Shown: piece by piece, positions 1 to 36,760 of the stretch
How the letters are laid out: the number at the start of each line of letters is the position of its first letter
Numbering within the stretch: the stretch's first letter is position 1
IMG/VR virus record: IMGVR_UViG_3300002821_000001
Length of the DNA: 36,760 nt
Strand: one strand, 5' to 3'
Source of the DNA: a virus
The notes under the pieces: model-generated
Database searches by the model: none
Seen by the model: the letters and a program-made list of their open reading frames with translations, nothing else
What the model was told of the DNA's origin: nothing
Program-made: the position numbers and the translations under genes

Positions 1-25
1 TCATAAACCCGTTCAAATTAGCAAA
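1..25. repeat. 25-bp terminal direct repeat identical to 36736..36760 (assembly overlap of a circular or circularly permuted genome)
   Basis: tcataaacccgttcaaattagcaaa is present at both window ends. The ORF starting at 36593 reads in frame across the junction. Confidence 0.9.
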
Positions 26-52
26 AGCGTTTATAACGCTAATAAGGAATAG
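1..52 (+). CDS. 3' end of the small ORF that begins at 36593 (spans the circular junction), hypothetical
   Basis: The frame is continuous with 36593..36760 once the 25-bp overlap is removed. TAG stop at 50..52. Confidence 0.5.
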   Translation, partial: HKPVQISKSVYNANKE

Positions 53-55
53 TTT

Positions 56-268
56 ATGACAATCAAAGCGTATGTTTGTTACCGTGATGTAAATGTTAAT
101 GGTAGAAGTGTTAAGCAATATTTGTCGCGTGGTTGGGGAATAACGAGCAAGTTGTCAAACGCGATGCCGATGGACTTAGAAACAGCGCAAAGAGAATGTT
201 GCCAATTATTAATTAATGAGGGTTGGGAATATGCCCTCGTTGAGATTGAGAGATATGCTTTTGAATAA
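56..268 (+). CDS. hypothetical protein (70 aa)
   Basis: ORF with an AAGGAA-like RBS upstream of the ATG, co-oriented with the early genes. Confidence 0.5.
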   Translation: MTIKAYVCYRDVNVNGRSVKQYLSRGWGITSKLSNAMPMDLETAQRECCQLLINEGWEYALVEIERYAFE

Positions 269-926
269 TAACAATAATACGATTTGTAAAAATCAAGATG
301 AGTGGCAAAAGGCAAGAAAATTGTCGGCTACTAGGGCATCGGCAATTTTAGGTCAAAATCCATATTCAACTAATGTTGATGTATGGGAGATATTGACTAA
401 TAAGAAAGTAGATAAAGATTTAAGCGATAATGAAGCGGTTATATTTGGTTTAACAACTGAAAATGCGATTAGAGAACTTTATCAAGCCGAAACAAAAGAT
501 AAATACTTGATTGTTGCGCCAGACGATTTTATTGATAAAGGGCAACGTATTGTCTATCATCATAAAGAAAAAGAATATTTGACATCGTCTTGCGATGGTT
601 TGATTACCGAGTTAGATAGCGAAAAGCATGGCGTGTTAGAGATTAAGACAACTTCGATATTGTCATCTATTCATAGGGAAACTTGGCGAGATGTCATACC
701 ACAAGACTATTACATTCAGTTGCTACACGAAATGCTTGTGCTTGATGTTGACTTTGGCGTGTTAGTTGCCTATTTGAGATATAGCGATTATTCATTGATT
801 AAAGCGTATCGTGCTGAAAGGGTTGCTGTTGAAAACGAGATTAAATCGTTGTTTGATAAAGAAGTCGAGTTTTGGGAAAAGTATGTGGCGACAAATAAAA
901 AACCGCCATTACTAATAAACATTTAA
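216..926 (+). CDS. YqaJ-like / lambda-Exo-type PD-(D/E)XK recombination exonuclease (true start probably ATG 231 or 255)
   Basis: N-terminal WQKARKLSATRASAILGQNPYS..W motif typical of YqaJ. D..(x)n..LEIKT catalytic core. Sits in a module with RecT. Confidence 0.8.
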   Translation: MRVGNMPSLRLRDMLLNNNNNTICKNQDEWQKARKLSATRASAILGQNPYSTNVDVWEILTNKKVDKDLSDNEAVIFGLTTENAIRELYQAETKDKYLIVAPDDFIDKGQRIVYHHKEKEYLTSSCDGLITELDSEKHGVLEIKTTSILSSIHRETWRDVIPQDYYIQLLHEMLVLDVDFGVLVAYLRYSDYSLIKAYRAERVAVENEIKSLFDKEVEFWEKYVATNKKPPLLINI

Positions 927-939
927 GGGGGAAACATAA

Positions 940-1224
940 ATGGAAATGGAAGAAGTCAAAAAGTTAGTTAAGGTTGAATTAGTTAAGTTAAATGCGTTTT
1001 GGGAAACGAGCGAAAGTCAACACGGAAGTATGGGGCATTTTAGGTTTTTTAATGATGACCTTGAGGTTTCATTACAAGAGTTTTATAGTGAGTGGTCGCA
1101 AGAAGTAAATGTCTTTCTTGGCTTTGAATTAAATGGTCTTGATTACGACATCACATCGTTTAACGCCAATCAAAAAAGCATTGAGAAATTGTTTGCCGAG
1201 TATAAACGAATTAAGGAGGAATAA
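940..1224 (+). CDS. hypothetical protein (94 aa)
   Basis: AAGGGGGAAAC RBS 8 nt upstream, tightly packed in the operon. Confidence 0.6.
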   Translation: MEMEEVKKLVKVELVKLNAFWETSESQHGSMGHFRFFNDDLEVSLQEFYSEWSQEVNVFLGFELNGLDYDITSFNANQKSIEKLFAEYKRIKEE

Positions 1225-1226
1225 CA

Positions 1227-2042
1227 ATGGCACAATTTGAATTAGCGATTATCAATGACGAATTTGGCAAATTACAAGTTAAAGATTTTGAGCAAGTTAA
1301 AGGTGCTTTAATTGAAGTGCTTGACGGTCTTGAATTGCCAACATTGGTTGATAACAATAACTATGTTGAAGCAAAAGAAAAAAGGGCAAAACTTAATAAA
1401 GTCGCCAAGTTGTTAGACACGCAAAAGACCGATATGCGTAAAAAGGCATTAGAGATTGTGGCGATTGCCGAAAAGCAAATTAAGGAATTGGCGGCGATGG
1501 CAAATGATAGGTCTATCACGCTTGATACATTGGTTAAAGATTATGAAGTTGAATTGGAAGCCAATCGTATTAAGAAAGCAAATGCTATTTATCTTGAATT
1601 ACAAGGGTTAAATAGTAAAAATCTATCGTTTGAAAAAGTGGTTGAAATGGTTGGCGATAAATGGGCCAACGCCACAACGACCGAAAAAATGATTAAAGAC
1701 GATATCACCACTTTTTATAAAAAGGTCGATGACGATATCACGATGATTAAAAGTGCGTTCCCTGATTATTACCAATTTATCATTGATTATTACCTTACTT
1801 CGTTTGACATGCTACAAGCGACCAAAGATGGCAAACAGGCGTGGGAAATTGCTAATAAGCATGAGGCTGATGGCGTTCCGTTTAGCGATAAAGAAATTGC
1901 CGACAATAAGTTATCAATGGCAAATGAAGAAAAGTTTGTGCTTGTGTTTACCATTAAAGCCACAAGACGCGAAATCGAGCAATTACAAGAATATCTAAAC
2001 AAAAAAGGCATTGAAGTAATCAGTGCCAAGAAAGGAGAATAG
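1227..2042 (+). CDS. DUF1351-like phage protein (recombination-module associated)
   Basis: Size about 270 aa. K..RA.LNK....D..K.D.RKK pattern recalled from DUF1351. Lies between Exo and RecT. Confidence 0.55.
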   Translation: MAQFELAIINDEFGKLQVKDFEQVKGALIEVLDGLELPTLVDNNNYVEAKEKRAKLNKVAKLLDTQKTDMRKKALEIVAIAEKQIKELAAMANDRSITLDTLVKDYEVELEANRIKKANAIYLELQGLNSKNLSFEKVVEMVGDKWANATTTEKMIKDDITTFYKKVDDDITMIKSAFPDYYQFIIDYYLTSFDMLQATKDGKQAWEIANKHEADGVPFSDKEIADNKLSMANEEKFVLVFTIKATRREIEQLQEYLNKKGIEVISAKKGE

Positions 2043-2044
2043 AT

Positions 2045-2545
2045 ATGGAAAAAAAAGATTTGAAAGCAGGAATGATGGTTGAATTAAGAGATGGTTCTAG
2101 GTATATTTTAATTCCTAATAGTTATGGACTACAACTAATAAATGTAAAAAACGCAACAAATTGGGAGAGTAGTCTATCAGGTTTTAATGATGATTTAACG
2201 GCTAAGATTGAATTTATGAAAAACATTGTAAAAGTTTATGATTTGTCTGATACCTCACCATTCTATTTTATTAATCGGAAACTTTTATGGGAACGAGAGC
2301 CAAAGATTAAACTTACGCAAGAAGAAATCGAGATACTAAAAGCGTTGAAAGTGTTGGGCTATGAAAAAATCTTTCGAGAAGAAGATGATGTCGAAAAAAG
2401 TAAAAGTAGTTATCTAACTGCATATAAAGAACTATCACAAAATTGTTCACATTGGTTAGTTCTCGACACTGATGCGTTCAAGTTTGTTAAACAAGGACAC
2501 GCGCAATGGCATAGCATTGATGAACTCTTGAAAGGAGTAAAATAA
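2045..2545 (+). CDS. hypothetical protein (166 aa)
   Basis: ORF with a GGAGAA RBS, operon context. Confidence 0.6.
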   Translation: MEKKDLKAGMMVELRDGSRYILIPNSYGLQLINVKNATNWESSLSGFNDDLTAKIEFMKNIVKVYDLSDTSPFYFINRKLLWEREPKIKLTQEEIEILKALKVLGYEKIFREEDDVEKSKSSYLTAYKELSQNCSHWLVLDTDAFKFVKQGHAQWHSIDELLKGVK

Positions 2546-3393
2546 TGAATAACACACCAATTAATAATTCTATACAAGGGGGCAAACCTAAATTCAGCGT
2601 TGCCATTAAAAGCGATAGTTACCAACGATTGATTAACGATACGCTAGGCGACCCTAAGTTAGCACAACAATTTGTAGCCGATATATCAACTGCGGTTGCG
2701 ATTAACCCAGCGTTGTCCCGTTGCGAAGCGGGGTCTATTTTAAGTGCCGGACTTGTTGCCTACACATTAAAGTTGCCATTAAACGCCTCGTTAGGTTTTG
2801 CTTATTTAGTTCCTTATGGCGATAAAGCCCAATTTCAACTTGGGGCAAAAGGCTTCAAACAATTAGCGATGAGAAGTGGCGTTTATATCGACATTGATGT
2901 TGTTGATATTAGAGATGGCGAGTATTTGGGGCGAGATGAAGATACGGGAAAACCAAGATTTAAGTTTATTACTGATGATGTTGTTCGTGAAAATAAACCG
3001 ATTATTGGATATCTTGCCTACTTTGTTGCCCAAAATGGTTTTAAGAAATCGCTTTATTGGTCGATCGAAAAGATTATGGCTCATGGGAAACGCTATTCAA
3101 AAACATTTAATAGCACATCATCTACTAATGCTTGGCGAGATAACAAAGAAAAAATGTGCGAAAAGACCGTGATTAAGCAACTGCTATCTAATTGGGGTGT
3201 GTTAAGCGTTGAACTACAAGACGCATTAAAATACGACCAAGCAGTTATTAAAGATGATAAATCGGTCGAATATGTCGATAAACCCGATGATGTAAAAGAA
3301 GAAATGGAAATGGAAGTTGTTGAAACCGAAGTTGTCGATAAACCAACCCCAAAAGCACAAGGTAGTTTGTTAGACGCAATAGATAACGAATAG
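2545..3393 (+). CDS. recT: RecT-family single-strand annealing recombinase
   Basis: GAKGFKQLAMRSGVY and downstream segments typical of RecT. Acidic C-terminal tail. Paired with the YqaJ exonuclease. Confidence 0.85.
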   Translation: MNNTPINNSIQGGKPKFSVAIKSDSYQRLINDTLGDPKLAQQFVADISTAVAINPALSRCEAGSILSAGLVAYTLKLPLNASLGFAYLVPYGDKAQFQLGAKGFKQLAMRSGVYIDIDVVDIRDGEYLGRDEDTGKPRFKFITDDVVRENKPIIGYLAYFVAQNGFKKSLYWSIEKIMAHGKRYSKTFNSTSSTNAWRDNKEKMCEKTVIKQLLSNWGVLSVELQDALKYDQAVIKDDKSVEYVDKPDDVKEEMEMEVVETEVVDKPTPKAQGSLLDAIDNE

Positions 3394-3506
3394 GCATATT
3401 TAATCAATAAACGCCCCTACAAGCAACGATAAGCATAAAAGGTCTTAATATACTAGACACACACTTGCAACGCTTGTGGGGGCATAGAAAGGGGAAATAA
3501 AGGCAA

Positions 3507-4019
3507 ATGAGTATTATAGAACAATTACAAGAAGTAGTTAAAGAGCAAGAACGGGTTAATCTTGGGTATCAAATGCCAACAAGGGCTTGGGCTTTGTATG
3601 AATATTTGAAAGATAGATGTGTGGGGGTTGATAACGCAAAAAGTGCCGAAGATATTGTTGAATATCTTAAAGCACAATACCCACATATTTATAATGATGA
3701 ATATGATACAAGACAATTAAGACACGATATTAGAAAGATTAGAACGACCTTGCCAAGACGAATTGGCTCATCAAGTAAGGGTTATTGGTTGATGACTAGC
3801 GATGACGAGATTAAAGGAACATCAATGATGATGAAACAATTTGTATCGCTTGTTGAAACATTAACGCAACAAGGCATTAATCCAAGTTTATTACATCGTA
3901 TCGTTGGCGCGTTTGCTAAAAAACAAGGTCGAGAAGTTGACAATCAGTTAACGATTAAGATTACGGAACATTTAAGAGAAGTCATACACACTTTAAGCGA
4001 TGACTTGAAAGGGGAATAA
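3507..4019 (+). CDS. hypothetical protein, possible winged-helix DNA-binding protein
   Basis: GAAAGGGGAAATAAAGG RBS. RKIRTTLPRRIGSSSKGYWL resembles a wHTH wing. No firm family assignment. Confidence 0.5.
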   Translation: MSIIEQLQEVVKEQERVNLGYQMPTRAWALYEYLKDRCVGVDNAKSAEDIVEYLKAQYPHIYNDEYDTRQLRHDIRKIRTTLPRRIGSSSKGYWLMTSDDEIKGTSMMMKQFVSLVETLTQQGINPSLLHRIVGAFAKKQGREVDNQLTIKITEHLREVIHTLSDDLKGE

Positions 4020-4020
4020 A

Positions 4021-4452
4021 ATGAGAGAAATAAAGTTTAGATTTTGGATGGGCAATTATGCTAAACCTATCTATGAATATTCTGACAATTTAATTAGATT
4101 AGAGCAAGAGAGAAATTGTCCGATACTTGCCGATTACTTAACAACCAAAAGAGATGTGATTGTCAAAGAGCAATACACAGGTCTAAAAGACAAGAATGGC
4201 AAAGAGATTTATGAAGGTGATATTTTGAGTTTTGTCTATCGTCCAACACGGGAAACAAAAGAAAATTATCGTGGTGTAATCAAGTTTGGAAATCCTAACG
4301 GCGCATATAATTGGGGTTGGCAAATTAGGTTTATTGGAACGCAACCACTTACAGCGAAAGATATTTTGTTTTGGATAGAGGACATTTATACCGATTGCGA
4401 AGTCATTGGCAACATTCACGAAAATCCTGAATTGTTAAAAGGAAACGAATAA
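4021..4452 (+). CDS. YopX-family protein
   Basis: IKFRFW start, YTGLKDKNGKEIYEGDI, and C-terminal VIGNIHENPELL are hallmark YopX motifs. Confidence 0.85.
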   Translation: MREIKFRFWMGNYAKPIYEYSDNLIRLEQERNCPILADYLTTKRDVIVKEQYTGLKDKNGKEIYEGDILSFVYRPTRETKENYRGVIKFGNPNGAYNWGWQIRFIGTQPLTAKDILFWIEDIYTDCEVIGNIHENPELLKGNE

Positions 4453-4453
4453 T

Positions 4454-4717
4454 ATGGCACGAAAGAGAAAATATATTATCTTACAATACAAAGACGCAAG
4501 AACAAAGATTTACCAAAATAAAAAGTTTGCTTATCCTAGACTTGCTAAAAACTTTTATGATACATTACAGGTTGCTGAAAGACAATCTTGCGATATGTTT
4601 GTCTTGACGATTGATGGAAAAAACGATTATTATACGCCAATCAATTTACGCATTTTAGAAGATTTACTTGGTAGTGGAAACAAGTCGCCAATTCTTTTGA
4701 AAGGTAAAAGACGATGA
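4454..4717 (+). CDS. hypothetical protein (87 aa)
   Basis: ORF abutting its neighbours. Ends in TGA and overlaps the next ATG (ATGA). Confidence 0.55.
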   Translation: MARKRKYIILQYKDARTKIYQNKKFAYPRLAKNFYDTLQVAERQSCDMFVLTIDGKNDYYTPINLRILEDLLGSGNKSPILLKGKRR

Positions 4718-5691
4718 AGATACAATTAGACGACAGAATTATTGGGAGTGATGCGTTTCTATCTTTATCACACACCGCACAATGCCTATACTTTGCTTTA
4801 TTTAGGGCAAGAGATAACGATGGTGTTGTTAATAAAACTAAAAGTGTGATGATGGCAACAAGTCGTGAAGATGGTAAAGATGTGGAGTTGTGCCAAGAAA
4901 AACACTTACAAGAGTTAATAAATGGCTCGTTCTTGATTGACTTTCGTAAAAGTGATGGTGTGGTTATTATTAAACACCATTGGTTACACACCACTTATAA
5001 AAGCGATAGATATATTCCATCGACTTATGATTGCGTAAATCGTTTGTTTGTTAAATCAAATGGCGTTTATACCGAAGATGAAACACAAGGAAAACCATAC
5101 TTGGAAAATAAATGGAAAAATAATGGAAAAAATCTGGAAGAAAATAGTTTCCCCAATCTAATCAAATCTAATCTAATTAAATCTAATATATTAAAGAATA
5201 AGAATATTGCCGATAAAAAAATCGGCGATGTGGTTGTTTTGGTGAGTGAAGATGATAAAACAACTAAAAGCGATGATAAAAAACCTAGTGATTTGTTTGC
5301 TGAACGATTTGAAATGTATTGGAAGGCGTATAACAATCATAAGGGAAGTAAAGCCAAAGCAAAACAATGGTTTATCACGCATAAAGTTAGTGAAGAAACC
5401 TTGAATAGTATGCTACAAGCGATTAAAATTGATGATGTAGCACGAGATGAAGCACAAATAATGAGTGAGTTTTACCCACAAAAACCATATGCTACTACTT
5501 GGTTAAATCAAAAGCGTTGGGAAACACTACTCGAAAACGTGCCACAAAGCCACCCACAAGGCACGAAAGGAAGTTCAAGGGAAAACATACCACCCCAAGA
5601 CCAATCGTCGCCTACAAGCCAAGCAAATGGCGAAATAGGCGATATAGAGAAACTTGTTGCCGAGTTTGAAGCGAGCAAGAAAGGAAAATAG
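4714..5691 (+). CDS. putative phage replisome organizer / replication initiator
   Basis: The N-terminal region resembles the phage replisome-organizer N-domain. The C-terminal F.RFE.YWKAYNNHKGSKAKAKQWF motif is common in phage replication proteins. There are internal iterons in the low-complexity linker. Confidence 0.5.
   Translation: MKIQLDDRIIGSDAFLSLSHTAQCLYFALFRARDNDGVVNKTKSVMMATSREDGKDVELCQEKHLQELINGSFLIDFRKSDGVVIIKHHWLHTTYKSDRYIPSTYDCVNRLFVKSNGVYTEDETQGKPYLENKWKNNGKNLEENSFPNLIKSNLIKSNILKNKNIADKKIGDVVVLVSEDDKTTKSDDKKPSDLFAERFEMYWKAYNNHKGSKAKAKQWFITHKVSEETLNSMLQAIKIDDVARDEAQIMSEFYPQKPYATTWLNQKRWETLLENVPQSHPQGTKGSSRENIPPQDQSSPTSQANGEIGDIEKLVAEFEASKKGK
5155..5226. repeat. candidate origin of replication inside the initiator gene: 15-bp iterons plus an AT-rich inverted repeat
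   Basis: Iterons aatctaatcaaatct (5155..5169) and aatctaattaaatct (5170..5184). Inverted repeat gccgat-aaaaaa-atcggc (5209..5226). AATGGAAAAA occurs twice just upstream (about 5111..5130). Confidence 0.4.
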
Positions 5692-5695
5692 GATT

Positions 5696-5983
5696 ATGAG
5701 ATATTTTTATATAGGGAATATTAGAAAACTAAGAGAAAATGGGTTTGTTGTTCATAATGAAAAAAATAAAAAATGGACTTATGCTAATCGTGGTTATGAA
5801 ACCGACAGAGATAATTCAATCTTGATTTGGCTTGGTAACAACGCTACCACGCCTTACACGAAGAATGAAATCGTGTTTAATATCGGCGGAAAAAACAAAG
5901 ACGACTTGCCTGATTATATTGAGGATTTAATTGCGAAAGGACTTGTAATGGTTAAAGAAGATGACGATAACAAAAGTAATTGA
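5696..5983 (+). CDS. hypothetical protein (95 aa)
   Basis: ATG at 5696 preceded by a GAAAGGAAAA RBS. The longer track ORF (5654) overlaps the upstream gene. Confidence 0.55.
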   Translation: MRYFYIGNIRKLRENGFVVHNEKNKKWTYANRGYETDRDNSILIWLGNNATTPYTKNEIVFNIGGKNKDDLPDYIEDLIAKGLVMVKEDDDNKSN

Positions 5984-6116
5984 AATTATTAAAGATAAAA
6001 TGGCGACGCTAGACAAACTAGCAAAAGATGATTTGATTGATAGGGGACATTCCGTATCTTGCCGTTATGCTTATTTTGAGTTAGCCGACATACTAAAACA
6101 AATAAATAATGGTTAG
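5961..6116 (+). CDS. possible small ORF (51 aa), hypothetical
   Basis: Fills an otherwise empty gap before the methyltransferase. Weak AAAGAAG RBS. Below the track threshold. Confidence 0.3.
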   Translation: MTITKVIEIIKDKMATLDKLAKDDLIDRGHSVSCRYAYFELADILKQINNG

Positions 6117-6152
6117 CAAGTGGCAAAAAGCCAAACATAAAGAGGGAAAACA

Positions 6153-7544
6153 GTGATAGAACAATTAAGCATTTGGGAAGATTTAATACCTTTTTATAAA
6201 ATTGAAAAGCCGATAAGGTTAATTGAATTATTTGCTGGTATAGGTTCACAGCGCCAAGCGTTGAAAAATCTAGGGGTTGAAATCAATCGCTCAACAATTT
6301 GCGAGTGGCAAGTTAATTCTATTCAAACATACAATGATATACACATTAGAGATTACAAAGATTATTCACAAGGAAAAGATAAAGATTGGTTGATTGAGTT
6401 TTTAGCAAACAAAGGAGTTTCGATTGATTACAATTCACCAATGACGAAACAACAGTTATCACGAAAAGGCGAAAGTTGGTTAAGAAACACTTACAATAAC
6501 ATAATCGCTACAAATAACATTGTTAATATAATGAGTGCTAAAGGCGAAGATTTAGATATTATCAATACTAACAAATACGATTACATTATGACATATTCAT
6601 TTCCTTGCCAAGATTTAAGTTTGGCTGGCAAAGGTGGTGGTATGGGTAGAGATGGCGGAACTAGGAGTGGTTTGTTATGGCAAGTTGAGAGATTACTAAA
6701 AGAAACAAAAGAGTTACCACAAATACTTTTAATGGAAAATGTGCCTGAAGTTATTGGAACGAACAATATAAAGCATTTTCAAGAGTGGGAATTGTTTTTA
6801 AGGCAATTAGGGTATAGCAACTATTGTGAAGTGCTTAATGCCAAAGATTACGGAATACCACAAAATCGTAATCGCTGTTTTATGGTTTCTATCTTGGGCG
6901 ATTACCTATATCGCTTTCCGCAAAAACAAGAGTTAGAATTACTATTGGAAGATATGCGCGAAGAAGAAGTTGACGAGAAATATTTTTTATCAAAACGACT
7001 TAAAGAAGGGTTTATGACAAACCCTAAAAGTGGATACAAGAGAAAAGAACAGTTTGTTAATGGGCTTTTAAGCCCTAACATTTTTGGAATAGCGCACGCC
7101 ATAACAACAAAGTCGGGAACTCGTCCTAGCGAGAACTATTTATTGGATGGCGACACTAATTTCAAACAACTAATGTGCGAAAAGTTAATTAGAGAAAATA
7201 AAGTCCAAGCATATGATGTTATACGCCATTCATACACTAAAAGCAGAATGAATGGCAAAATGAATGATATACAAGAAAACAATACTTCACCCACAATAGA
7301 CACAAGAGCAGATTGTTTGGGTGTGGTGGTTAATGAGAAGCAAAGCAAGATGATGCAATTACGTATACGCAAACTAACACCAAAAGAGTGTTGGCGGCTA
7401 ATGGGTTTCAAAGATGAGCAATTTGAATTAGCACAAGTTCATCAAAGCAACTCAACACTATATCATCAAGCCGGAGATAGCATTGTAGTTAATGTATTAG
7501 AAACAATATTAAAACCACTTATAAAAGAAAGAAAAGGGGAATAG
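6153..7544 (+). CDS. DNA (cytosine-5) methyltransferase, orphan (GTG start)
   Basis: Motif I LFAGIGS, motif IV SFPCQDLS, motif VI MENVPEV, motif VIII QNRNRCF, motif X AGDSIVVNVL. No adjacent restriction endonuclease is recognisable. Confidence 0.92.
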   Translation: MIEQLSIWEDLIPFYKIEKPIRLIELFAGIGSQRQALKNLGVEINRSTICEWQVNSIQTYNDIHIRDYKDYSQGKDKDWLIEFLANKGVSIDYNSPMTKQQLSRKGESWLRNTYNNIIATNNIVNIMSAKGEDLDIINTNKYDYIMTYSFPCQDLSLAGKGGGMGRDGGTRSGLLWQVERLLKETKELPQILLMENVPEVIGTNNIKHFQEWELFLRQLGYSNYCEVLNAKDYGIPQNRNRCFMVSILGDYLYRFPQKQELELLLEDMREEEVDEKYFLSKRLKEGFMTNPKSGYKRKEQFVNGLLSPNIFGIAHAITTKSGTRPSENYLLDGDTNFKQLMCEKLIRENKVQAYDVIRHSYTKSRMNGKMNDIQENNTSPTIDTRADCLGVVVNEKQSKMMQLRIRKLTPKECWRLMGFKDEQFELAQVHQSNSTLYHQAGDSIVVNVLETILKPLIKERKGE

Positions 7545-7547
7545 AAA

Positions 7548-8711
7548 ATGACACTAAACGATAAAGAAATAATTGAAGTAGTCGAAAAATCGAAAAACGG
7601 GTTTGGAAAAGCAAATTGGGCAAAAGCCAAAAATCAATTAGACGAGATGTATGGCATGAGAACGCTCGAAGGTTGGCGACAACTTTACAAAAGAATTAAG
7701 TTTCAATCATCATTAAAAGACGAATTAACCGAAATCAACGAAAAGCAATTAAGCAAAGCACGATTAGTTATTAGAGAAAAATTATATCGTGGGGCAACGA
7801 TTGATGAATTAAGGCGCGATACACGATTGCCCGAGTTATACATTTTAGGCATTATTAAAGATTTAGAAGATAGTGATTGTTTAACGATTGAACGACAAGG
7901 ATACGATGGCAACGCTCGATATATGATTATTAAAAACGTATATGTGCCACCTAAATCATATCAGCATTTTGTCGGCGAAACCAAAAAGAAAACATTTATG
8001 GTTATTAGCGATAGTCATTTATGTAGCATTTACGAACAACTATCTTTTGTAAACTTTTTATATGACGAAGCGTATAAAAGAGGAATTGATACGATTTATC
8101 ATTGTGGCGATATTGTTGATGGGTATTACAAGACACGCCCAGAGCAAATCATCGCATTACATTCAATCACTTTCGACCAACAAAGCGATTATGTGATTAA
8201 GAATTACCCAAAGCGTGATGGCATAACAACTTATTTTATTACGGGTAATCACGATGAAACACATATCAAAAATGGCGGTGCTGATATTGGTAGAGCAATC
8301 GCTAGAAGTCGTCCAGACATGGTCTATTTGGGTCTAGGACACGCCAAAGTGTTTTTATCGCCTAATTGCTGGATAAGTTTGTTACACCCGTTAGACGGCT
8401 CGTCTTACGCATTATCTTATTCAACACAAAAATATATTGATAGTTTAAGTGGTGGCGAGAAACCGAATATGTTGTTTGTGGGTCATCATCATAAATTATT
8501 GTCAATGGTAAATCGAAATATATTTGCTTATGAAGTTCCATCGACTTGCCAACAATCAATGTGGGAAAAGCGTATGCGATTACAAAACACTTCGGGTGCT
8601 TGGATAATTAGTGTCGAGATTGACGATGAGGGAACATTGACAAGAGTGGTTGATGAAAAAATAATTCAATTCAAAAAGATAGACAACGATTACCAAAACT
8701 TTAAGAAATAA
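7548..8711 (+). CDS. calcineurin-like metallophosphoesterase with an N-terminal extra domain of about 150 aa
   Basis: MPP motifs VISDSH, GDIVDG, GNHD, GHHH in the C-terminal 240 aa. The N-terminal domain is of unknown function. Confidence 0.8.
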   Translation: MTLNDKEIIEVVEKSKNGFGKANWAKAKNQLDEMYGMRTLEGWRQLYKRIKFQSSLKDELTEINEKQLSKARLVIREKLYRGATIDELRRDTRLPELYILGIIKDLEDSDCLTIERQGYDGNARYMIIKNVYVPPKSYQHFVGETKKKTFMVISDSHLCSIYEQLSFVNFLYDEAYKRGIDTIYHCGDIVDGYYKTRPEQIIALHSITFDQQSDYVIKNYPKRDGITTYFITGNHDETHIKNGGADIGRAIARSRPDMVYLGLGHAKVFLSPNCWISLLHPLDGSSYALSYSTQKYIDSLSGGEKPNMLFVGHHHKLLSMVNRNIFAYEVPSTCQQSMWEKRMRLQNTSGAWIISVEIDDEGTLTRVVDEKIIQFKKIDNDYQNFKK

Positions 8712-8714
8712 CGC

Positions 8715-8742
8715 TTGTCATTTAATAGGACAATGGTATAAT
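8715..8742 (+). promoter_or_regulatory. sigma-A-type promoter TTGTCA-16-TGgTATAAT
   Basis: -35 at 8715..8720, extended -10 TGgTATAAT at 8734..8742. TAGGACAA lies in the spacer. Confidence 0.6.
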
Positions 8743-8765
8743 AATAGTGGTGAGGGGGTGTTTAT

Positions 8766-8981
8766 ATGGATGAATTGGAAATCGAGTTTATAAATGATGA
8801 TAAGAAAAGGCACATTGTGTATCTATTGGATAAAACCAAAATAATAGCAATATACGATAGTAAGAAAGACGAATTGACGATTAAAAATGTGAGTAAAGAC
8901 AATGTGTTTCTATTCGAGCAAAAAGAATTAAAAGAAGTTTTTATTAATCTGATTGGAGAAGAAAGACAAAAACTAAATTAA
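8766..8981 (+). CDS. hypothetical protein (71 aa)
   Basis: GAGGGGG RBS, first gene after the promoter. Confidence 0.6.
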   Translation: MDELEIEFINDDKKRHIVYLLDKTKIIAIYDSKKDELTIKNVSKDNVFLFEQKELKEVFINLIGEERQKLN

Positions 8982-8993
8982 GGGGGAATTGCT

Positions 8994-9173
8994 ATGAGTA
9001 TTAATTTTCAATATAAATTAGGCGATTTAGTTTATGTGCCTAAAAAGAAAAAATGCGGGGTTATCTTATCTTGGTATGTCGATGATAACGATATGCTGAT
9101 GTTTGAAGTAGAAATGGGGATACACATTTGTCATCTTGCCGAATATGAAATCGAGCATAATGGGTGTGAATAA
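8994..9173 (+). CDS. hypothetical protein (59 aa, below the track cutoff)
   Basis: AAGGGGGAA RBS. Stop overlaps the next start (TAATG). Confidence 0.55.
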   Translation: MSINFQYKLGDLVYVPKKKKCGVILSWYVDDNDMLMFEVEMGIHICHLAEYEIEHNGCE

Positions 9174-9499
9174 TGGCATATATATTTATTGGTAACGAAC
9201 GCGATATACCAACATTAACTTATTTAGGGTATAAAGATAACACGTTAGATAGTGATGAAGAAATTAAGATTGATTACGATATATCTTATCCGTCAAGCAT
9301 TGATTTTAGTGGTATTAAAACTTACGACAATGATAATGTTGCTGTCGTTATATTTAACGATAAGCGACCAATCGAGGTTTATAAATATGATGGCAAACCA
9401 AACAATCATCATCGCATTAAAAATTTAACTGACGATGAAGCATTGCCGTATATTCTTGATTTAATTGATGAAAACTTAATAAGAAAGGTTGGGAAATAA
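9173..9499 (+). CDS. hypothetical protein (108 aa)
   Basis: Translationally coupled ORF. Confidence 0.55.
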   Translation: MAYIFIGNERDIPTLTYLGYKDNTLDSDEEIKIDYDISYPSSIDFSGIKTYDNDNVAVVIFNDKRPIEVYKYDGKPNNHHRIKNLTDDEALPYILDLIDENLIRKVGK

Positions 9500-9500
9500 A

Positions 9501-9716
9501 ATGAAACTTCAAGATATCGAAATTAATAGATTAGAGGAAAACGACATGAATGAATATAGTAAAAATTGTAAATTATTGAAAGCGTGGTATCATGTAAGGC
9601 TTAGAGCCTTAGAAACTATTGATTTATTATATGAGGATTATCCTCATGTTAAATCAGCCTTACTTGCTGATTTATCTTTAATAGAAACGGTCTTAGAGAG
9701 GGGTGATGATAAATGA
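9501..9716 (+). CDS. hypothetical protein (71 aa)
   Basis: ATG at 9501 preceded by GGTTGGGAAA. Confidence 0.5.
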   Translation: MKLQDIEINRLEENDMNEYSKNCKLLKAWYHVRLRALETIDLLYEDYPHVKSALLADLSLIETVLERGDDK

Positions 9717-9916
9717 AAATAAATAAACAAGGGGTAAAGCGATATTTAAGGGGGCATTTGATAACATACAAAATGCTTTCAAAATTGCTTAACATCGAAC
9801 AATCATCAATGCGTAAAAAGATTGATGGAACAAGACCATTAAAAGATGAAGAATGGGCGATTATTATTAGGCATTACCCATCATTAAGATATTATGAAAT
9901 TAAAGAACGGAACTAG
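9713..9916 (+). CDS. hypothetical protein, possible small HTH protein
   Basis: ATGA overlap with the upstream gene. The YKMLSKLLNIEQSSMRKKIDG segment is HTH-like. Confidence 0.45.
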   Translation: MKINKQGVKRYLRGHLITYKMLSKLLNIEQSSMRKKIDGTRPLKDEEWAIIIRHYPSLRYYEIKERN

Positions 9917-10088
9917 AAGTCATATTGCCGATATGAAGATGAAGTTTGAAGATGATTATAGTTGGAAAGGACAAAAAGATATAACTTGCCCTTGCCACGA
10001 TTGTAAAAAGCGACATATCGGTTGCCATGATGATTGCGAAGAATATCTTTTATACAAGAAGTTAAACAAGAAACGAAAGGGGAACTAG
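9894..10088 (+). CDS. Cys/His-rich small protein (start uncertain, 9894 or 9933)
   Basis: CPCHDCKKRHIGCHDDCEEY cluster suggests metal binding. Confidence 0.45.
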   Translation: MKLKNGTRSHIADMKMKFEDDYSWKGQKDITCPCHDCKKRHIGCHDDCEEYLLYKKLNKKRKGN

Positions 10089-10091
10089 ATT

Positions 10092-10571
10092 ATGAAAGCA
10101 AAATGTATGCGTTGTGGTAACGAAATGGAAATAGGACCAAAAGTTACCCCACTTTATGTTTGTGGTATTTGTGGTGACGAAATGAAGGTGACGCCATCTG
10201 TTGCCCCCATTACTAATGCGAACATTCAAGAGTGGAAAGAGAGTTCTAAAATGGATTTAACAATCAATGGGTTTCGTTGGTTAATTAACGAAGTGGCACA
10301 AAAAGATATGCCAAACCAACCAAACGATGACGAGATTGTGGCGTTGGGACGAACTTATACGGCATCAAATCATATCTATATGAATAAAGAGTTGTCGCAT
10401 AAGGTGTTTTACAACACGCTAATACATGAATTAACACACGCATTTATATCGTCTTATGGTTTCGCCCAAGTTGATTTAAGTGCCGAAGTAATGTGCGATT
10501 TTATGGGTTGTTATGCCGAACAAATTGTTACTATTGCTAATGATTATATGAAACAAAGAAAAGGGGAATGA
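10092..10571 (+). CDS. zinc-ribbon plus HExxH putative metallopeptidase-like protein
   Basis: N-terminal CMRCG...CGICG zinc ribbon. LIHELTHAF HExxH motif. Confidence 0.55.
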   Translation: MKAKCMRCGNEMEIGPKVTPLYVCGICGDEMKVTPSVAPITNANIQEWKESSKMDLTINGFRWLINEVAQKDMPNQPNDDEIVALGRTYTASNHIYMNKELSHKVFYNTLIHELTHAFISSYGFAQVDLSAEVMCDFMGCYAEQIVTIANDYMKQRKGE

Positions 10572-10574
10572 ATT

Positions 10575-10664
10575 ATGAAAAGAGAAAAATTAGAAAGTTT
10601 TATTGGGAAGAAAGTTGAAGTGAGTTTTAATGTTCCGTCTGAAATGGAAGGAGAAAAGGAATGA
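10575..10664 (+). CDS. possible micro-ORF (29 aa)
   Basis: AAAAGGGGAA RBS 5 nt upstream. Stop overlaps the next ATG (ATGA). Confidence 0.3.
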   Translation: MKREKLESFIGKKVEVSFNVPSEMEGEKE

Positions 10665-11107
10665 CAAAAGTAATCACAAAATTAATGAATAAGATTTGTG
10701 AGATGGAGTTTCCGTCATTTTATGTGTATGACTTCATTAGCAACGATAAGGAGTTAATGCCACTTAATAATTCGCATAACTTTTTATGGTATTTGGCAAC
10801 AGATATACATTATCACACATTAGAAACAACATTAGAAGAAGCAATATTAAGCGCTTGTAGTTATGCTTATTGGTCTAAATGCGAATACGAGCATTGGGTT
10901 GATGGAAATAAGATTAAAGAAGACGGTTATTACGAGCAATTTATTCGATGGGCTTATGATGATGAAAACCTTGATTGGTATAGTTGTAAAGACAAAGAGC
11001 CGATTGGTTTAAGAACTTGGTTGCAAAATCACGCTTTAACTAAAATGTGGGAAAACGCAAGAGCAAAAGCATTAAAGAAAATTGAAAAGGAAAAAGGGGG
11101 GAAATAA
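10661..11107 (+). CDS. hypothetical protein (148 aa)
   Basis: GGAGAAAAGGA RBS, operon context. Confidence 0.6.
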   Translation: MTKVITKLMNKICEMEFPSFYVYDFISNDKELMPLNNSHNFLWYLATDIHYHTLETTLEEAILSACSYAYWSKCEYEHWVDGNKIKEDGYYEQFIRWAYDDENLDWYSCKDKEPIGLRTWLQNHALTKMWENARAKALKKIEKEKGGK

Positions 11108-11532
11108 TGGAAATTAAGTTTGTAGTAATTGGAGAGCCATTTGGCAAGAAACGACCACGAGCAAGGGTTATCGGCAAACATGCTTCAGTTTATAATGACC
11201 CAGCCAATCAAAATTACGAGTTAAAAGTAGTCAATGCGTTTAATCAAGTGTATCATGGCGAATACCCGATGTTTGACGAAAAAGCGTTTGTAAGAGCGGG
11301 CATTAGAGCCACATACACGATACCAAAGTCATTTAGTAAAAAGAATAGAACATTGGCGTTGCTTGGCTATCTTAAACCCACAAAGAAGCCCGATTTAGAT
11401 AATATCGCGAAGACGATTTTAGATGGGCTTAACGGGTTTGCTTATCACGATGACGCACAAGTTGTTACATTGTATATCGAAAAACAATATGGCGAAAACG
11501 CACAAGTAGAAATTACATTGGAGATGATTTAA
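11107..11532 (+). CDS. rusA: RusA-family Holliday junction resolvase
   Basis: GKKRPR near the N-terminus and KPDLDNIAKTILDGLNGFAYHDDAQV, the RusA catalytic signature. Confidence 0.88.
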   Translation: MEIKFVVIGEPFGKKRPRARVIGKHASVYNDPANQNYELKVVNAFNQVYHGEYPMFDEKAFVRAGIRATYTIPKSFSKKNRTLALLGYLKPTKKPDLDNIAKTILDGLNGFAYHDDAQVVTLYIEKQYGENAQVEITLEMI

Positions 11533-11720
11533 TGACAGCACAACGCAAAGCATTTATTAAATCAATGTATAAAGACATTAGCGATAAAGTATTGTTAAAA
11601 GAATATAAGAACATTAAGTCGTTGTCTTGTATATCGTTGATTGCGGAACAAGAGTATAAGTTGGCATTGGAAGTATTGGTTGAATTATTACAAGAACGCA
11701 ACTTAGAAATACCAAAGTAA
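11532..11720 (+). CDS. hypothetical protein (62 aa)
   Basis: TAATG-coupled ORF. Confidence 0.5.
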   Translation: MTAQRKAFIKSMYKDISDKVLLKEYKNIKSLSCISLIAEQEYKLALEVLVELLQERNLEIPK

Positions 11721-11831
11721 AGGGGAAAGCAAACGAAAACAAAAAACAATTCAGGTTAAGCAATCGTTGTCTATCACGTCTTGTATAACGTTTTGTTTAA
11801 TAGTAAAATAAAAAGAAAGGAGAATAAAACA

Positions 11832-12011
11832 ATGGAAGAAAAAAAGTATCGATTTGAAATTACGGAGAATGAAGCAAACATTGTGTTAGCAGCATTAAGC
11901 GAATTACCATTTAAGGTATCATCGCAACTGATTGTCAAATTACAATCACAAGCACAAACACAAAACAAAGTCGAAGTAGTCGAAAAAGAAAAGACAGCGA
12001 AAAAGTCCTAA
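11832..12011 (+). CDS. hypothetical protein (59 aa)
   Basis: AAAGGAGAA RBS before ATG 11832. The track ORF starts further upstream without an RBS. Confidence 0.55.
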   Translation: MEEKKYRFEITENEANIVLAALSELPFKVSSQLIVKLQSQAQTQNKVEVVEKEKTAKKS

Positions 12012-12121
12012 TGGAAAACGAACTCACTAGACGAGAAAAGTTATTTGTATTAGTGATATGGTTGATATCGGTATCGGTAATCGTGGCACACATTACTTTG
12101 GGTATATTGGTATTTGCCTAA
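12011..12121 (+). CDS. small single-pass membrane peptide (36 aa)
   Basis: TAATG coupling. MENELTRREKLFVLVIWLISVSVIVAHITLGILVFA has a charged N-terminus followed by one TM helix. Confidence 0.4.
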   Translation: MENELTRREKLFVLVIWLISVSVIVAHITLGILVFA

Positions 12122-12124
12122 CGA

Positions 12125-12153
12125 TTGACAATTAGATGACACGGTAGTAATAT
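12125..12153 (+). promoter_or_regulatory. candidate promoter TTGACA-17-TAATAT (a TATAAT is also present at 12151)
   Basis: Consensus -35 at 12125..12130. Two overlapping -10 options. Confidence 0.4.
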
Positions 12154-12159
12154 AATAAT

Positions 12160-12346
12160 GTGGGTTGGCGATTGTCTATTAGACAACAATAAGTCCATTG
12201 CCGAAAAGGAACAAATTGGCAGTCCCACACCAGATATGGTCTTTAAGATATGGTCTTTAAGATAATGGCAGGTAAGATAATGACTTGGCAGTTTAACCGC
12301 CGAGAACAAGGGTTGATGGGTTTGATATCCCTCGCCCTTTTCTTTT
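12160..12346 (+). ncRNA. candidate ncRNA of about 185 nt containing four 14-15-nt tandem repeats and ending in an intrinsic terminator
   Basis: No RBS-supported ORF. Repeats GATATGGTCTTTAA x2, GATAATGGCAGGTAA, GATAATGACTTGGCA (12233..12290). Terminator GGG..GGG-loop-CCC..CCC followed by TTTTCTTTT (12310..12346). Several U.G pairs work only on the + strand. Confidence 0.35.
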
Positions 12347-12370
12347 ATGATATAATGTATTTAACAAATA

Positions 12371-12390
12371 GGGTGGCAACACCCCTTTTT
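12371..12390. terminator. GC hairpin GGGTG-GCAA-CACCC with T-run (+ strand); may act bidirectionally
   Basis: Stem 12371..12375 pairs with 12380..12384, then CTTTTT. On the minus strand it follows the tRNA-like gene (UAUUUGUU tail). Confidence 0.5.
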
Positions 12391-12398
12391 ATTTATCT

Positions 12399-12472
12399 TG
12401 GTGGAGTAGATGAGAATTGAACTCATATTCTTGACACGATTTAATCACATCAAGTCGATACCTTACTACCCC
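12399..12472 (-). ncRNA. 74-nt tRNA-like RNA with alanine identity elements and tmRNA-TLD-like features (no canonical D or anticodon arm)
   Basis: RNA sequence: GGGGUAG-UAA-GGUAUCGAC-UUGAUGUGAU-UAA-AUCGUGUCAA-GAAU-AUGAG-UUCAAUU-CUCAU-CUACUCC-A-CCA. It has a 7-bp acceptor stem with G3.U70, A73, a canonical T-arm and an encoded CCA. The central 11-bp stem has three G.U pairs that are valid only on the minus strand. Confidence 0.55.
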
Positions 12473-12501
12473 ATAATCTTTAATTATAACATAGTATTTT
12501 T

Positions 12502-12666
12502 ATACCCCCCCCTATGTCTAGAAATGTGAAATATCGTTTATTTTTAGGCACATTTTTATCACACATCGTTTTTTATTATACCAAAATAAATAAAAAAAAT
12601 ATGGGATATCTGGGGCTTGGGCGATTTTCACATACAATTTTGTGTCGGCACTCTTGTCAAGTAAAA
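12502..12666. repeat. non-coding element copy A (homologous to 35004..35165)
   Basis: Shared blocks at equal spacing: ATAC(7-8)TAT, a 19-bp identical stretch aaaaaaatatgggatatct (12593..12611 and 35093..35111), atacaatttt, and ttgtcaagtaaaa. Confidence 0.8.
12575..12583 (-). promoter_or_regulatory. extended -10 promoter TGgTATAAT on the minus strand, reading toward the tRNA-like gene
   Basis: Same TGGTATAATAA motif as the + strand promoters at 8734, 16564 and 32701. A/T-rich UP-like tract upstream. About 95 nt upstream of the tRNA-like 5' end. Confidence 0.45.
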
Positions 12667-12744
12667 GACATTTACAAGCACCCTAATAATGGGCTTCAAT
12701 CGTCTTTTTAATTGGCTTGATTGATTGTGATTGATTGCTTTCAT
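12628..12744 (-). CDS. basic micro-ORF A (38 aa)
   Basis: GAGGTG RBS 6 nt before the ATG. MKAINHNQSSQLKRRLKPIIRVLVNVFYLTRVPTQNCM. Stops at the same aligned position as micro-ORF B. Confidence 0.4.
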   Translation of the reverse strand: MKAINHNQSSQLKRRLKPIIRVLVNVFYLTRVPTQNCM

Positions 12745-12800
12745 CGTTTATCACCTCGCTAAAATTATAAAACTTTATTTATGGCGATGGCGTGGTCTTT

Positions 12801-12820
12801 TTAGGACAAATTAGGACAAA
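12801..12820. promoter_or_regulatory. tandem TTAGGACAAA x2, operator-like, abutting the -35 of the 12826 promoter
   Basis: Perfect 10-bp direct repeat located between divergent transcription units. TAGGACAA also lies within the 8715 promoter spacer. Confidence 0.4.
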
Positions 12821-12825
12821 TGCTA

Positions 12826-12853
12826 TTGACATCTAAAAAATGGCAATTATAAT
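12826..12853 (+). promoter_or_regulatory. near-consensus promoter TTGACA-16-TATAAT
   Basis: -35 at 12826..12831, -10 at 12848..12853. Confidence 0.7.
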
Positions 12854-12908
12854 TAGTGGTGTCTTATGGCGTTAGGCAAGAGCCAAATCGCCGCTAGTTC
12901 TTTGAAAA

Positions 12909-12968
12909 CTTAACAACGTATCAGCAAGAAGCCATTGAAAAAGACGCTCTATTTACTGATACGTTAAG
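12909..12968 (+). promoter_or_regulatory. long 5'-UTR hairpin (13 bp with a 3-nt bulge, 31-nt loop)
   Basis: cttaaCAAcgtatcag (12909..12924) pairs with ctgatacgttaag (12956..12968). Confidence 0.45.
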
Positions 12969-12969
12969 C

Positions 12970-12993
12970 ATTGACGCTTATATGTTCCCCCGC
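12970..12993. repeat. left arm of a perfect 24-bp inverted repeat (partner 13202..13225); also contains the anti-SD TTCCCC
   Basis: attgacgcttatatgttcccccgc is the exact reverse complement of 13202..13225. TTCCCC (12985..12990) pairs with GGGGAA (12998..13003), which is the SD of the ORF. Confidence 0.9.
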
Positions 12994-13005
12994 GAAAGGG
13001 GAAAT

Positions 13006-13194
13006 ATGGCAACATTTAACAATCGTTATAAAGTATACGTGGATGGCTCAATTTTTAGAGCATATTCAAGATTAGACATAGCGAAAATAATCAAACAGGC
13101 ACACGATAACAACGCCAAAAACATAAGTGTAAAAGATTTACAAAACAACCGATTTATTTATAAATGGCAAAGTAAAACATTACTAAACAAATAA
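13006..13194 (+). CDS. hypothetical protein (62 aa) bracketed by the 24-bp inverted repeat
   Basis: AAAGGGGAAAT RBS before ATG 13006. The upstream ATG at 12982 has no RBS. Confidence 0.55.
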   Translation: MATFNNRYKVYVDGSIFRAYSRLDIAKIIKQAHDNNAKNISVKDLQNNRFIYKWQSKTLLNK

Positions 13195-13201
13195 AACAAA
13201 A

Positions 13202-13225
13202 GCGGGGGAACATATAAGCGTCAAT
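13202..13225. repeat. right arm of the perfect 24-bp inverted repeat
   Basis: gcgggggaacatataagcgtcaat, beginning 8 nt after the ORF stop. Confidence 0.9.
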
Positions 13226-13253
13226 AATATAAATAGAAAGGAGGCAAAATTAT

Positions 13254-13502
13254 ATGACAAAAGAACAGCACGAAAAGCGTATCATTGATAACGCAACGCG
13301 TTACGGATGGCAATTAGAAAAGCAAGAAACAGCACGACAAATAAACGCGCTTGTCGAATTGCTAGGAATGAACGAGATTGAAGAGGAACAATTCGCGAAG
13401 CGTATTTACGAAGCAATCAAAATAAGATTTTTAGAAATGATTAAGCAAAGCAAACACGATTATATGCTAATTAGTGAAAACGCCAAAGCGGCGACAAAAT
13501 AA
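13254..13502 (+). CDS. hypothetical protein (82 aa)
   Basis: AAAGGAGG RBS. Confidence 0.6.
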   Translation: MTKEQHEKRIIDNATRYGWQLEKQETARQINALVELLGMNEIEEEQFAKRIYEAIKIRFLEMIKQSKHDYMLISENAKAATK

Positions 13503-13514
13503 GGGGGGTAAATT

Positions 13515-13673
13515 ATGAAAGATTTTAGCAAGTATGAAATGGGGCGCGTGCGTGTTAAATTAGATGCTGAACACGCGGAAAGAGTAAGGGCGCGCGCATT
13601 GAAGCAACGGCGCAAACTACAGGATCAGTTAGCGTATGAGTTACAAGAATATGAACGTGGTATAAATTTATGA
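13515..13673 (+). CDS. hypothetical small basic protein (52 aa)
   Basis: AAGGGGGG RBS. Below the track cutoff. Confidence 0.5.
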   Translation: MKDFSKYEMGRVRVKLDAEHAERVRARALKQRRKLQDQLAYELQEYERGINL

Positions 13674-13834
13674 CGATTAAACAATCTCGAGCAATCTATT
13701 ATAAAAAATATAACAATCTTTATAAGATTGCACGCGAAAAAAACATTAAAAAAATAGGGCACGCTTTATGGCAACTTCCAAACGGTGAGCGAATTCACGG
13801 TGTTGAAAACGCAATAAAGAAAGCGCAACAATAA
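13670..13834 (+). CDS. hypothetical small basic protein (54 aa)
   Basis: ATGA overlap with the previous ORF. Followed by a terminator. Confidence 0.45.
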   Translation: MTIKQSRAIYYKKYNNLYKIAREKNIKKIGHALWQLPNGERIHGVENAIKKAQQ

Positions 13835-13855
13835 ACAATTAAACAACAAAGCAAG

Positions 13856-13882
13856 GCGGGGCTTAAAAACCCCGCTTTTTTT
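13856..13882 (+). terminator. rho-independent terminator
   Basis: GCGGGG-cttaaaaa-CCCCGC followed by T7. The IS is inserted at the end of the T-tract. Confidence 0.8.
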
Positions 13883-13883
13883 A

Positions 13884-15395
13884 GACTCTGTAAGATTAAA
13901 GGTGGAAAAAGGTGGAATGAGTCGTCCACCCCATCAAAACTGTAAGATTTAAAGTGGGGAGCTATGATAGAGAATATCATGGCTCTTTTCTATTGGGTTT
14001 GTTGTTGGAAGAAATAAGCAAAGCGCGTTTTCTAAACCTTTCGAAATTGTGATAACCATAGGCAGCTTTAATGATAGTTTTGAGGTGATTGTTCGCACCT
14101 TCGGCGATGGAGTTAGTGTAGCGACGATGGCCTTGAGAACGGGCGAGACCATTAGCGATTTCAAATCGCCATTTGTGGTAAGTACGACCGACAGAAACGA
14201 GAAGCTCGTTGCCTGAATCAATCAATCGTTTCGAGATGCGAATGATAAAATTAACCGCATCTTCATAATGATGATATGAATCGTATTTATAGAGTTCTTG
14301 GAGAATGTTGTAACCATTCCAAAGCGGTTCACTAATCTTGATGCATTTGAAGACCATGTCGTCATAGTGAACGATCTCTCCGGTGCGTTTATAGGTATAG
14401 AACTTGTCGGGAAGTTTGCTGTAACGACATAGAAATAGCTTCCAATGTGACTTCATGAAATTGTAGATGTTGGTTCCCTTACCAGCGACGTTGTTCATCG
14501 CCCTGGTTCTTAGACGATTGACAGCGTTGGTCAACTGAGTGATGACGTGGAACCAATCGATGACATGCATGGCTTTGGGAAAGTACTGACGGCAGACGGT
14601 GTCATAGGCCTCATACATATCGGAAATGAACACCTTGACGGTTTCCCTCTCTACGAGAGGGATAGAAACGAAATATTCGCGAAGATAGGCCATTTGACGG
14701 TTTCTAAGAATATCGATGATTTCTCCATTGTCGAAGTTGGTTAAAACACAGACATACTTTTGATCAAGCTCATTGCTGAATTTGATTTCATCGACACATA
14801 ACACCCGGCTTAAATAAAGGCGCGGCACATATTTGACATTTTGATCGAACAATTCGATGGTATGCGTTTTGGAAAGATGATACTTACTAGCGATTTGCGT
14901 AAACGTCAATTTCCCCATGAAGTCGTTTACGATTAAATGTCGTTGCAAGTCGGAAATGTGAGATCGTGGAGTGATGCCTCGAAGCGGTGGCGTATAAGTC
15001 GCATGGCAGTCATTGCATTTGAACCGAACTTTCCTGACTCTGAGAATGTCTTGAAGATGATCGTTTTCCGAACAATTAATCGTGACGTAGAAGTAGTTGT
15101 TAACGTAAGCCGATTGTGATTGACATCGGGGACATTTTCGCTGGTCAGTTCGTTGTTCAACTTCATAAACGAATCCGAAATCTGTTTTTATTGGCTCGAA
15201 AGGTACATTGGAGAAATTGTCCGGGTCTAAACCGAACCTTGATAAAAATATGTTAAAATCCATAGTGTCTCCCCTATCTTTTGAATCGTTGACAATTCAA
15301 TTATAGAGGAGACCTTTATATATATAGAAACCATCAAAACTGTAAAGTTTAAGGTGGAGTGATATTTCCTTGTCCACCTTTGTTCTTACAGAACC
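13884..15395 (-). mobile_element. ISL3-family insertion sequence (1512 bp) with imperfect terminal inverted repeats and an 8-bp target duplication TTTTTTTA
   Basis: IRL is GACTCTGTAAGATTAAAGGTGGA. IRR (reverse complement) is GGTTCTGTAAGAACAAAGGTGGA. TTTTTTTA flanks both ends (13876..13883 and 15396..15403). There are extra subterminal copies of the CTGTAAGnnTTAAAGTGG motif at 13939 and 15339. Confidence 0.8.
13977..15263 (-). CDS. ISL3-family DDE transposase
   Basis: N-terminal zinc finger CPRCQS...C..C. LCVDEIKF, ISDMYEAY and IDWFHV motifs. C-terminal NSIAEGANNHLKTIIKAAYGYHNFERFRKRAL, characteristic of ISL3 transposases. Confidence 0.9.
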   Translation of the reverse strand: MDFNIFLSRFGLDPDNFSNVPFEPIKTDFGFVYEVEQRTDQRKCPRCQSQSAYVNNYFYVTINCSENDHLQDILRVRKVRFKCNDCHATYTPPLRGITPRSHISDLQRHLIVNDFMGKLTFTQIASKYHLSKTHTIELFDQNVKYVPRLYLSRVLCVDEIKFSNELDQKYVCVLTNFDNGEIIDILRNRQMAYLREYFVSIPLVERETVKVFISDMYEAYDTVCRQYFPKAMHVIDWFHVITQLTNAVNRLRTRAMNNVAGKGTNIYNFMKSHWKLFLCRYSKLPDKFYTYKRTGEIVHYDDMVFKCIKISEPLWNGYNILQELYKYDSYHHYEDAVNFIIRISKRLIDSGNELLVSVGRTYHKWRFEIANGLARSQGHRRYTNSIAEGANNHLKTIIKAAYGYHNFERFRKRALLISSNNKPNRKEP

Positions 15396-15403
15396 TTTTT
15401 TTA

Positions 15404-16542
15404 TTGGCTTGATAATCACAAACATTGAAAATAACGGGGTATAATAACACTAGGCGACATGCTTTCGTGGCTTGTAGGGGCGTTTATGCGCTTTATTTTT
15501 AAGCAAGACCAAGCCAAAAAGACGAAAAACAAAATGGATCAGCAAAAAAGCACGTTAGCGCCATTTTAAGACGATCGGATAAATAAACATCATTTAATCA
15601 TTTAATCATTTAACGAATTACTTTTTTACAACGATATAATCTTTTATACCGTTTTTTTGTCGTGTCTTAAGTCTTTAAGTCTTTAAGTCTTTTAGTATCA
15701 TTGTTTTAATTCTTATTTAGATTGATTGTATATCTATTATCTTGTTTTAATCTAAATATTACTAATGATTTATTGCTTATCATTTATCCTTTTTAGATTA
15801 ACATCACTTCTTTAATTCTTAATACTTAAGTATTTAAGTCTTAAGTCTTAACGAATTACTACAAGAATAATAATTTAATAACTATGTATTGTATGTTAAG
15901 GCTTGCCATTGACCGATTAGTCAATCGCAGAATTGGTAGATGATGAATAAATAAAAGTAAAAGCGTTTTTTAATGGTGCTGATTAGTGTAATGATTAGTG
16001 TAATTGTTTAATGATGTGATGAATGATTAAAGTATTGAAGTATTAAAGATAAGTATTAAAGATAATTAAAAAGTGATTTAACGTCGTGTGCTGAATGTGC
16101 TAACGATAAAATGAATGGCTAATTGAAGGCGTGAATGGCTAATTGAAGGCGTGAATGACTAATCGCAACATCGTAAACGACACTAACTAATATCATAAAC
16201 AACAATGTAAACATAAATACACTGATATATTAAGTAACAACATAAAGACATTCGCTAATCATCACGCGCGCCAAACACTCGACAATCACACAATCAATCA
16301 TCAATAACAGGCATATATGCTTATTTAGCGTTTTAAGGCACATTAGACAAGAGTTATGTATCGGCATAGTAAACATACCTTGAAATCGTGAACGTTTATG
16401 TATGCTATGTCTATGCGTCATATATGACTATTTACGATGACGGTGGGCGGTATCAACTTTTATGGTTGTCCACATAATGGGGTGGCAGCCCCCTTGACTA
16501 TTAGTAGAATTGATGACCCAAACTATACGAAGGAAAGGTAGG
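15404..16542. repeat. ORF-free, repeat-dense region upstream of terL (candidate packaging-recognition site and/or origin)
   Basis: Repeat families seen: CATTTAAT x3 (15591..15614); GTCTT(T)AA x4 (15664..15695); palindrome AATACTTAAGTATT (15821..15834); TTAACGAATTACT at 15610 and 15848; GATTAGTGTAAT x2 (about 15981..16006); AAGTATTAAAGATA x2 (about 16048..16075); TGAATGnCTAA x4, including 20-bp units x2.5 (16092..16164). Confidence 0.6.
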
Positions 16543-16572
16543 TTGAGAAAGATAAAGGTAACGTGGTATAAT
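16543..16572 (+). promoter_or_regulatory. promoter TTGAGA-18-TGgTATAAT upstream of terL
   Basis: -35 at 16543..16548. Extended -10 at 16564..16572. Confidence 0.5.
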
Positions 16573-16622
16573 AAATAATGAGAAAAAAGGGAAGATGGAA
16601 AGAAAAGAGGGAATGAAAGATA

Positions 16623-18455
16623 ATGGAAGAAAAGAGTAAGGCAGAAAAAATAGCGTGGGATAAAAAGGCGAGTAAGCCGTATAAACCATATAAAGCGTAT
16701 AAAGCAAAAGCGGGTAATGAAAATCGGAAGATGTATAATGGGGTGTATCGGCGGAGTGAGATATCGAATAATATAGCGCAGAAGAAAAAAGAAGCGCCGG
16801 ATATTGATGAGATACTTGAAGTAAAGATAAAGACGGCGGTAGAGGAGAATAAAGAGAGTTGGAATAAGGCGTTCGATGAGATACGGGCGTTGGTATCAAA
16901 AGAGGGACGGGCGTGGGATAAAGTAAAAGATAATGAATTAGTTGAAGAAAGATATAAGGCGCTGGTAAAAGAGAAGGCGCATGATAGTTATTTGAATTAT
17001 GTAAGGTTGACGAGCAAAAAGTTGATAGAAACAAGGTTTCATTTGTTTTTGGCGATGTTGGCACAAGAGGTAATGGATAAAGCGGAGATGGGTTACGACC
17101 AACGGATTACGATATCGTGTCCGCCACGTGCTGGTAAATCAACAATGATAGCACGGCGTATGCCATCTTATTGGTTGGGACGCCATCCAGACGTTGAGGT
17201 TATGTGCTTGTCGGCAGATATCGAGTTGGCGACTGATTTTGGCGATAATAATCGACAAACCGCTTTAGACGTGTGGAAAGACGTGTTTGGTATTGAGGTG
17301 TCAAAAGCGTTTAAGTCCAAACATTCGATTGGCGTTGATGGGAATAAGGGCATAATGCGCTTTCGTGGCGTTGGTTCGACAAATGTTGGTAAAGGCGGTA
17401 ATATGATTATTGTTGATGACCCATACCCAGATGAGGAGTTTGTTAATAATGCAACGCAACGCAAAAGGTTGCTGTCGGCATTGGAGAACGATATCTTTTC
17501 TCGAAGTGAAAGAAAGAAGTATGATGATAAAGAACTTGGTTCGATTATTTTTATCATTCATACTCGTAGACATGAAGAAGATTTGATTGGCGTGTGTGAT
17601 AAAGTTTACGTTAGGGCGGAAGAAAGTCCAACGGGAGTAGCGTTTAAGCGTTGGTTAAATGTTACAATACCAGCGATTGCGACATCAACTAATGACCCGT
17701 TAGGTCGTAAAGTTGGCGAAGCGTTAATGCCAGAGATGGGATTTGCTTGGACGATAAAAGGTCTTAATCTTAAAAAGGCAGAGGTTGGAAGTCGTGCGTG
17801 GAATAGCCAATTTCAGCAAAATCCAATGACCGAGCATGGAAATTACATTAAAAAAGAGTGGTTGGAAAATACATGGTCTTATGCCGAATTACCCGTTGTA
17901 TTTGATGATATTATATTGTCGTGTGATTTGTCTAATAATGCTAAATCGACAAGCGATTATTCGGCGTTTCAAGTGTGGGCTTCATGTGGCGTTAAACATT
18001 ATCTTTTAGATAGAGGAAAAGCAAGAAGGACTTTTAATGGGCAGATAGAGATAATGCGTCAGTTTGTCGATAAGTGGGCAGCGAAAGGACATCCAATTAG
18101 GAAGTTGCTTATTGAAAAACGGGCAACGGGAGAAGCGGCGGTTGAGTTACTTAAAACGGAGATGAAACAAGTGGCGGTTATTGGATTTGATGTTGGTTAT
18201 ACCGATAAAGTCCAACGCATACAAACGGCATCGCCATATTTTGAGGGCGGTAACGTGTATCTTCCGCCTGAAAAGGTTGACAATAAGATTGAGGAATATA
18301 AACAAACGATGATGTTATTTCCAAGCGTTAGTTTTGATGATGAAGTTGATGCGACAAGTCAATACTTTATCTATCGCATTAAGCAAACAAGTGGTAAAAT
18401 GGTAATAGATAAAGATGGTTTTTATTCAAAATTAGGCACTATATGGAGAAGTTGA
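16623..18455 (+). CDS. terL: terminase large subunit with a Lys/Glu-rich N-terminal extension of about 115 aa
   Basis: Walker A CPPRAGKST, Walker B GNMIIVDDP, C-terminal nuclease-type acidic motifs (ILSCDLS, FDDEVDA). The homologous TerL core starts near aa 118. Confidence 0.9.
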   Translation: MEEKSKAEKIAWDKKASKPYKPYKAYKAKAGNENRKMYNGVYRRSEISNNIAQKKKEAPDIDEILEVKIKTAVEENKESWNKAFDEIRALVSKEGRAWDKVKDNELVEERYKALVKEKAHDSYLNYVRLTSKKLIETRFHLFLAMLAQEVMDKAEMGYDQRITISCPPRAGKSTMIARRMPSYWLGRHPDVEVMCLSADIELATDFGDNNRQTALDVWKDVFGIEVSKAFKSKHSIGVDGNKGIMRFRGVGSTNVGKGGNMIIVDDPYPDEEFVNNATQRKRLLSALENDIFSRSERKKYDDKELGSIIFIIHTRRHEEDLIGVCDKVYVRAEESPTGVAFKRWLNVTIPAIATSTNDPLGRKVGEALMPEMGFAWTIKGLNLKKAEVGSRAWNSQFQQNPMTEHGNYIKKEWLENTWSYAELPVVFDDIILSCDLSNNAKSTSDYSAFQVWASCGVKHYLLDRGKARRTFNGQIEIMRQFVDKWAAKGHPIRKLLIEKRATGEAAVELLKTEMKQVAVIGFDVGYTDKVQRIQTASPYFEGGNVYLPPEKVDNKIEEYKQTMMLFPSVSFDDEVDATSQYFIYRIKQTSGKMVIDKDGFYSKLGTIWRS

Positions 18456-18468
18456 GAGGAAATAAACA

Positions 18469-19983
18469 ATGATAAGAGTAAATGCGACAATCGAAGAAAT
18501 TTTGAATTACGAAAAAGAAGCAGGTTTGCCAGACAAGTTGTTGTTACTCATCAACGATGCCTTTTTACAATTCAAAGAAACCATTCCAGCGATGGAAAAT
18601 GACATTTCGTATTACAAGGGGCAATTACCATTTGACAAAGACGCTTATTATTACACCATTGATTACACTGATGGCGGTAATATTAATTTTGAACGAATTG
18701 CCAAACAAAATATTAATTATTCCAAATATATTATTGATATGGAAACAAGTGTATTTGTTGGAAAAGCGCCAATGATTACAACCGATACAAACACCAAAGG
18801 CGAGATTGCTCGTTTAACGGAGTATAATCGTCAAATGTCTTATCGTAATTGGAAAGAGCATTTAACGGAAGCCATACGCTACAAGTCAAAATGCGGTAAG
18901 GGCTATCTTTTAGTCCATAATAAAGAAAATGACGAATTTCCACGATTTAGTGAATTAGACCCGTTATCAACTTTTGTTGCTTACGACCAATATATTGAGC
19001 CAGATAGTTTGTTTGGTTGCTATATTAACCAGATTGATAAAGATAAGTATTTATTTTACGTTTATACACAAAACTATGTTTATGTATTTGAAACAACTTC
19101 AAAAGATAAAGTATTGTTGCCACCCGATGACATCAAAAAAATTCAACATTTTTTTGGGCGCGTTCCAATTAATGAATTTAAGAATAACATTGACGAGCAA
19201 TCAAGTATTGAGCCAATCAAAGGCATTATATCTTTAATTTGCGCCATACAAAACGATATTGTGCGTGGTAATCATGAAGCGGTTAAATCTATTTTACATA
19301 TTGACGGATTAAAAGTTGGGTCAAAAGAAGAGCAAGAAACGTTTTTTGATTTATATGTTAGAAAAGGAATGATTATTACAGAGGGAGAAACAAAGGTTAA
19401 TATCTTAAATAATAATATTAATCAAGCAGAAGCGCAAAACACCAAGAAACAAGCGTTACAAGATATGTGGGCGATTTCAAGGTCTGTTGATTTCTCATCG
19501 CCAGAGTTCGCGCAATCGGCAAGCGAGCCAGCATTAAAATTAAAATTAAAAGGCGTGATTGACAAAGCGATTGATGGAGAAAAGGCGGCGACACCAACAA
19601 TTAAGCGCATTATGAAGTGCGTGTTAAATTACGTTAAGCATGAAAGTCCAAAATTATTTAAGAAAATTGATTTTGATATTAATAGAATGACGATTAAATA
19701 TTTCCATCCATTACCATCAAGCGATTTAGCGATGGCAACCATTCAACAAAATCTATATAACATGAACGCTTGGTCGCCAAATCTATTATCGCAATTTACA
19801 TTCATGGAAGAAGATATCGTGTCTTATATGGATAGCGTTGTTAAGAAGCCTGAAGCACAAGTTGTTAAAGAACTACAAGGCATTAATGATACTAATAAAG
19901 AAAGACAAGATGAAGTGCCTGAAGATATGAACCAACAAGATAATGTTGAAAATTTTGCCGAAGGTAAAGCGCAACAACTTTAA
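18469..19983 (+). CDS. portal protein
   Basis: 504 aa, immediately downstream of terL, acidic C-terminus. Called from position and size. Confidence 0.75.
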   Translation: MIRVNATIEEILNYEKEAGLPDKLLLLINDAFLQFKETIPAMENDISYYKGQLPFDKDAYYYTIDYTDGGNINFERIAKQNINYSKYIIDMETSVFVGKAPMITTDTNTKGEIARLTEYNRQMSYRNWKEHLTEAIRYKSKCGKGYLLVHNKENDEFPRFSELDPLSTFVAYDQYIEPDSLFGCYINQIDKDKYLFYVYTQNYVYVFETTSKDKVLLPPDDIKKIQHFFGRVPINEFKNNIDEQSSIEPIKGIISLICAIQNDIVRGNHEAVKSILHIDGLKVGSKEEQETFFDLYVRKGMIITEGETKVNILNNNINQAEAQNTKKQALQDMWAISRSVDFSSPEFAQSASEPALKLKLKGVIDKAIDGEKAATPTIKRIMKCVLNYVKHESPKLFKKIDFDINRMTIKYFHPLPSSDLAMATIQQNLYNMNAWSPNLLSQFTFMEEDIVSYMDSVVKKPEAQVVKELQGINDTNKERQDEVPEDMNQQDNVENFAEGKAQQL

Positions 19984-19993
19984 TATAAAAATA

Positions 19994-20012
19994 TTTAGTG
20001 TATAACACTAAA
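19994..20012 (+). other. perfect 8-bp hairpin after the portal stop
   Basis: tttagtgt-ata-acactaaa. No T-run follows. Confidence 0.3.
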
Positions 20013-20173
20013 CGTAAATAAGCAACATATTTTATTTCTTTTTTTAAGGTAATTAGTGTAAAATAATAATTGATGATAAAAGGAGTTTTGTCATCTAATC
20101 TACCACGATGAAAAATGCGGAATGGCAAATGAGTGAGAGTGGCACTATAACACACTAGAAAAGGAGAACGATT

Positions 20174-20752
20174 ATGCCGAAAAACTTTTATTACTCACAA
20201 GACGGGGAAGATAATGGTGGTGGCAACGCCCCCGATATCGAAAAGATTGTAGCCGATAAGTTAGCCGAAGAAAAAGCCAAATGGGAAGCCGAAAACGAGC
20301 AACGATTGAAAAGTCGTATCAACGAAACCGAAAAAGGTATTAGAGAACGCCTCGAGAGAGAAGCAAAGAAAGCCCAAATGACCGCCGAAGAAAAAGCAAA
20401 AGCCGAATATGAAGAACGATTTAATGCTACACAAGCCGAAAGAGATACTTTCAAGTCTAAATATCGCGATATGCTTATTCGTTCCAAACTAACTGAAGCA
20501 GGACTACCAATCGAAGTATACTTTGATAACAAGAAATTAGACGTTGATGACGAGCAACTTGATGATGTTATTAAAACATTGAAAAAAACACACGATAGTA
20601 TTATTAGTGGTGGCAAAACATCACCAACTACTACTCCAACCAAATCAAGCAACGCTCAAACGATATCTAACGAAGATTTAGAAAAATTGGCGATTAACAA
20701 CCCCGAAGAATATCGCCGAATTCGCAGAGAAAAACTATACGGAAGAAAATAA
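20174..20752 (+). CDS. scaffolding protein (DUF4355-like)
   Basis: Glu/Lys/Ala-rich coiled-coil protein of 192 aa, located between portal and coat. Confidence 0.7.
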   Translation: MPKNFYYSQDGEDNGGGNAPDIEKIVADKLAEEKAKWEAENEQRLKSRINETEKGIRERLEREAKKAQMTAEEKAKAEYEERFNATQAERDTFKSKYRDMLIRSKLTEAGLPIEVYFDNKKLDVDDEQLDDVIKTLKKTHDSIISGGKTSPTTTPTKSSNAQTISNEDLEKLAINNPEEYRRIRREKLYGRK

Positions 20753-20788
20753 CTTCCACAAGAAAGGAAATTAAATTAAGATTATATT

Positions 20789-21904
20789 ATGTCTAACACA
20801 TTTACTAATCCGACATTAGTTGCCCAAGAAGTATTGGTTGCCCTTGAAGAGCGCCTTGCTGCTTCTGGTCTAGTGTATCGTGGTGTCGAGCGAGATTTCA
20901 ATACTCCTCGTGCTAAAGGCGATACGATTAACGTTAAAGTTCCAGCGACTTTTAGTTCCTACAACTTTATTAGTGCGACTTCTAACCAAACAATTACTGA
21001 AAGTTCCGTTGCTGTTAAACTAGACACTATCGCCGATGTTTCAGTGGCGATTACTTCTAAAGAAATGACGCTTTCGATTGATGACTTGTCAAAACAAATC
21101 CTACAACCTGCCGCTTATGCTATCGCCGAGCAAGTTGAAGCAAATGTCCTTGCCGCCCTTGTTGCCGGTGCTTCATTAAGCGAAACCAAAACAGCAACAG
21201 CCGTTATTAGTGATATTGGCGCTATGGCTAAAGCACTTGACAAGAAAAAGGTTGCCAAATCTGAACGCTATTTATTCTTCTCTCCATTACATCAATACGA
21301 ATATGTTGCCCTTGACGCCATCGTTGGTTTTGATAAATCACAAAACATCGGCGCGTTGAGAGAAGCAGAAATTGGTCGTGTCTATGGTTTTGATTGCTAT
21401 GGTTCGTCTTTACTTCCCGACACTGACGCCACTGCTGCCGGAACGGCTACTTCCTATAAAGTTACAGGCGCTATTGGCGCGACAACGGTTGCTCTTGGAA
21501 CTTTAAGTGCCGCCACTGCTACTATTAAATCAGGCGATAAGTTTATTTATGACAATCACATTTACGAATTTACCGAAGATGGCACAGGAAGTGACAGCGC
21601 TATTGCCGAAATTGATATTTTTCCGGGACTTCATGTTGCTATGACTAATGTTGCCCCAACGCTAGTTGTTCGTGCGCCTTATAGTGTTGGTTTCCACAAA
21701 TCAGCATTAACGCTTGCTACTGCTCCGATGGAAGCCCCTGTTGGTGGTGCTATTGGTGCGGTTGCCACTTCACCAAGTGGTTTATCAGTTCGTGTTGTTT
21801 ATGACTATACTCCGAGTTCCAAGACAAATAACATTTCCATCGACTTGCTATATGGCATTAAAGTCCTTGATGGAAACCGCATTGTCAAGATGATTGACGC
21901 TTAA
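20789..21904 (+). CDS. major capsid protein, P22-coat-like
   Basis: 371 aa, Ala/Val/Thr-rich. N-terminal ...LVYRGVERDF....KGDTINVKVP pattern recalled from P22-type coat proteins. A strong terminator follows. No prohead protease gene is present. Confidence 0.75.
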   Translation: MSNTFTNPTLVAQEVLVALEERLAASGLVYRGVERDFNTPRAKGDTINVKVPATFSSYNFISATSNQTITESSVAVKLDTIADVSVAITSKEMTLSIDDLSKQILQPAAYAIAEQVEANVLAALVAGASLSETKTATAVISDIGAMAKALDKKKVAKSERYLFFSPLHQYEYVALDAIVGFDKSQNIGALREAEIGRVYGFDCYGSSLLPDTDATAAGTATSYKVTGAIGATTVALGTLSAATATIKSGDKFIYDNHIYEFTEDGTGSDSAIAEIDIFPGLHVAMTNVAPTLVVRAPYSVGFHKSALTLATAPMEAPVGGAIGAVATSPSGLSVRVVYDYTPSSKTNNISIDLLYGIKVLDGNRIVKMIDA

Positions 21905-21941
21905 TAATTAGTTAAAATATCTAAAAACGCATAAGTTTTAT

Positions 21942-21969
21942 AGGGTTGTAGTAATACGACCCTTTTTTT
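21942..21969 (+). terminator. rho-independent terminator after the capsid gene
   Basis: AGGGTTG-tagtaata-CGACCCT followed by T7. Confidence 0.75.
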
Positions 21970-22012
21970 GTGGTAAAATAATAAGTAGTTAAAATGAAAG
22001 GTGTATGGAAAC

Positions 22013-22375
22013 ATGGCGACACTATTAGATTACAAGGTAGATAATGACTTTTTACGACAATATGGAATAAATGTAGGCGACCCATCGCTAAATAACAATG
22101 AAGCACCGCTTATTGAAGAAGCATATGACGAATTGCTTGATTTTATCTTTTATAATAACGATGAATTAGACCATACCGAGCAAACGATATGCGATTATTT
22201 AGAAGATGATACCTATGGAAATAGCGAAGATAAGATTAAAGGTTTCAAACGAGCGCAATATCTTGTTTTACGCAATCTATTGACGAGCGACTTAAACCCA
22301 ATTACCGAAGAAGTTGTTGCTTGTTTAAGCGGTCGTTGTGGTTTAATCAAGCGAAATGGCTTTCAAAAGAATTAG
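22013..22375 (+). CDS. putative head-tail connector / head completion protein
   Basis: GAAAGGTG RBS before ATG 22013. Called from position after the capsid gene and size about 120 aa. Confidence 0.45.
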   Translation: MATLLDYKVDNDFLRQYGINVGDPSLNNNEAPLIEEAYDELLDFIFYNNDELDHTEQTICDYLEDDTYGNSEDKIKGFKRAQYLVLRNLLTSDLNPITEEVVACLSGRCGLIKRNGFQKN

Positions 22376-22382
22376 GTAGTTT

Positions 22383-22727
22383 ATGTATAGCACCGAAAAT
22401 AATCAAAACGTAAATCGGGAAACTTATCGTTATGTTGGTAAATGGGTTAGGGGCGATAACGATATCAATGAAGATATTTTCTTTTATTATGTTGGAAATA
22501 AATCGTTTAGAGCAGAATTTAATGGTCGTATTCAAGGTATTACAAGCACTGCCACAATAGCGGTATTTGGGGCGCATACATTTGTGCCAAACGATACTAT
22601 CATATTGGAAGATGGAACAAAATTGCGTATTCAAGAGATACTAGGCGAAGTTAAAGAACAAGTTAACTATCGTATTTTACATTTGATTAAACCACGCATT
22701 ATAGAACAAGTTTTGTCATTGAGGTAA
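22383..22727 (+). CDS. hypothetical virion protein (114 aa)
   Basis: Structural module context. Confidence 0.5.
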   Translation: MYSTENNQNVNRETYRYVGKWVRGDNDINEDIFFYYVGNKSFRAEFNGRIQGITSTATIAVFGAHTFVPNDTIILEDGTKLRIQEILGEVKEQVNYRILHLIKPRIIEQVLSLR

Positions 22728-22731
22728 TGCT

Positions 22732-23448
22732 ATGGCTGGTTATGCTTTAAGCATTATTAAAATGTTAAAGTTTGGCATGGAGAGTAGCCAAAATTTTCCT
22801 TATGACAAAGGAATTAAGTATCGGAGAAATCCCAAAAAACCACACATGCTAGACATATCGTTAAAATCTAATGCTACTATTCCATTAGGTGACAATCAAT
22901 ATTATTTTGAAATAGGAAACGAAGATGCACAAGTTAGAGCGCCACAATATTTTATATTAGAAAATGCCAAAGTGATTAGACGACCAAATAAAGGAACTGA
23001 TAAATCAAAAGGAACACAAGCAAATGTAGCCGACTTATCTAAACGAGATTATAATTCAACGATTACAAGACAACGCACACAATCAAAAAGTGGTCGTTAT
23101 AGTCAATTAGAAACAATACAAGAATATCGGCAAAATATGGATAGGAACTTTATGGGTAGGGCTTCAAAAGCAAGAGAATATGCCGAAAGAGTTAAACACC
23201 ACAATATCTATAATCGTAATTATCGTTATAATACGCATTGGCAATACATAGAACGTATATTAGCACAATTAGTTCCACAAATAGCAAGTAACATAGGCGC
23301 TAGACTTATTATTGGTGGTGGTGGTTTAGATAATGATGAATTATTTTCAAGCCCAAGCACAATGATATTAAATCGTGCAGGTGCTGATGTTAATATTGAT
23401 ACGATGACTGGTGAACTAATTGGCGATTTTGAAAATGTTATTGGTTAA
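22732..23448 (+). CDS. hypothetical virion protein (238 aa)
   Basis: GAGGT RBS, structural module context. Confidence 0.55.
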   Translation: MAGYALSIIKMLKFGMESSQNFPYDKGIKYRRNPKKPHMLDISLKSNATIPLGDNQYYFEIGNEDAQVRAPQYFILENAKVIRRPNKGTDKSKGTQANVADLSKRDYNSTITRQRTQSKSGRYSQLETIQEYRQNMDRNFMGRASKAREYAERVKHHNIYNRNYRYNTHWQYIERILAQLVPQIASNIGARLIIGGGGLDNDELFSSPSTMILNRAGADVNIDTMTGELIGDFENVIG

Positions 23449-23519
23449 AAGTGTTAAAATATTAATAATAAGATATTTGTAAAGCGATATTTGCTAAAAT
23501 AATAGCATAGGAGAAGTAT

Positions 23520-24764
23520 ATGGCTGAAATGTATGATATTGATTATATAAGGGCGATAATACAACATGAGTTAAACGATGATACAATATTTTTAACATCT
23601 TTTTACGAGCAAATTGGCAATCAAGACGCTTTAGAACGCTATGCTAAAAAGATTGAAGAATTAATTTATGACCTTAACAAGCAATCATATAAAGCAAGGG
23701 GCGTTATATCACAAAGTGGCAGTGCTGACATTGTTAATATTGTTAACAATTACATTTGTCCTTTAGAATATGGAGTTAGATTAGATGTTGCTTATGATAA
23801 ACAACTTGAGGAAGACAGCACCGATGAAGATAGCGACATTGAATATGTTAATGAAAAAGTAAATCAATTATTGCTAAAAATAAAAGGTCGCAAGTTTGAT
23901 GTTGTTCAAGGCGAAGATGGCGATTTATATGTTTGTAAAACGCCAACAATAAATTATACAACGGGTCAATTAGAATTAAACGACGATGTATACATGGTTT
24001 ATACGGGAACAGAAGATATTACTTATGCAGGAGATTTAGTTACAATCGCATATGAACTTTGTGGAACAAGCAAGGTTTGGGCTAAACCATCAACGCAAGT
24101 TGGAGTTACTGCTACTTATAGCGTATATATTGAAAGTGATGGTAAATTATACAAAGCCGACTTTGCTATTGTATATATGGGTGGAACAACATATCTTTAT
24201 AATTTGGTTAATGTTGTTGAAATAGAAGATACATTTAGTAAATATAAAGTATCGTTAAGTGTTAATAATTTACAACAAGATATGCCTTATGACTTTAATG
24301 GAACGGGAAGAATGGCTATTTTCTTTAATGGACAAGCAACTATTTGTGATGAAAATGTAATGCTTGGAAACGATATTATTAAAACGCGTATTGCTGGTTA
24401 TGTTGTTGAACCATTAGAAATACCTAGCGGTAGTAAGTTAAGCGACACCGGAAATCAAATTGTATCTAGCACATATCCATTGCCGACAACTTATAATGCT
24501 AGTGTAGAAAACACATTAAGTTATGCTTTTAATGTCGTAAGGAACAATGATTTGATTATGGCATTATATAATTTGGCAAGAAAGCAATCTATTGCTAGTC
24601 CATTAACAAGTATTGACATGACATTTACTATTGAAGAATACGATTATCAATTTGGCATTTTAACTAAAGATACAATCAAATGCAAATTAGATGATTTAAG
24701 CATTATGAACACCAACGGAGATATACTAACTATTAAAGTAGTTTTCAAATTAGGTAGTTATTGA
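23520..24764 (+). CDS. hypothetical virion protein (414 aa)
   Basis: AGGAGAAG RBS, structural module context. Confidence 0.6.
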   Translation: MAEMYDIDYIRAIIQHELNDDTIFLTSFYEQIGNQDALERYAKKIEELIYDLNKQSYKARGVISQSGSADIVNIVNNYICPLEYGVRLDVAYDKQLEEDSTDEDSDIEYVNEKVNQLLLKIKGRKFDVVQGEDGDLYVCKTPTINYTTGQLELNDDVYMVYTGTEDITYAGDLVTIAYELCGTSKVWAKPSTQVGVTATYSVYIESDGKLYKADFAIVYMGGTTYLYNLVNVVEIEDTFSKYKVSLSVNNLQQDMPYDFNGTGRMAIFFNGQATICDENVMLGNDIIKTRIAGYVVEPLEIPSGSKLSDTGNQIVSSTYPLPTTYNASVENTLSYAFNVVRNNDLIMALYNLARKQSIASPLTSIDMTFTIEEYDYQFGILTKDTIKCKLDDLSIMNTNGDILTIKVVFKLGSY

Positions 24765-25246
24765 TGGCAACGATATTTAGATTTATAGTTGAAGATAAAG
24801 CGACAAAAGCACTTGGCACAAATGTAAGAATTAGCGCCGATGGTGAAGTTTTGCCAAAAGCAGGTGCTGGTGTTAAAAATATTTTAGGAACTGGAACATC
24901 ACACGGAGGCGTAGAACACAATAAGTATAGTCGAGCAATTAACCCGTTGATGAATAAATTTACTGGTGGATGGTGGGAAAAAGGCAGAAGGTTAAGCAGT
25001 TCCGCGTTAGATGTCGCTTCATCAAGCAAGGCTGACTTTATGTATGGTGCTAAAATGGTAGGTGGCGTTTTAATCATTCAATTTGCTTTGATGGAATTAG
25101 CCCGTGCCGTAGAAAGAACAATTAAAGAAGCAAATCAAGCAAATCAATCTAACTATTTGAGAATTAGAAGTGGCTTACAAGTGCTTGGAAGTGATTATCA
25201 AGTTAAAAAAAGTGTATTTGGAAAGATTACTTTCAAATCACAATAG
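24764..25246 (+). CDS. hypothetical virion protein with one hydrophobic helix (160 aa)
   Basis: ATG overlaps the upstream TGA. MVGGVLIIQFALMELA hydrophobic segment. Confidence 0.5.
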   Translation: MATIFRFIVEDKATKALGTNVRISADGEVLPKAGAGVKNILGTGTSHGGVEHNKYSRAINPLMNKFTGGWWEKGRRLSSSALDVASSSKADFMYGAKMVGGVLIIQFALMELARAVERTIKEANQANQSNYLRIRSGLQVLGSDYQVKKSVFGKITFKSQ

Positions 25247-25259
25247 GGGGTAACTAATA

Positions 25260-25412
25260 ATGGAAGATAACTGCAATGGGATGTATTGGGCTGGGTTTAC
25301 AACAATGCTAGTAATTATTTTATTATTTGCTATGCTTGTTATTAGTGGCGGTGTTACTAATAGCACAACAAGCAGTCAAGAAAATAATACTATGGAAGTG
25401 GAAAGATTATGA
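25260..25412 (+). CDS. small membrane protein (50 aa)
   Basis: TAGGGGGTAA RBS. YWAGFTTMLVIILLFAMLVISGG TM segment. Stop overlaps the next ATG. Confidence 0.45.
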   Translation: MEDNCNGMYWAGFTTMLVIILLFAMLVISGGVTNSTTSSQENNTMEVERL

Positions 25413-28039
25413 GTTTTGCTTTATATGGTTATGATAAATACGATGGCTTTTCCGAGTTTCTAATAGGAGAACCTAAACTACCTTTTGATATTGCTGATAA
25501 TATAAATGAATTGCCAAATAGCGCTAAATGCGTTGTGCTTAATACAACCGAAAACGCATATGACCCAAACACGATTGTTAAAGAAACTGAAAGCGCGATG
25601 TGGTTTATTATTAAACAAGATGATTGTGAGTTTATTTCTTACGATGAAGATGATGTTGCTATATATAAACACACACTACAATTAGGCGATATGCTTGAAT
25701 ATTTTTCTTTTGTGAGAGTTCCTAGTTGTGTATTCCCAGCAGGAAGATATACGCTTGCCAAAGCATTTACCCGTTTATTTAATATCGCTAAGGTTTCTAT
25801 TACGATAACTTGGGCTAACTATACTTTTGTTGATAGCACAACAAGAACAAAGCATTTTTCATTTAATAAAAATTATCAACTATCAACAGCCATTAGAGAT
25901 TTATGTAAATCGTTTAACGCGATTGCTTATCTTTGGTATGATAGTGGATTTCATCTAGGTTTTAAGCAACGATATGGATATGGAGTTCCACTTGGCGCGA
26001 TAGACACAATATTTCCAAGTGTTCAACGAAAAATATCTAGCAATAGCGATAAATACATGACAAGGGTTTATAGCCCATTAGAAAATGTCAGAAATTCTAA
26101 TTATATTATGTATCCAAACAACTTTGGAGTTCATAGTGTTGATACGACGTCATTAGCATTTGACGGAGATAAAGCGTTAATACCATTACCAAATAAAATA
26201 AGTGATGTTTTTTGGCTTCAAATGTTAAGACCTTGCAAAATAGTAAGACAATTAAGAGATATTAGCGGAACAATAATCGGAAGCGAAGCATTAGGAATTT
26301 ATGAAACGTATAACAACTTAACTGCCGAACAATGGAAAGCGTTTGCCATTAGAGAATTAAATTTATTTTCTTATATTACTGAAAGCGATATAAACGCATC
26401 GGCTGATTTTCCACACGATTGGGAAATAGGTCTTTATGATGGTAGTGGCTGGAATTATTTATTTAATTTATTGCCACCAAGAGATTATGAAACAACCGAA
26501 CCAAGTAATGCTACTAATACCGACCAAGAGCATAGTTTTACTTGGGAAACTGACAGCACATACATTAAAGTTCCAAAAGCATTAACATATACAAGCGCAT
26601 ACACGACTATTTATGATTATGAAATAATGAGCAAGGCGGCAACGGGAACAGATACCGAGCATTTAATTATTAGATTGTATACAGCATACCACTATAAAAC
26701 ATTTTTTAGAGTGATGTATTCTCCTATTGGAGATGTTGTTTTATCTTATGATAACGATGATGAAGCACAAGATGAAAGACCTTATAATCAAAGTGGAACA
26801 TTATTGGATGGATATAGCGTAAGTAAATTAGTTAGTGCCTATGCCGACGAAAGCGCTAGTGAAACGATAACAAGATATAAAGAGTTTTCAACATTTGCTA
26901 GTATTTATAGTTGCGGTCAAAAGGTAATTAAAGACAATCGTCAATATGTAATAGGTCAAAGGTCTATTGATTGTTATAAAGATAAGTTTCTTGTATTATT
27001 TTCATTAACAAGAGATAAGGTGGCAAGAGATGAAAACGTAAGTGCCGATACTGATGTTTCTACATATGCCGTTCCAGATAAAAACCTTGTTAAACGAGTT
27101 CAAATATATAAGGACTATTTAGAAATAGGAATTTATAATGGCGACGGACACCATGATAGCCCTTATTTAGTTCCAACTTTAGATTTGCTAACATTTAATA
27201 GTGCCAATAATGTTGGTTTTATTTACGACTTTGATGGAATATGTGCTACTTATAATAGCGCAGGCACAACTATTGAAAGATTTGTAGTTCCAACAACTAG
27301 AATGCCATTTGTAAGGTCGATTATATTTAGAACAGATTTTATGGAAAACTATATTATTGGTATTAAACAAAGTGGCACAAATATTCAAGTTCCAATTCGT
27401 TATGCCGATGCTAATGGAGAAGTTTATAGAATTAGATGGTCGTTAATAAAAACAGACGATTACGCCGCAATAATGACTGCTAGTGATTATGAAACATTAC
27501 CACAATTATCAAGTGCCACATATTTAAGTTTGGTAAATAATTTTTCAGTTGCAAAAGACGAAACAACATACGATAAATCGTCTTATGAGATACCAGTATT
27601 CCAATATCATATAGAAATAAATGGCGGAACAAACGCATTAGCACAAATAGTCGTTGGAGAAAATATACTAGAACAATTTCCAATGGTATTTTCAGCGCCA
27701 TTAAATTTCGCACACTATTATTATATTATTAGTGAAATACCAATTACTATTGAAAACGCAGGAGAAAGATATAAAATATTAGCAACAGATTTGGGTTATA
27801 ATGAATATGAGCATTTAGCGGTTATATCGGTAGGAACTACAAGCGACTATATTATATCTTTAATAAATACATATCCATCATCGCCAAATAGCGTATCGTT
27901 AATTGGAAAACATATCGGCATTTATGCGTGTCATAGCGCAACAAGTATGAGTTTGCCGAAGTTTTTATTTGCCATGAATTATTATGCACACACGAGTAAT
28001 ACTACAATACCAATCAATGTCAATAATTGGAAAATATAA
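25409..28039 (+). CDS. large tail / baseplate-like structural protein (876 aa)
   Basis: Called from size and its position just upstream of the fibre gene. No motif recognised. Confidence 0.6.
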   Translation: MSFALYGYDKYDGFSEFLIGEPKLPFDIADNINELPNSAKCVVLNTTENAYDPNTIVKETESAMWFIIKQDDCEFISYDEDDVAIYKHTLQLGDMLEYFSFVRVPSCVFPAGRYTLAKAFTRLFNIAKVSITITWANYTFVDSTTRTKHFSFNKNYQLSTAIRDLCKSFNAIAYLWYDSGFHLGFKQRYGYGVPLGAIDTIFPSVQRKISSNSDKYMTRVYSPLENVRNSNYIMYPNNFGVHSVDTTSLAFDGDKALIPLPNKISDVFWLQMLRPCKIVRQLRDISGTIIGSEALGIYETYNNLTAEQWKAFAIRELNLFSYITESDINASADFPHDWEIGLYDGSGWNYLFNLLPPRDYETTEPSNATNTDQEHSFTWETDSTYIKVPKALTYTSAYTTIYDYEIMSKAATGTDTEHLIIRLYTAYHYKTFFRVMYSPIGDVVLSYDNDDEAQDERPYNQSGTLLDGYSVSKLVSAYADESASETITRYKEFSTFASIYSCGQKVIKDNRQYVIGQRSIDCYKDKFLVLFSLTRDKVARDENVSADTDVSTYAVPDKNLVKRVQIYKDYLEIGIYNGDGHHDSPYLVPTLDLLTFNSANNVGFIYDFDGICATYNSAGTTIERFVVPTTRMPFVRSIIFRTDFMENYIIGIKQSGTNIQVPIRYADANGEVYRIRWSLIKTDDYAAIMTASDYETLPQLSSATYLSLVNNFSVAKDETTYDKSSYEIPVFQYHIEINGGTNALAQIVVGENILEQFPMVFSAPLNFAHYYYIISEIPITIENAGERYKILATDLGYNEYEHLAVISVGTTSDYIISLINTYPSSPNSVSLIGKHIGIYACHSATSMSLPKFLFAMNYYAHTSNTTIPINVNNWKI

Positions 28040-28121
28040 TCATCATTAATTGGAAAACATAATCATCGTTAATCAAATATGATAAAATAATAATAGATTA
28101 AAAAAATAGGTAGGTAATTAT

Positions 28122-31100
28122 ATGGGCTTTACGGAAACAAGAGCGTTAGACATATATTACGGAGAAGATAGAAAACCCCGTGATATAAATGGAAAGCAAA
28201 TCGGCTTTATCGGGGAAGATATTAAAGGCGGTCATTTAGCGACACAAATCAATTTTCATTTTGAAGAAGGCGACATTGGCGAACATGGCGCGGTTATTAT
28301 TATCGCAAAACGAGCCGATGGTCAAATGCGTTATGACTTATGCACTAAATCAGGAACAGGAACTTCGGCTTATTATGTTGCCGAATTAAATAATTGGTAT
28401 TTAGAAAAACACGGAACATTAGTGCTTGATGTTAAAGCATACACTAACGATACGACCGCTGCTTATACTATTGTCGATGATGTTTTAACACCAGCAACTG
28501 GAACAAAGATTATCGTTGGAACTACATTTACATTTGATGTTAAATATGCGCCATTACCAAGCACTGCGGTATCGGCAACTGAATTATCAACTATTGACTT
28601 GATTTTAACGGCGGTGCAATCTAAACCTGATTTTCAAGATATTGTAAAAGTAAGTGTTTCATTACCAAGTGATTTAGGCGATACACCTAACGAATATGAT
28701 GGACGATGGTTTTTAATCAATGATGGAAAAAATGGTATTTTTTATTACATTGATGGAGATACCCCCATTGAAGCAAACATTGGCACTACTATTGCTAAGT
28801 TATTAGATTGCGATATTGGTAGTTTGGTCAGTGGTGATGTGTTATCGTGGAATGGAACAAAATGGGTAAATAGCCCAAGATTAACAACTGCCGAAGCAAC
28901 GATTGTTTCAAATACAAGTAGAATTGGTGTTAATGAAGCGTCAATTAGTAATCACGAGGGTAGAATAACAACTGCTGAAGAAACGCTAGAAACACTTGTC
29001 GTTACGGGCGGTATTGAAGTTAATAAGTATGCTACATATGCTGATTTTCCTGCTATAGGTAGCGATTTACGATTATATTTAGCACGAGATACCGATAAAA
29101 TGTATCATTGGGAAACAAGTGCTTATGAAGAAGTATCTAATGATGTAAATATTGATACCGAAACCGATGGTGGCATTGTTTTTTGGAACGCAACATTAGG
29201 TAAAATTGACACTGACGCTAATTTGAAGTTTGATAGTAATGGTTTCGCTACTCCAACAATTAGAACTAATATCATAAAATCCATGACATCAGTAAGCGGT
29301 GTAATAACCATTAATAGTGAAGATAACGTTACATTGATTAAAGGTTTATCTATTGGTGGCGACTTAAATATTGCTGGAGATATTATTCAACAAGGTGCGG
29401 CTTATGAAACACACGCCGAACAAGTTTATACCAAAGATGACACAATCATATTAAGAGATGGCGCAGTTGGTGGTTTAGCAGTTGGCTCTTATGCTGGTTT
29501 AGTCGCAAAATTAGCGGATGGAGTAAATGACGCACATTTAGTTTTTGATGGTAATGGAATTGCTAAAGTCGGTGATTTTGGCTCATTACAAACATTAGCA
29601 ACACGTCAAGATACGCCAATATCAAACGGAATTCCTTATTGGAACGCAAGTGCTTATCGGTTTGATACAAACGAAACTATCAAAATAGATAATGTTGTTG
29701 TTGGTCCTACTTCCGTTACGCTAGATGGTAATATTGCTTTGTTTAACGGAACTACAGGAAAAATACTAAAAGATAGCACGTTGTCAATGTCTAATATTGC
29801 GAAGTTGGAAAATGAATTAATAGTAACTGGAAAGCATAAATATTACCCACTTGTAAAAAATTACGCTGGTAATTTAATCGGTAGTCATCAAACAGCAGTG
29901 TGGAATGGTAGCGATTGGACTGCGACTAATAACTTTGCGTTTGGTTATGCTGCGCTATATAATAACACGGGCGCTAGTTCAAATGCGTTTGGGTATAATG
30001 CGCTATATAATAACACGGGCGCTTATTCAAGTGCGTTTGGGTATAATGCGCTATATAATAACACGGGCGCTAGTTCAAATGCGTTTGGGATGTATGCGCT
30101 ATATAATAACACGGGCGCTAGTTCAAATGCGTTTGGTTATGCTGCGTTACAAAATAACACGGGCGCTTATTCAAGTGCGTTTGGGTATAATGCGCTATAT
30201 AATAACACGGGCGCTAGTTCAAGTGCGTTTGGGATGTATGCGCTATATAATAACACGGGCGCTAGTTCAAATGCGTTTGGTTATGCTGCGCTATATAATA
30301 ACACGGGCGCTAGTTCAAGTGCGTTTGGTTATGCTGCGCTATATAATAACACGGGCGCTAGTTCAAGTGCGTTTGGGTATAATGCGCTATATAATAACAC
30401 GGGCGCTTATTCAAGTGCGTTTGGGTATAATGCGTTAAGATATAATCAATCGTTAAATAATACGGCGATAGGCTATCAAGCAGGAAAAGATTTTTTAGAT
30501 AACATAAGTGGAAATAAAACTTGTGATTATACAGCGATTGACACAACGCTAGAACGAGCAACAATAATTTCACATGGATTTGGCGCAACAAACGATTATG
30601 TCAATATAAAATATGCGTCAACAACGGGAACAGCAATCGGTGGTTTAACGATTGGAAATATTTATCAAGTAAAAATTATAGACGCTAACACAATCGAGTT
30701 TTACGATGGTGGCAGTAAGCGTAATCTAACATCGCAAGGAACAGGAACGCATACATTTACGCCACAATATGCTTATACTAACTTTACTTTGATTGGGGCT
30801 AATACAATTCCGACAGGGTCTAATCGCCTAATTTTAGGCGACAGTAATGTTACTGATATATTTGCTGGACAAAACGGAACTGCAAAAATAAATGCTGGTG
30901 TTTTCGTTTCTAGTGTTGGTGTTGGAACTTCGCCAATGACGATTGCTTCGACAACTTTAGTTAGCAATCTAAACGCCGATTTATTAGACGGAAATGAAGC
31001 AAGCGCGTTTCAACCACTTATTTCAACTGGAACAAATTTACAATACTATCGTGGTGATAAAACATGGGCGACGCTACCGACAACGCTACCTGCAAGTGAT

Positions 31101-32180
31101 GTCTATGCTTGGGCGAAAGCGGCGACAAAGCCAAGTTATTCCTATAGCGAAATTACGGGAACGCCACCTGCTATTGCTTTAACCGATGTATTTACTGACA
31201 CCACATTTGCTAGTTTTTTAACAAACGTTTATATAGCACCATACACAAGCGTTCAAGAGGGCGATGTTGTTATTTTATCAACAGACCACAAAACGTATAT
31301 TCATAATGGTGGAACTGCTGGAACAAGCGCCGATTTTACCGAATTACAAACGCCAACAGATGTTGTTACTTCAGTTAATGGCGATACAGGCGTTGTTGTT
31401 TTGAACCTTGACGATATTGCCGATGGAAGCACACGCAAACTTTCTGACTATTCACTAACGGGACACACGCACACTTCATTTGATGACCTAACAATAGAAA
31501 ATAGCGCGGTAGGTGTTGTGCCGCTTACAATCAATGGTTTAACTTCAACTACTGCTAACTTACAAAATTGGAGTGTAAATAGTTTTCCTATTTTATCAAT
31601 TGACAAAGACGGAAACATTAGAGCAAGTGAGAGAGCATTAGTCATTTCAAGTGAAGAGGGTGCTTCATTAACATTATCTACAAGTGGCGATAGTTATTTA
31701 GATAGTGGCGTTTCCTACTTGTATCTTGATGGTGGCAAAATAGTCGCTAGTGCCGATTTAGAATTAGACGCTAAATTAAAAGATTATGCCAATAGCACAG
31801 GAACTACGGGGCAAATTATGAAAGTAAATGCCACTGGTTATCCTGAATGGAAATCGCCTAAACCTACCGACACTTTATTAGGTAGTAGGGCAAGCGATGG
31901 AACAATTAGTGTAACCGATGTTGATACTTTTGACGAGATTATTGTTGAAATTGAAGATGAAGATGTTGATGGAGATTATGAAATGTCAAGAACAAGCGTT
32001 TCGATTGCCGATTTTAATTCGGTTCATAACAGATTGAAACATAGTTTATTCTCGGTGACTAGCACTGCATTTGTTCATACACAAGTAAGTAGAGATAGTG
32101 CTGGAACTACACTTACGATTGATTTTAGTGGCACAGGTGGAAATGTTACTAATTGTTATATTTATGGAAGGAAATGGTAA
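28122..32180 (+). CDS. tail fibre / receptor-binding protein (1352 aa) with 12 tandem 14-aa repeats
   Basis: AFGY(N/A)ALYNNTGA(S/Y)S(S/N) repeats, resembling the G..AL..NTTG..N.A.G repeats of phage fibres and trimeric adhesin heads. Called also from size and position. Confidence 0.75.
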   Translation: MGFTETRALDIYYGEDRKPRDINGKQIGFIGEDIKGGHLATQINFHFEEGDIGEHGAVIIIAKRADGQMRYDLCTKSGTGTSAYYVAELNNWYLEKHGTLVLDVKAYTNDTTAAYTIVDDVLTPATGTKIIVGTTFTFDVKYAPLPSTAVSATELSTIDLILTAVQSKPDFQDIVKVSVSLPSDLGDTPNEYDGRWFLINDGKNGIFYYIDGDTPIEANIGTTIAKLLDCDIGSLVSGDVLSWNGTKWVNSPRLTTAEATIVSNTSRIGVNEASISNHEGRITTAEETLETLVVTGGIEVNKYATYADFPAIGSDLRLYLARDTDKMYHWETSAYEEVSNDVNIDTETDGGIVFWNATLGKIDTDANLKFDSNGFATPTIRTNIIKSMTSVSGVITINSEDNVTLIKGLSIGGDLNIAGDIIQQGAAYETHAEQVYTKDDTIILRDGAVGGLAVGSYAGLVAKLADGVNDAHLVFDGNGIAKVGDFGSLQTLATRQDTPISNGIPYWNASAYRFDTNETIKIDNVVVGPTSVTLDGNIALFNGTTGKILKDSTLSMSNIAKLENELIVTGKHKYYPLVKNYAGNLIGSHQTAVWNGSDWTATNNFAFGYAALYNNTGASSNAFGYNALYNNTGAYSSAFGYNALYNNTGASSNAFGMYALYNNTGASSNAFGYAALQNNTGAYSSAFGYNALYNNTGASSSAFGMYALYNNTGASSNAFGYAALYNNTGASSSAFGYAALYNNTGASSSAFGYNALYNNTGAYSSAFGYNALRYNQSLNNTAIGYQAGKDFLDNISGNKTCDYTAIDTTLERATIISHGFGATNDYVNIKYASTTGTAIGGLTIGNIYQVKIIDANTIEFYDGGSKRNLTSQGTGTHTFTPQYAYTNFTLIGANTIPTGSNRLILGDSNVTDIFAGQNGTAKINAGVFVSSVGVGTSPMTIASTTLVSNLNADLLDGNEASAFQPLISTGTNLQYYRGDKTWATLPTTLPASDVYAWAKAATKPSYSYSEITGTPPAIALTDVFTDTTFASFLTNVYIAPYTSVQEGDVVILSTDHKTYIHNGGTAGTSADFTELQTPTDVVTSVNGDTGVVVLNLDDIADGSTRKLSDYSLTGHTHTSFDDLTIENSAVGVVPLTINGLTSTTANLQNWSVNSFPILSIDKDGNIRASERALVISSEEGASLTLSTSGDSYLDSGVSYLYLDGGKIVASADLELDAKLKDYANSTGTTGQIMKVNATGYPEWKSPKPTDTLLGSRASDGTISVTDVDTFDEIIVEIEDEDVDGDYEMSRTSVSIADFNSVHNRLKHSLFSVTSTAFVHTQVSRDSAGTTLTIDFSGTGGNVTNCYIYGRKW
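29937..30440 (+). repeat. about 12 near-identical 42-bp tandem repeats within the fibre gene
   Basis: The unit gcgtttgggtataatgcgctatataataacacgggcgctagttcaaat recurs with few substitutions. Confidence 0.9.
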
Positions 32181-32182
32181 TT

Positions 32183-32335
32183 ATGATTTACTATCAATAT
32201 GAATTAAACGAGTTAGGCGTAATCATCGCTATTCACTCATCGAACACACCATTTAACGAAAGGTCGATTACGATTGAAAACATTAAGAAAATCAAACTTG
32301 GTCGCACAACCGAAACACAACTTCAAGCGTTATGA
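32183..32335 (+). CDS. hypothetical small protein (50 aa)
   Basis: GGAAGGAAA RBS before ATG 32183. Confidence 0.45.
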   Translation: MIYYQYELNELGVIIAIHSSNTPFNERSITIENIKKIKLGRTTETQLQAL

Positions 32336-32667
32336 AGCGTTTTTTTAATGGATTGTGGGTTTGGACAAAGAACTTCGTTAAGTTGCTGATTAATTGGAAG
32401 TTCCTTTTATCATTTGGGATTGCCTGGATTTTATTTAATGGCATATGGTATGTTGGTCTTGGTTTTGGGATTGTCTATAACATCACATGGTTAAAAACAA
32501 TATGTGGTGCTTATGTTACAATGCTTTATATGCCATGGACTGCCGAAAAATTAATCACCGTGCCACTAGGCATTGTGTTTGCTAAATGGTTTTTCCCAAA
32601 AGATATTAAATTAAGAGGACAAATTAGCGCTCTCTTACCAACTAAAAAACAATTAAACAATCAGTAA
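32332..32667 (+). CDS. putative holin-like membrane protein (about 3 TM segments, basic C-terminus)
   Basis: Trp/Phe-rich hydrophobic segments and a charged tail KDIKLRGQISALLPTKKQ. Lies downstream of the fibre gene. Confidence 0.4.
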   Translation: MKRFFNGLWVWTKNFVKLLINWKFLLSFGIAWILFNGIWYVGLGFGIVYNITWLKTICGAYVTMLYMPWTAEKLITVPLGIVFAKWFFPKDIKLRGQISALLPTKKQLNNQ

Positions 32668-32700
32668 ACGTAATCACCGATAAGTAATAAATTATTAATA

Positions 32701-32709
32701 TGGTATAAT
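32701..32709 (+). promoter_or_regulatory. extended -10 promoter TGgTATAAT
   Basis: Same TGGTATAATAATA string as at 8734. About 20 nt upstream of the AGAGGAG RBS of the 32730 gene. Confidence 0.5.
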
Positions 32710-32729
32710 AATAAGAGGAGTTATAAGAT

Positions 32730-33125
32730 ATGGTAAAACAAACGAATAGTGAATTAGTAATGAGTTCTTTTAGAAAAAGTATTAATGATGGAGATATTTA
32801 TGTTTTAACTAAACGCGGAAATGATTTAATTGGCATTGATAAAGTTGCTTATATTAGTGGTGCTGAATATAATGAACTTGCGTCAGTTGCTAATAAAAAT
32901 AAATCAAAGTTAGAAGCGGAAAATAAAGCGAAACATGAAGAAGAACAAACTTTATTGTTTACAAGATTACACGATATAAACAATGAAATATTGGCTAATT
33001 ACAACAAACAACTATTAATCAATAAAAAGTTGCTTAGCATTATTAAAGTAATGTTTGGTAGTGTAGACGGAGATTTAGAAGTATTAATCAAGGAACTAGA
33101 TGGCGAGGTAAATAAAAATGAATAA
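32730..33125 (+). CDS. hypothetical coiled-coil protein (131 aa)
   Basis: AGAGGAG RBS. Lys/Glu/Asn-rich helical sequence. Confidence 0.55.
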   Translation: MVKQTNSELVMSSFRKSINDGDIYVLTKRGNDLIGIDKVAYISGAEYNELASVANKNKSKLEAENKAKHEEEQTLLFTRLHDINNEILANYNKQLLINKKLLSIIKVMFGSVDGDLEVLIKELDGEVNKNE

Positions 33126-33552
33126 TTTTTTAATGGTAGTTTTAACTGAACTTCCAGAAGATATTAACCAATTATGGAACATGGAAGTTTTAGGCTATAC
33201 AACAATCGGTGCTATTGCCACATTCATCGGTGGTTTTATTTACACGTTGATAAGGGCAAAAATTCAACGAAAAGCAATATCTAGTGGTCTTACTAATACT
33301 ACAATGACTGAAAATCAACACTATAAAGAATTTTTAGAATATAAAATTAATGCGGAAAATAGAATTAAAGAATTAGAAGAAGATAATTATATATTGGCAC
33401 AATCAAGTTTCAGAAAAGAGGCAAAAGAGATTGCCAATAAATATCTTAACCGCGCCATGAATAAAGAAAAAGAAAAAGAATTGTTGGAGAAAGCAAAATC
33501 ATCGCCAATCGTAAATGAAGTTGTAGAACACGTTAAAAAGAAGTTTAGGTAA
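33118..33552 (+). CDS. single-pass membrane protein with a coiled-coil C-terminal domain (144 aa)
   Basis: TM segment GYTTIGAIATFIGGFIYTLI followed by a charged helical region. Confidence 0.5.
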   Translation: MNNFLMVVLTELPEDINQLWNMEVLGYTTIGAIATFIGGFIYTLIRAKIQRKAISSGLTNTTMTENQHYKEFLEYKINAENRIKELEEDNYILAQSSFRKEAKEIANKYLNRAMNKEKEKELLEKAKSSPIVNEVVEHVKKKFR

Positions 33553-33557
33553 TTAAA

Positions 33558-34079
33558 GTGAAAGACAAAGTTAAAAAAATAAATAAGCCAAAGAAACCAA
33601 AGAAGAAAGTTCAAGTATTAAAGGGAACAGCACAAGCATTAATATATGGAACGCCGATTGCTACACTTGTAGGAATGGGAATTAGAGTATATGTTAACGA
33701 AACGCCAAGTTTAACTTTTTTAGATAACTTTACTTTCAAGTTTTCATTTTGGGCTATTATTGTTGGTCTTATAATCGTTCCCATTTACACGAAATTGTTG
33801 CGAGTAAAATTGCGTGATAAAATGCTTTTACAAGAGGGAAGAGATGGTTATGTAGCACCTAGATTTAGATTACTACAAACAGCGCAATATAGTATTTCTA
33901 TGTTGTTATTAATTGCGATTGTATTTATATTACGCATACTTGCTAGTAATGAAATGTTGACATTCTTATATATTAGTGGTGGTAGTGGTATCGTTGGCTA
34001 TACAATGCTTACAATAGATAGTATTAATAAGCAATCTAATAAAGAGTTAGAAGAAATAGAAAAAATACAAATAAAATAA
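33558..34079 (+). CDS. polytopic membrane protein (about 4 TM, GTG start, poly-Lys N-terminus)
   Basis: Four hydrophobic segments. KKINKPKKPKKK N-terminus. Confidence 0.5.
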   Translation: MKDKVKKINKPKKPKKKVQVLKGTAQALIYGTPIATLVGMGIRVYVNETPSLTFLDNFTFKFSFWAIIVGLIIVPIYTKLLRVKLRDKMLLQEGRDGYVAPRFRLLQTAQYSISMLLLIAIVFILRILASNEMLTFLYISGGSGIVGYTMLTIDSINKQSNKELEEIEKIQIK

Positions 34080-34094
34080 AGGGGAATAATTAAA

Positions 34095-35003
34095 ATGAAA
34101 AAACAAGGAATATTACCATACATTAGTGGTCTTATCACGCTTATAACGATTTTAACTTACGTTGGAATATTATTCATAAATGGGATTTATTTTAGTGCCG
34201 AGCAACAACCAATCGTCATATTTATAAGCGGAATTACAATACTTTCAATCTTTGCTAATATGGTGTCATATTGGTCTTTAGTCGAGCAATTAGTATTAGA
34301 TAGTGATGAGATTGTAAAAGCATTTAATGAGTATGATGATTATGTTAGAGATAATATTAAAGATACTTATGATTTTGATAAGGTAATAAATGAAGAATAT
34401 AATGCGTCAAAACGAGAACAAAAGCACCAACAAATTTATAATAAACTATTGTCAAAAGATTTTTTATTAAAGCATTACAATCGCGTTATCAATCGAAATA
34501 TGCCTAAAATAAGATTTGTTGAAACAAGCAAATATTATAAAAACAAAGAAAAAGTTTTAATTAGTCTTAAATCAAAAGTAGAACAATATATGTTTAAGAA
34601 AGATAGACGAGAGCAATTTTTGAATATGGTTTCCATAACTAAGTCTATTCGTTATCATCGCGTATCACCACATAATATTTTCACTAGAAATAGCACTAAA
34701 AATGACTTTGCTGACGGAATTAATAAGTTAGGTCGTCATCGTAATTTATTTTTAATCACTAGAACAATATCTGCAACTGCTACAACTTTCTTCCCAATCA
34801 TCTTTGTATTTTCAATTACTGGGCAAATAAATTCATCGTATATCGTTCCTATTAGTTTAGGTCTTGTTGCCGTTATAATTACAATATTACAAACAATTAT
34901 ATTTTCAAAACGATTTACAAAAAATGATACGATTGATTATCTTAATGATTTATTTTATATTTGTAAATGGTATGTTTCTTTTAAGTTAAAAGATAAAAAA
35001 TAA
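34095..35003 (+). CDS. membrane protein with 2 TM - soluble basic domain of about 150 aa - 2 TM architecture (302 aa)
   Basis: AAGGGGAA RBS. Hydrophobic pairs at both termini. Confidence 0.6.
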   Translation: MKKQGILPYISGLITLITILTYVGILFINGIYFSAEQQPIVIFISGITILSIFANMVSYWSLVEQLVLDSDEIVKAFNEYDDYVRDNIKDTYDFDKVINEEYNASKREQKHQQIYNKLLSKDFLLKHYNRVINRNMPKIRFVETSKYYKNKEKVLISLKSKVEQYMFKKDRREQFLNMVSITKSIRYHRVSPHNIFTRNSTKNDFADGINKLGRHRNLFLITRTISATATTFFPIIFVFSITGQINSSYIVPISLGLVAVIITILQTIIFSKRFTKNDTIDYLNDLFYICKWYVSFKLKDKK

Positions 35004-35165
35004 TACCCCCCCTATATTCACAACTTATTAAAATTAAAATATTTTTATGAGTAAATAACTTCATTACATTTTTCCTACAAGCATTATCAAAGAAAAAAAT
35101 ATGGGATATCTAGGCTTAAGTTAAATTCTATATACAATTTTTGAAATTGACATTGTCAAGTAAAA
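35004..35165. repeat. non-coding element copy B (homologous to 12502..12666)
   Basis: See copy A. Begins directly after the 34095..35003 stop codon. Confidence 0.8.
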
Positions 35166-35250
35166 CCACTTGACATGCCCTTTGATGACGTGCTTTTCTC
35201 GTTTGTAGACTGTGCCAGGTTGAGCGTTGTATTGCTCGTATTTGTTCCAT
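35128..35250 (-). CDS. basic micro-ORF B (40 aa)
   Basis: AAAGGGGTG RBS 3-5 nt before the ATG. MEQIRAIQRSTWHSLQTRKARHQRACQVVLLDNVNFKNCI. C-terminal NC(I/M)-stop aligns with micro-ORF A. Confidence 0.4.
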   Translation of the reverse strand: MEQIRAIQRSTWHSLQTRKARHQRACQVVLLDNVNFKNCI

Positions 35251-35316
35251 AAGCACCCCTTTAAGCAACGATTGGATTGGGTCGACATAATTAACCATAA
35301 GAACAAGTTTCGCGTG

Positions 35317-35345
35317 TTGTATGCTTACTAATCATTTGTTATAAT
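35317..35345 (+). promoter_or_regulatory. promoter TTGTAT-17-TGtTATAAT
   Basis: -35 at 35317..35322. Extended -10 at 35337..35345. Confidence 0.6.
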
Positions 35346-35351
35346 ACTAAT

Positions 35352-35438
35352 AGCCAATGGTGGTGCGTTTATCCCCCTTTCCGCATCAACCCCTTCACAT
35401 TGGCGAGAGCGGCTTTGAGAAATCATTGTCGCTTTTTT
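35352..35438 (+). ncRNA. candidate sRNA or leader of about 87 nt with two exposed C-rich motifs and an intrinsic terminator
   Basis: P1 is gccaatg (35353..35359) pairing with cattggc (35398..35404). An inner hairpin GGUGCG/CGCAUC has a CCCCC loop, and a second CCCC motif follows. The terminator is AGCGGC...GUCGCU followed by U6 (35408..35438). Confidence 0.45.
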
Positions 35439-35458
35439 ATTTTGTTGCCCGTTGCCTA

Positions 35459-35487
35459 TTGACATTATTATTTTGGCATTGTAATAT
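35459..35487 (+). promoter_or_regulatory. promoter TTGACA-17-TAATAT for the repeat-protein gene
   Basis: Consensus -35 at 35459..35464, -10 at 35482..35487. Confidence 0.6.
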
Positions 35488-35519
35488 TGTGGCGTATTCA
35501 TAAAAAGGGAGGGCAAATT

Positions 35520-36575
35520 ATGAACAAATACATTAAGGGCTATAAGGCGTTTGGTAAAGGGTTTATTTGCCAAGATAAGCAATACGAAATTGGAAAGACA
35601 TATGTTGAAATGGGAACTAAAATGTGCGAAAAGGGTTTAATGCACTTTTGCAAAAAACCATTCGATGTTTTCAATTATTATCCGCTAATTGACAATAAAG
35701 GCAACATAACTGAATTTGCTCGTGTAAAATCATTGGCAACTGAAACAATGGAAGAAGAAGATAAATGTGGTAGTCGTGAATTAACTATTATTGATAAAAT
35801 CACACTAAAAGATTTAATTGGCGATGAAGTTAAAACCTTATTAAAATTATGTAAAAATGCTACTACGGGTTATGGGGCTCACTCGGCTACTACGGGTAAT
35901 TTGGCTCATTCGGCTACTACGGGTGTTGGGGCTCACTCCGCTACTACGGGCGATATGGCTCACTCCGTTACAACGGGTTATATGGCTCATTCGGCTACTA
36001 CGGGTGTTGGGGCTCACTCGGCTACTACGGGTTATGGGGCTCACTCGGTAACAACGGGTGATTGGGCTCACTCGGTAACAACGGGTGATTGGGCTCACTC
36101 GGTAACAACGGGTGATTGGGCTCACTCGGTAACAACGGGTGATTGGGCTCGTTCCGCTACTACGGGTAATGAGGCTCACTCGGCTACTACGGGTTATATG
36201 GCTCGTTCCGCTACTACGGGTTATATGGCTCATTCGGCTACTACGGGTTATATGGCTCGTTCCGCTACTACGGGTAATGAGGCTCACTCGGTAACAACGG
36301 GTGATTGGGCTCACTCGGTAACAACGGGTGATTGGGCTCACTCCGCTACTACGGGTTATGGGGCTCACTCGGTAACAACGGGTAAAAACGCTATTGCTTG
36401 TGCGTTGGGTAATGGTAGTAAAGCCAAAGCGTCAAAAGGGGCTTGGATTGTTTTAACCGAATATGATAAAAATGGTAATATATTATCGGTTCAAACCATA
36501 AAAGTTGATGATGACAAAATCAAAGCAAACACTTATTACACGCTTAAAAACGGGCAATTTGTGATTGCGGAATAA
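35520..36575 (+). CDS. repeat protein: N-terminal domain of about 115 aa, 20 tandem 9-aa repeats (HS[AV]TTGxxA), and a C-terminal domain of about 60 aa
   Basis: AAAAGGGAGGG RBS before ATG 35520. The N-terminal KGYKAF..GF.C.D.QYE.GKTY......C..G.HFC..P.DV..YY module resembles one I recall at the start of other solenoid-repeat hypothetical proteins. Confidence 0.7.
   Translation: MNKYIKGYKAFGKGFICQDKQYEIGKTYVEMGTKMCEKGLMHFCKKPFDVFNYYPLIDNKGNITEFARVKSLATETMEEEDKCGSRELTIIDKITLKDLIGDEVKTLLKLCKNATTGYGAHSATTGNLAHSATTGVGAHSATTGDMAHSVTTGYMAHSATTGVGAHSATTGYGAHSVTTGDWAHSVTTGDWAHSVTTGDWAHSVTTGDWARSATTGNEAHSATTGYMARSATTGYMAHSATTGYMARSATTGNEAHSVTTGDWAHSVTTGDWAHSATTGYGAHSVTTGKNAIACALGNGSKAKASKGAWIVLTEYDKNGNILSVQTIKVDDDKIKANTYYTLKNGQFVIAE
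35859..36397 (+). repeat. about 20 tandem 27-bp repeats
   Basis: The unit gctactacgggtNNNNNNgctcactcg recurs. Variation is concentrated in the two codons after GGT. Confidence 0.9.
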
Positions 36576-36592
36576 AACAAGGAGAAACAATT

Positions 36593-36760
36593 ATGAAAAA
36601 AAGTCCGTTATCTAATATAGTAGCAATGTTAGGAACTATCGCTGGTATGACCGCTAATACACCTAGCCACTCATATAATCAAGCAACCGAAACTTATTAC
36701 AAAAAGGGCAATAGTTATTGGTATAAACATGGTAATCATAAACCCGTTCAAATTAGCAAA
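36593..36760 (+). CDS. small ORF (64 aa in total) continuing across the circular junction to 52
   Basis: AAGGAGAAA RBS. N-terminal hydrophobic segment LSNIVAMLGTIAGM. Confidence 0.5.
   Translation, partial: MKKSPLSNIVAMLGTIAGMTANTPSHSYNQATETYYKKGNSYWYKHGNHKPVQISK

Follow-up and report, generated by a model that had tools for sequence, protein, structure and literature searches.

Can a phage carry the tRNA-like domain (TLD) of a bacterial tmRNA as a gene in its own right, and what might such a molecule do during infection? Trans-translation, in which tmRNA acts with SmpB, is the main ribosome-rescue pathway of bacteria and a drug target. The question is raised by a 74-nt RNA gene at positions 12399-12472 (minus strand) of the window, by which is meant the whole stretch of viral DNA analysed here (36,760 nt; IMG/VR record IMGVR_UViG_3300002821_000001). 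The element is almost certainly a stand-alone gene for an RNA of ~74 nt that is homologous to the tmRNA TLD, with helix 2 closed as a simple hairpin. Taken overall, the best explanation of the locus is a TLD-only tmRNA homologue that competes with the tmRNA of its host, an account that we consider reasonably probable.

Architecture and setting of the RNA gene

Read from the window sequence, the minus strand from 12472 to 12399 runs GGGGUAG-UAA-GGUAUCGA-C UUGAUGUGAU-UAA-AUCGUGUCAA G-AAU-AUGAG-UUCAAUU-CUCAU-CUACUCC-A-CCA, placing G1 of the mature RNA at 12472 and the terminal CCA at 12401-12399. The initial annotation had quoted this sequence exactly and its structural reading is borne out: a 7-bp acceptor stem is formed by GGGGUAG (12472-12466, with G3 at 12470) and CUACUCC (12409-12403, with U70 at 12405), pairing at all seven positions with G3.U70 as a wobble, and is followed by discriminator A73 and an encoded CCA (12402-12399); the T-arm AUGAG-UUCAAUU-CUCAU (12426-12410) is canonical, with 5 bp and a loop of the form UUCRAWU; and an 11-bp, P2-like hairpin (12454-12430) pairs 12454-12444 with 12440-12430, from C19-G43 to U29-A33, around a UAA loop at 12443-12441. 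All 23 base pairs proposed for the element are standard, with three G.U pairs in the hairpin and G3.U70 in the acceptor. Both the minimum free energy and centroid structures computed with ViennaRNA for the minus strand consist of the acceptor stem, the long hairpin and the T-arm (-19 kcal/mol, z = -1.9). The plus strand folds poorly (-12.3 kcal/mol, z = -0.3), in keeping with the earlier claim that the structure is strand-specific.

Between the acceptor stem and the T-arm, the layout is that of a tmRNA TLD rather than of a tRNA. The D-loop block reads UAA-GGUAUCGAC and fits the stemless form GG-W-W-UCGAC, found 3-6 nt past the acceptor stem; the D-loop analogue itself, GGUAUCGAC (12462-12454), has no D stem and was identified by comparison with G13-C21 of E. 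coli ssrA. Its GG (12462-12461) corresponds to G13G14 of tmRNA, which in E. coli ssrA belong to the stemless D-loop GGAUUCGAC, and the initial annotation was therefore mistaken in stating that the G18G19 D-loop is missing. The P2-like helix opens from the C of UCGAC, paired with G, and is followed by AAU and then AUGAG. The AAU is a 3-nt linker (12429-12427), in which the middle A (12428) corresponds to A334 of tmRNA, part of the pocket for SmpB Trp122. Only 25 nt in all, forming one hairpin, lie between the D-loop and the linker, with no pseudoknot, resume codon or tag frame: the hairpin replaces tmRNA helix 2a and everything beyond it, hence the loss of the pseudoknots and tag frame. A two-piece or permuted tmRNA was considered and rejected, as both acceptor strands reside in one RNA, P2 is closed by a 3-nt loop and the RF04321 match has an E value of 0.28.

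Standard detectors pass over the element. ARAGORN reported no tRNA or tmRNA gene in the window and a whole-window Rfam run at the gathering score returned no match. The Rfam tRNA model (RF00005), run locally under permissive settings, reached 29.3 bits where its gathering score is 29, a result that, together with G3.U70 and A73, could be taken to indicate an aberrant but decoding tRNA-Ala, or some other tRNA. The match, however, draws its score from the acceptor and T arms alone and skips the D and anticodon arms, and the 3-nt loop of the hairpin provides no anticodon loop; with nothing found by ARAGORN, or by Rfam at its gathering score, a decoding tRNA can be set aside as wildly improbable, and the original view that this is no ordinary cloverleaf is sustained. 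The tmRNA model RF00023 has a gathering score of 47 bits, which the element does not reach, and any tmRNA-clan match in the local run lay below 29.3 bits. Covariance models built for the family described below recover it readily. The element scores 61.7 bits under model R1 and, with filters off, 60.7 bits (E 6.6e-14) under model R2, which was built from the realigned family alignment minus the window and its copies; the next best match of R2 in the window reaches 13 bits, and real tRNAs score at most 22.5 bits.

The gene appears to be furnished with its own signals. The initial annotation had described a distal extended -10 box, TGgTATAAT (12583-12575, minus strand), and a GC hairpin downstream of the gene; both are present, the box as read from the sequence and the hairpin at 12385-12370, but that account of the promoter overlooked a proximal extended -10 box. 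The latter, TGtTATAAT (12491-12483, minus strand), is a candidate by its match to the consensus, lies 11 nt upstream of G1 and would give a predicted leader of 3-5 nt; it has no -35 box and was consequently missed by a -35/-10 scan. The distal -10 is missing from a paralogous block at ~35.1 kb. The GC-rich hairpin lies 14 nt past the CCA and looks like a two-way intrinsic terminator, given the U-runs that accompany it on both strands. Mismatch and BLAST mapping against a relative, L001, delimits a stretch of 100% identity at 12669-12392 (minus strand), which runs from a TTGACA box (12660-12655) through a ~185-nt leader containing both -10 boxes and the RNA gene to 7 nt beyond the CCA. Both flanks have diverged, with 75-85% identity immediately upstream and nothing above noise immediately downstream, and in L001 the terminator after the RNA gene differs from that of the window. 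These sharp edges mark the gene, together with its promoter region, as a discrete cassette. A short ORF within the leader was dismissed, as it has no ribosome-binding site and is not conserved.

The first 25 nt of the window are identical to its last 25 nt, implying a circularly closed assembly and a genome of ~36.7 kb. Almost all genes lie on the plus strand, in the order YqaJ/RecT recombination, DnaD-like loader, DNA methylase, RusA, TerL, SPP1-type portal, capsid and tail, and the RNA gene sits in the gap between the block of RusA (11107-11532, plus strand) and the terminase block (TerL, 16623-18455, plus strand); together with the ISL3 transposase it is among the few minus-strand features. 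No integrase, SmpB or any other translation gene was found in the closed genome. Neither near nor distant BLAST searches of INPHARED phages, made with the locus and with 25 kb of the window, gave a match, and the IS element matched nothing among PLSDB plasmids; TerL had no relative among GTDB genomes, and the exact pattern of the 3' half of the element had no match in genomes. The portal is ~25% identical to portals of Streptococcus, Brochothrix and Staphylococcus phages. Near-identical copies of the same phage (L001/L168, L167, L169 and L170, with no others turning up) come from four further assemblies: IMG/VR 3300002446 and 3300035454, ENA ERZ27315059 and Logan SRR1313243. A GC content of 35%, TGnTATAAT promoters and an encoded CCA make a host among the Bacillota likely, judging by sequence features.

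A family of TLD-only RNAs in viral genomes

IMG/VR was scanned for the bare architecture GGGG-N5-9-GGWWTCGAC-N18-45-GTTCRAWTC, which returned at least 120 loci with at least 104 distinct sequences. An earlier, looser pattern (GGTATCGAC...GTTCAATTC) had given 45 loci, almost all of them chance matches without an acceptor stem, and was superseded by the architecture pattern. Among the matches listed, a perfect 7-bp acceptor stem is found in 98 of 104 distinct sequences, a U opposite G3 in every one, discriminator A73 in 103 and the central A of the 3-nt linker (the A334 equivalent) in 103, and the T stem is fully paired throughout all 104. None of these features was imposed by the pattern, which argues that the matches are real. 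The D-loop block, being part of the search pattern, owes its conservation in the family partly to construction; GGTATCGAC occurs in 23 of the 104 listed members, and the CCA is encoded in 36 of them. The family is carried by at least 100 distinct viral contigs of 38-76% GC, and a relaxed scan of metagenome contigs added five further members, all of the inner-hairpin type described below.

Covariation, which the initial annotation had suggested as a test of the structure, is abundant. A 43-sequence alignment that carries an explicit structure has 97.5% of its cells paired (70.7% in shuffles) and a covariation score of 0.647, compared with 0.143 for shuffles and 0.06-0.15 for slid registers. When 100 sequences were realigned to the model, these values became 97.8% (67.4% in shuffles) and 0.690, against 0.135 in shuffles and 0.07-0.11 in slid registers. 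Across the 100 sequences, 17 of the 22 family pairs change on both sides. Acceptor pairs 5-7 covary, with four to five pair types; P2 pairs 1-7 show 95.8% pairing and as many as six pair types per position; and the T stem is 100% paired, with four of its five pairs covarying. The pairs that never vary are G1-C72, G2-C71, G3.U70, the first C-G of P2 and G53-C61.

Model searches tie the family both to tmRNA and to isolated phages. Nine typical members score 51-64 bits under RF00023, aligning to model positions 1-374 with the middle deleted. Applied to 100 loci, R1 gave exactly one match in each and matched none of the ordinary tRNAs of those loci. ARAGORN overlaps the element in four of 121 loci, always as an implausibly extended 'tmRNA'. 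The gene of Mycobacterium phage DS6A was located, unannotated, at 28478-28557 of JN698994, between gp33 and gp34, and its RNA scores 66.9 bits under R1, a model that did not contain DS6A. Two further unannotated members occur in Stenotrophomonas virus Jojan60 (ON045087, 37725-37804; 82.4 bits) and in Streptomyces phage Alone3 (OR725492, 18155-18231; 57.3 bits), the latter inside a tRNA array. The Jojan60 gene stands beside four tRNAs and lies partly under a CDS labelled 'hypothetical protein'. A match in Lactococcus phage jm2 was discarded as a non-member, having no GGGG/G3.U70 acceptor and scoring 19.5 bits. The shared modules, the covariance-model scores and the RF00023 matches unite the RNA of the window, the IMG/VR set and DS6A in one family of TLD-only tmRNAs. 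The proposal that the locus encodes a mini-tmRNA reduced to its TLD, with alanine identity and no tag ORF, is thus upheld by modules in the expected order and by a covarying family that includes DS6A.

The surroundings of these genes are informative in two respects. Firstly, among the matches listed, a tRNA lies within 200 nt in 26 of the 32 tRNA-bearing loci and within 13 nt in 17, a placement in tRNA arrays that fits tRNA-type processing and a translation-related role. Secondly, no neighbouring protein recurs: the best cluster is found at nine of the 104 loci listed and the top clusters are all generic phage genes, from which it follows that the RNA must act via host factors.

Within this family the copy in the window is divergent. 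In most members, DS6A included, the tip of P2 bears an A-rich bulge and a 3-bp inner hairpin, CCG-CAYG-CGG; in the R2 alignment, the window copy has neither and instead presents its plain 11-bp hairpin with the UAA loop. About 14 of the 104 members among the matches listed are likewise plain, and the inner hairpin is accordingly a subtype feature and no defining trait of the family. Further departures are the linker (AAU for the consensus GAC, a minority form seen in three of the 104 members among the matches listed), a U at the A15 position and an A-U rich T stem; the central A of the linker is kept. A metagenome scan for the subtype of the window, with its G-AAU linker, gave no match, and this variant is known from one phage lineage only. 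As no divergent relative of the subtype was found, support for the window's own helices comes from intact pairing and from family membership.

Could the locus instead be a relic, a decaying piece of captured host ssrA or an attP remnant without a function of its own? Homology with L001 ends 7 nt past the CCA, as it would at tRNA or tmRNA recombination sites, and phages are known to carry tmRNA 3' fragments at attP, as mycobacteriophages Milly and Validus do beside their integrases. Those fragments have the T-arm and the 3' strand of the acceptor in common with tmRNA, but they comprise no more than a 3' half, are found immediately upstream of an integrase and are not matched by the family model. 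The element, on the other hand, has both TLD halves and all 23 base pairs intact, possesses its own promoter boxes and terminator, resides in a closed genome in which no integrase was found, and belongs to a family with compensatory change on a massive scale, such as arises only from selection on the RNA. The origin as a simple ssrA or attP fragment that the initial annotation had kept in view is contradicted by these observations, and we regard a relic as very improbable indeed.

Possible roles in the infected cell

Transcription would proceed from the gene's own minus-strand promoter or promoters, antisense to the rest of the genome, and stop at the hairpin terminator. Maturation may resemble that of a tRNA: RNase P would cleave at G1, and the 3' end would expose the encoded CCA. 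The element holds the AlaRS identity set, and the host AlaRS would be expected to charge it by way of these conserved elements (G1-C72, G2-C71, G3.U70, G4-C69 and A73). EF-Tu could bind through the acceptor and T arms, which present a normal surface for it, and host SmpB through the UCG of GGUAUCGAC and the linker A, a prediction that draws on conserved elements. In E. coli, SmpB Trp122 occupies a pocket of A15, U17 and A334, C18 and G19 stack on SmpB, and the tmRNA mutation G19C abolishes function (PMC8363625). By sequence comparison, the counterparts of these contact bases in the window are U13, U15, A45 (12428), C16 and G17.

As the RNA cannot offer a resume codon, its most likely role, put forward tentatively from sequence features, is to compete with the tmRNA of the host, both for SmpB and for stalled ribosomes, whereby ssrA tagging and trans-translation would be damped during infection, presumably with no phage partner protein involved. 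Both the identity of the RNA and competition are supported by a module order equal to that of the E. coli ssrA TLD and by a cassette that is 100% conserved between two diverged relatives. The initial annotation had likewise imagined a decoy or modulator of host trans-translation, which agrees with the literature on similar molecules: in E. coli, tmRNA is reported to be strongly inhibited by a molecule like that of DS6A, whether or not it can be charged, perhaps because SmpB is titrated away (Mao et al. 2009, cited in PMC4131195; PMC11915505). Against competition, it must be considered that this inhibition is reported for E. coli and a similar molecule, that the variant in the window departs from the family consensus and falls below the Rfam tmRNA threshold, and that some phages need host trans-translation, which makes the advantage of blocking it doubtful.

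The main rival to competition is a tag-less rescue RNA that supplements or replaces host tmRNA, freeing ribosomes (through Pth, ArfB-type factors or drop-off) without marking the product for proteolysis. TLD-only constructs accept peptide in vitro (PMC3895274), and tmRNAs without a coding sequence (CDS) persist alongside SmpB in jakobid mitochondria, where their suggested part is to help deal with incomplete mRNAs (PMC11915505). The gene is also embedded in tRNA arrays, and AlaRS identity is strictly conserved in the family, which a pure SmpB sponge would not need; inhibition requires no chargeability, according to PMC4131195, and the conserved alanine identity favours rescue on that account. 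Nevertheless, without a resume codon a peptidyl-TLD and an empty A site would remain, demanding an extra release step, and no gene for a release factor, Pth or ArfB recurs near the listed family loci. Rescue without a tag is, in our estimation, unlikely, if clearly the foremost of the alternatives to competition.

A more elaborate version would make the RNA a minimal rescue device, in which Ala-TLD takes the stalled peptide and a stop-like triplet at the tip of P2 aids termination, to 'add one alanine and release' with no tag. Stop-like triplets (UAA, UAG or UGA) are enriched at the P2 tip, being found in 67 of 92 sequences where composition predicts 35 +/- 4, and the window has UAA. However, 27% of members lack the triplet, and its position varies over 6 nt, on which grounds it is taken to belong to a conserved structural motif rich in A; a role in termination is highly doubtful, and the device as a whole is equally hard to credit. 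Were it true, host trans-translation would have a tag-less substitute in phages from many phyla.

Phage tRNA arrays are often taken as counter-defence. Since family members sit in such arrays, a shield against host defence might also be envisaged, with the RNA mimicking a tRNA or tmRNA and, instead of affecting translation, soaking up a host nuclease or sensor that attacks t(m)RNA or works with an SmpB-like domain. In staphylococcal phages, host t(m)RNA fragments have been found within an anti-CRISPR complex (PMC11662646), which lends the idea some encouragement. No defence or anti-defence gene is linked to loci of the element, though, and the strict AlaRS and SmpB determinants point to the translation machinery; the shield is purely speculative and, to our minds, improbable. 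The AcrIIIA1 lead was dropped, its subject being t(m)RNA fragments of the host, which have no bearing on the element.

Whichever role applies, a single known oddity, DS6A, becomes a family that can be studied, and the model allows annotators to find such genes. The family supplies many natural variants of a minimal SmpB and AlaRS ligand, and makes it possible to ask if, when during infection and for what reason phages disable or replace the ribosome rescue of their hosts.

Comparison with known systems

The initial annotation knew of no described phage system of this kind, a view that has to be withdrawn. 'Mycobacterium phage DS6A (TLD only)' was listed by Hudson, Lau and Williams in 2014 at the latest (PMC4131195), and the 2025 tmRNA database paper restates DS6A and adds CDS-less forms from jakobid mitochondria and two plastids (PMC11915505). 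DS6A (tmRNA Website tmID 11587, Phage__Mycobacterium.9) is the only case found in the searched literature on phage TLD-only tmRNAs, and the element described here is a new, divergent member of its family. The size and spread of that family, its placement in tRNA arrays, the absence of partner proteins and its near-invisibility to annotation appear new.

The closest cellular likeness is the TLD of bacterial tmRNA. E. coli ssrA reads GGGGCUG-AUUCU-GGAUUCGA-C GGGAUU ... AAUUUC G-GAC-GCGGG-UUCAACU-CCCGC-CAGCUCC-A-CCA, and bacterial tmRNAs have in common with the family the GGGG acceptor, G3.U70, A73 and CCA, the GGWUUCGAC D-loop, a helix 2a opening from C-G, the G-GAC junction and the T-arm. What differs is the interior of helix 2, where E. 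coli ssrA has ~300 nt of pseudoknots and tag frame; a bacterial tmRNA is ~360 nt long, as opposed to the 74 nt here.

The CDS-less organellar tmRNAs of jakobid mitochondria and of two Mallomonadaceae plastids (~65 bp) similarly consist of little beyond the TLD (PMC11915505), a likeness drawn from their description only. They co-occur with imported SmpB and serve the organelle's own ribosomes, whereas the phage RNA must use the SmpB of its host. Engineered TLD constructs (Shimizu and Ueda 2006; the structure of truncated tmRNA with SmpB, EF-Tu and the ribosome) have the same design, with helix 2 closed by a loop, but are man-made from bacterial sequences and have no expression context in nature. 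Such constructs bind both SmpB and EF-Tu when on the ribosome, and the peptide is passed to them (PMC3895274, PMC8363625).

The nearest natural counterpart is the DS6A RNA, which is likewise phage-encoded, ~75-80 nt long, devoid of a tag frame and recovered by the same family of covariance models, with modules in the same order: an acceptor with G3.U70 and A73, a stemless D-loop ending in UCGAC, a P2 opening with C-G, a linker with a central A and the T-arm. The two part company in that DS6A bears the A-rich bulge and inner CCGCAYGCGG hairpin where the window has a plain 11-bp hairpin; in the linker, which is AAU in the window, CAC in DS6A and GAC in the consensus; and in the CCA, encoded in the window and not in DS6A. 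The phage in the window is moreover a low-GC phage of Firmicute type and DS6A a high-GC actinophage, and the RNA of the window, unlike that of DS6A, is transcribed antisense to its genome.

Genome organisation around the RNA cassette

The first and last 25 nt of the window (1-25 and 36736-36760) are identical, which makes the contig a circularly closed assembly of a complete genome of ~36.7 kb; nearly all of its genes share one strand, and the closed sequence yielded no integrase. Upstream of the gene for the RNA, a homologue of the tmRNA tRNA-like domain (TLD) alone, lies an intergenic block of ~240 nt that occurs twice in the genome, at 12473-12700 and ~34990-35210, both copies on the minus strand and sharing the boxes TTTTACTTGACAA, AAAATTGTAT, AGATATCCCATATTTTTTT and ATAGGGGGGG. 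Only the copy 5' of the RNA gene carries the two extended -10 boxes (TGtTATAAT, 12491-12483; TGgTATAAT, 12583-12575), and the other is antisense to a 302-aa ORF, into whose end it runs. Further out, a sigma-70 promoter of perfect consensus (TTGACA-16-TATAAT, 12826-12853, plus strand) is directed away from the RNA cassette at small plus-strand ORFs from 12982 onwards, and together with the cassette it forms a divergent promoter region.

Directly 3' of the RNA gene is a segment of ~360 bp (12030-12391) that contains a two-way terminator, a 63-aa ORF (12118-12309, minus strand) and a short tandem repeat of two to three CCAT(T)ATCTTAAAGA units (~12231-12268); in L001, a relative of the phage that is identical over the cassette, its place is taken by ~60 bp bearing a different terminator. 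A plus-strand ORF called at 12280-12420, which extends over the 3' end of the RNA gene, is probably spurious. The same relative retains (at 2560-2780) the empty site of a polymorphic ISL3-family insertion sequence, which in the window occupies 13886-15393, with a transposase on the minus strand (13977-15263). Its terminal inverted repeats are 23 nt long (13887-13909 and 15370-15392), and 8 bp of target sequence, AAAAAAAG, are duplicated; the point of insertion is the A-run of a terminator-like hairpin.

Family members in cultured phages and tmRNA calls

Members of the TLD-only family are found in Mycobacterium phage DS6A (JN698994, 28478-28557), Stenotrophomonas phage Jojan60 (ON045087, 37725-37804) and Streptomyces phage Alone3 (OR725492, 18155-18231), in each case without an RNA annotation in GenBank, and that of Jojan60 is partly covered by a CDS labelled 'hypothetical protein'. 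Gordonia phage GMA2 (KR063281) carries a degenerate copy (L176, 2452-2530; 27.5 bits with the family covariance model) just 5' of an array of 15 tRNAs; in this copy, possibly a family member that has decayed, the 5' half is unrecognisable but the GGAC linker, the T-arm and the 3' acceptor remain intact. ARAGORN returned long 'tmRNA' calls with odd tag peptides at four of the loci compared (L048, 2976-3318; L072, 4100-4442; L104, 5905-6228; L156, 543-1278). The 3' ends of all four coincide with a TLD-only element. The calls are probably mis-extensions anchored on its 3' half, and less probably mark a genuine longer RNA.

Likeness to tmRNA pseudoknot 1

In alignment A4 of the family (L046-L165), the inner hairpin and its A-rich 5' bulge (UAAA-R-CCGCAYGCGG) resemble, on comparison by eye only, loop 3 and stem 4 of pseudoknot 1 in Escherichia coli tmRNA (GUAAAAAGCCGC, L171 ~660-672). 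This likeness hints that the family arose from a full tmRNA through internal deletion.

Follow-up and report, generated by a model that had tools for sequence, protein, structure and literature searches.

Two similar non-coding sequences, hereafter referred to as copies A and B, occur in the same phage genome, raising the question of whether they are one element and, if so, what that element does. The window (the whole stretch of 36,760 nucleotides analysed here) is a complete siphovirus-like genome with nearly all of its genes on the plus strand. Its first 25 bases are identical to its last 25, so the contig is circular, with a length of 36,735 bp (36.7 kb). The separation of 22.5 kb given in an earlier note on this DNA is therefore correct in one direction only, the distance the other way round the circle being 14.2 kb.

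Two copies of one cassette

Local alignment of A with B gave a score of 55, as against a mean of 19.2 (sd 2.9) and a maximum of 32 for a null of 644 other 220-nt windows of the same genome, taken on both strands; the blastn E-value was 1.6e-5. The description of the two as diverged copies was thus borne out, the similarity being well above chance. All the shared blocks listed earlier were located in both copies: the C-runs, the 19-mer AAAAAAATATGGGATATCT, ATACAATTTT (12632-12641 in A, 35132-35141 in B) and TTGTCAAGTAAAA (12654-12666 and 35153-35165). With up to three mismatches allowed, AAAAAAATATGGGATATCT matched only twice in the window, once in each copy (0.06 matches expected). Weaker similarity runs on to about position 12714 in A and 35215 in B. 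A and B are real copies of a non-coding cassette of about 140 bases that recurs between gene blocks in a few uncultured phages. Their parts and neighbours are listed in Table 1.

Table 1. Cassette copies A and B, their parts and the adjoining elements, with positions in the window.
Feature	Position	Strand	Remarks
Copy A, family-wide core	12496..12641	+	A/T run, ATA, C8, spacer, box, linker, TACAATTTT
C8 run, copy A	12505..12512	+	
Spacer, copy A	12513..12592	+	length kept across the family, sequence identity at chance level
Invariant box, copy A	12593..12611	+	AAAAAAATATGGGATATCT; family core A5-7 TATGGGATAT
TACAATTT, copy A	12633..12640	+	-10-like hexamer and T-run, invariant in 10/10 copies
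Extension of copy A	12642..12714	+	window-type copies only; TTGTCAAGTAAAA, hairpin, then GTCTTTTTAATT
Copy B, core	34998..35141	+	begins at the stop codon (35001-35003) of a 302-codon gene
C7 run, copy B	35006..35012	+	
Invariant box, copy B	35093..35111	+	AAAAAAATATGGGATATCT
TACAATTT, copy B	35133..35140	+	
Extension of copy B	35142..35245	+	window-type; palindrome TGTCAAGT-N6-ACTTGACA at 35154-35175
Terminator-like hairpin in extension of copy B	35221-35238	+	
tmRNA-like gene adjoining copy A	12399..12472	-	74 nt; TGTTATAAT promoter 12491-12483, terminator 12385-12370
Perfect TTGACA-16-TATAAT promoter	12826..12853	+	about 190 nt downstream of copy A; kept in L013 and L027
Neighbour of copy B	35337..35445	+	TGTTATAAT promoter, C-rich small RNA (about 90 nt), strong terminator
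Early promoter after the copy B neighbour RNA	35459-35487	+	

A family with fixed geometry

The suggestion that A and B represent a recurrent module was confirmed: ten copies are present in the window and in related metagenomic phages, namely A, B, the L017 variant, T (in L031-L035), L037, L046, L038a, L038b, L039 and L047. All ten lie on the gene strand, and they occupy three kinds of intergenic site. Their common layout consists of a C-run of 4-11 bases, a spacer of fixed length, the box A5-7 TATGGGATAT and then TACAATTT, with each box present once per copy. Counted from the first C of the run, the ATATGGG of the box comes after 92-94 nt in every copy, longer C-runs being balanced by shorter spacers. 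The step from ATATGGG on to TACAAT measures 34 nt in eight copies; of the other two, one has 33 nt and the other (T) 37. The box holds the near-palindrome ATAT-GGG-ATAT. A model extending from the box to TACAAT recovered A and B with nhmmer E-values of 1.1e-13 and 9.1e-12, respectively, and no further copies were found elsewhere in the window or in the 12 kb of L037.

Anchored pairwise identity among eight independent copies was 1.00 for TACAATTT and 0.79 for the box (0.39 when shuffled), as against 0.38 for the spacer (0.35 when shuffled), with the flanks at chance level. The cassette thus looks like a protein-binding DNA site, one of the possibilities raised in the earlier note, with three invariant boxes at fixed spacing and sequence of chance identity between them. 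The spacer is 71-84% A+T. Intrinsic DNA bending was considered and rejected, its A/T tracts having no 10-11 bp periodicity.

The reach of this family is narrow. A blastn search of both regions against 50,697 phage records, a check proposed earlier, returned nothing, and recurrence was seen instead in the related metagenomic phages. In IMG/VR, the 19-mer recovered one true relative and six chance matches, and the family patterns recovered the same single relative only; pairs of blocks had no match in GTDB genomes and one chance match in JGI metagenomes. As the searches returned one relative, the cassette is rare in these collections, although the patterns used for genomes and metagenomes were stricter than the later family consensus and could miss copies in host genomes. 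The closest cultured relative of the phage group is no nearer than 31% terminase identity, and the host probably belongs to the Bacilli, among their wall-less or low-GC members.

Coding capacity, RNA structure and C-run length

All six frames of copy B are broken. ORFs starting at the box ATG range from 5 to 103 codons, with differing frames at TACAAT, and no frame is conserved among the copies, in agreement with the original view of the element as non-coding. A short ORF beginning MGYLGL in A and B at first resembled a case of synonymous change, but it has no ribosome-binding site, its fifth residue changes from Gly to Arg in L017 (MGYLRL) and the frames differ across the family; a coding function was rejected.

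The alternative suggestion of an RNA module did not hold either. Rfam yielded no match at its gathering thresholds, and allowing E-values up to 10 brought up nothing of relevance within the cassette. The consensus fold of the copies had an energy of -0.6 (plus strand) or -0.9 kcal/mol (minus strand), as against a single-sequence mean of about -19, and single-sequence z-scores were insignificant. The sole shared pairing, of the C-run with GGG, shows no variation and hence no compensatory changes, and there is no conserved secondary structure on either strand. A folded RNA was accordingly discarded as a candidate. The hairpin in the extension of copy A, which belongs to window-type copies only, folds at -15.9 kcal/mol (z -1.9).

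The C-tracts had been judged long enough to be prone to slippage, and their length does differ between near-identical strains: C8 in the window, L013 and L027 versus C7 in L017 and L028, and C11 in L037 versus C10 in L046. Read on the minus strand, the C-run of copy A fills the -35 position of the TGTTATAAT promoter of the tmRNA-like gene, an overlap with a promoter found in this copy only. Phase-variable promoters with homopolymer tracts include those of porA and opc in Neisseria and vlp in Mycoplasma. The cassette resembles them in that its G/C run of 7-11 varies among near-identical strains and, in copy A, overlaps the -35 position of a promoter. Unlike those tracts, however, a change in run length is offset here by the spacer, such that the total stays at 92-94 nt, and in most copies the run lies outside any promoter; a switching role here is putative.

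Genomic sites, neighbours and recombination

Copies A and T are located before the late block, and B and the B-type copies after it. At B, L039 and L047, the C-run begins at most 2 nt from the stop codon of the last late gene. T is carried by a relative with a 79%-identical terminase and lies directly before the large terminase gene, ending 6 nt before a TATAAT homologous to that of the window's own terminase promoter. It is the only copy adjacent to terminase, A and B being 4 kb and 18 kb, respectively, from the window terminase gene. A and B each lie 190-205 nt upstream of strong plus-strand promoters.

The gene beside copy A, previously noted as tRNA-like, does have a tRNA-like domain. The description can be refined, as its 74 nt match only the two ends of the tmRNA model, and thus the tRNA-like domain only; ARAGORN detected no tRNA. 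Copy A abuts the TGTTATAAT promoter of this gene; that promoter is not part of the shared cassette, and B has no equivalent of it. The cassette and the tmRNA-like gene are near-invariant in five strain variants, while their flanks vary; the exceptions, in L017 and L028, are the C-run and a small number of substitutions. Insertions adjoin copy A, and the insertion sequence had no match in a comparison with plasmids.

There is evidence of recombination between copies. L017 is a chimera with a B-type TGAAATTGACC within an otherwise A-type copy, TGTGTCGG is common to L038b and A, and L038 carries a tandem pair of cassettes 267 nt apart. In L040-L045, the post-late site is empty and the downstream units are retained. 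Terminal inverted repeats and target duplications, as expected of a miniature transposon, were not seen in a repeat search or in a comparison of filled with empty sites, which are too diverged for exact junctions. The repeats of diversity-generating retroelements were also rejected as a model, with no reverse transcriptase found and mismatches that are not adenine-specific.

A possible regulatory boundary on the plus strand

Any explanation has to accommodate a family of non-coding cassettes, free of conserved RNA structure and fixed in geometry, that always face the way the genes do, vary in site and recombine with each other. We tentatively favour, with a probability of about 35%, a DNA-level regulatory boundary cassette that combines an activator-type plus-strand promoter with an architectural upstream arm and is moved by recombination; the promoter activity, the factor that binds and the part played by the arm are our inferences. 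This lineage-specific cassette of about 140 bp would act as double-stranded DNA, not as protein or folded RNA, and would form a regulatory boundary facing the same way as the genes. TACAATTT would be the -10 element of a promoter with no -35 hexamer: TACAAT followed by TT is invariant on the plus strand in all ten copies, the -35 position reads CTGGGG, CTAGGC, CAGGGG and similar in the alignment, and neither a -35 hexamer nor a TG extension before TACAAT was found in the aligned copies. The box A5-7 TATGGGATAT would then lie at about -52 to -36, with its near-palindrome centred at about -41, and could be the binding site of a transcription factor from the phage or the host. The upstream arm, of fixed length and ending in the C-run at about -140, is proposed to be an architectural part of the same nucleoprotein complex, which would make its length important but not its sequence. 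A slip in the C-run would displace whatever lies to its left by one base; in copy A, the tmRNA-like gene's promoter is what lies there. As copies have identical boxes, cassettes could recombine, carrying themselves and the DNA between them among intergenic sites, and such exchange would account for the chimera of A and B, the tandem pair in L038, the site without a cassette and the relative's pre-terminase copy.

Several observations bear against a simple promoter. A conserved element some 140 bp before the -10, fixed within 2 bp, would be unusual. In T, the distance is 37 rather than 34 and another -10 follows immediately, so TACAAT may not be a functional -10 in that copy, the only one with GTGAAACA repeats. 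The downstream genes of the window have their own sigma-A-type promoters (12826, 16543, 35337 and 35459); as these exist and the empty site keeps its downstream units, the cassette is not tied to a particular operon. No candidate activator was found among about 35 proteins searched with Pfam, PHROGs and NCBIfam (no sigma-like, ArpU, RinA or Q-like protein), and none of the operator consensus sequences compared by eye (DnaA box, dif, CodY, cre, Rex, sigma-B, sigma-E and parS half-sites) fits the invariant boxes.

Late promoters that have a good -10, no -35 and an upstream activator site are known from Gram-positive siphoviruses (TP901-1 Plate with Alt; the RinA, ArpU and LtrC family). The cassette shares the good -10, the missing -35 and a conserved upstream site, and A and T are located before packaging genes. 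It differs from these activator-dependent promoters in that no Alt, RinA or ArpU homologue was detected among the phage proteins, most copies follow the late operon and the window terminase gene has its own sigma-A-type promoter.

A second point of comparison is provided by the PeSLs (promoter-early stem-loops) of T4-type phages, regulatory cassettes present in repeated copies through which modules are shuffled (Arbiol et al. 2010, PMC2839356). Each PeSL consists of a full sigma-70 promoter and a terminator stem-loop, with many per genome (PMC2839356; Comeau et al. 2014, PMC4122927). Like PeSLs, the cassette is short, non-coding, intergenic and repeated within one phage genome; all its copies lie in the direction of transcription with a promoter-like element; and it borders variable DNA, with copies that recombine (the L017 chimera, the tandem pair and the empty site). 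Unlike PeSLs, it is present in only one or two copies per genome, lacks both a -35 hexamer and a conserved stem-loop, and has a long upstream arm of fixed length ending in a C-run. A hairpin and U-run follow the window-type copies only, and there is no sequence similarity between the two families.

Alternative readings of the cassette

An unlikely but arguable alternative is a cis-acting replication element to which a phage protein would bind, acting as a second origin or as a polar fork barrier. SPP1 offers a precedent, with two similarly organised origins, oriL and oriR, about 13 kb apart on the circular map, one of them intergenic in the late region. It has been proposed that forks stall on protein bound at oriR and that this sets off a change to the synthesis of concatemers, whose processing involves an exonuclease, an annealase and a Holliday-junction resolvase (PMC6316719). 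A and B are likewise non-coding, kilobases apart on a circular map transcribed from one strand and AT-rich at their centre, and the window phage has an SPP1-type portal and a similar recombination and replication gene set (a YqaJ-type exonuclease, RecT, RusA and a DnaD-like loader or initiator). The AT-rich spacer could be an unwinding region and the boxes protein sites, and any intergenic site would serve, fitting a location that varies while orientation is constant. Unlike in SPP1 origins, however, the binding box is not repeated within a copy, and both copies lie outside the initiator gene, within which there are iteron-like tandem repeats and a hairpin at 5102-5290, the usual place for an origin. 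Nor do the boxes co-vary with the initiator: similarity between the initiator-like proteins of the window and L037 is confined to the C-terminal 134 residues (51% identity), the N-terminal halves being unrelated, yet the box is identical in the two phages. GC skew, positive throughout, is therefore uninformative as an origin marker.

Much the same low likelihood attaches to a polar, position-independent cis-acting genome site, of which each phage of the group would need at least one copy. Movement among the sites of A, B and T, with at least one copy per genome, would be the signature of something essential but relocatable. The 92-94 bp could correspond to DNA wrapped on a phage protein, with the slippage-prone C-run as a tuner; one possibility would be a site for replication priming or fork arrest, assembled where the box and the C/G-run lie. 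In mitochondrial CSB II, a G-run fixes R-loop primers.

The positions of the copies on either side of the late block, together with the C-runs almost touching the last late stop codon, also raise the possibility of a transcription boundary in a narrower sense: a factor-dependent terminator (Rho loading) or an insulator or roadblock separating early from late transcription. Rho would load on the plus-strand RNA at the C-run and the spacer with its excess of C over G, whereas a roadblock would be formed by a protein on the boxes. Poly(C) is the classical best activator of Rho. The window has no strong intrinsic terminator after the last late gene, and the post-late spacers contain 1-8 G versus 8-14 C, although the coding strand is G-rich overall. 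This reading is nevertheless fairly improbable, as the T spacer, with 18 G versus 5 C, keeps the same geometry, and Rho loading requires neither invariant flanking boxes nor an exact length. Rho is missing from many wall-less relatives of the Bacilli, and the host may be without it. PeSLs join a terminator and a promoter (PMC4122927). The cassette has no conserved stem-loop.

The earlier note had read the element on the minus strand, as a promoter and leader driving the tmRNA-like gene at copy A; this now appears quite improbable, as does its extension to copy B, where an antisense RNA would run into the 3' end of the 302-codon gene and the G-run would act as a slippage switch. It is consistent with this reading that the G-run of copy A falls exactly at the -35 of the TGTTATAAT promoter, which precedes the 5' end of the tmRNA-like gene by 11 nt, that TATWAW directly follows the G-run in seven of nine distinct copies, that run length varies between near-identical strains and that the cassette and the tmRNA-like gene are conserved together between variable flanks. 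However, only the window-type copies (A, B and L017) have TTGACA; the other seven (T, L037, L038a, L038b, L039, L046 and L047) lack it. The -10-like hexamers, said to be at the homologous place in A and B, are not: relative to ATATGGG, they lie at -24..-19 in A (ATTATA) and at -16..-11 in B (ATTATC), an offset of 8 nt. The minus-strand pair of copy A is TTGACA-17-TTGTAT, in which TTGTAT lacks the A at position 2; a promoter consensus scan did not list it and found minus-strand sites at chance level only. No invariant box matches a minus-strand -35 or -10, nothing RNA-like was found on the minus strand beyond B and the other post-late copies, and the tmRNA-like gene has a complete extended -10 promoter outside the shared part.

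A functionless relic of duplication, or a selfish repeat spread through recombination, would account for the presence/absence polymorphism, the variable sites, the tandem pair and the chimeras. It is very improbable: the three boxes are invariant and their spacing is kept within 2 nt, while the neighbouring protein is only 62-73% identical and the spacer is at chance level, and such conservation amid diverged surroundings requires purifying selection. Terminal inverted repeats and target duplications were not seen either, the sites compared being too diverged for exact junctions.

Least probable of all is an accessory packaging site, at which terminase would bind beside cos or pac, because copies 22.5 and 14.2 kb apart, or 267 nt apart in the L038 tandem pair, are not a single site next to terminase and would give unpackageable pieces, most copies lie at the far end of the late operon, and a better candidate exists in the 25-mer GATGACGGTGGGCGGTATCAACTTTT (16437-16461), which lies 160 nt upstream of the terminase gene, is kept even in a phage with only 48% terminase identity and is expected just before the point at which three of the five contigs of the 79% relative start, within 7 nt of each other. 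Its attractions were that the relative's T cassette has a cos-like region on one side and the large terminase gene on the other, that GTGRAACA occurs three times in the T spacer and once more, as the variant GTGAAAACA, between the box and TACAAT, these repeats resembling the GGCGTGAATGG repeats upstream of the window terminase gene (16118-16165), and that the ATA-C(n)-TAT flanks have two-fold symmetry.

Implications

If the cassette were merely a recombination scar, the finding would be an ordinary one. If it is instead a regulatory boundary cassette, as we tentatively propose, this phage group would mark the borders of its late block with a compact and unusually rigid DNA cassette, which would provide a handle for finding a phage regulator and help to predict transcription units in related metagenomic phages. 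Because the copies recombine, the cassette would also trace module exchange. It is adjoined by two small RNA genes of an unusual kind, one for a tmRNA of which only the tRNA-like domain remains and the other for a C-rich RNA, and both may depend on the cassette for their expression.

Copies of the cassette in the window and in related phages

Four ordered blocks had been reported in the earlier note as common to two non-coding stretches lying far apart in the window, and each was present at its place in copies A and B of the cassette. The 19-mer shared by the two copies matched the window exactly twice with up to three mismatches permitted (0.06 matches expected), and the likeness of the copies exceeded chance, with a local alignment score of 55, as against a mean of 19.2 (sd 2.9, maximum 32) for copy A aligned to 644 other windows of the same genome. 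The element recurs in related phages, located via contigs encoding proteins that neighbour the cassette, but nucleotide searches of public collections gave almost nothing. An nhmmer model of the core recovered every copy (E 1e-10 to 1e-15), always on the gene strand, and detected no others elsewhere in the window, nor among 12 kb of early genes of the related phage L037.

Copy A and the adjacent tmRNA-like gene were present in the strain-level relatives L013, L027, L028 and L017. This stretch was unchanged in the five variants, except for C8 vs C7 and a few substitutions (L017, L028); the gene itself was identical in all five, and both flanks of the stretch varied. The C-tract, previously suggested to be slippage-prone, does change in length among close relatives. 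The otherwise A-type copy of L017 carries the B-type TGAAATTGACC between TACAATTTT and TTGTCAAGTAAAA, which shows that sequence has been exchanged between copies A and B. A third kind of copy (T) lies directly upstream of the terminase gene in contigs L031-L035 (terminase 79% identical). As at B, a copy directly follows the homologue of the 302-codon gene (62-73% identity) in L037 (C11), L046 (C10), L039 (C9) and L047 (C8), and L038 has a cassette pair in tandem. Contigs L040-L045 (one phage), which share their source samples with the T-type terminase contigs, have no cassette at this site and retain the downstream small-RNA unit and early promoter.

Anatomy of the cassette

Three features were common to all 10 copies: an A/T run and (A)TA followed by a run of 4-11 C, a box consisting of A5-7 TATGGGATAT, and TACAATTT. 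Measured from the first C, ATATGGG lay 92-94 nt away throughout, longer C-runs being accompanied by shorter spacers (C11 + 83, C9 + 83 or 84, C7 or C8 + 86). ATATGGG and TACAAT were 34 nt apart in eight of the ten copies, the exceptions being L038b (33) and T (37). For eight independent copies anchored on one another, pairwise identity was 1.00 for TACAATTT, 0.79 for the box and 0.38 for the spacer (0.35 when shuffled), with chance-level values in both flanks. The fixed distances, together with the chance-level identity of the spacer, indicate that its length is under selection and its sequence is not. The TTGTCAAGTAAAA block and the sequence 3' of it were limited to window-type copies (A, B and the L017 variant).

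The cassette was correctly described as non-coding: every frame is interrupted, and the ORFs opened by the box ATG (5, 7, 14, 35, 36 and 103 codons) reach TACAAT in differing frames. The cassette, for which an RNA module had also been proposed, is not a folded RNA. Single copies folded no better than shuffled sequences, the consensus fold of the eight anchored copies had energies of -0.6 and -0.9 kcal/mol, as against about -19 for single sequences, no pair varied, and an Rfam search gave no match for the cassette. Nor did the suggested minus-strand promoter survive. Its TTGACA is partnered by TTGTAT, a poor -10, and is missing from seven copies from other phages; the supposedly homologous -10 hexamers lie in registers 8 nt apart in A and B, and a promoter consensus scan returned only chance-level sites in the cassette. 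On the minus strand, the G-run of copy A occupies the -35 position of a distinct promoter, TGTTATAAT, a complete one of the extended -10 type; this promoter is not part of the shared cassette, and B has nothing corresponding to it. As a packaging site, the cassette was rejected because two or tandem cos sites would be incompatible with packaging and a better candidate, a 25-mer, lies 160 nt before the terminase gene.

Small RNA genes adjacent to the copies

The gene next to copy A, initially called tRNA-like, was matched end to end by the Rfam tmRNA model (positions 1 to 374), but with the central 304 positions (tag-coding part, pseudoknots) replaced by 5 nt. The score of 39.1 bits is below the family threshold of 47 (E 4e-14 in a 701-nt search), and ARAGORN did not detect the gene. 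It retains an acceptor stem with G3-U70, UCGAC, an 11-bp hairpin, the T-arm and an encoded ACCA. A phage tmRNA reduced in this way to the tRNA-like domain might be chargeable and might act as an SmpB-binding decoy.

The small-RNA unit downstream of copy B is conserved also in L037, L038, L039, L043-L045 and L046. Its RNA (fold of -31 kcal/mol, z -3.65) has a hairpin loop, UUUAUCCCCCUUUCC (ACCUCCUUUC in L037), that resembles the 3' end of 16S rRNA and complements the phage's AAAGGGG ribosome-binding sites (e.g. 7524-7543, 10551-10570, 34069-34088).

Genome setting and host

The window begins and ends with the same 25 bases (repeat family D18) and so represents a complete, circular contig, 36,735 bp in length, with almost every gene on the + strand. 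No integrase was found in the window, and a small terminase gene was likewise not recognised. In the cultured phage that comes closest, terminase identity is only 31%. The transposase has 89% identity to one from a genome bin of Candidatus Izemoplasmatales and about 80% to others from Bacilli bins, and the source samples include hydrocarbon-associated metagenomes; on these grounds, a low-GC, possibly wall-less bacterium of the Bacilli is the probable host. Homologues of the 302-codon gene formed nine clusters (62-98% identity). Several related contigs end at the in-frame tandem repeats of the DUF7666 or 1352-codon tail gene. In L037, the C5 methylase gene (10343-12356) has an intein containing a LAGLIDADG endonuclease domain.

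Features of the window
Feature	Position	Strand	Remarks
Other identified genes	window		YqaJ-type exonuclease, DUF1351, RecT, YopX, DnaD-like loader or initiator, C5 methylase, RusA
Repeats in initiator-like gene	5102-5290		11-nt TGGAAAAATAA, 15-nt AATCTAATYAAATCT and 21-nt tandem units, hairpin; junction of variable N-terminal and conserved C-terminal halves; likely replication origin
Variable segment (~360 bp)	12030-12391	minus (ORF)	63-codon ORF, bidirectional terminator 12371-12384; ~60 bp instead in L013, L016, L020, L027, L028
tmRNA-like gene, 74 nt	12399-12472	minus	promoter 12491-12483, 11 nt upstream; terminator 12385-12370
Copy A	12496-12641	+	weaker similarity to ~12714
600-bp segment	12861-13467		70-codon ORF between perfect 24-nt inverted repeats (12970-12993, 13202-13225); wholly missing from L013; perhaps a small cassette that moves or inverts
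ISL3-family insertion sequence	~13884-15394	minus (transposase)	transposase 13977-15263; flanking 35-nt repeats direct, not inverted (13931-13965, 15331-15365); missing from relative L003/L013
Non-coding 1.2-kb stretch	15395-16622		upstream of large terminase gene; GGCGTGAATGGCTAATTGAA x3 at 16118-16165, TAAGTCTT at 15660-15700 and 15820-15850; with the 25-mer, probably the packaging site
25-mer GATGACGGTGGGCGGTATCAACTTTT	16437-16461		kept even in phage with 48% terminase identity; in the 79% relative, 3/5 contigs start within 7 nt of one another, just past its expected position
Late genes	window		large terminase, SPP1-type portal, capsid and tail genes, 302-codon last late gene
In-frame long tandem repeats	35781-36491, 29840-30559		27-nt units in DUF7666 gene, 48-nt units in 1352-codon tail gene
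302-codon gene	34095-35003		weak matches: N-terminal part, mobilome CxxC...CxxC protein; C-terminal part, SLATT two-helix membrane domain; may be a defence or exclusion gene, not a lysis gene
Copy B	34998-35141	+	weaker similarity to ~35215
Small transcription unit	35337-35445	+	between copy B and early promoter; TGTTATAAT, ~90-nt RNA, strong terminator

Possible function of the cassette

TACAAT on the + strand comes close to a consensus -10 and is the sole promoter-like element that never varies. With this hexamer set at -12 to -7, the box spans roughly -52 to -36 and its ATAT-GGG-ATAT near-palindrome is centred at about -41; no -35 hexamer was found upstream of TACAAT. An activator-dependent layout is known for late promoters of Gram-positive siphoviruses, and the cassette has the same arrangement of box and -10 without a -35. 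The T copy ends 6 nt before a TATAAT homologous to that of the window's own terminase promoter, the 5' leaders of the two promoters having GGGAAGATGGRAA in common, and in that phage the T cassette makes up the upstream half of the terminase promoter. Strong + strand promoters lie 190-205 nt downstream of copies A and B, and a hairpin and U-run come after TACAAT in window-type copies. We tentatively interpret the cassette as a gene-facing regulatory boundary module acting at the DNA level, with a probability of roughly one in three. The fixed-length upstream arm, with the C-run at its end, would belong to the same nucleoprotein complex, and the identical boxes would make the cassette a substrate for recombination. 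The nearest described analogues in behaviour are the promoter-early stem-loop (PeSL) cassettes of T4-type phages (PMC2839356, PMC4122927). Our estimate is this low because no regulator was found among the phage proteins, the downstream units carry their own promoters and can persist at a site from which the cassette is missing, the box-to-TACAAT distance differs in T, and a promoter would not usually have a conserved element at a set position near -140.

The gene set, the presence of two copies and their freedom of location would also agree with a replication element in the manner of SPP1 oriL/oriR (PMC6316719). Nevertheless, no copy has any box more than once, two phages have the same box despite initiator-like proteins with nothing beyond the C-terminal 134 residues in common, and iteron-like repeats are found inside the initiator gene. 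A transcription boundary, serving as a Rho loading site or roadblock, would account for the cassette at both ends of the late block and for the excess of C over G in the spacers of post-late copies, but the T spacer is G-rich and such sites do not need invariant boxes. A packaging accessory, a relic or a non-coding RNA is less likely.

In the collections searched, this sequence family is new, with a layout unlike that of described cassettes; the kind of element, a recombining repeated intergenic regulatory module, is familiar. The element is well founded and specific to this lineage, somewhat odd but not surprising, and the two small RNA genes beside its copies may be of greater interest than the cassette itself.

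Follow-up and report, generated by a model that had tools for sequence, protein, structure and literature searches.

The processing stems of rRNA operons bracket the 16S and 23S rRNA. The hok mRNA of type I toxin-antitoxin systems combines a tac/fbi fold-back with metastable hairpins at its 5′ end. Activation by an anti-antisense mechanism is known for small RNAs, such as DsrA and RprA acting on rpoS or RNAIII acting on hla, and has also been used in synthetic riboregulators and toehold switches. With respect to DNA, phage invertons include the G segment of Mu and the C segment of P1.

Mapping of Bacillus subtilis RNase III sites at single-nucleotide resolution has placed most of them in long-range duplexes of 10-36 bp within a single transcript, whose two strands can be as far as 505 nt apart; the substrates of this type include the priA, yqeU, atpA and asnB mRNAs (PMC11780869). 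For Staphylococcus aureus icaR, pairing of a UCCCC motif of the 3′-UTR with the Shine-Dalgarno (SD) sequence gives rise to a substrate of RNase III (PMC3868564). The invertons described for metagenomic viral genomes are only proposals so far (PMC13501310).

The locus described here lies in a phage genome recovered as a metagenomic contig of 36,760 bp and 35% GC, the whole of which constitutes the window that was analysed. A perfect inverted repeat of 24 nt brackets a small gene, ORF62, near the start of an operon. We give about even chances to the reading that this repeat is a cis-acting mRNA structure, serving as an RNase III site and in the control of translation initiation, and not a DNA switch; models of RNA folding and analogy with the systems mentioned above point in this direction.

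The phage encodes a YqaJ exonuclease, RecT, YopX, a DNA methylase and RusA, as well as a large terminase, an SPP1-type portal and a capsid protein. Cultured phages gave no DNA match, and the closest large terminase subunit among them shows only 31% identity. The nearest relatives of an ISL3 element present in the contig (13884-15394) are found in MAGs of Izemoplasmatales and uncultured Bacilli, and the host is therefore probably an uncultured bacterium of one of these groups. Bacteria of these groups carry RNase III.

The operon is headed by a sigma-A/sigma-70-type promoter on the plus strand (12826..12853), in which TTGACA and TATAAT are separated by 16 nt; transcription is predicted to start at about position 12860. 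This promoter had been located correctly when the sequence was first read, but its strength was understated as near-consensus, since all 12 positions of the two hexamers match. It is conserved in two relatives (L004 and L009). Promoter-like matches in antisense orientation occur in the region at chance level. Downstream of the promoter, the 5′ leader contains a separate hairpin (12915..12965, plus strand) with a 13-bp stem and a 25-nt loop. Its existence was also part of the first description, although the limits given then (12909..12968) have to be narrowed to arms at 12915-12927 and 12953-12965, which contain one mismatch.

ORF62 (13006..13194) is followed on the same strand by ORF82 (13254..13502), whose strong SD sequence (AAAGGAGG) lies 11 nt past the right arm of the repeat. 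Relatives of ORF82 are found solely in the same phage group, at 90% identity. The rest of the operon consists of ORF52 (13515-13673, plus strand), which is kept in every recovered relative that spans the locus, and ORF54 (13670-13834, plus strand), which shows a weak Arc-like match. A stem-loop (GCGGGGCTTAAAAACCCCGC) and a subsequent T run on the plus strand (13856..13883) are read from the sequence as the operon terminator; the terminator scan lists the stem at 13856 on the minus strand only. The ISL3 element is inserted in this T run. The same scan found no plus-strand terminator-like site between the promoter at 12826 and the stem-loop at 13856, and both arms of the repeat can therefore be placed in one predicted transcription unit.

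The left arm of the repeat (12970..12993, plus strand; ATTGACGCTTATATGTTCCCCCGC) is the exact reverse complement of the right arm (13202..13225), and 208 nt lie between them. All 24 pairs are of the Watson-Crick type, without G-U pairs or bulges. When the window was searched with the 24-nt arm allowing up to three mismatches, only two matches were obtained, namely the arms themselves, and none of 100 dinucleotide-preserving shuffles of the window gave any arm-like match. The repeat is also by far the longest perfect inverted repeat of the window, the next one (with loops of 30-800 nt) having 14 nt. A scan of phages SPP1 (44 kb) and phismq86 (34 kb) over the same range of loops detected no perfect inverted repeat of at least 14 nt. 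The repeat is thus a real feature, far beyond chance, as the sequence-only reading had maintained.

Both arms occupy non-coding spacers around an intact ORF62, and the SD, start and stop of this gene as well as the SD of ORF82 are undamaged. The left arm ends 12 nt before the ATG of ORF62, as initially reported, and the stop is separated from the right arm by 7 nt. In the left arm, the 3′ half (12981-12991) doubles as a putative strand complementary to the SD and AUG. It includes TTCCCC (12985-12990), which is separated by the loop CGCGAAA from the GGGGAA (12998-13003) of the ORF62 SD, just as had been described before. This strand has only three copies of TTCCCC in its 36.7 kb, including the one located 7 nt upstream of the ORF62 SD. 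The right arm contains the SD-like sequence GGGGGAA, which in the predicted folds out-competes the true SD for the left arm.

ORF62 codes for an orphan protein of 62 aa, but it looks like a real gene because it is preceded by the usual SD of this phage, its coding signal is restricted to its own frame, and its product is modelled as a compact fold. The SD (GAAAGGGGAAAT) is the one used by many genes of the phage. The codon log-odds score is 0.20 in the annotated frame and ranges from -0.43 to -0.98 in the other five, being positive only in the former. The single-sequence AlphaFold2 model has a compact beta-beta-alpha-beta-beta fold with a pLDDT of 84, and the protein is hydrophilic and predicted to be soluble. 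Gene callers started the gene further upstream, at an ATG within the left arm (12982), which would extend the protein to 70 aa; this ATG is devoid of an SD.

A word-indexed search of 5.8 billion proteins for homologues of ORF62 retrieved nothing but the 70-aa gene call made on ORF62 itself. With HMMER, a full pass over 1.84 billion representatives gave only long multi-stretch matches that were judged spurious, and tblastn against 50,697 phage records gave nothing. Neither a family match in Pfam or PHROGs nor a fold match in the PDB was found. The possibility that ORF62 is related to the 71-aa ORF present at the same site in the relative L007 was rejected on comparison.

Three full assemblies obtained from different samples (the window, L001 and L002) are 100% identical and show one orientation. 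Searches of IMG/VR and JGI metagenomes with ORF62, ORF82 and ORF52 revealed no related locus beyond L004, and further relatives were recovered via protein clusters. In L004 and L009, the promoter and ORF52 are kept at 92-96% identity but positions 12888-13495 are missing, so that the promoter runs straight into ORF52. In L007 and L008, the site is occupied by the different, unrelated 71-aa ORF; the SD region is directly duplicated on either side of it, and no bracketing repeat is present. The locus is hence one where related strains carry different small genes or none.

Comparison with these relatives indicates that the bracketed ORF62 is part of a strain-variable, two-gene insertion of 608 bp (12888..13495, plus strand) in the leader of a conserved small-gene operon. 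The insertion carries the leader hairpin, ORF62 and ORF82. As read from the sequence, it is bounded by an 8-bp inverted repeat, TCGCCGCT (12888-12895) and AGCGGCGA (13487-13494), and it also has a flanking GCCAAA direct repeat.

The form with ORF62 and ORF82 is carried by L006 and L010, and the bracketed cassette is confined to one phage lineage. L006 and the window differ by a single mismatch in 244 nt over 13039-13282, and by 8.7% beyond. The change in similarity near 13282 is, on this comparison, a mosaic boundary, and it does not coincide with the repeat. In L006 the right arm is identical at 24 of 24 positions and the orientation is that of the window, but the left arm is absent and the comparison therefore carries no covariation information.

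With respect to RNA folding, the 24-bp duplex is predicted at -44.3 kcal/mol, and in the ensemble of a 670-nt transcript its pairs have probabilities of 0.84-1.0. Forbidding this helix costs 27.5 kcal/mol relative to the best alternative fold, and the fold of the repeat region has a z of -7.5. Rfam 15 gave no match over 12860-13260 at gathering thresholds; in E-value mode, the only match was one to STnc480 of 27.9 bits, at chance level (gathering score 72).

Before the right arm is transcribed, the left arm is predicted to pair locally. The hairpin at 12981..13008 (plus strand) is formed by 12981-12991 and 12998-13008, has a predicted energy of -11.1 kcal/mol, and closes both the SD (GGGG, 12998-13001) and the AUG (13006-13008). 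Local pairing of the left arm with the SD had already been pointed out from the sequence, but its extent was underestimated, since the predicted hairpin is larger and covers the AUG as well. In folds of the growing chain, the mean unpaired probability of the SD is 0.44 until position 13205, rises to 0.70 at 13210 and reaches 0.82 from 13215 onwards. The hairpin on the SD and AUG is thus predicted only until the right arm has been transcribed (about 13210-13215), the site being open afterwards. Among 34 genes, the start region of ORF62 has the most negative local fold (-16.2 kcal/mol, vs 0 to -11.4 kcal/mol).

However, the local pairing of the left arm with the SD is, taken alone, neither specific nor statistically compelling. 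When two other SD regions of the phage were placed at the same position, they paired with the left arm equally well or better, and 7% of composition-preserving shuffles of the left arm reach the native local pairing energy. The switch is physically predicted but not statistically demonstrated, because the local pairing amounts for the most part to a run of C facing a run of G. Of the RNA switch that the sequence-only reading had envisaged, in which completion of the ORF62 transcript frees the SD, the order of folding is thus reproduced by the predictions, whereas the specificity of the local pairing is not sustained by the swaps and shuffles.

We propose the following course of events for the mRNA structure. 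Transcription from the promoter at 12826-12853 would produce a polycistronic mRNA of ORF62, ORF82, ORF52 and ORF54. During transcription of ORF62, the left arm would fold with its 3′ half on the SD and AUG of this gene and keep ribosomes off. The emerging right arm would then capture the whole left arm in the perfect 24-bp helix (-44 kcal/mol), which would free the SD and AUG and close the ORF62 cistron in a 208-nt loop.

This helix would be a textbook RNase III substrate, and its cleavage would detach the structured 5′ leader and release a mini-mRNA of about 230 nt whose ends are clamped by the remaining GC-rich pairs, around 12 in number. A modelled central cut yields a mini-mRNA of 234 nt with a 12-bp terminal clamp and an unpaired SD. 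The clamp would leave the ribosome site open and the ends protected. Cleavage would also give the message of ORF82 to ORF54 a new 5′ end just before the strong SD of ORF82, and the accessory gene would thereby become independent of the rest of the operon in its expression and stability. We infer the existence of the transcript, the formation of the helix in vivo, the cutting by RNase III and the sign of the effect on expression from these models and from analogy.

A more elaborate version, which we put forward as speculative and rather doubtful, can be built on the same models. The cistron would license itself: an upstream anti-SD would shut the ribosome site, an SD mimic located after the stop would act as anti-anti-SD and open it, and RNase III would excise a clamped mini-mRNA. 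If true, such an arrangement would be a portable module for dropping a new gene into the leader of an operon, with its own timing of translation and its own stability.

The bracketing helix most probably acts in the mRNA, where it would combine known kinds of element, namely a long-range RNase III duplex and control by an anti-SD acting between 5′ and 3′ segments, as judged from the models and from analogy. As in the B. subtilis RNase III substrates, two segments of one transcript would pair, and the 24 bp and 208 nt fall within the mapped range, near its middle. The early suggestion that the stem is an RNase III substrate accordingly holds as far as size is concerned, cleavage itself being a prediction of the model. 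In contrast to the B. subtilis substrates, the phage duplex is perfect, brackets exactly one cistron of a phage operon, and has one strand that would double as an anti-SD. The likeness to the stems of rRNA operons resides in the enclosure of a complete functional unit, which cleavage would excise.

The locus would share with icaR a C-rich anti-SD of the UCCCC type facing a G-rich SD, pairing over a long distance between segments before and after the ORF, a duplex that serves as substrate for RNase III, and a host that is probably a Firmicute. A C-rich motif able to pair with the gene's own SD is indeed present in the phage, but a downstream repressing anti-SD, as found in icaR, is absent. The phage anti-SD lies in the 5′ leader and is itself paired by the downstream SD mimic, and the predicted outcome is opening of the site, so that both sign and topology are opposite to those of icaR.

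Like the hok mRNA, the ORF62 transcript would contain three competing elements, its nascent and full-length structures would differ, and closure between 5′ and 3′ segments would enclose the reading frame. However, the hok mRNA is kept inactive by this closure until trimming of its 3′ end, it encodes a hydrophobic toxin, and the system includes an antisense RNA, whereas ORF62 is hydrophilic and no antisense partner was identified. The resemblance to activation by small RNAs and to toehold switches lies in an upstream strand that hides the SD and AUG and in a second segment that would open them, starting at the unpaired positions 12970-12980. Unlike in those systems, the phage activator would act in cis, after the stop of its own gene, and its action would be automatic upon transcription and not dependent on a signal.

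The main rival of this mRNA structure is a neutral recent inverted duplication, given that the repeat is perfect and its evolutionary record shallow. The 24-bp inverted duplication would have been made, or an older imperfect one perfected, by an error of replication (template switch or snap-back); the repeat would be unselected, and the RNA stem and any cutting by RNase III would be side effects. We consider this origin unlikely, but it deserves serious weight. Complementarity without any G-U pair or bulge is in keeping with it; nevertheless, perfect pairing of 24 of 24 positions is equally expected from a recent inverted duplication of the DNA and from selection on the RNA. The presence of the cassette in one lineage, within the segment that is nearly identical to L006 (1 mismatch in 244 nt, vs 8.7%), suggests that it may be young, and the local anti-SD hairpin is statistically unremarkable.

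In addition, the relatives function without the repeat. Those that lack the insert (L004 and L009) and those that have another small ORF (L007 and L008) manage without the bracket and, as far as the sequence comparison goes, they count against a role of the RNA. On the other hand, an accident would have had to place the arms exactly in two short spacers without harming any SD, start or stop, and to include in the repeat the only C-run near an SD in this phage. Furthermore, strong effects would be expected of a duplex of 24 bp in a leader that is highly expressed, and a harmful one should be purged. Should the repeat be nothing more than a recent inverted duplication, it would be of interest only as an illustration of how a stem can originate.

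The remaining readings concern the DNA. In an inverton, recombination between the arms would flip 12994-13201 and switch ORF62 off or on relative to the fixed promoter; for this locus we regard it as improbable. The likeness to invertons consists in identical inverted repeats that flank a short DNA segment. By the length of its identical arms (24 bp) and their spacing (208 bp), the repeat would qualify as a candidate under the definition that inverton finders apply (PMC13501310), and repeated recombination would maintain the perfect identity of the arms. The phage encodes YqaJ and RecT recombination proteins, whose action on such short homologies is a conjecture. However, no serine or tyrosine recombinase, invertase or integrase is found among the proteins of the window: in Pfam and PHROG scans of 33 of its ORFs, the only recombination-type matches are YqaJ, RecT, RusA and the ISL3 DDE transposase, although a host enzyme might act.

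Moreover, both orientations of 12994..13201, which the sequence-only reading had proposed to look for, were sought at the level of assemblies and contigs, and only one was seen. The three identical full assemblies share a single orientation, as does the partial variant L006, and a search of the metagenome contig collection for the 47-nt junction expected after flipping found no copy. Inversion would give rise to neither a new promoter or terminator nor a credible ORF; the 40-aa ORF in antisense has a TTG start and no SD. In addition, known invertons usually flip promoters or gene segments, whereas here a whole gene and its SD lie between the repeats.

It is very improbable that the arms are paired DNA operators, i.e. 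inverted sites 232 bp apart that bind a phage or host protein and loop the DNA around ORF62. Two identical 24-bp sites in a regulatory region, a short way past a strong promoter, would be in keeping with this reading, and the small proteins of the operon might bind DNA, ORF54 having its weak Arc-like match. However, the arm lacks the internal dyad or repeat symmetry usual for operators and bears no similarity to the two copies of a direct repeat in the promoter region (TTAGGACAAA x2). Operators rarely need identity at 24 of 24 positions, and relatives in which this promoter and the downstream genes are retained lack the site.

The least tenable of the alternatives is a MITE-like or ultra-small mobile cassette of 256 bp, carrying ORF62 between 24-bp terminal inverted repeats, which is largely refuted and to which we attach hardly any probability. 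Terminal inverted repeats around a small ORF and a strain-variable hotspot adjoining the ISL3 insertion would suit such an element, and the MPME elements of mycobacteriophages are similarly tiny. However, the cassette is present in a single copy in the window, and the BLASTN search for other copies that had been recommended as a test gave no match in phages or plasmids. IMG/VR does not contain the 24-mer, and 185,579 species genomes do not contain the 20-nt core of the arm. No target-site duplication is seen in the flanks (TTAAGC and AATATA). The segment that is inserted or deleted relative to L004 and L009 is 12888-13495 and not 12970-13225, and the nearly identical mosaic segment of L006 extends beyond the right arm to about 13282. 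Family and fold searches gave no transposase-like match for ORF62. The initial alternative of a DNA inverton or a MITE-like cassette is thus disfavoured by the single orientation, the single copy, and the lack of an invertase and of a target-site duplication.

Other candidates were rejected: a retron ncRNA with a1/a2 inverted repeats (no RT domain is present in the scanned proteins, and the downstream ORFs are of 82, 52 and 54 aa), an integron cassette (an attC lies 3′ of the ORF, whereas here inverted repeats stand on both sides of it), a terminator or attenuator (no U-run follows either the local hairpin or the long stem) and a ribozyme.

Long-range mRNA duplexes have only recently been recognised as the main target class of RNase III in Firmicutes. 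If the repeat is indeed an mRNA structure, this locus would be an unusually clean natural example, with a perfect 24-bp stem, one cistron and a built-in competitor hairpin. It would also be a possible compact part for the design of synthetic operons, and it could show phages insulating newly acquired accessory genes within existing operons.

The 608-bp insertion that carries ORF62 (the 62-aa ORF bracketed by the perfect 24-nt inverted repeat) and ORF82, the gene that follows it, ends in an 8-bp inverted repeat, TCGCCGCT (12888-12895) and AGCGGCGA (13487-13494), and is also bounded by GCCAAA direct repeats. The 8-bp repeat makes the inverted repeats of this region nested, with an outer pair of 8 bp and an inner pair of 24 bp, in addition to the leader hairpin. 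The partial relative L006, which has the same ORF62/ORF82 form, can be compared with the window across 13039-13673. The two sequences differ by a single mismatch in 13039-13282 but show 34 differences (8.7%) across 13283-13673. This sharp mosaic boundary indicates a recent recombination event inside the 5' end of ORF82.

Upstream of the operon promoter, the minus strand carries a small gene (12518-12744) that is transcribed divergently and has a good SD, GAGGTGAT. It is a single 75-aa ORF in the relative L004, whereas in the window it is split into ORFs of 38 and 39 aa. The region where its coding sequence starts contains one arm (12701-12718) of an 18-nt inverted repeat, 89% complementary, whose other arm (12929-12946) falls within the loop that closes the leader hairpin on the plus strand. 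Therefore, the RNA of the minus-strand gene and the plus-strand leader RNA would share a near-identical 18-nt motif. Two tandem 10-bp direct repeats, each present in two copies, are found at 12801-12820 (TTAGGACAAA), directly upstream of the -35 hexamer, and at 12718-12737 (TGATTGATTG), where the divergent gene begins; both are candidate binding sites for a regulator.

A minus-strand unit carries at its 3' end a tRNA-like element (12399-12472, minus strand; about 74 nt), directly ahead of a bidirectional terminator (12370-12385) and identical in L004. It matches two Rfam models. The tRNA hit scores 29.3 bits (gathering score 29); the tmRNA hit, at 39.1 bits (E = 1e-13), falls short of its gathering score of 47 and has model positions 1-374 aligned inside 74 nt. 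Its acceptor stem has 7 bp and includes G3-U70, its T-arm reads ATGAG/TTCAATT/CTCAT, and the terminal ACCA is encoded. The D-arm is missing, an 11-bp stem capped by a 3-nt loop takes the place of the anticodon arm, and ARAGORN makes no call for the element.

A possible type I toxin-like or sRNA module occupies 12011-12391. In it, a strongly hydrophobic 36-aa ORF (MENELTRREKLFVLVIWLISVSVIVAHITLGILVFA, 12011-12121) precedes a promoter-like site (12125-12153), after which a short unit extends up to the terminator at 12371-12384. About 60 nt replace window positions 12030-12391 in L004, where the 36-aa ORF is truncated.

An ISL3-family insertion sequence of 1511 bp (13884-15394), with a 428-aa transposase on the minus strand, is inserted in the T-run of the operon terminator. 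The target duplication is (C)TTTTTTTA, and the element is absent from the relatives L004, L007 and L009. The nearest transposases (79-89% identity) come from Izemoplasmatales and uncultured Bacilli MAGs.

With respect to other repeats, a perfect, AT-rich 16-nt inverted repeat, ATTTAATTAGATTAGA (4088-4103 and 5167-5182), has arms separated by 1063 nt that enclose an 87-aa gene (4454-4717) and parts of the adjoining genes. The large terminase gene is immediately preceded by about 1.2 kb (15400-16620) of non-coding, repeat-rich sequence, with no recognisable small terminase ORF; the tandem repeats include GTCTTTAAGTC... and 2.5 copies of AATGGCTAATTGAAGGCGTG. This region may constitute a packaging or replication signal.
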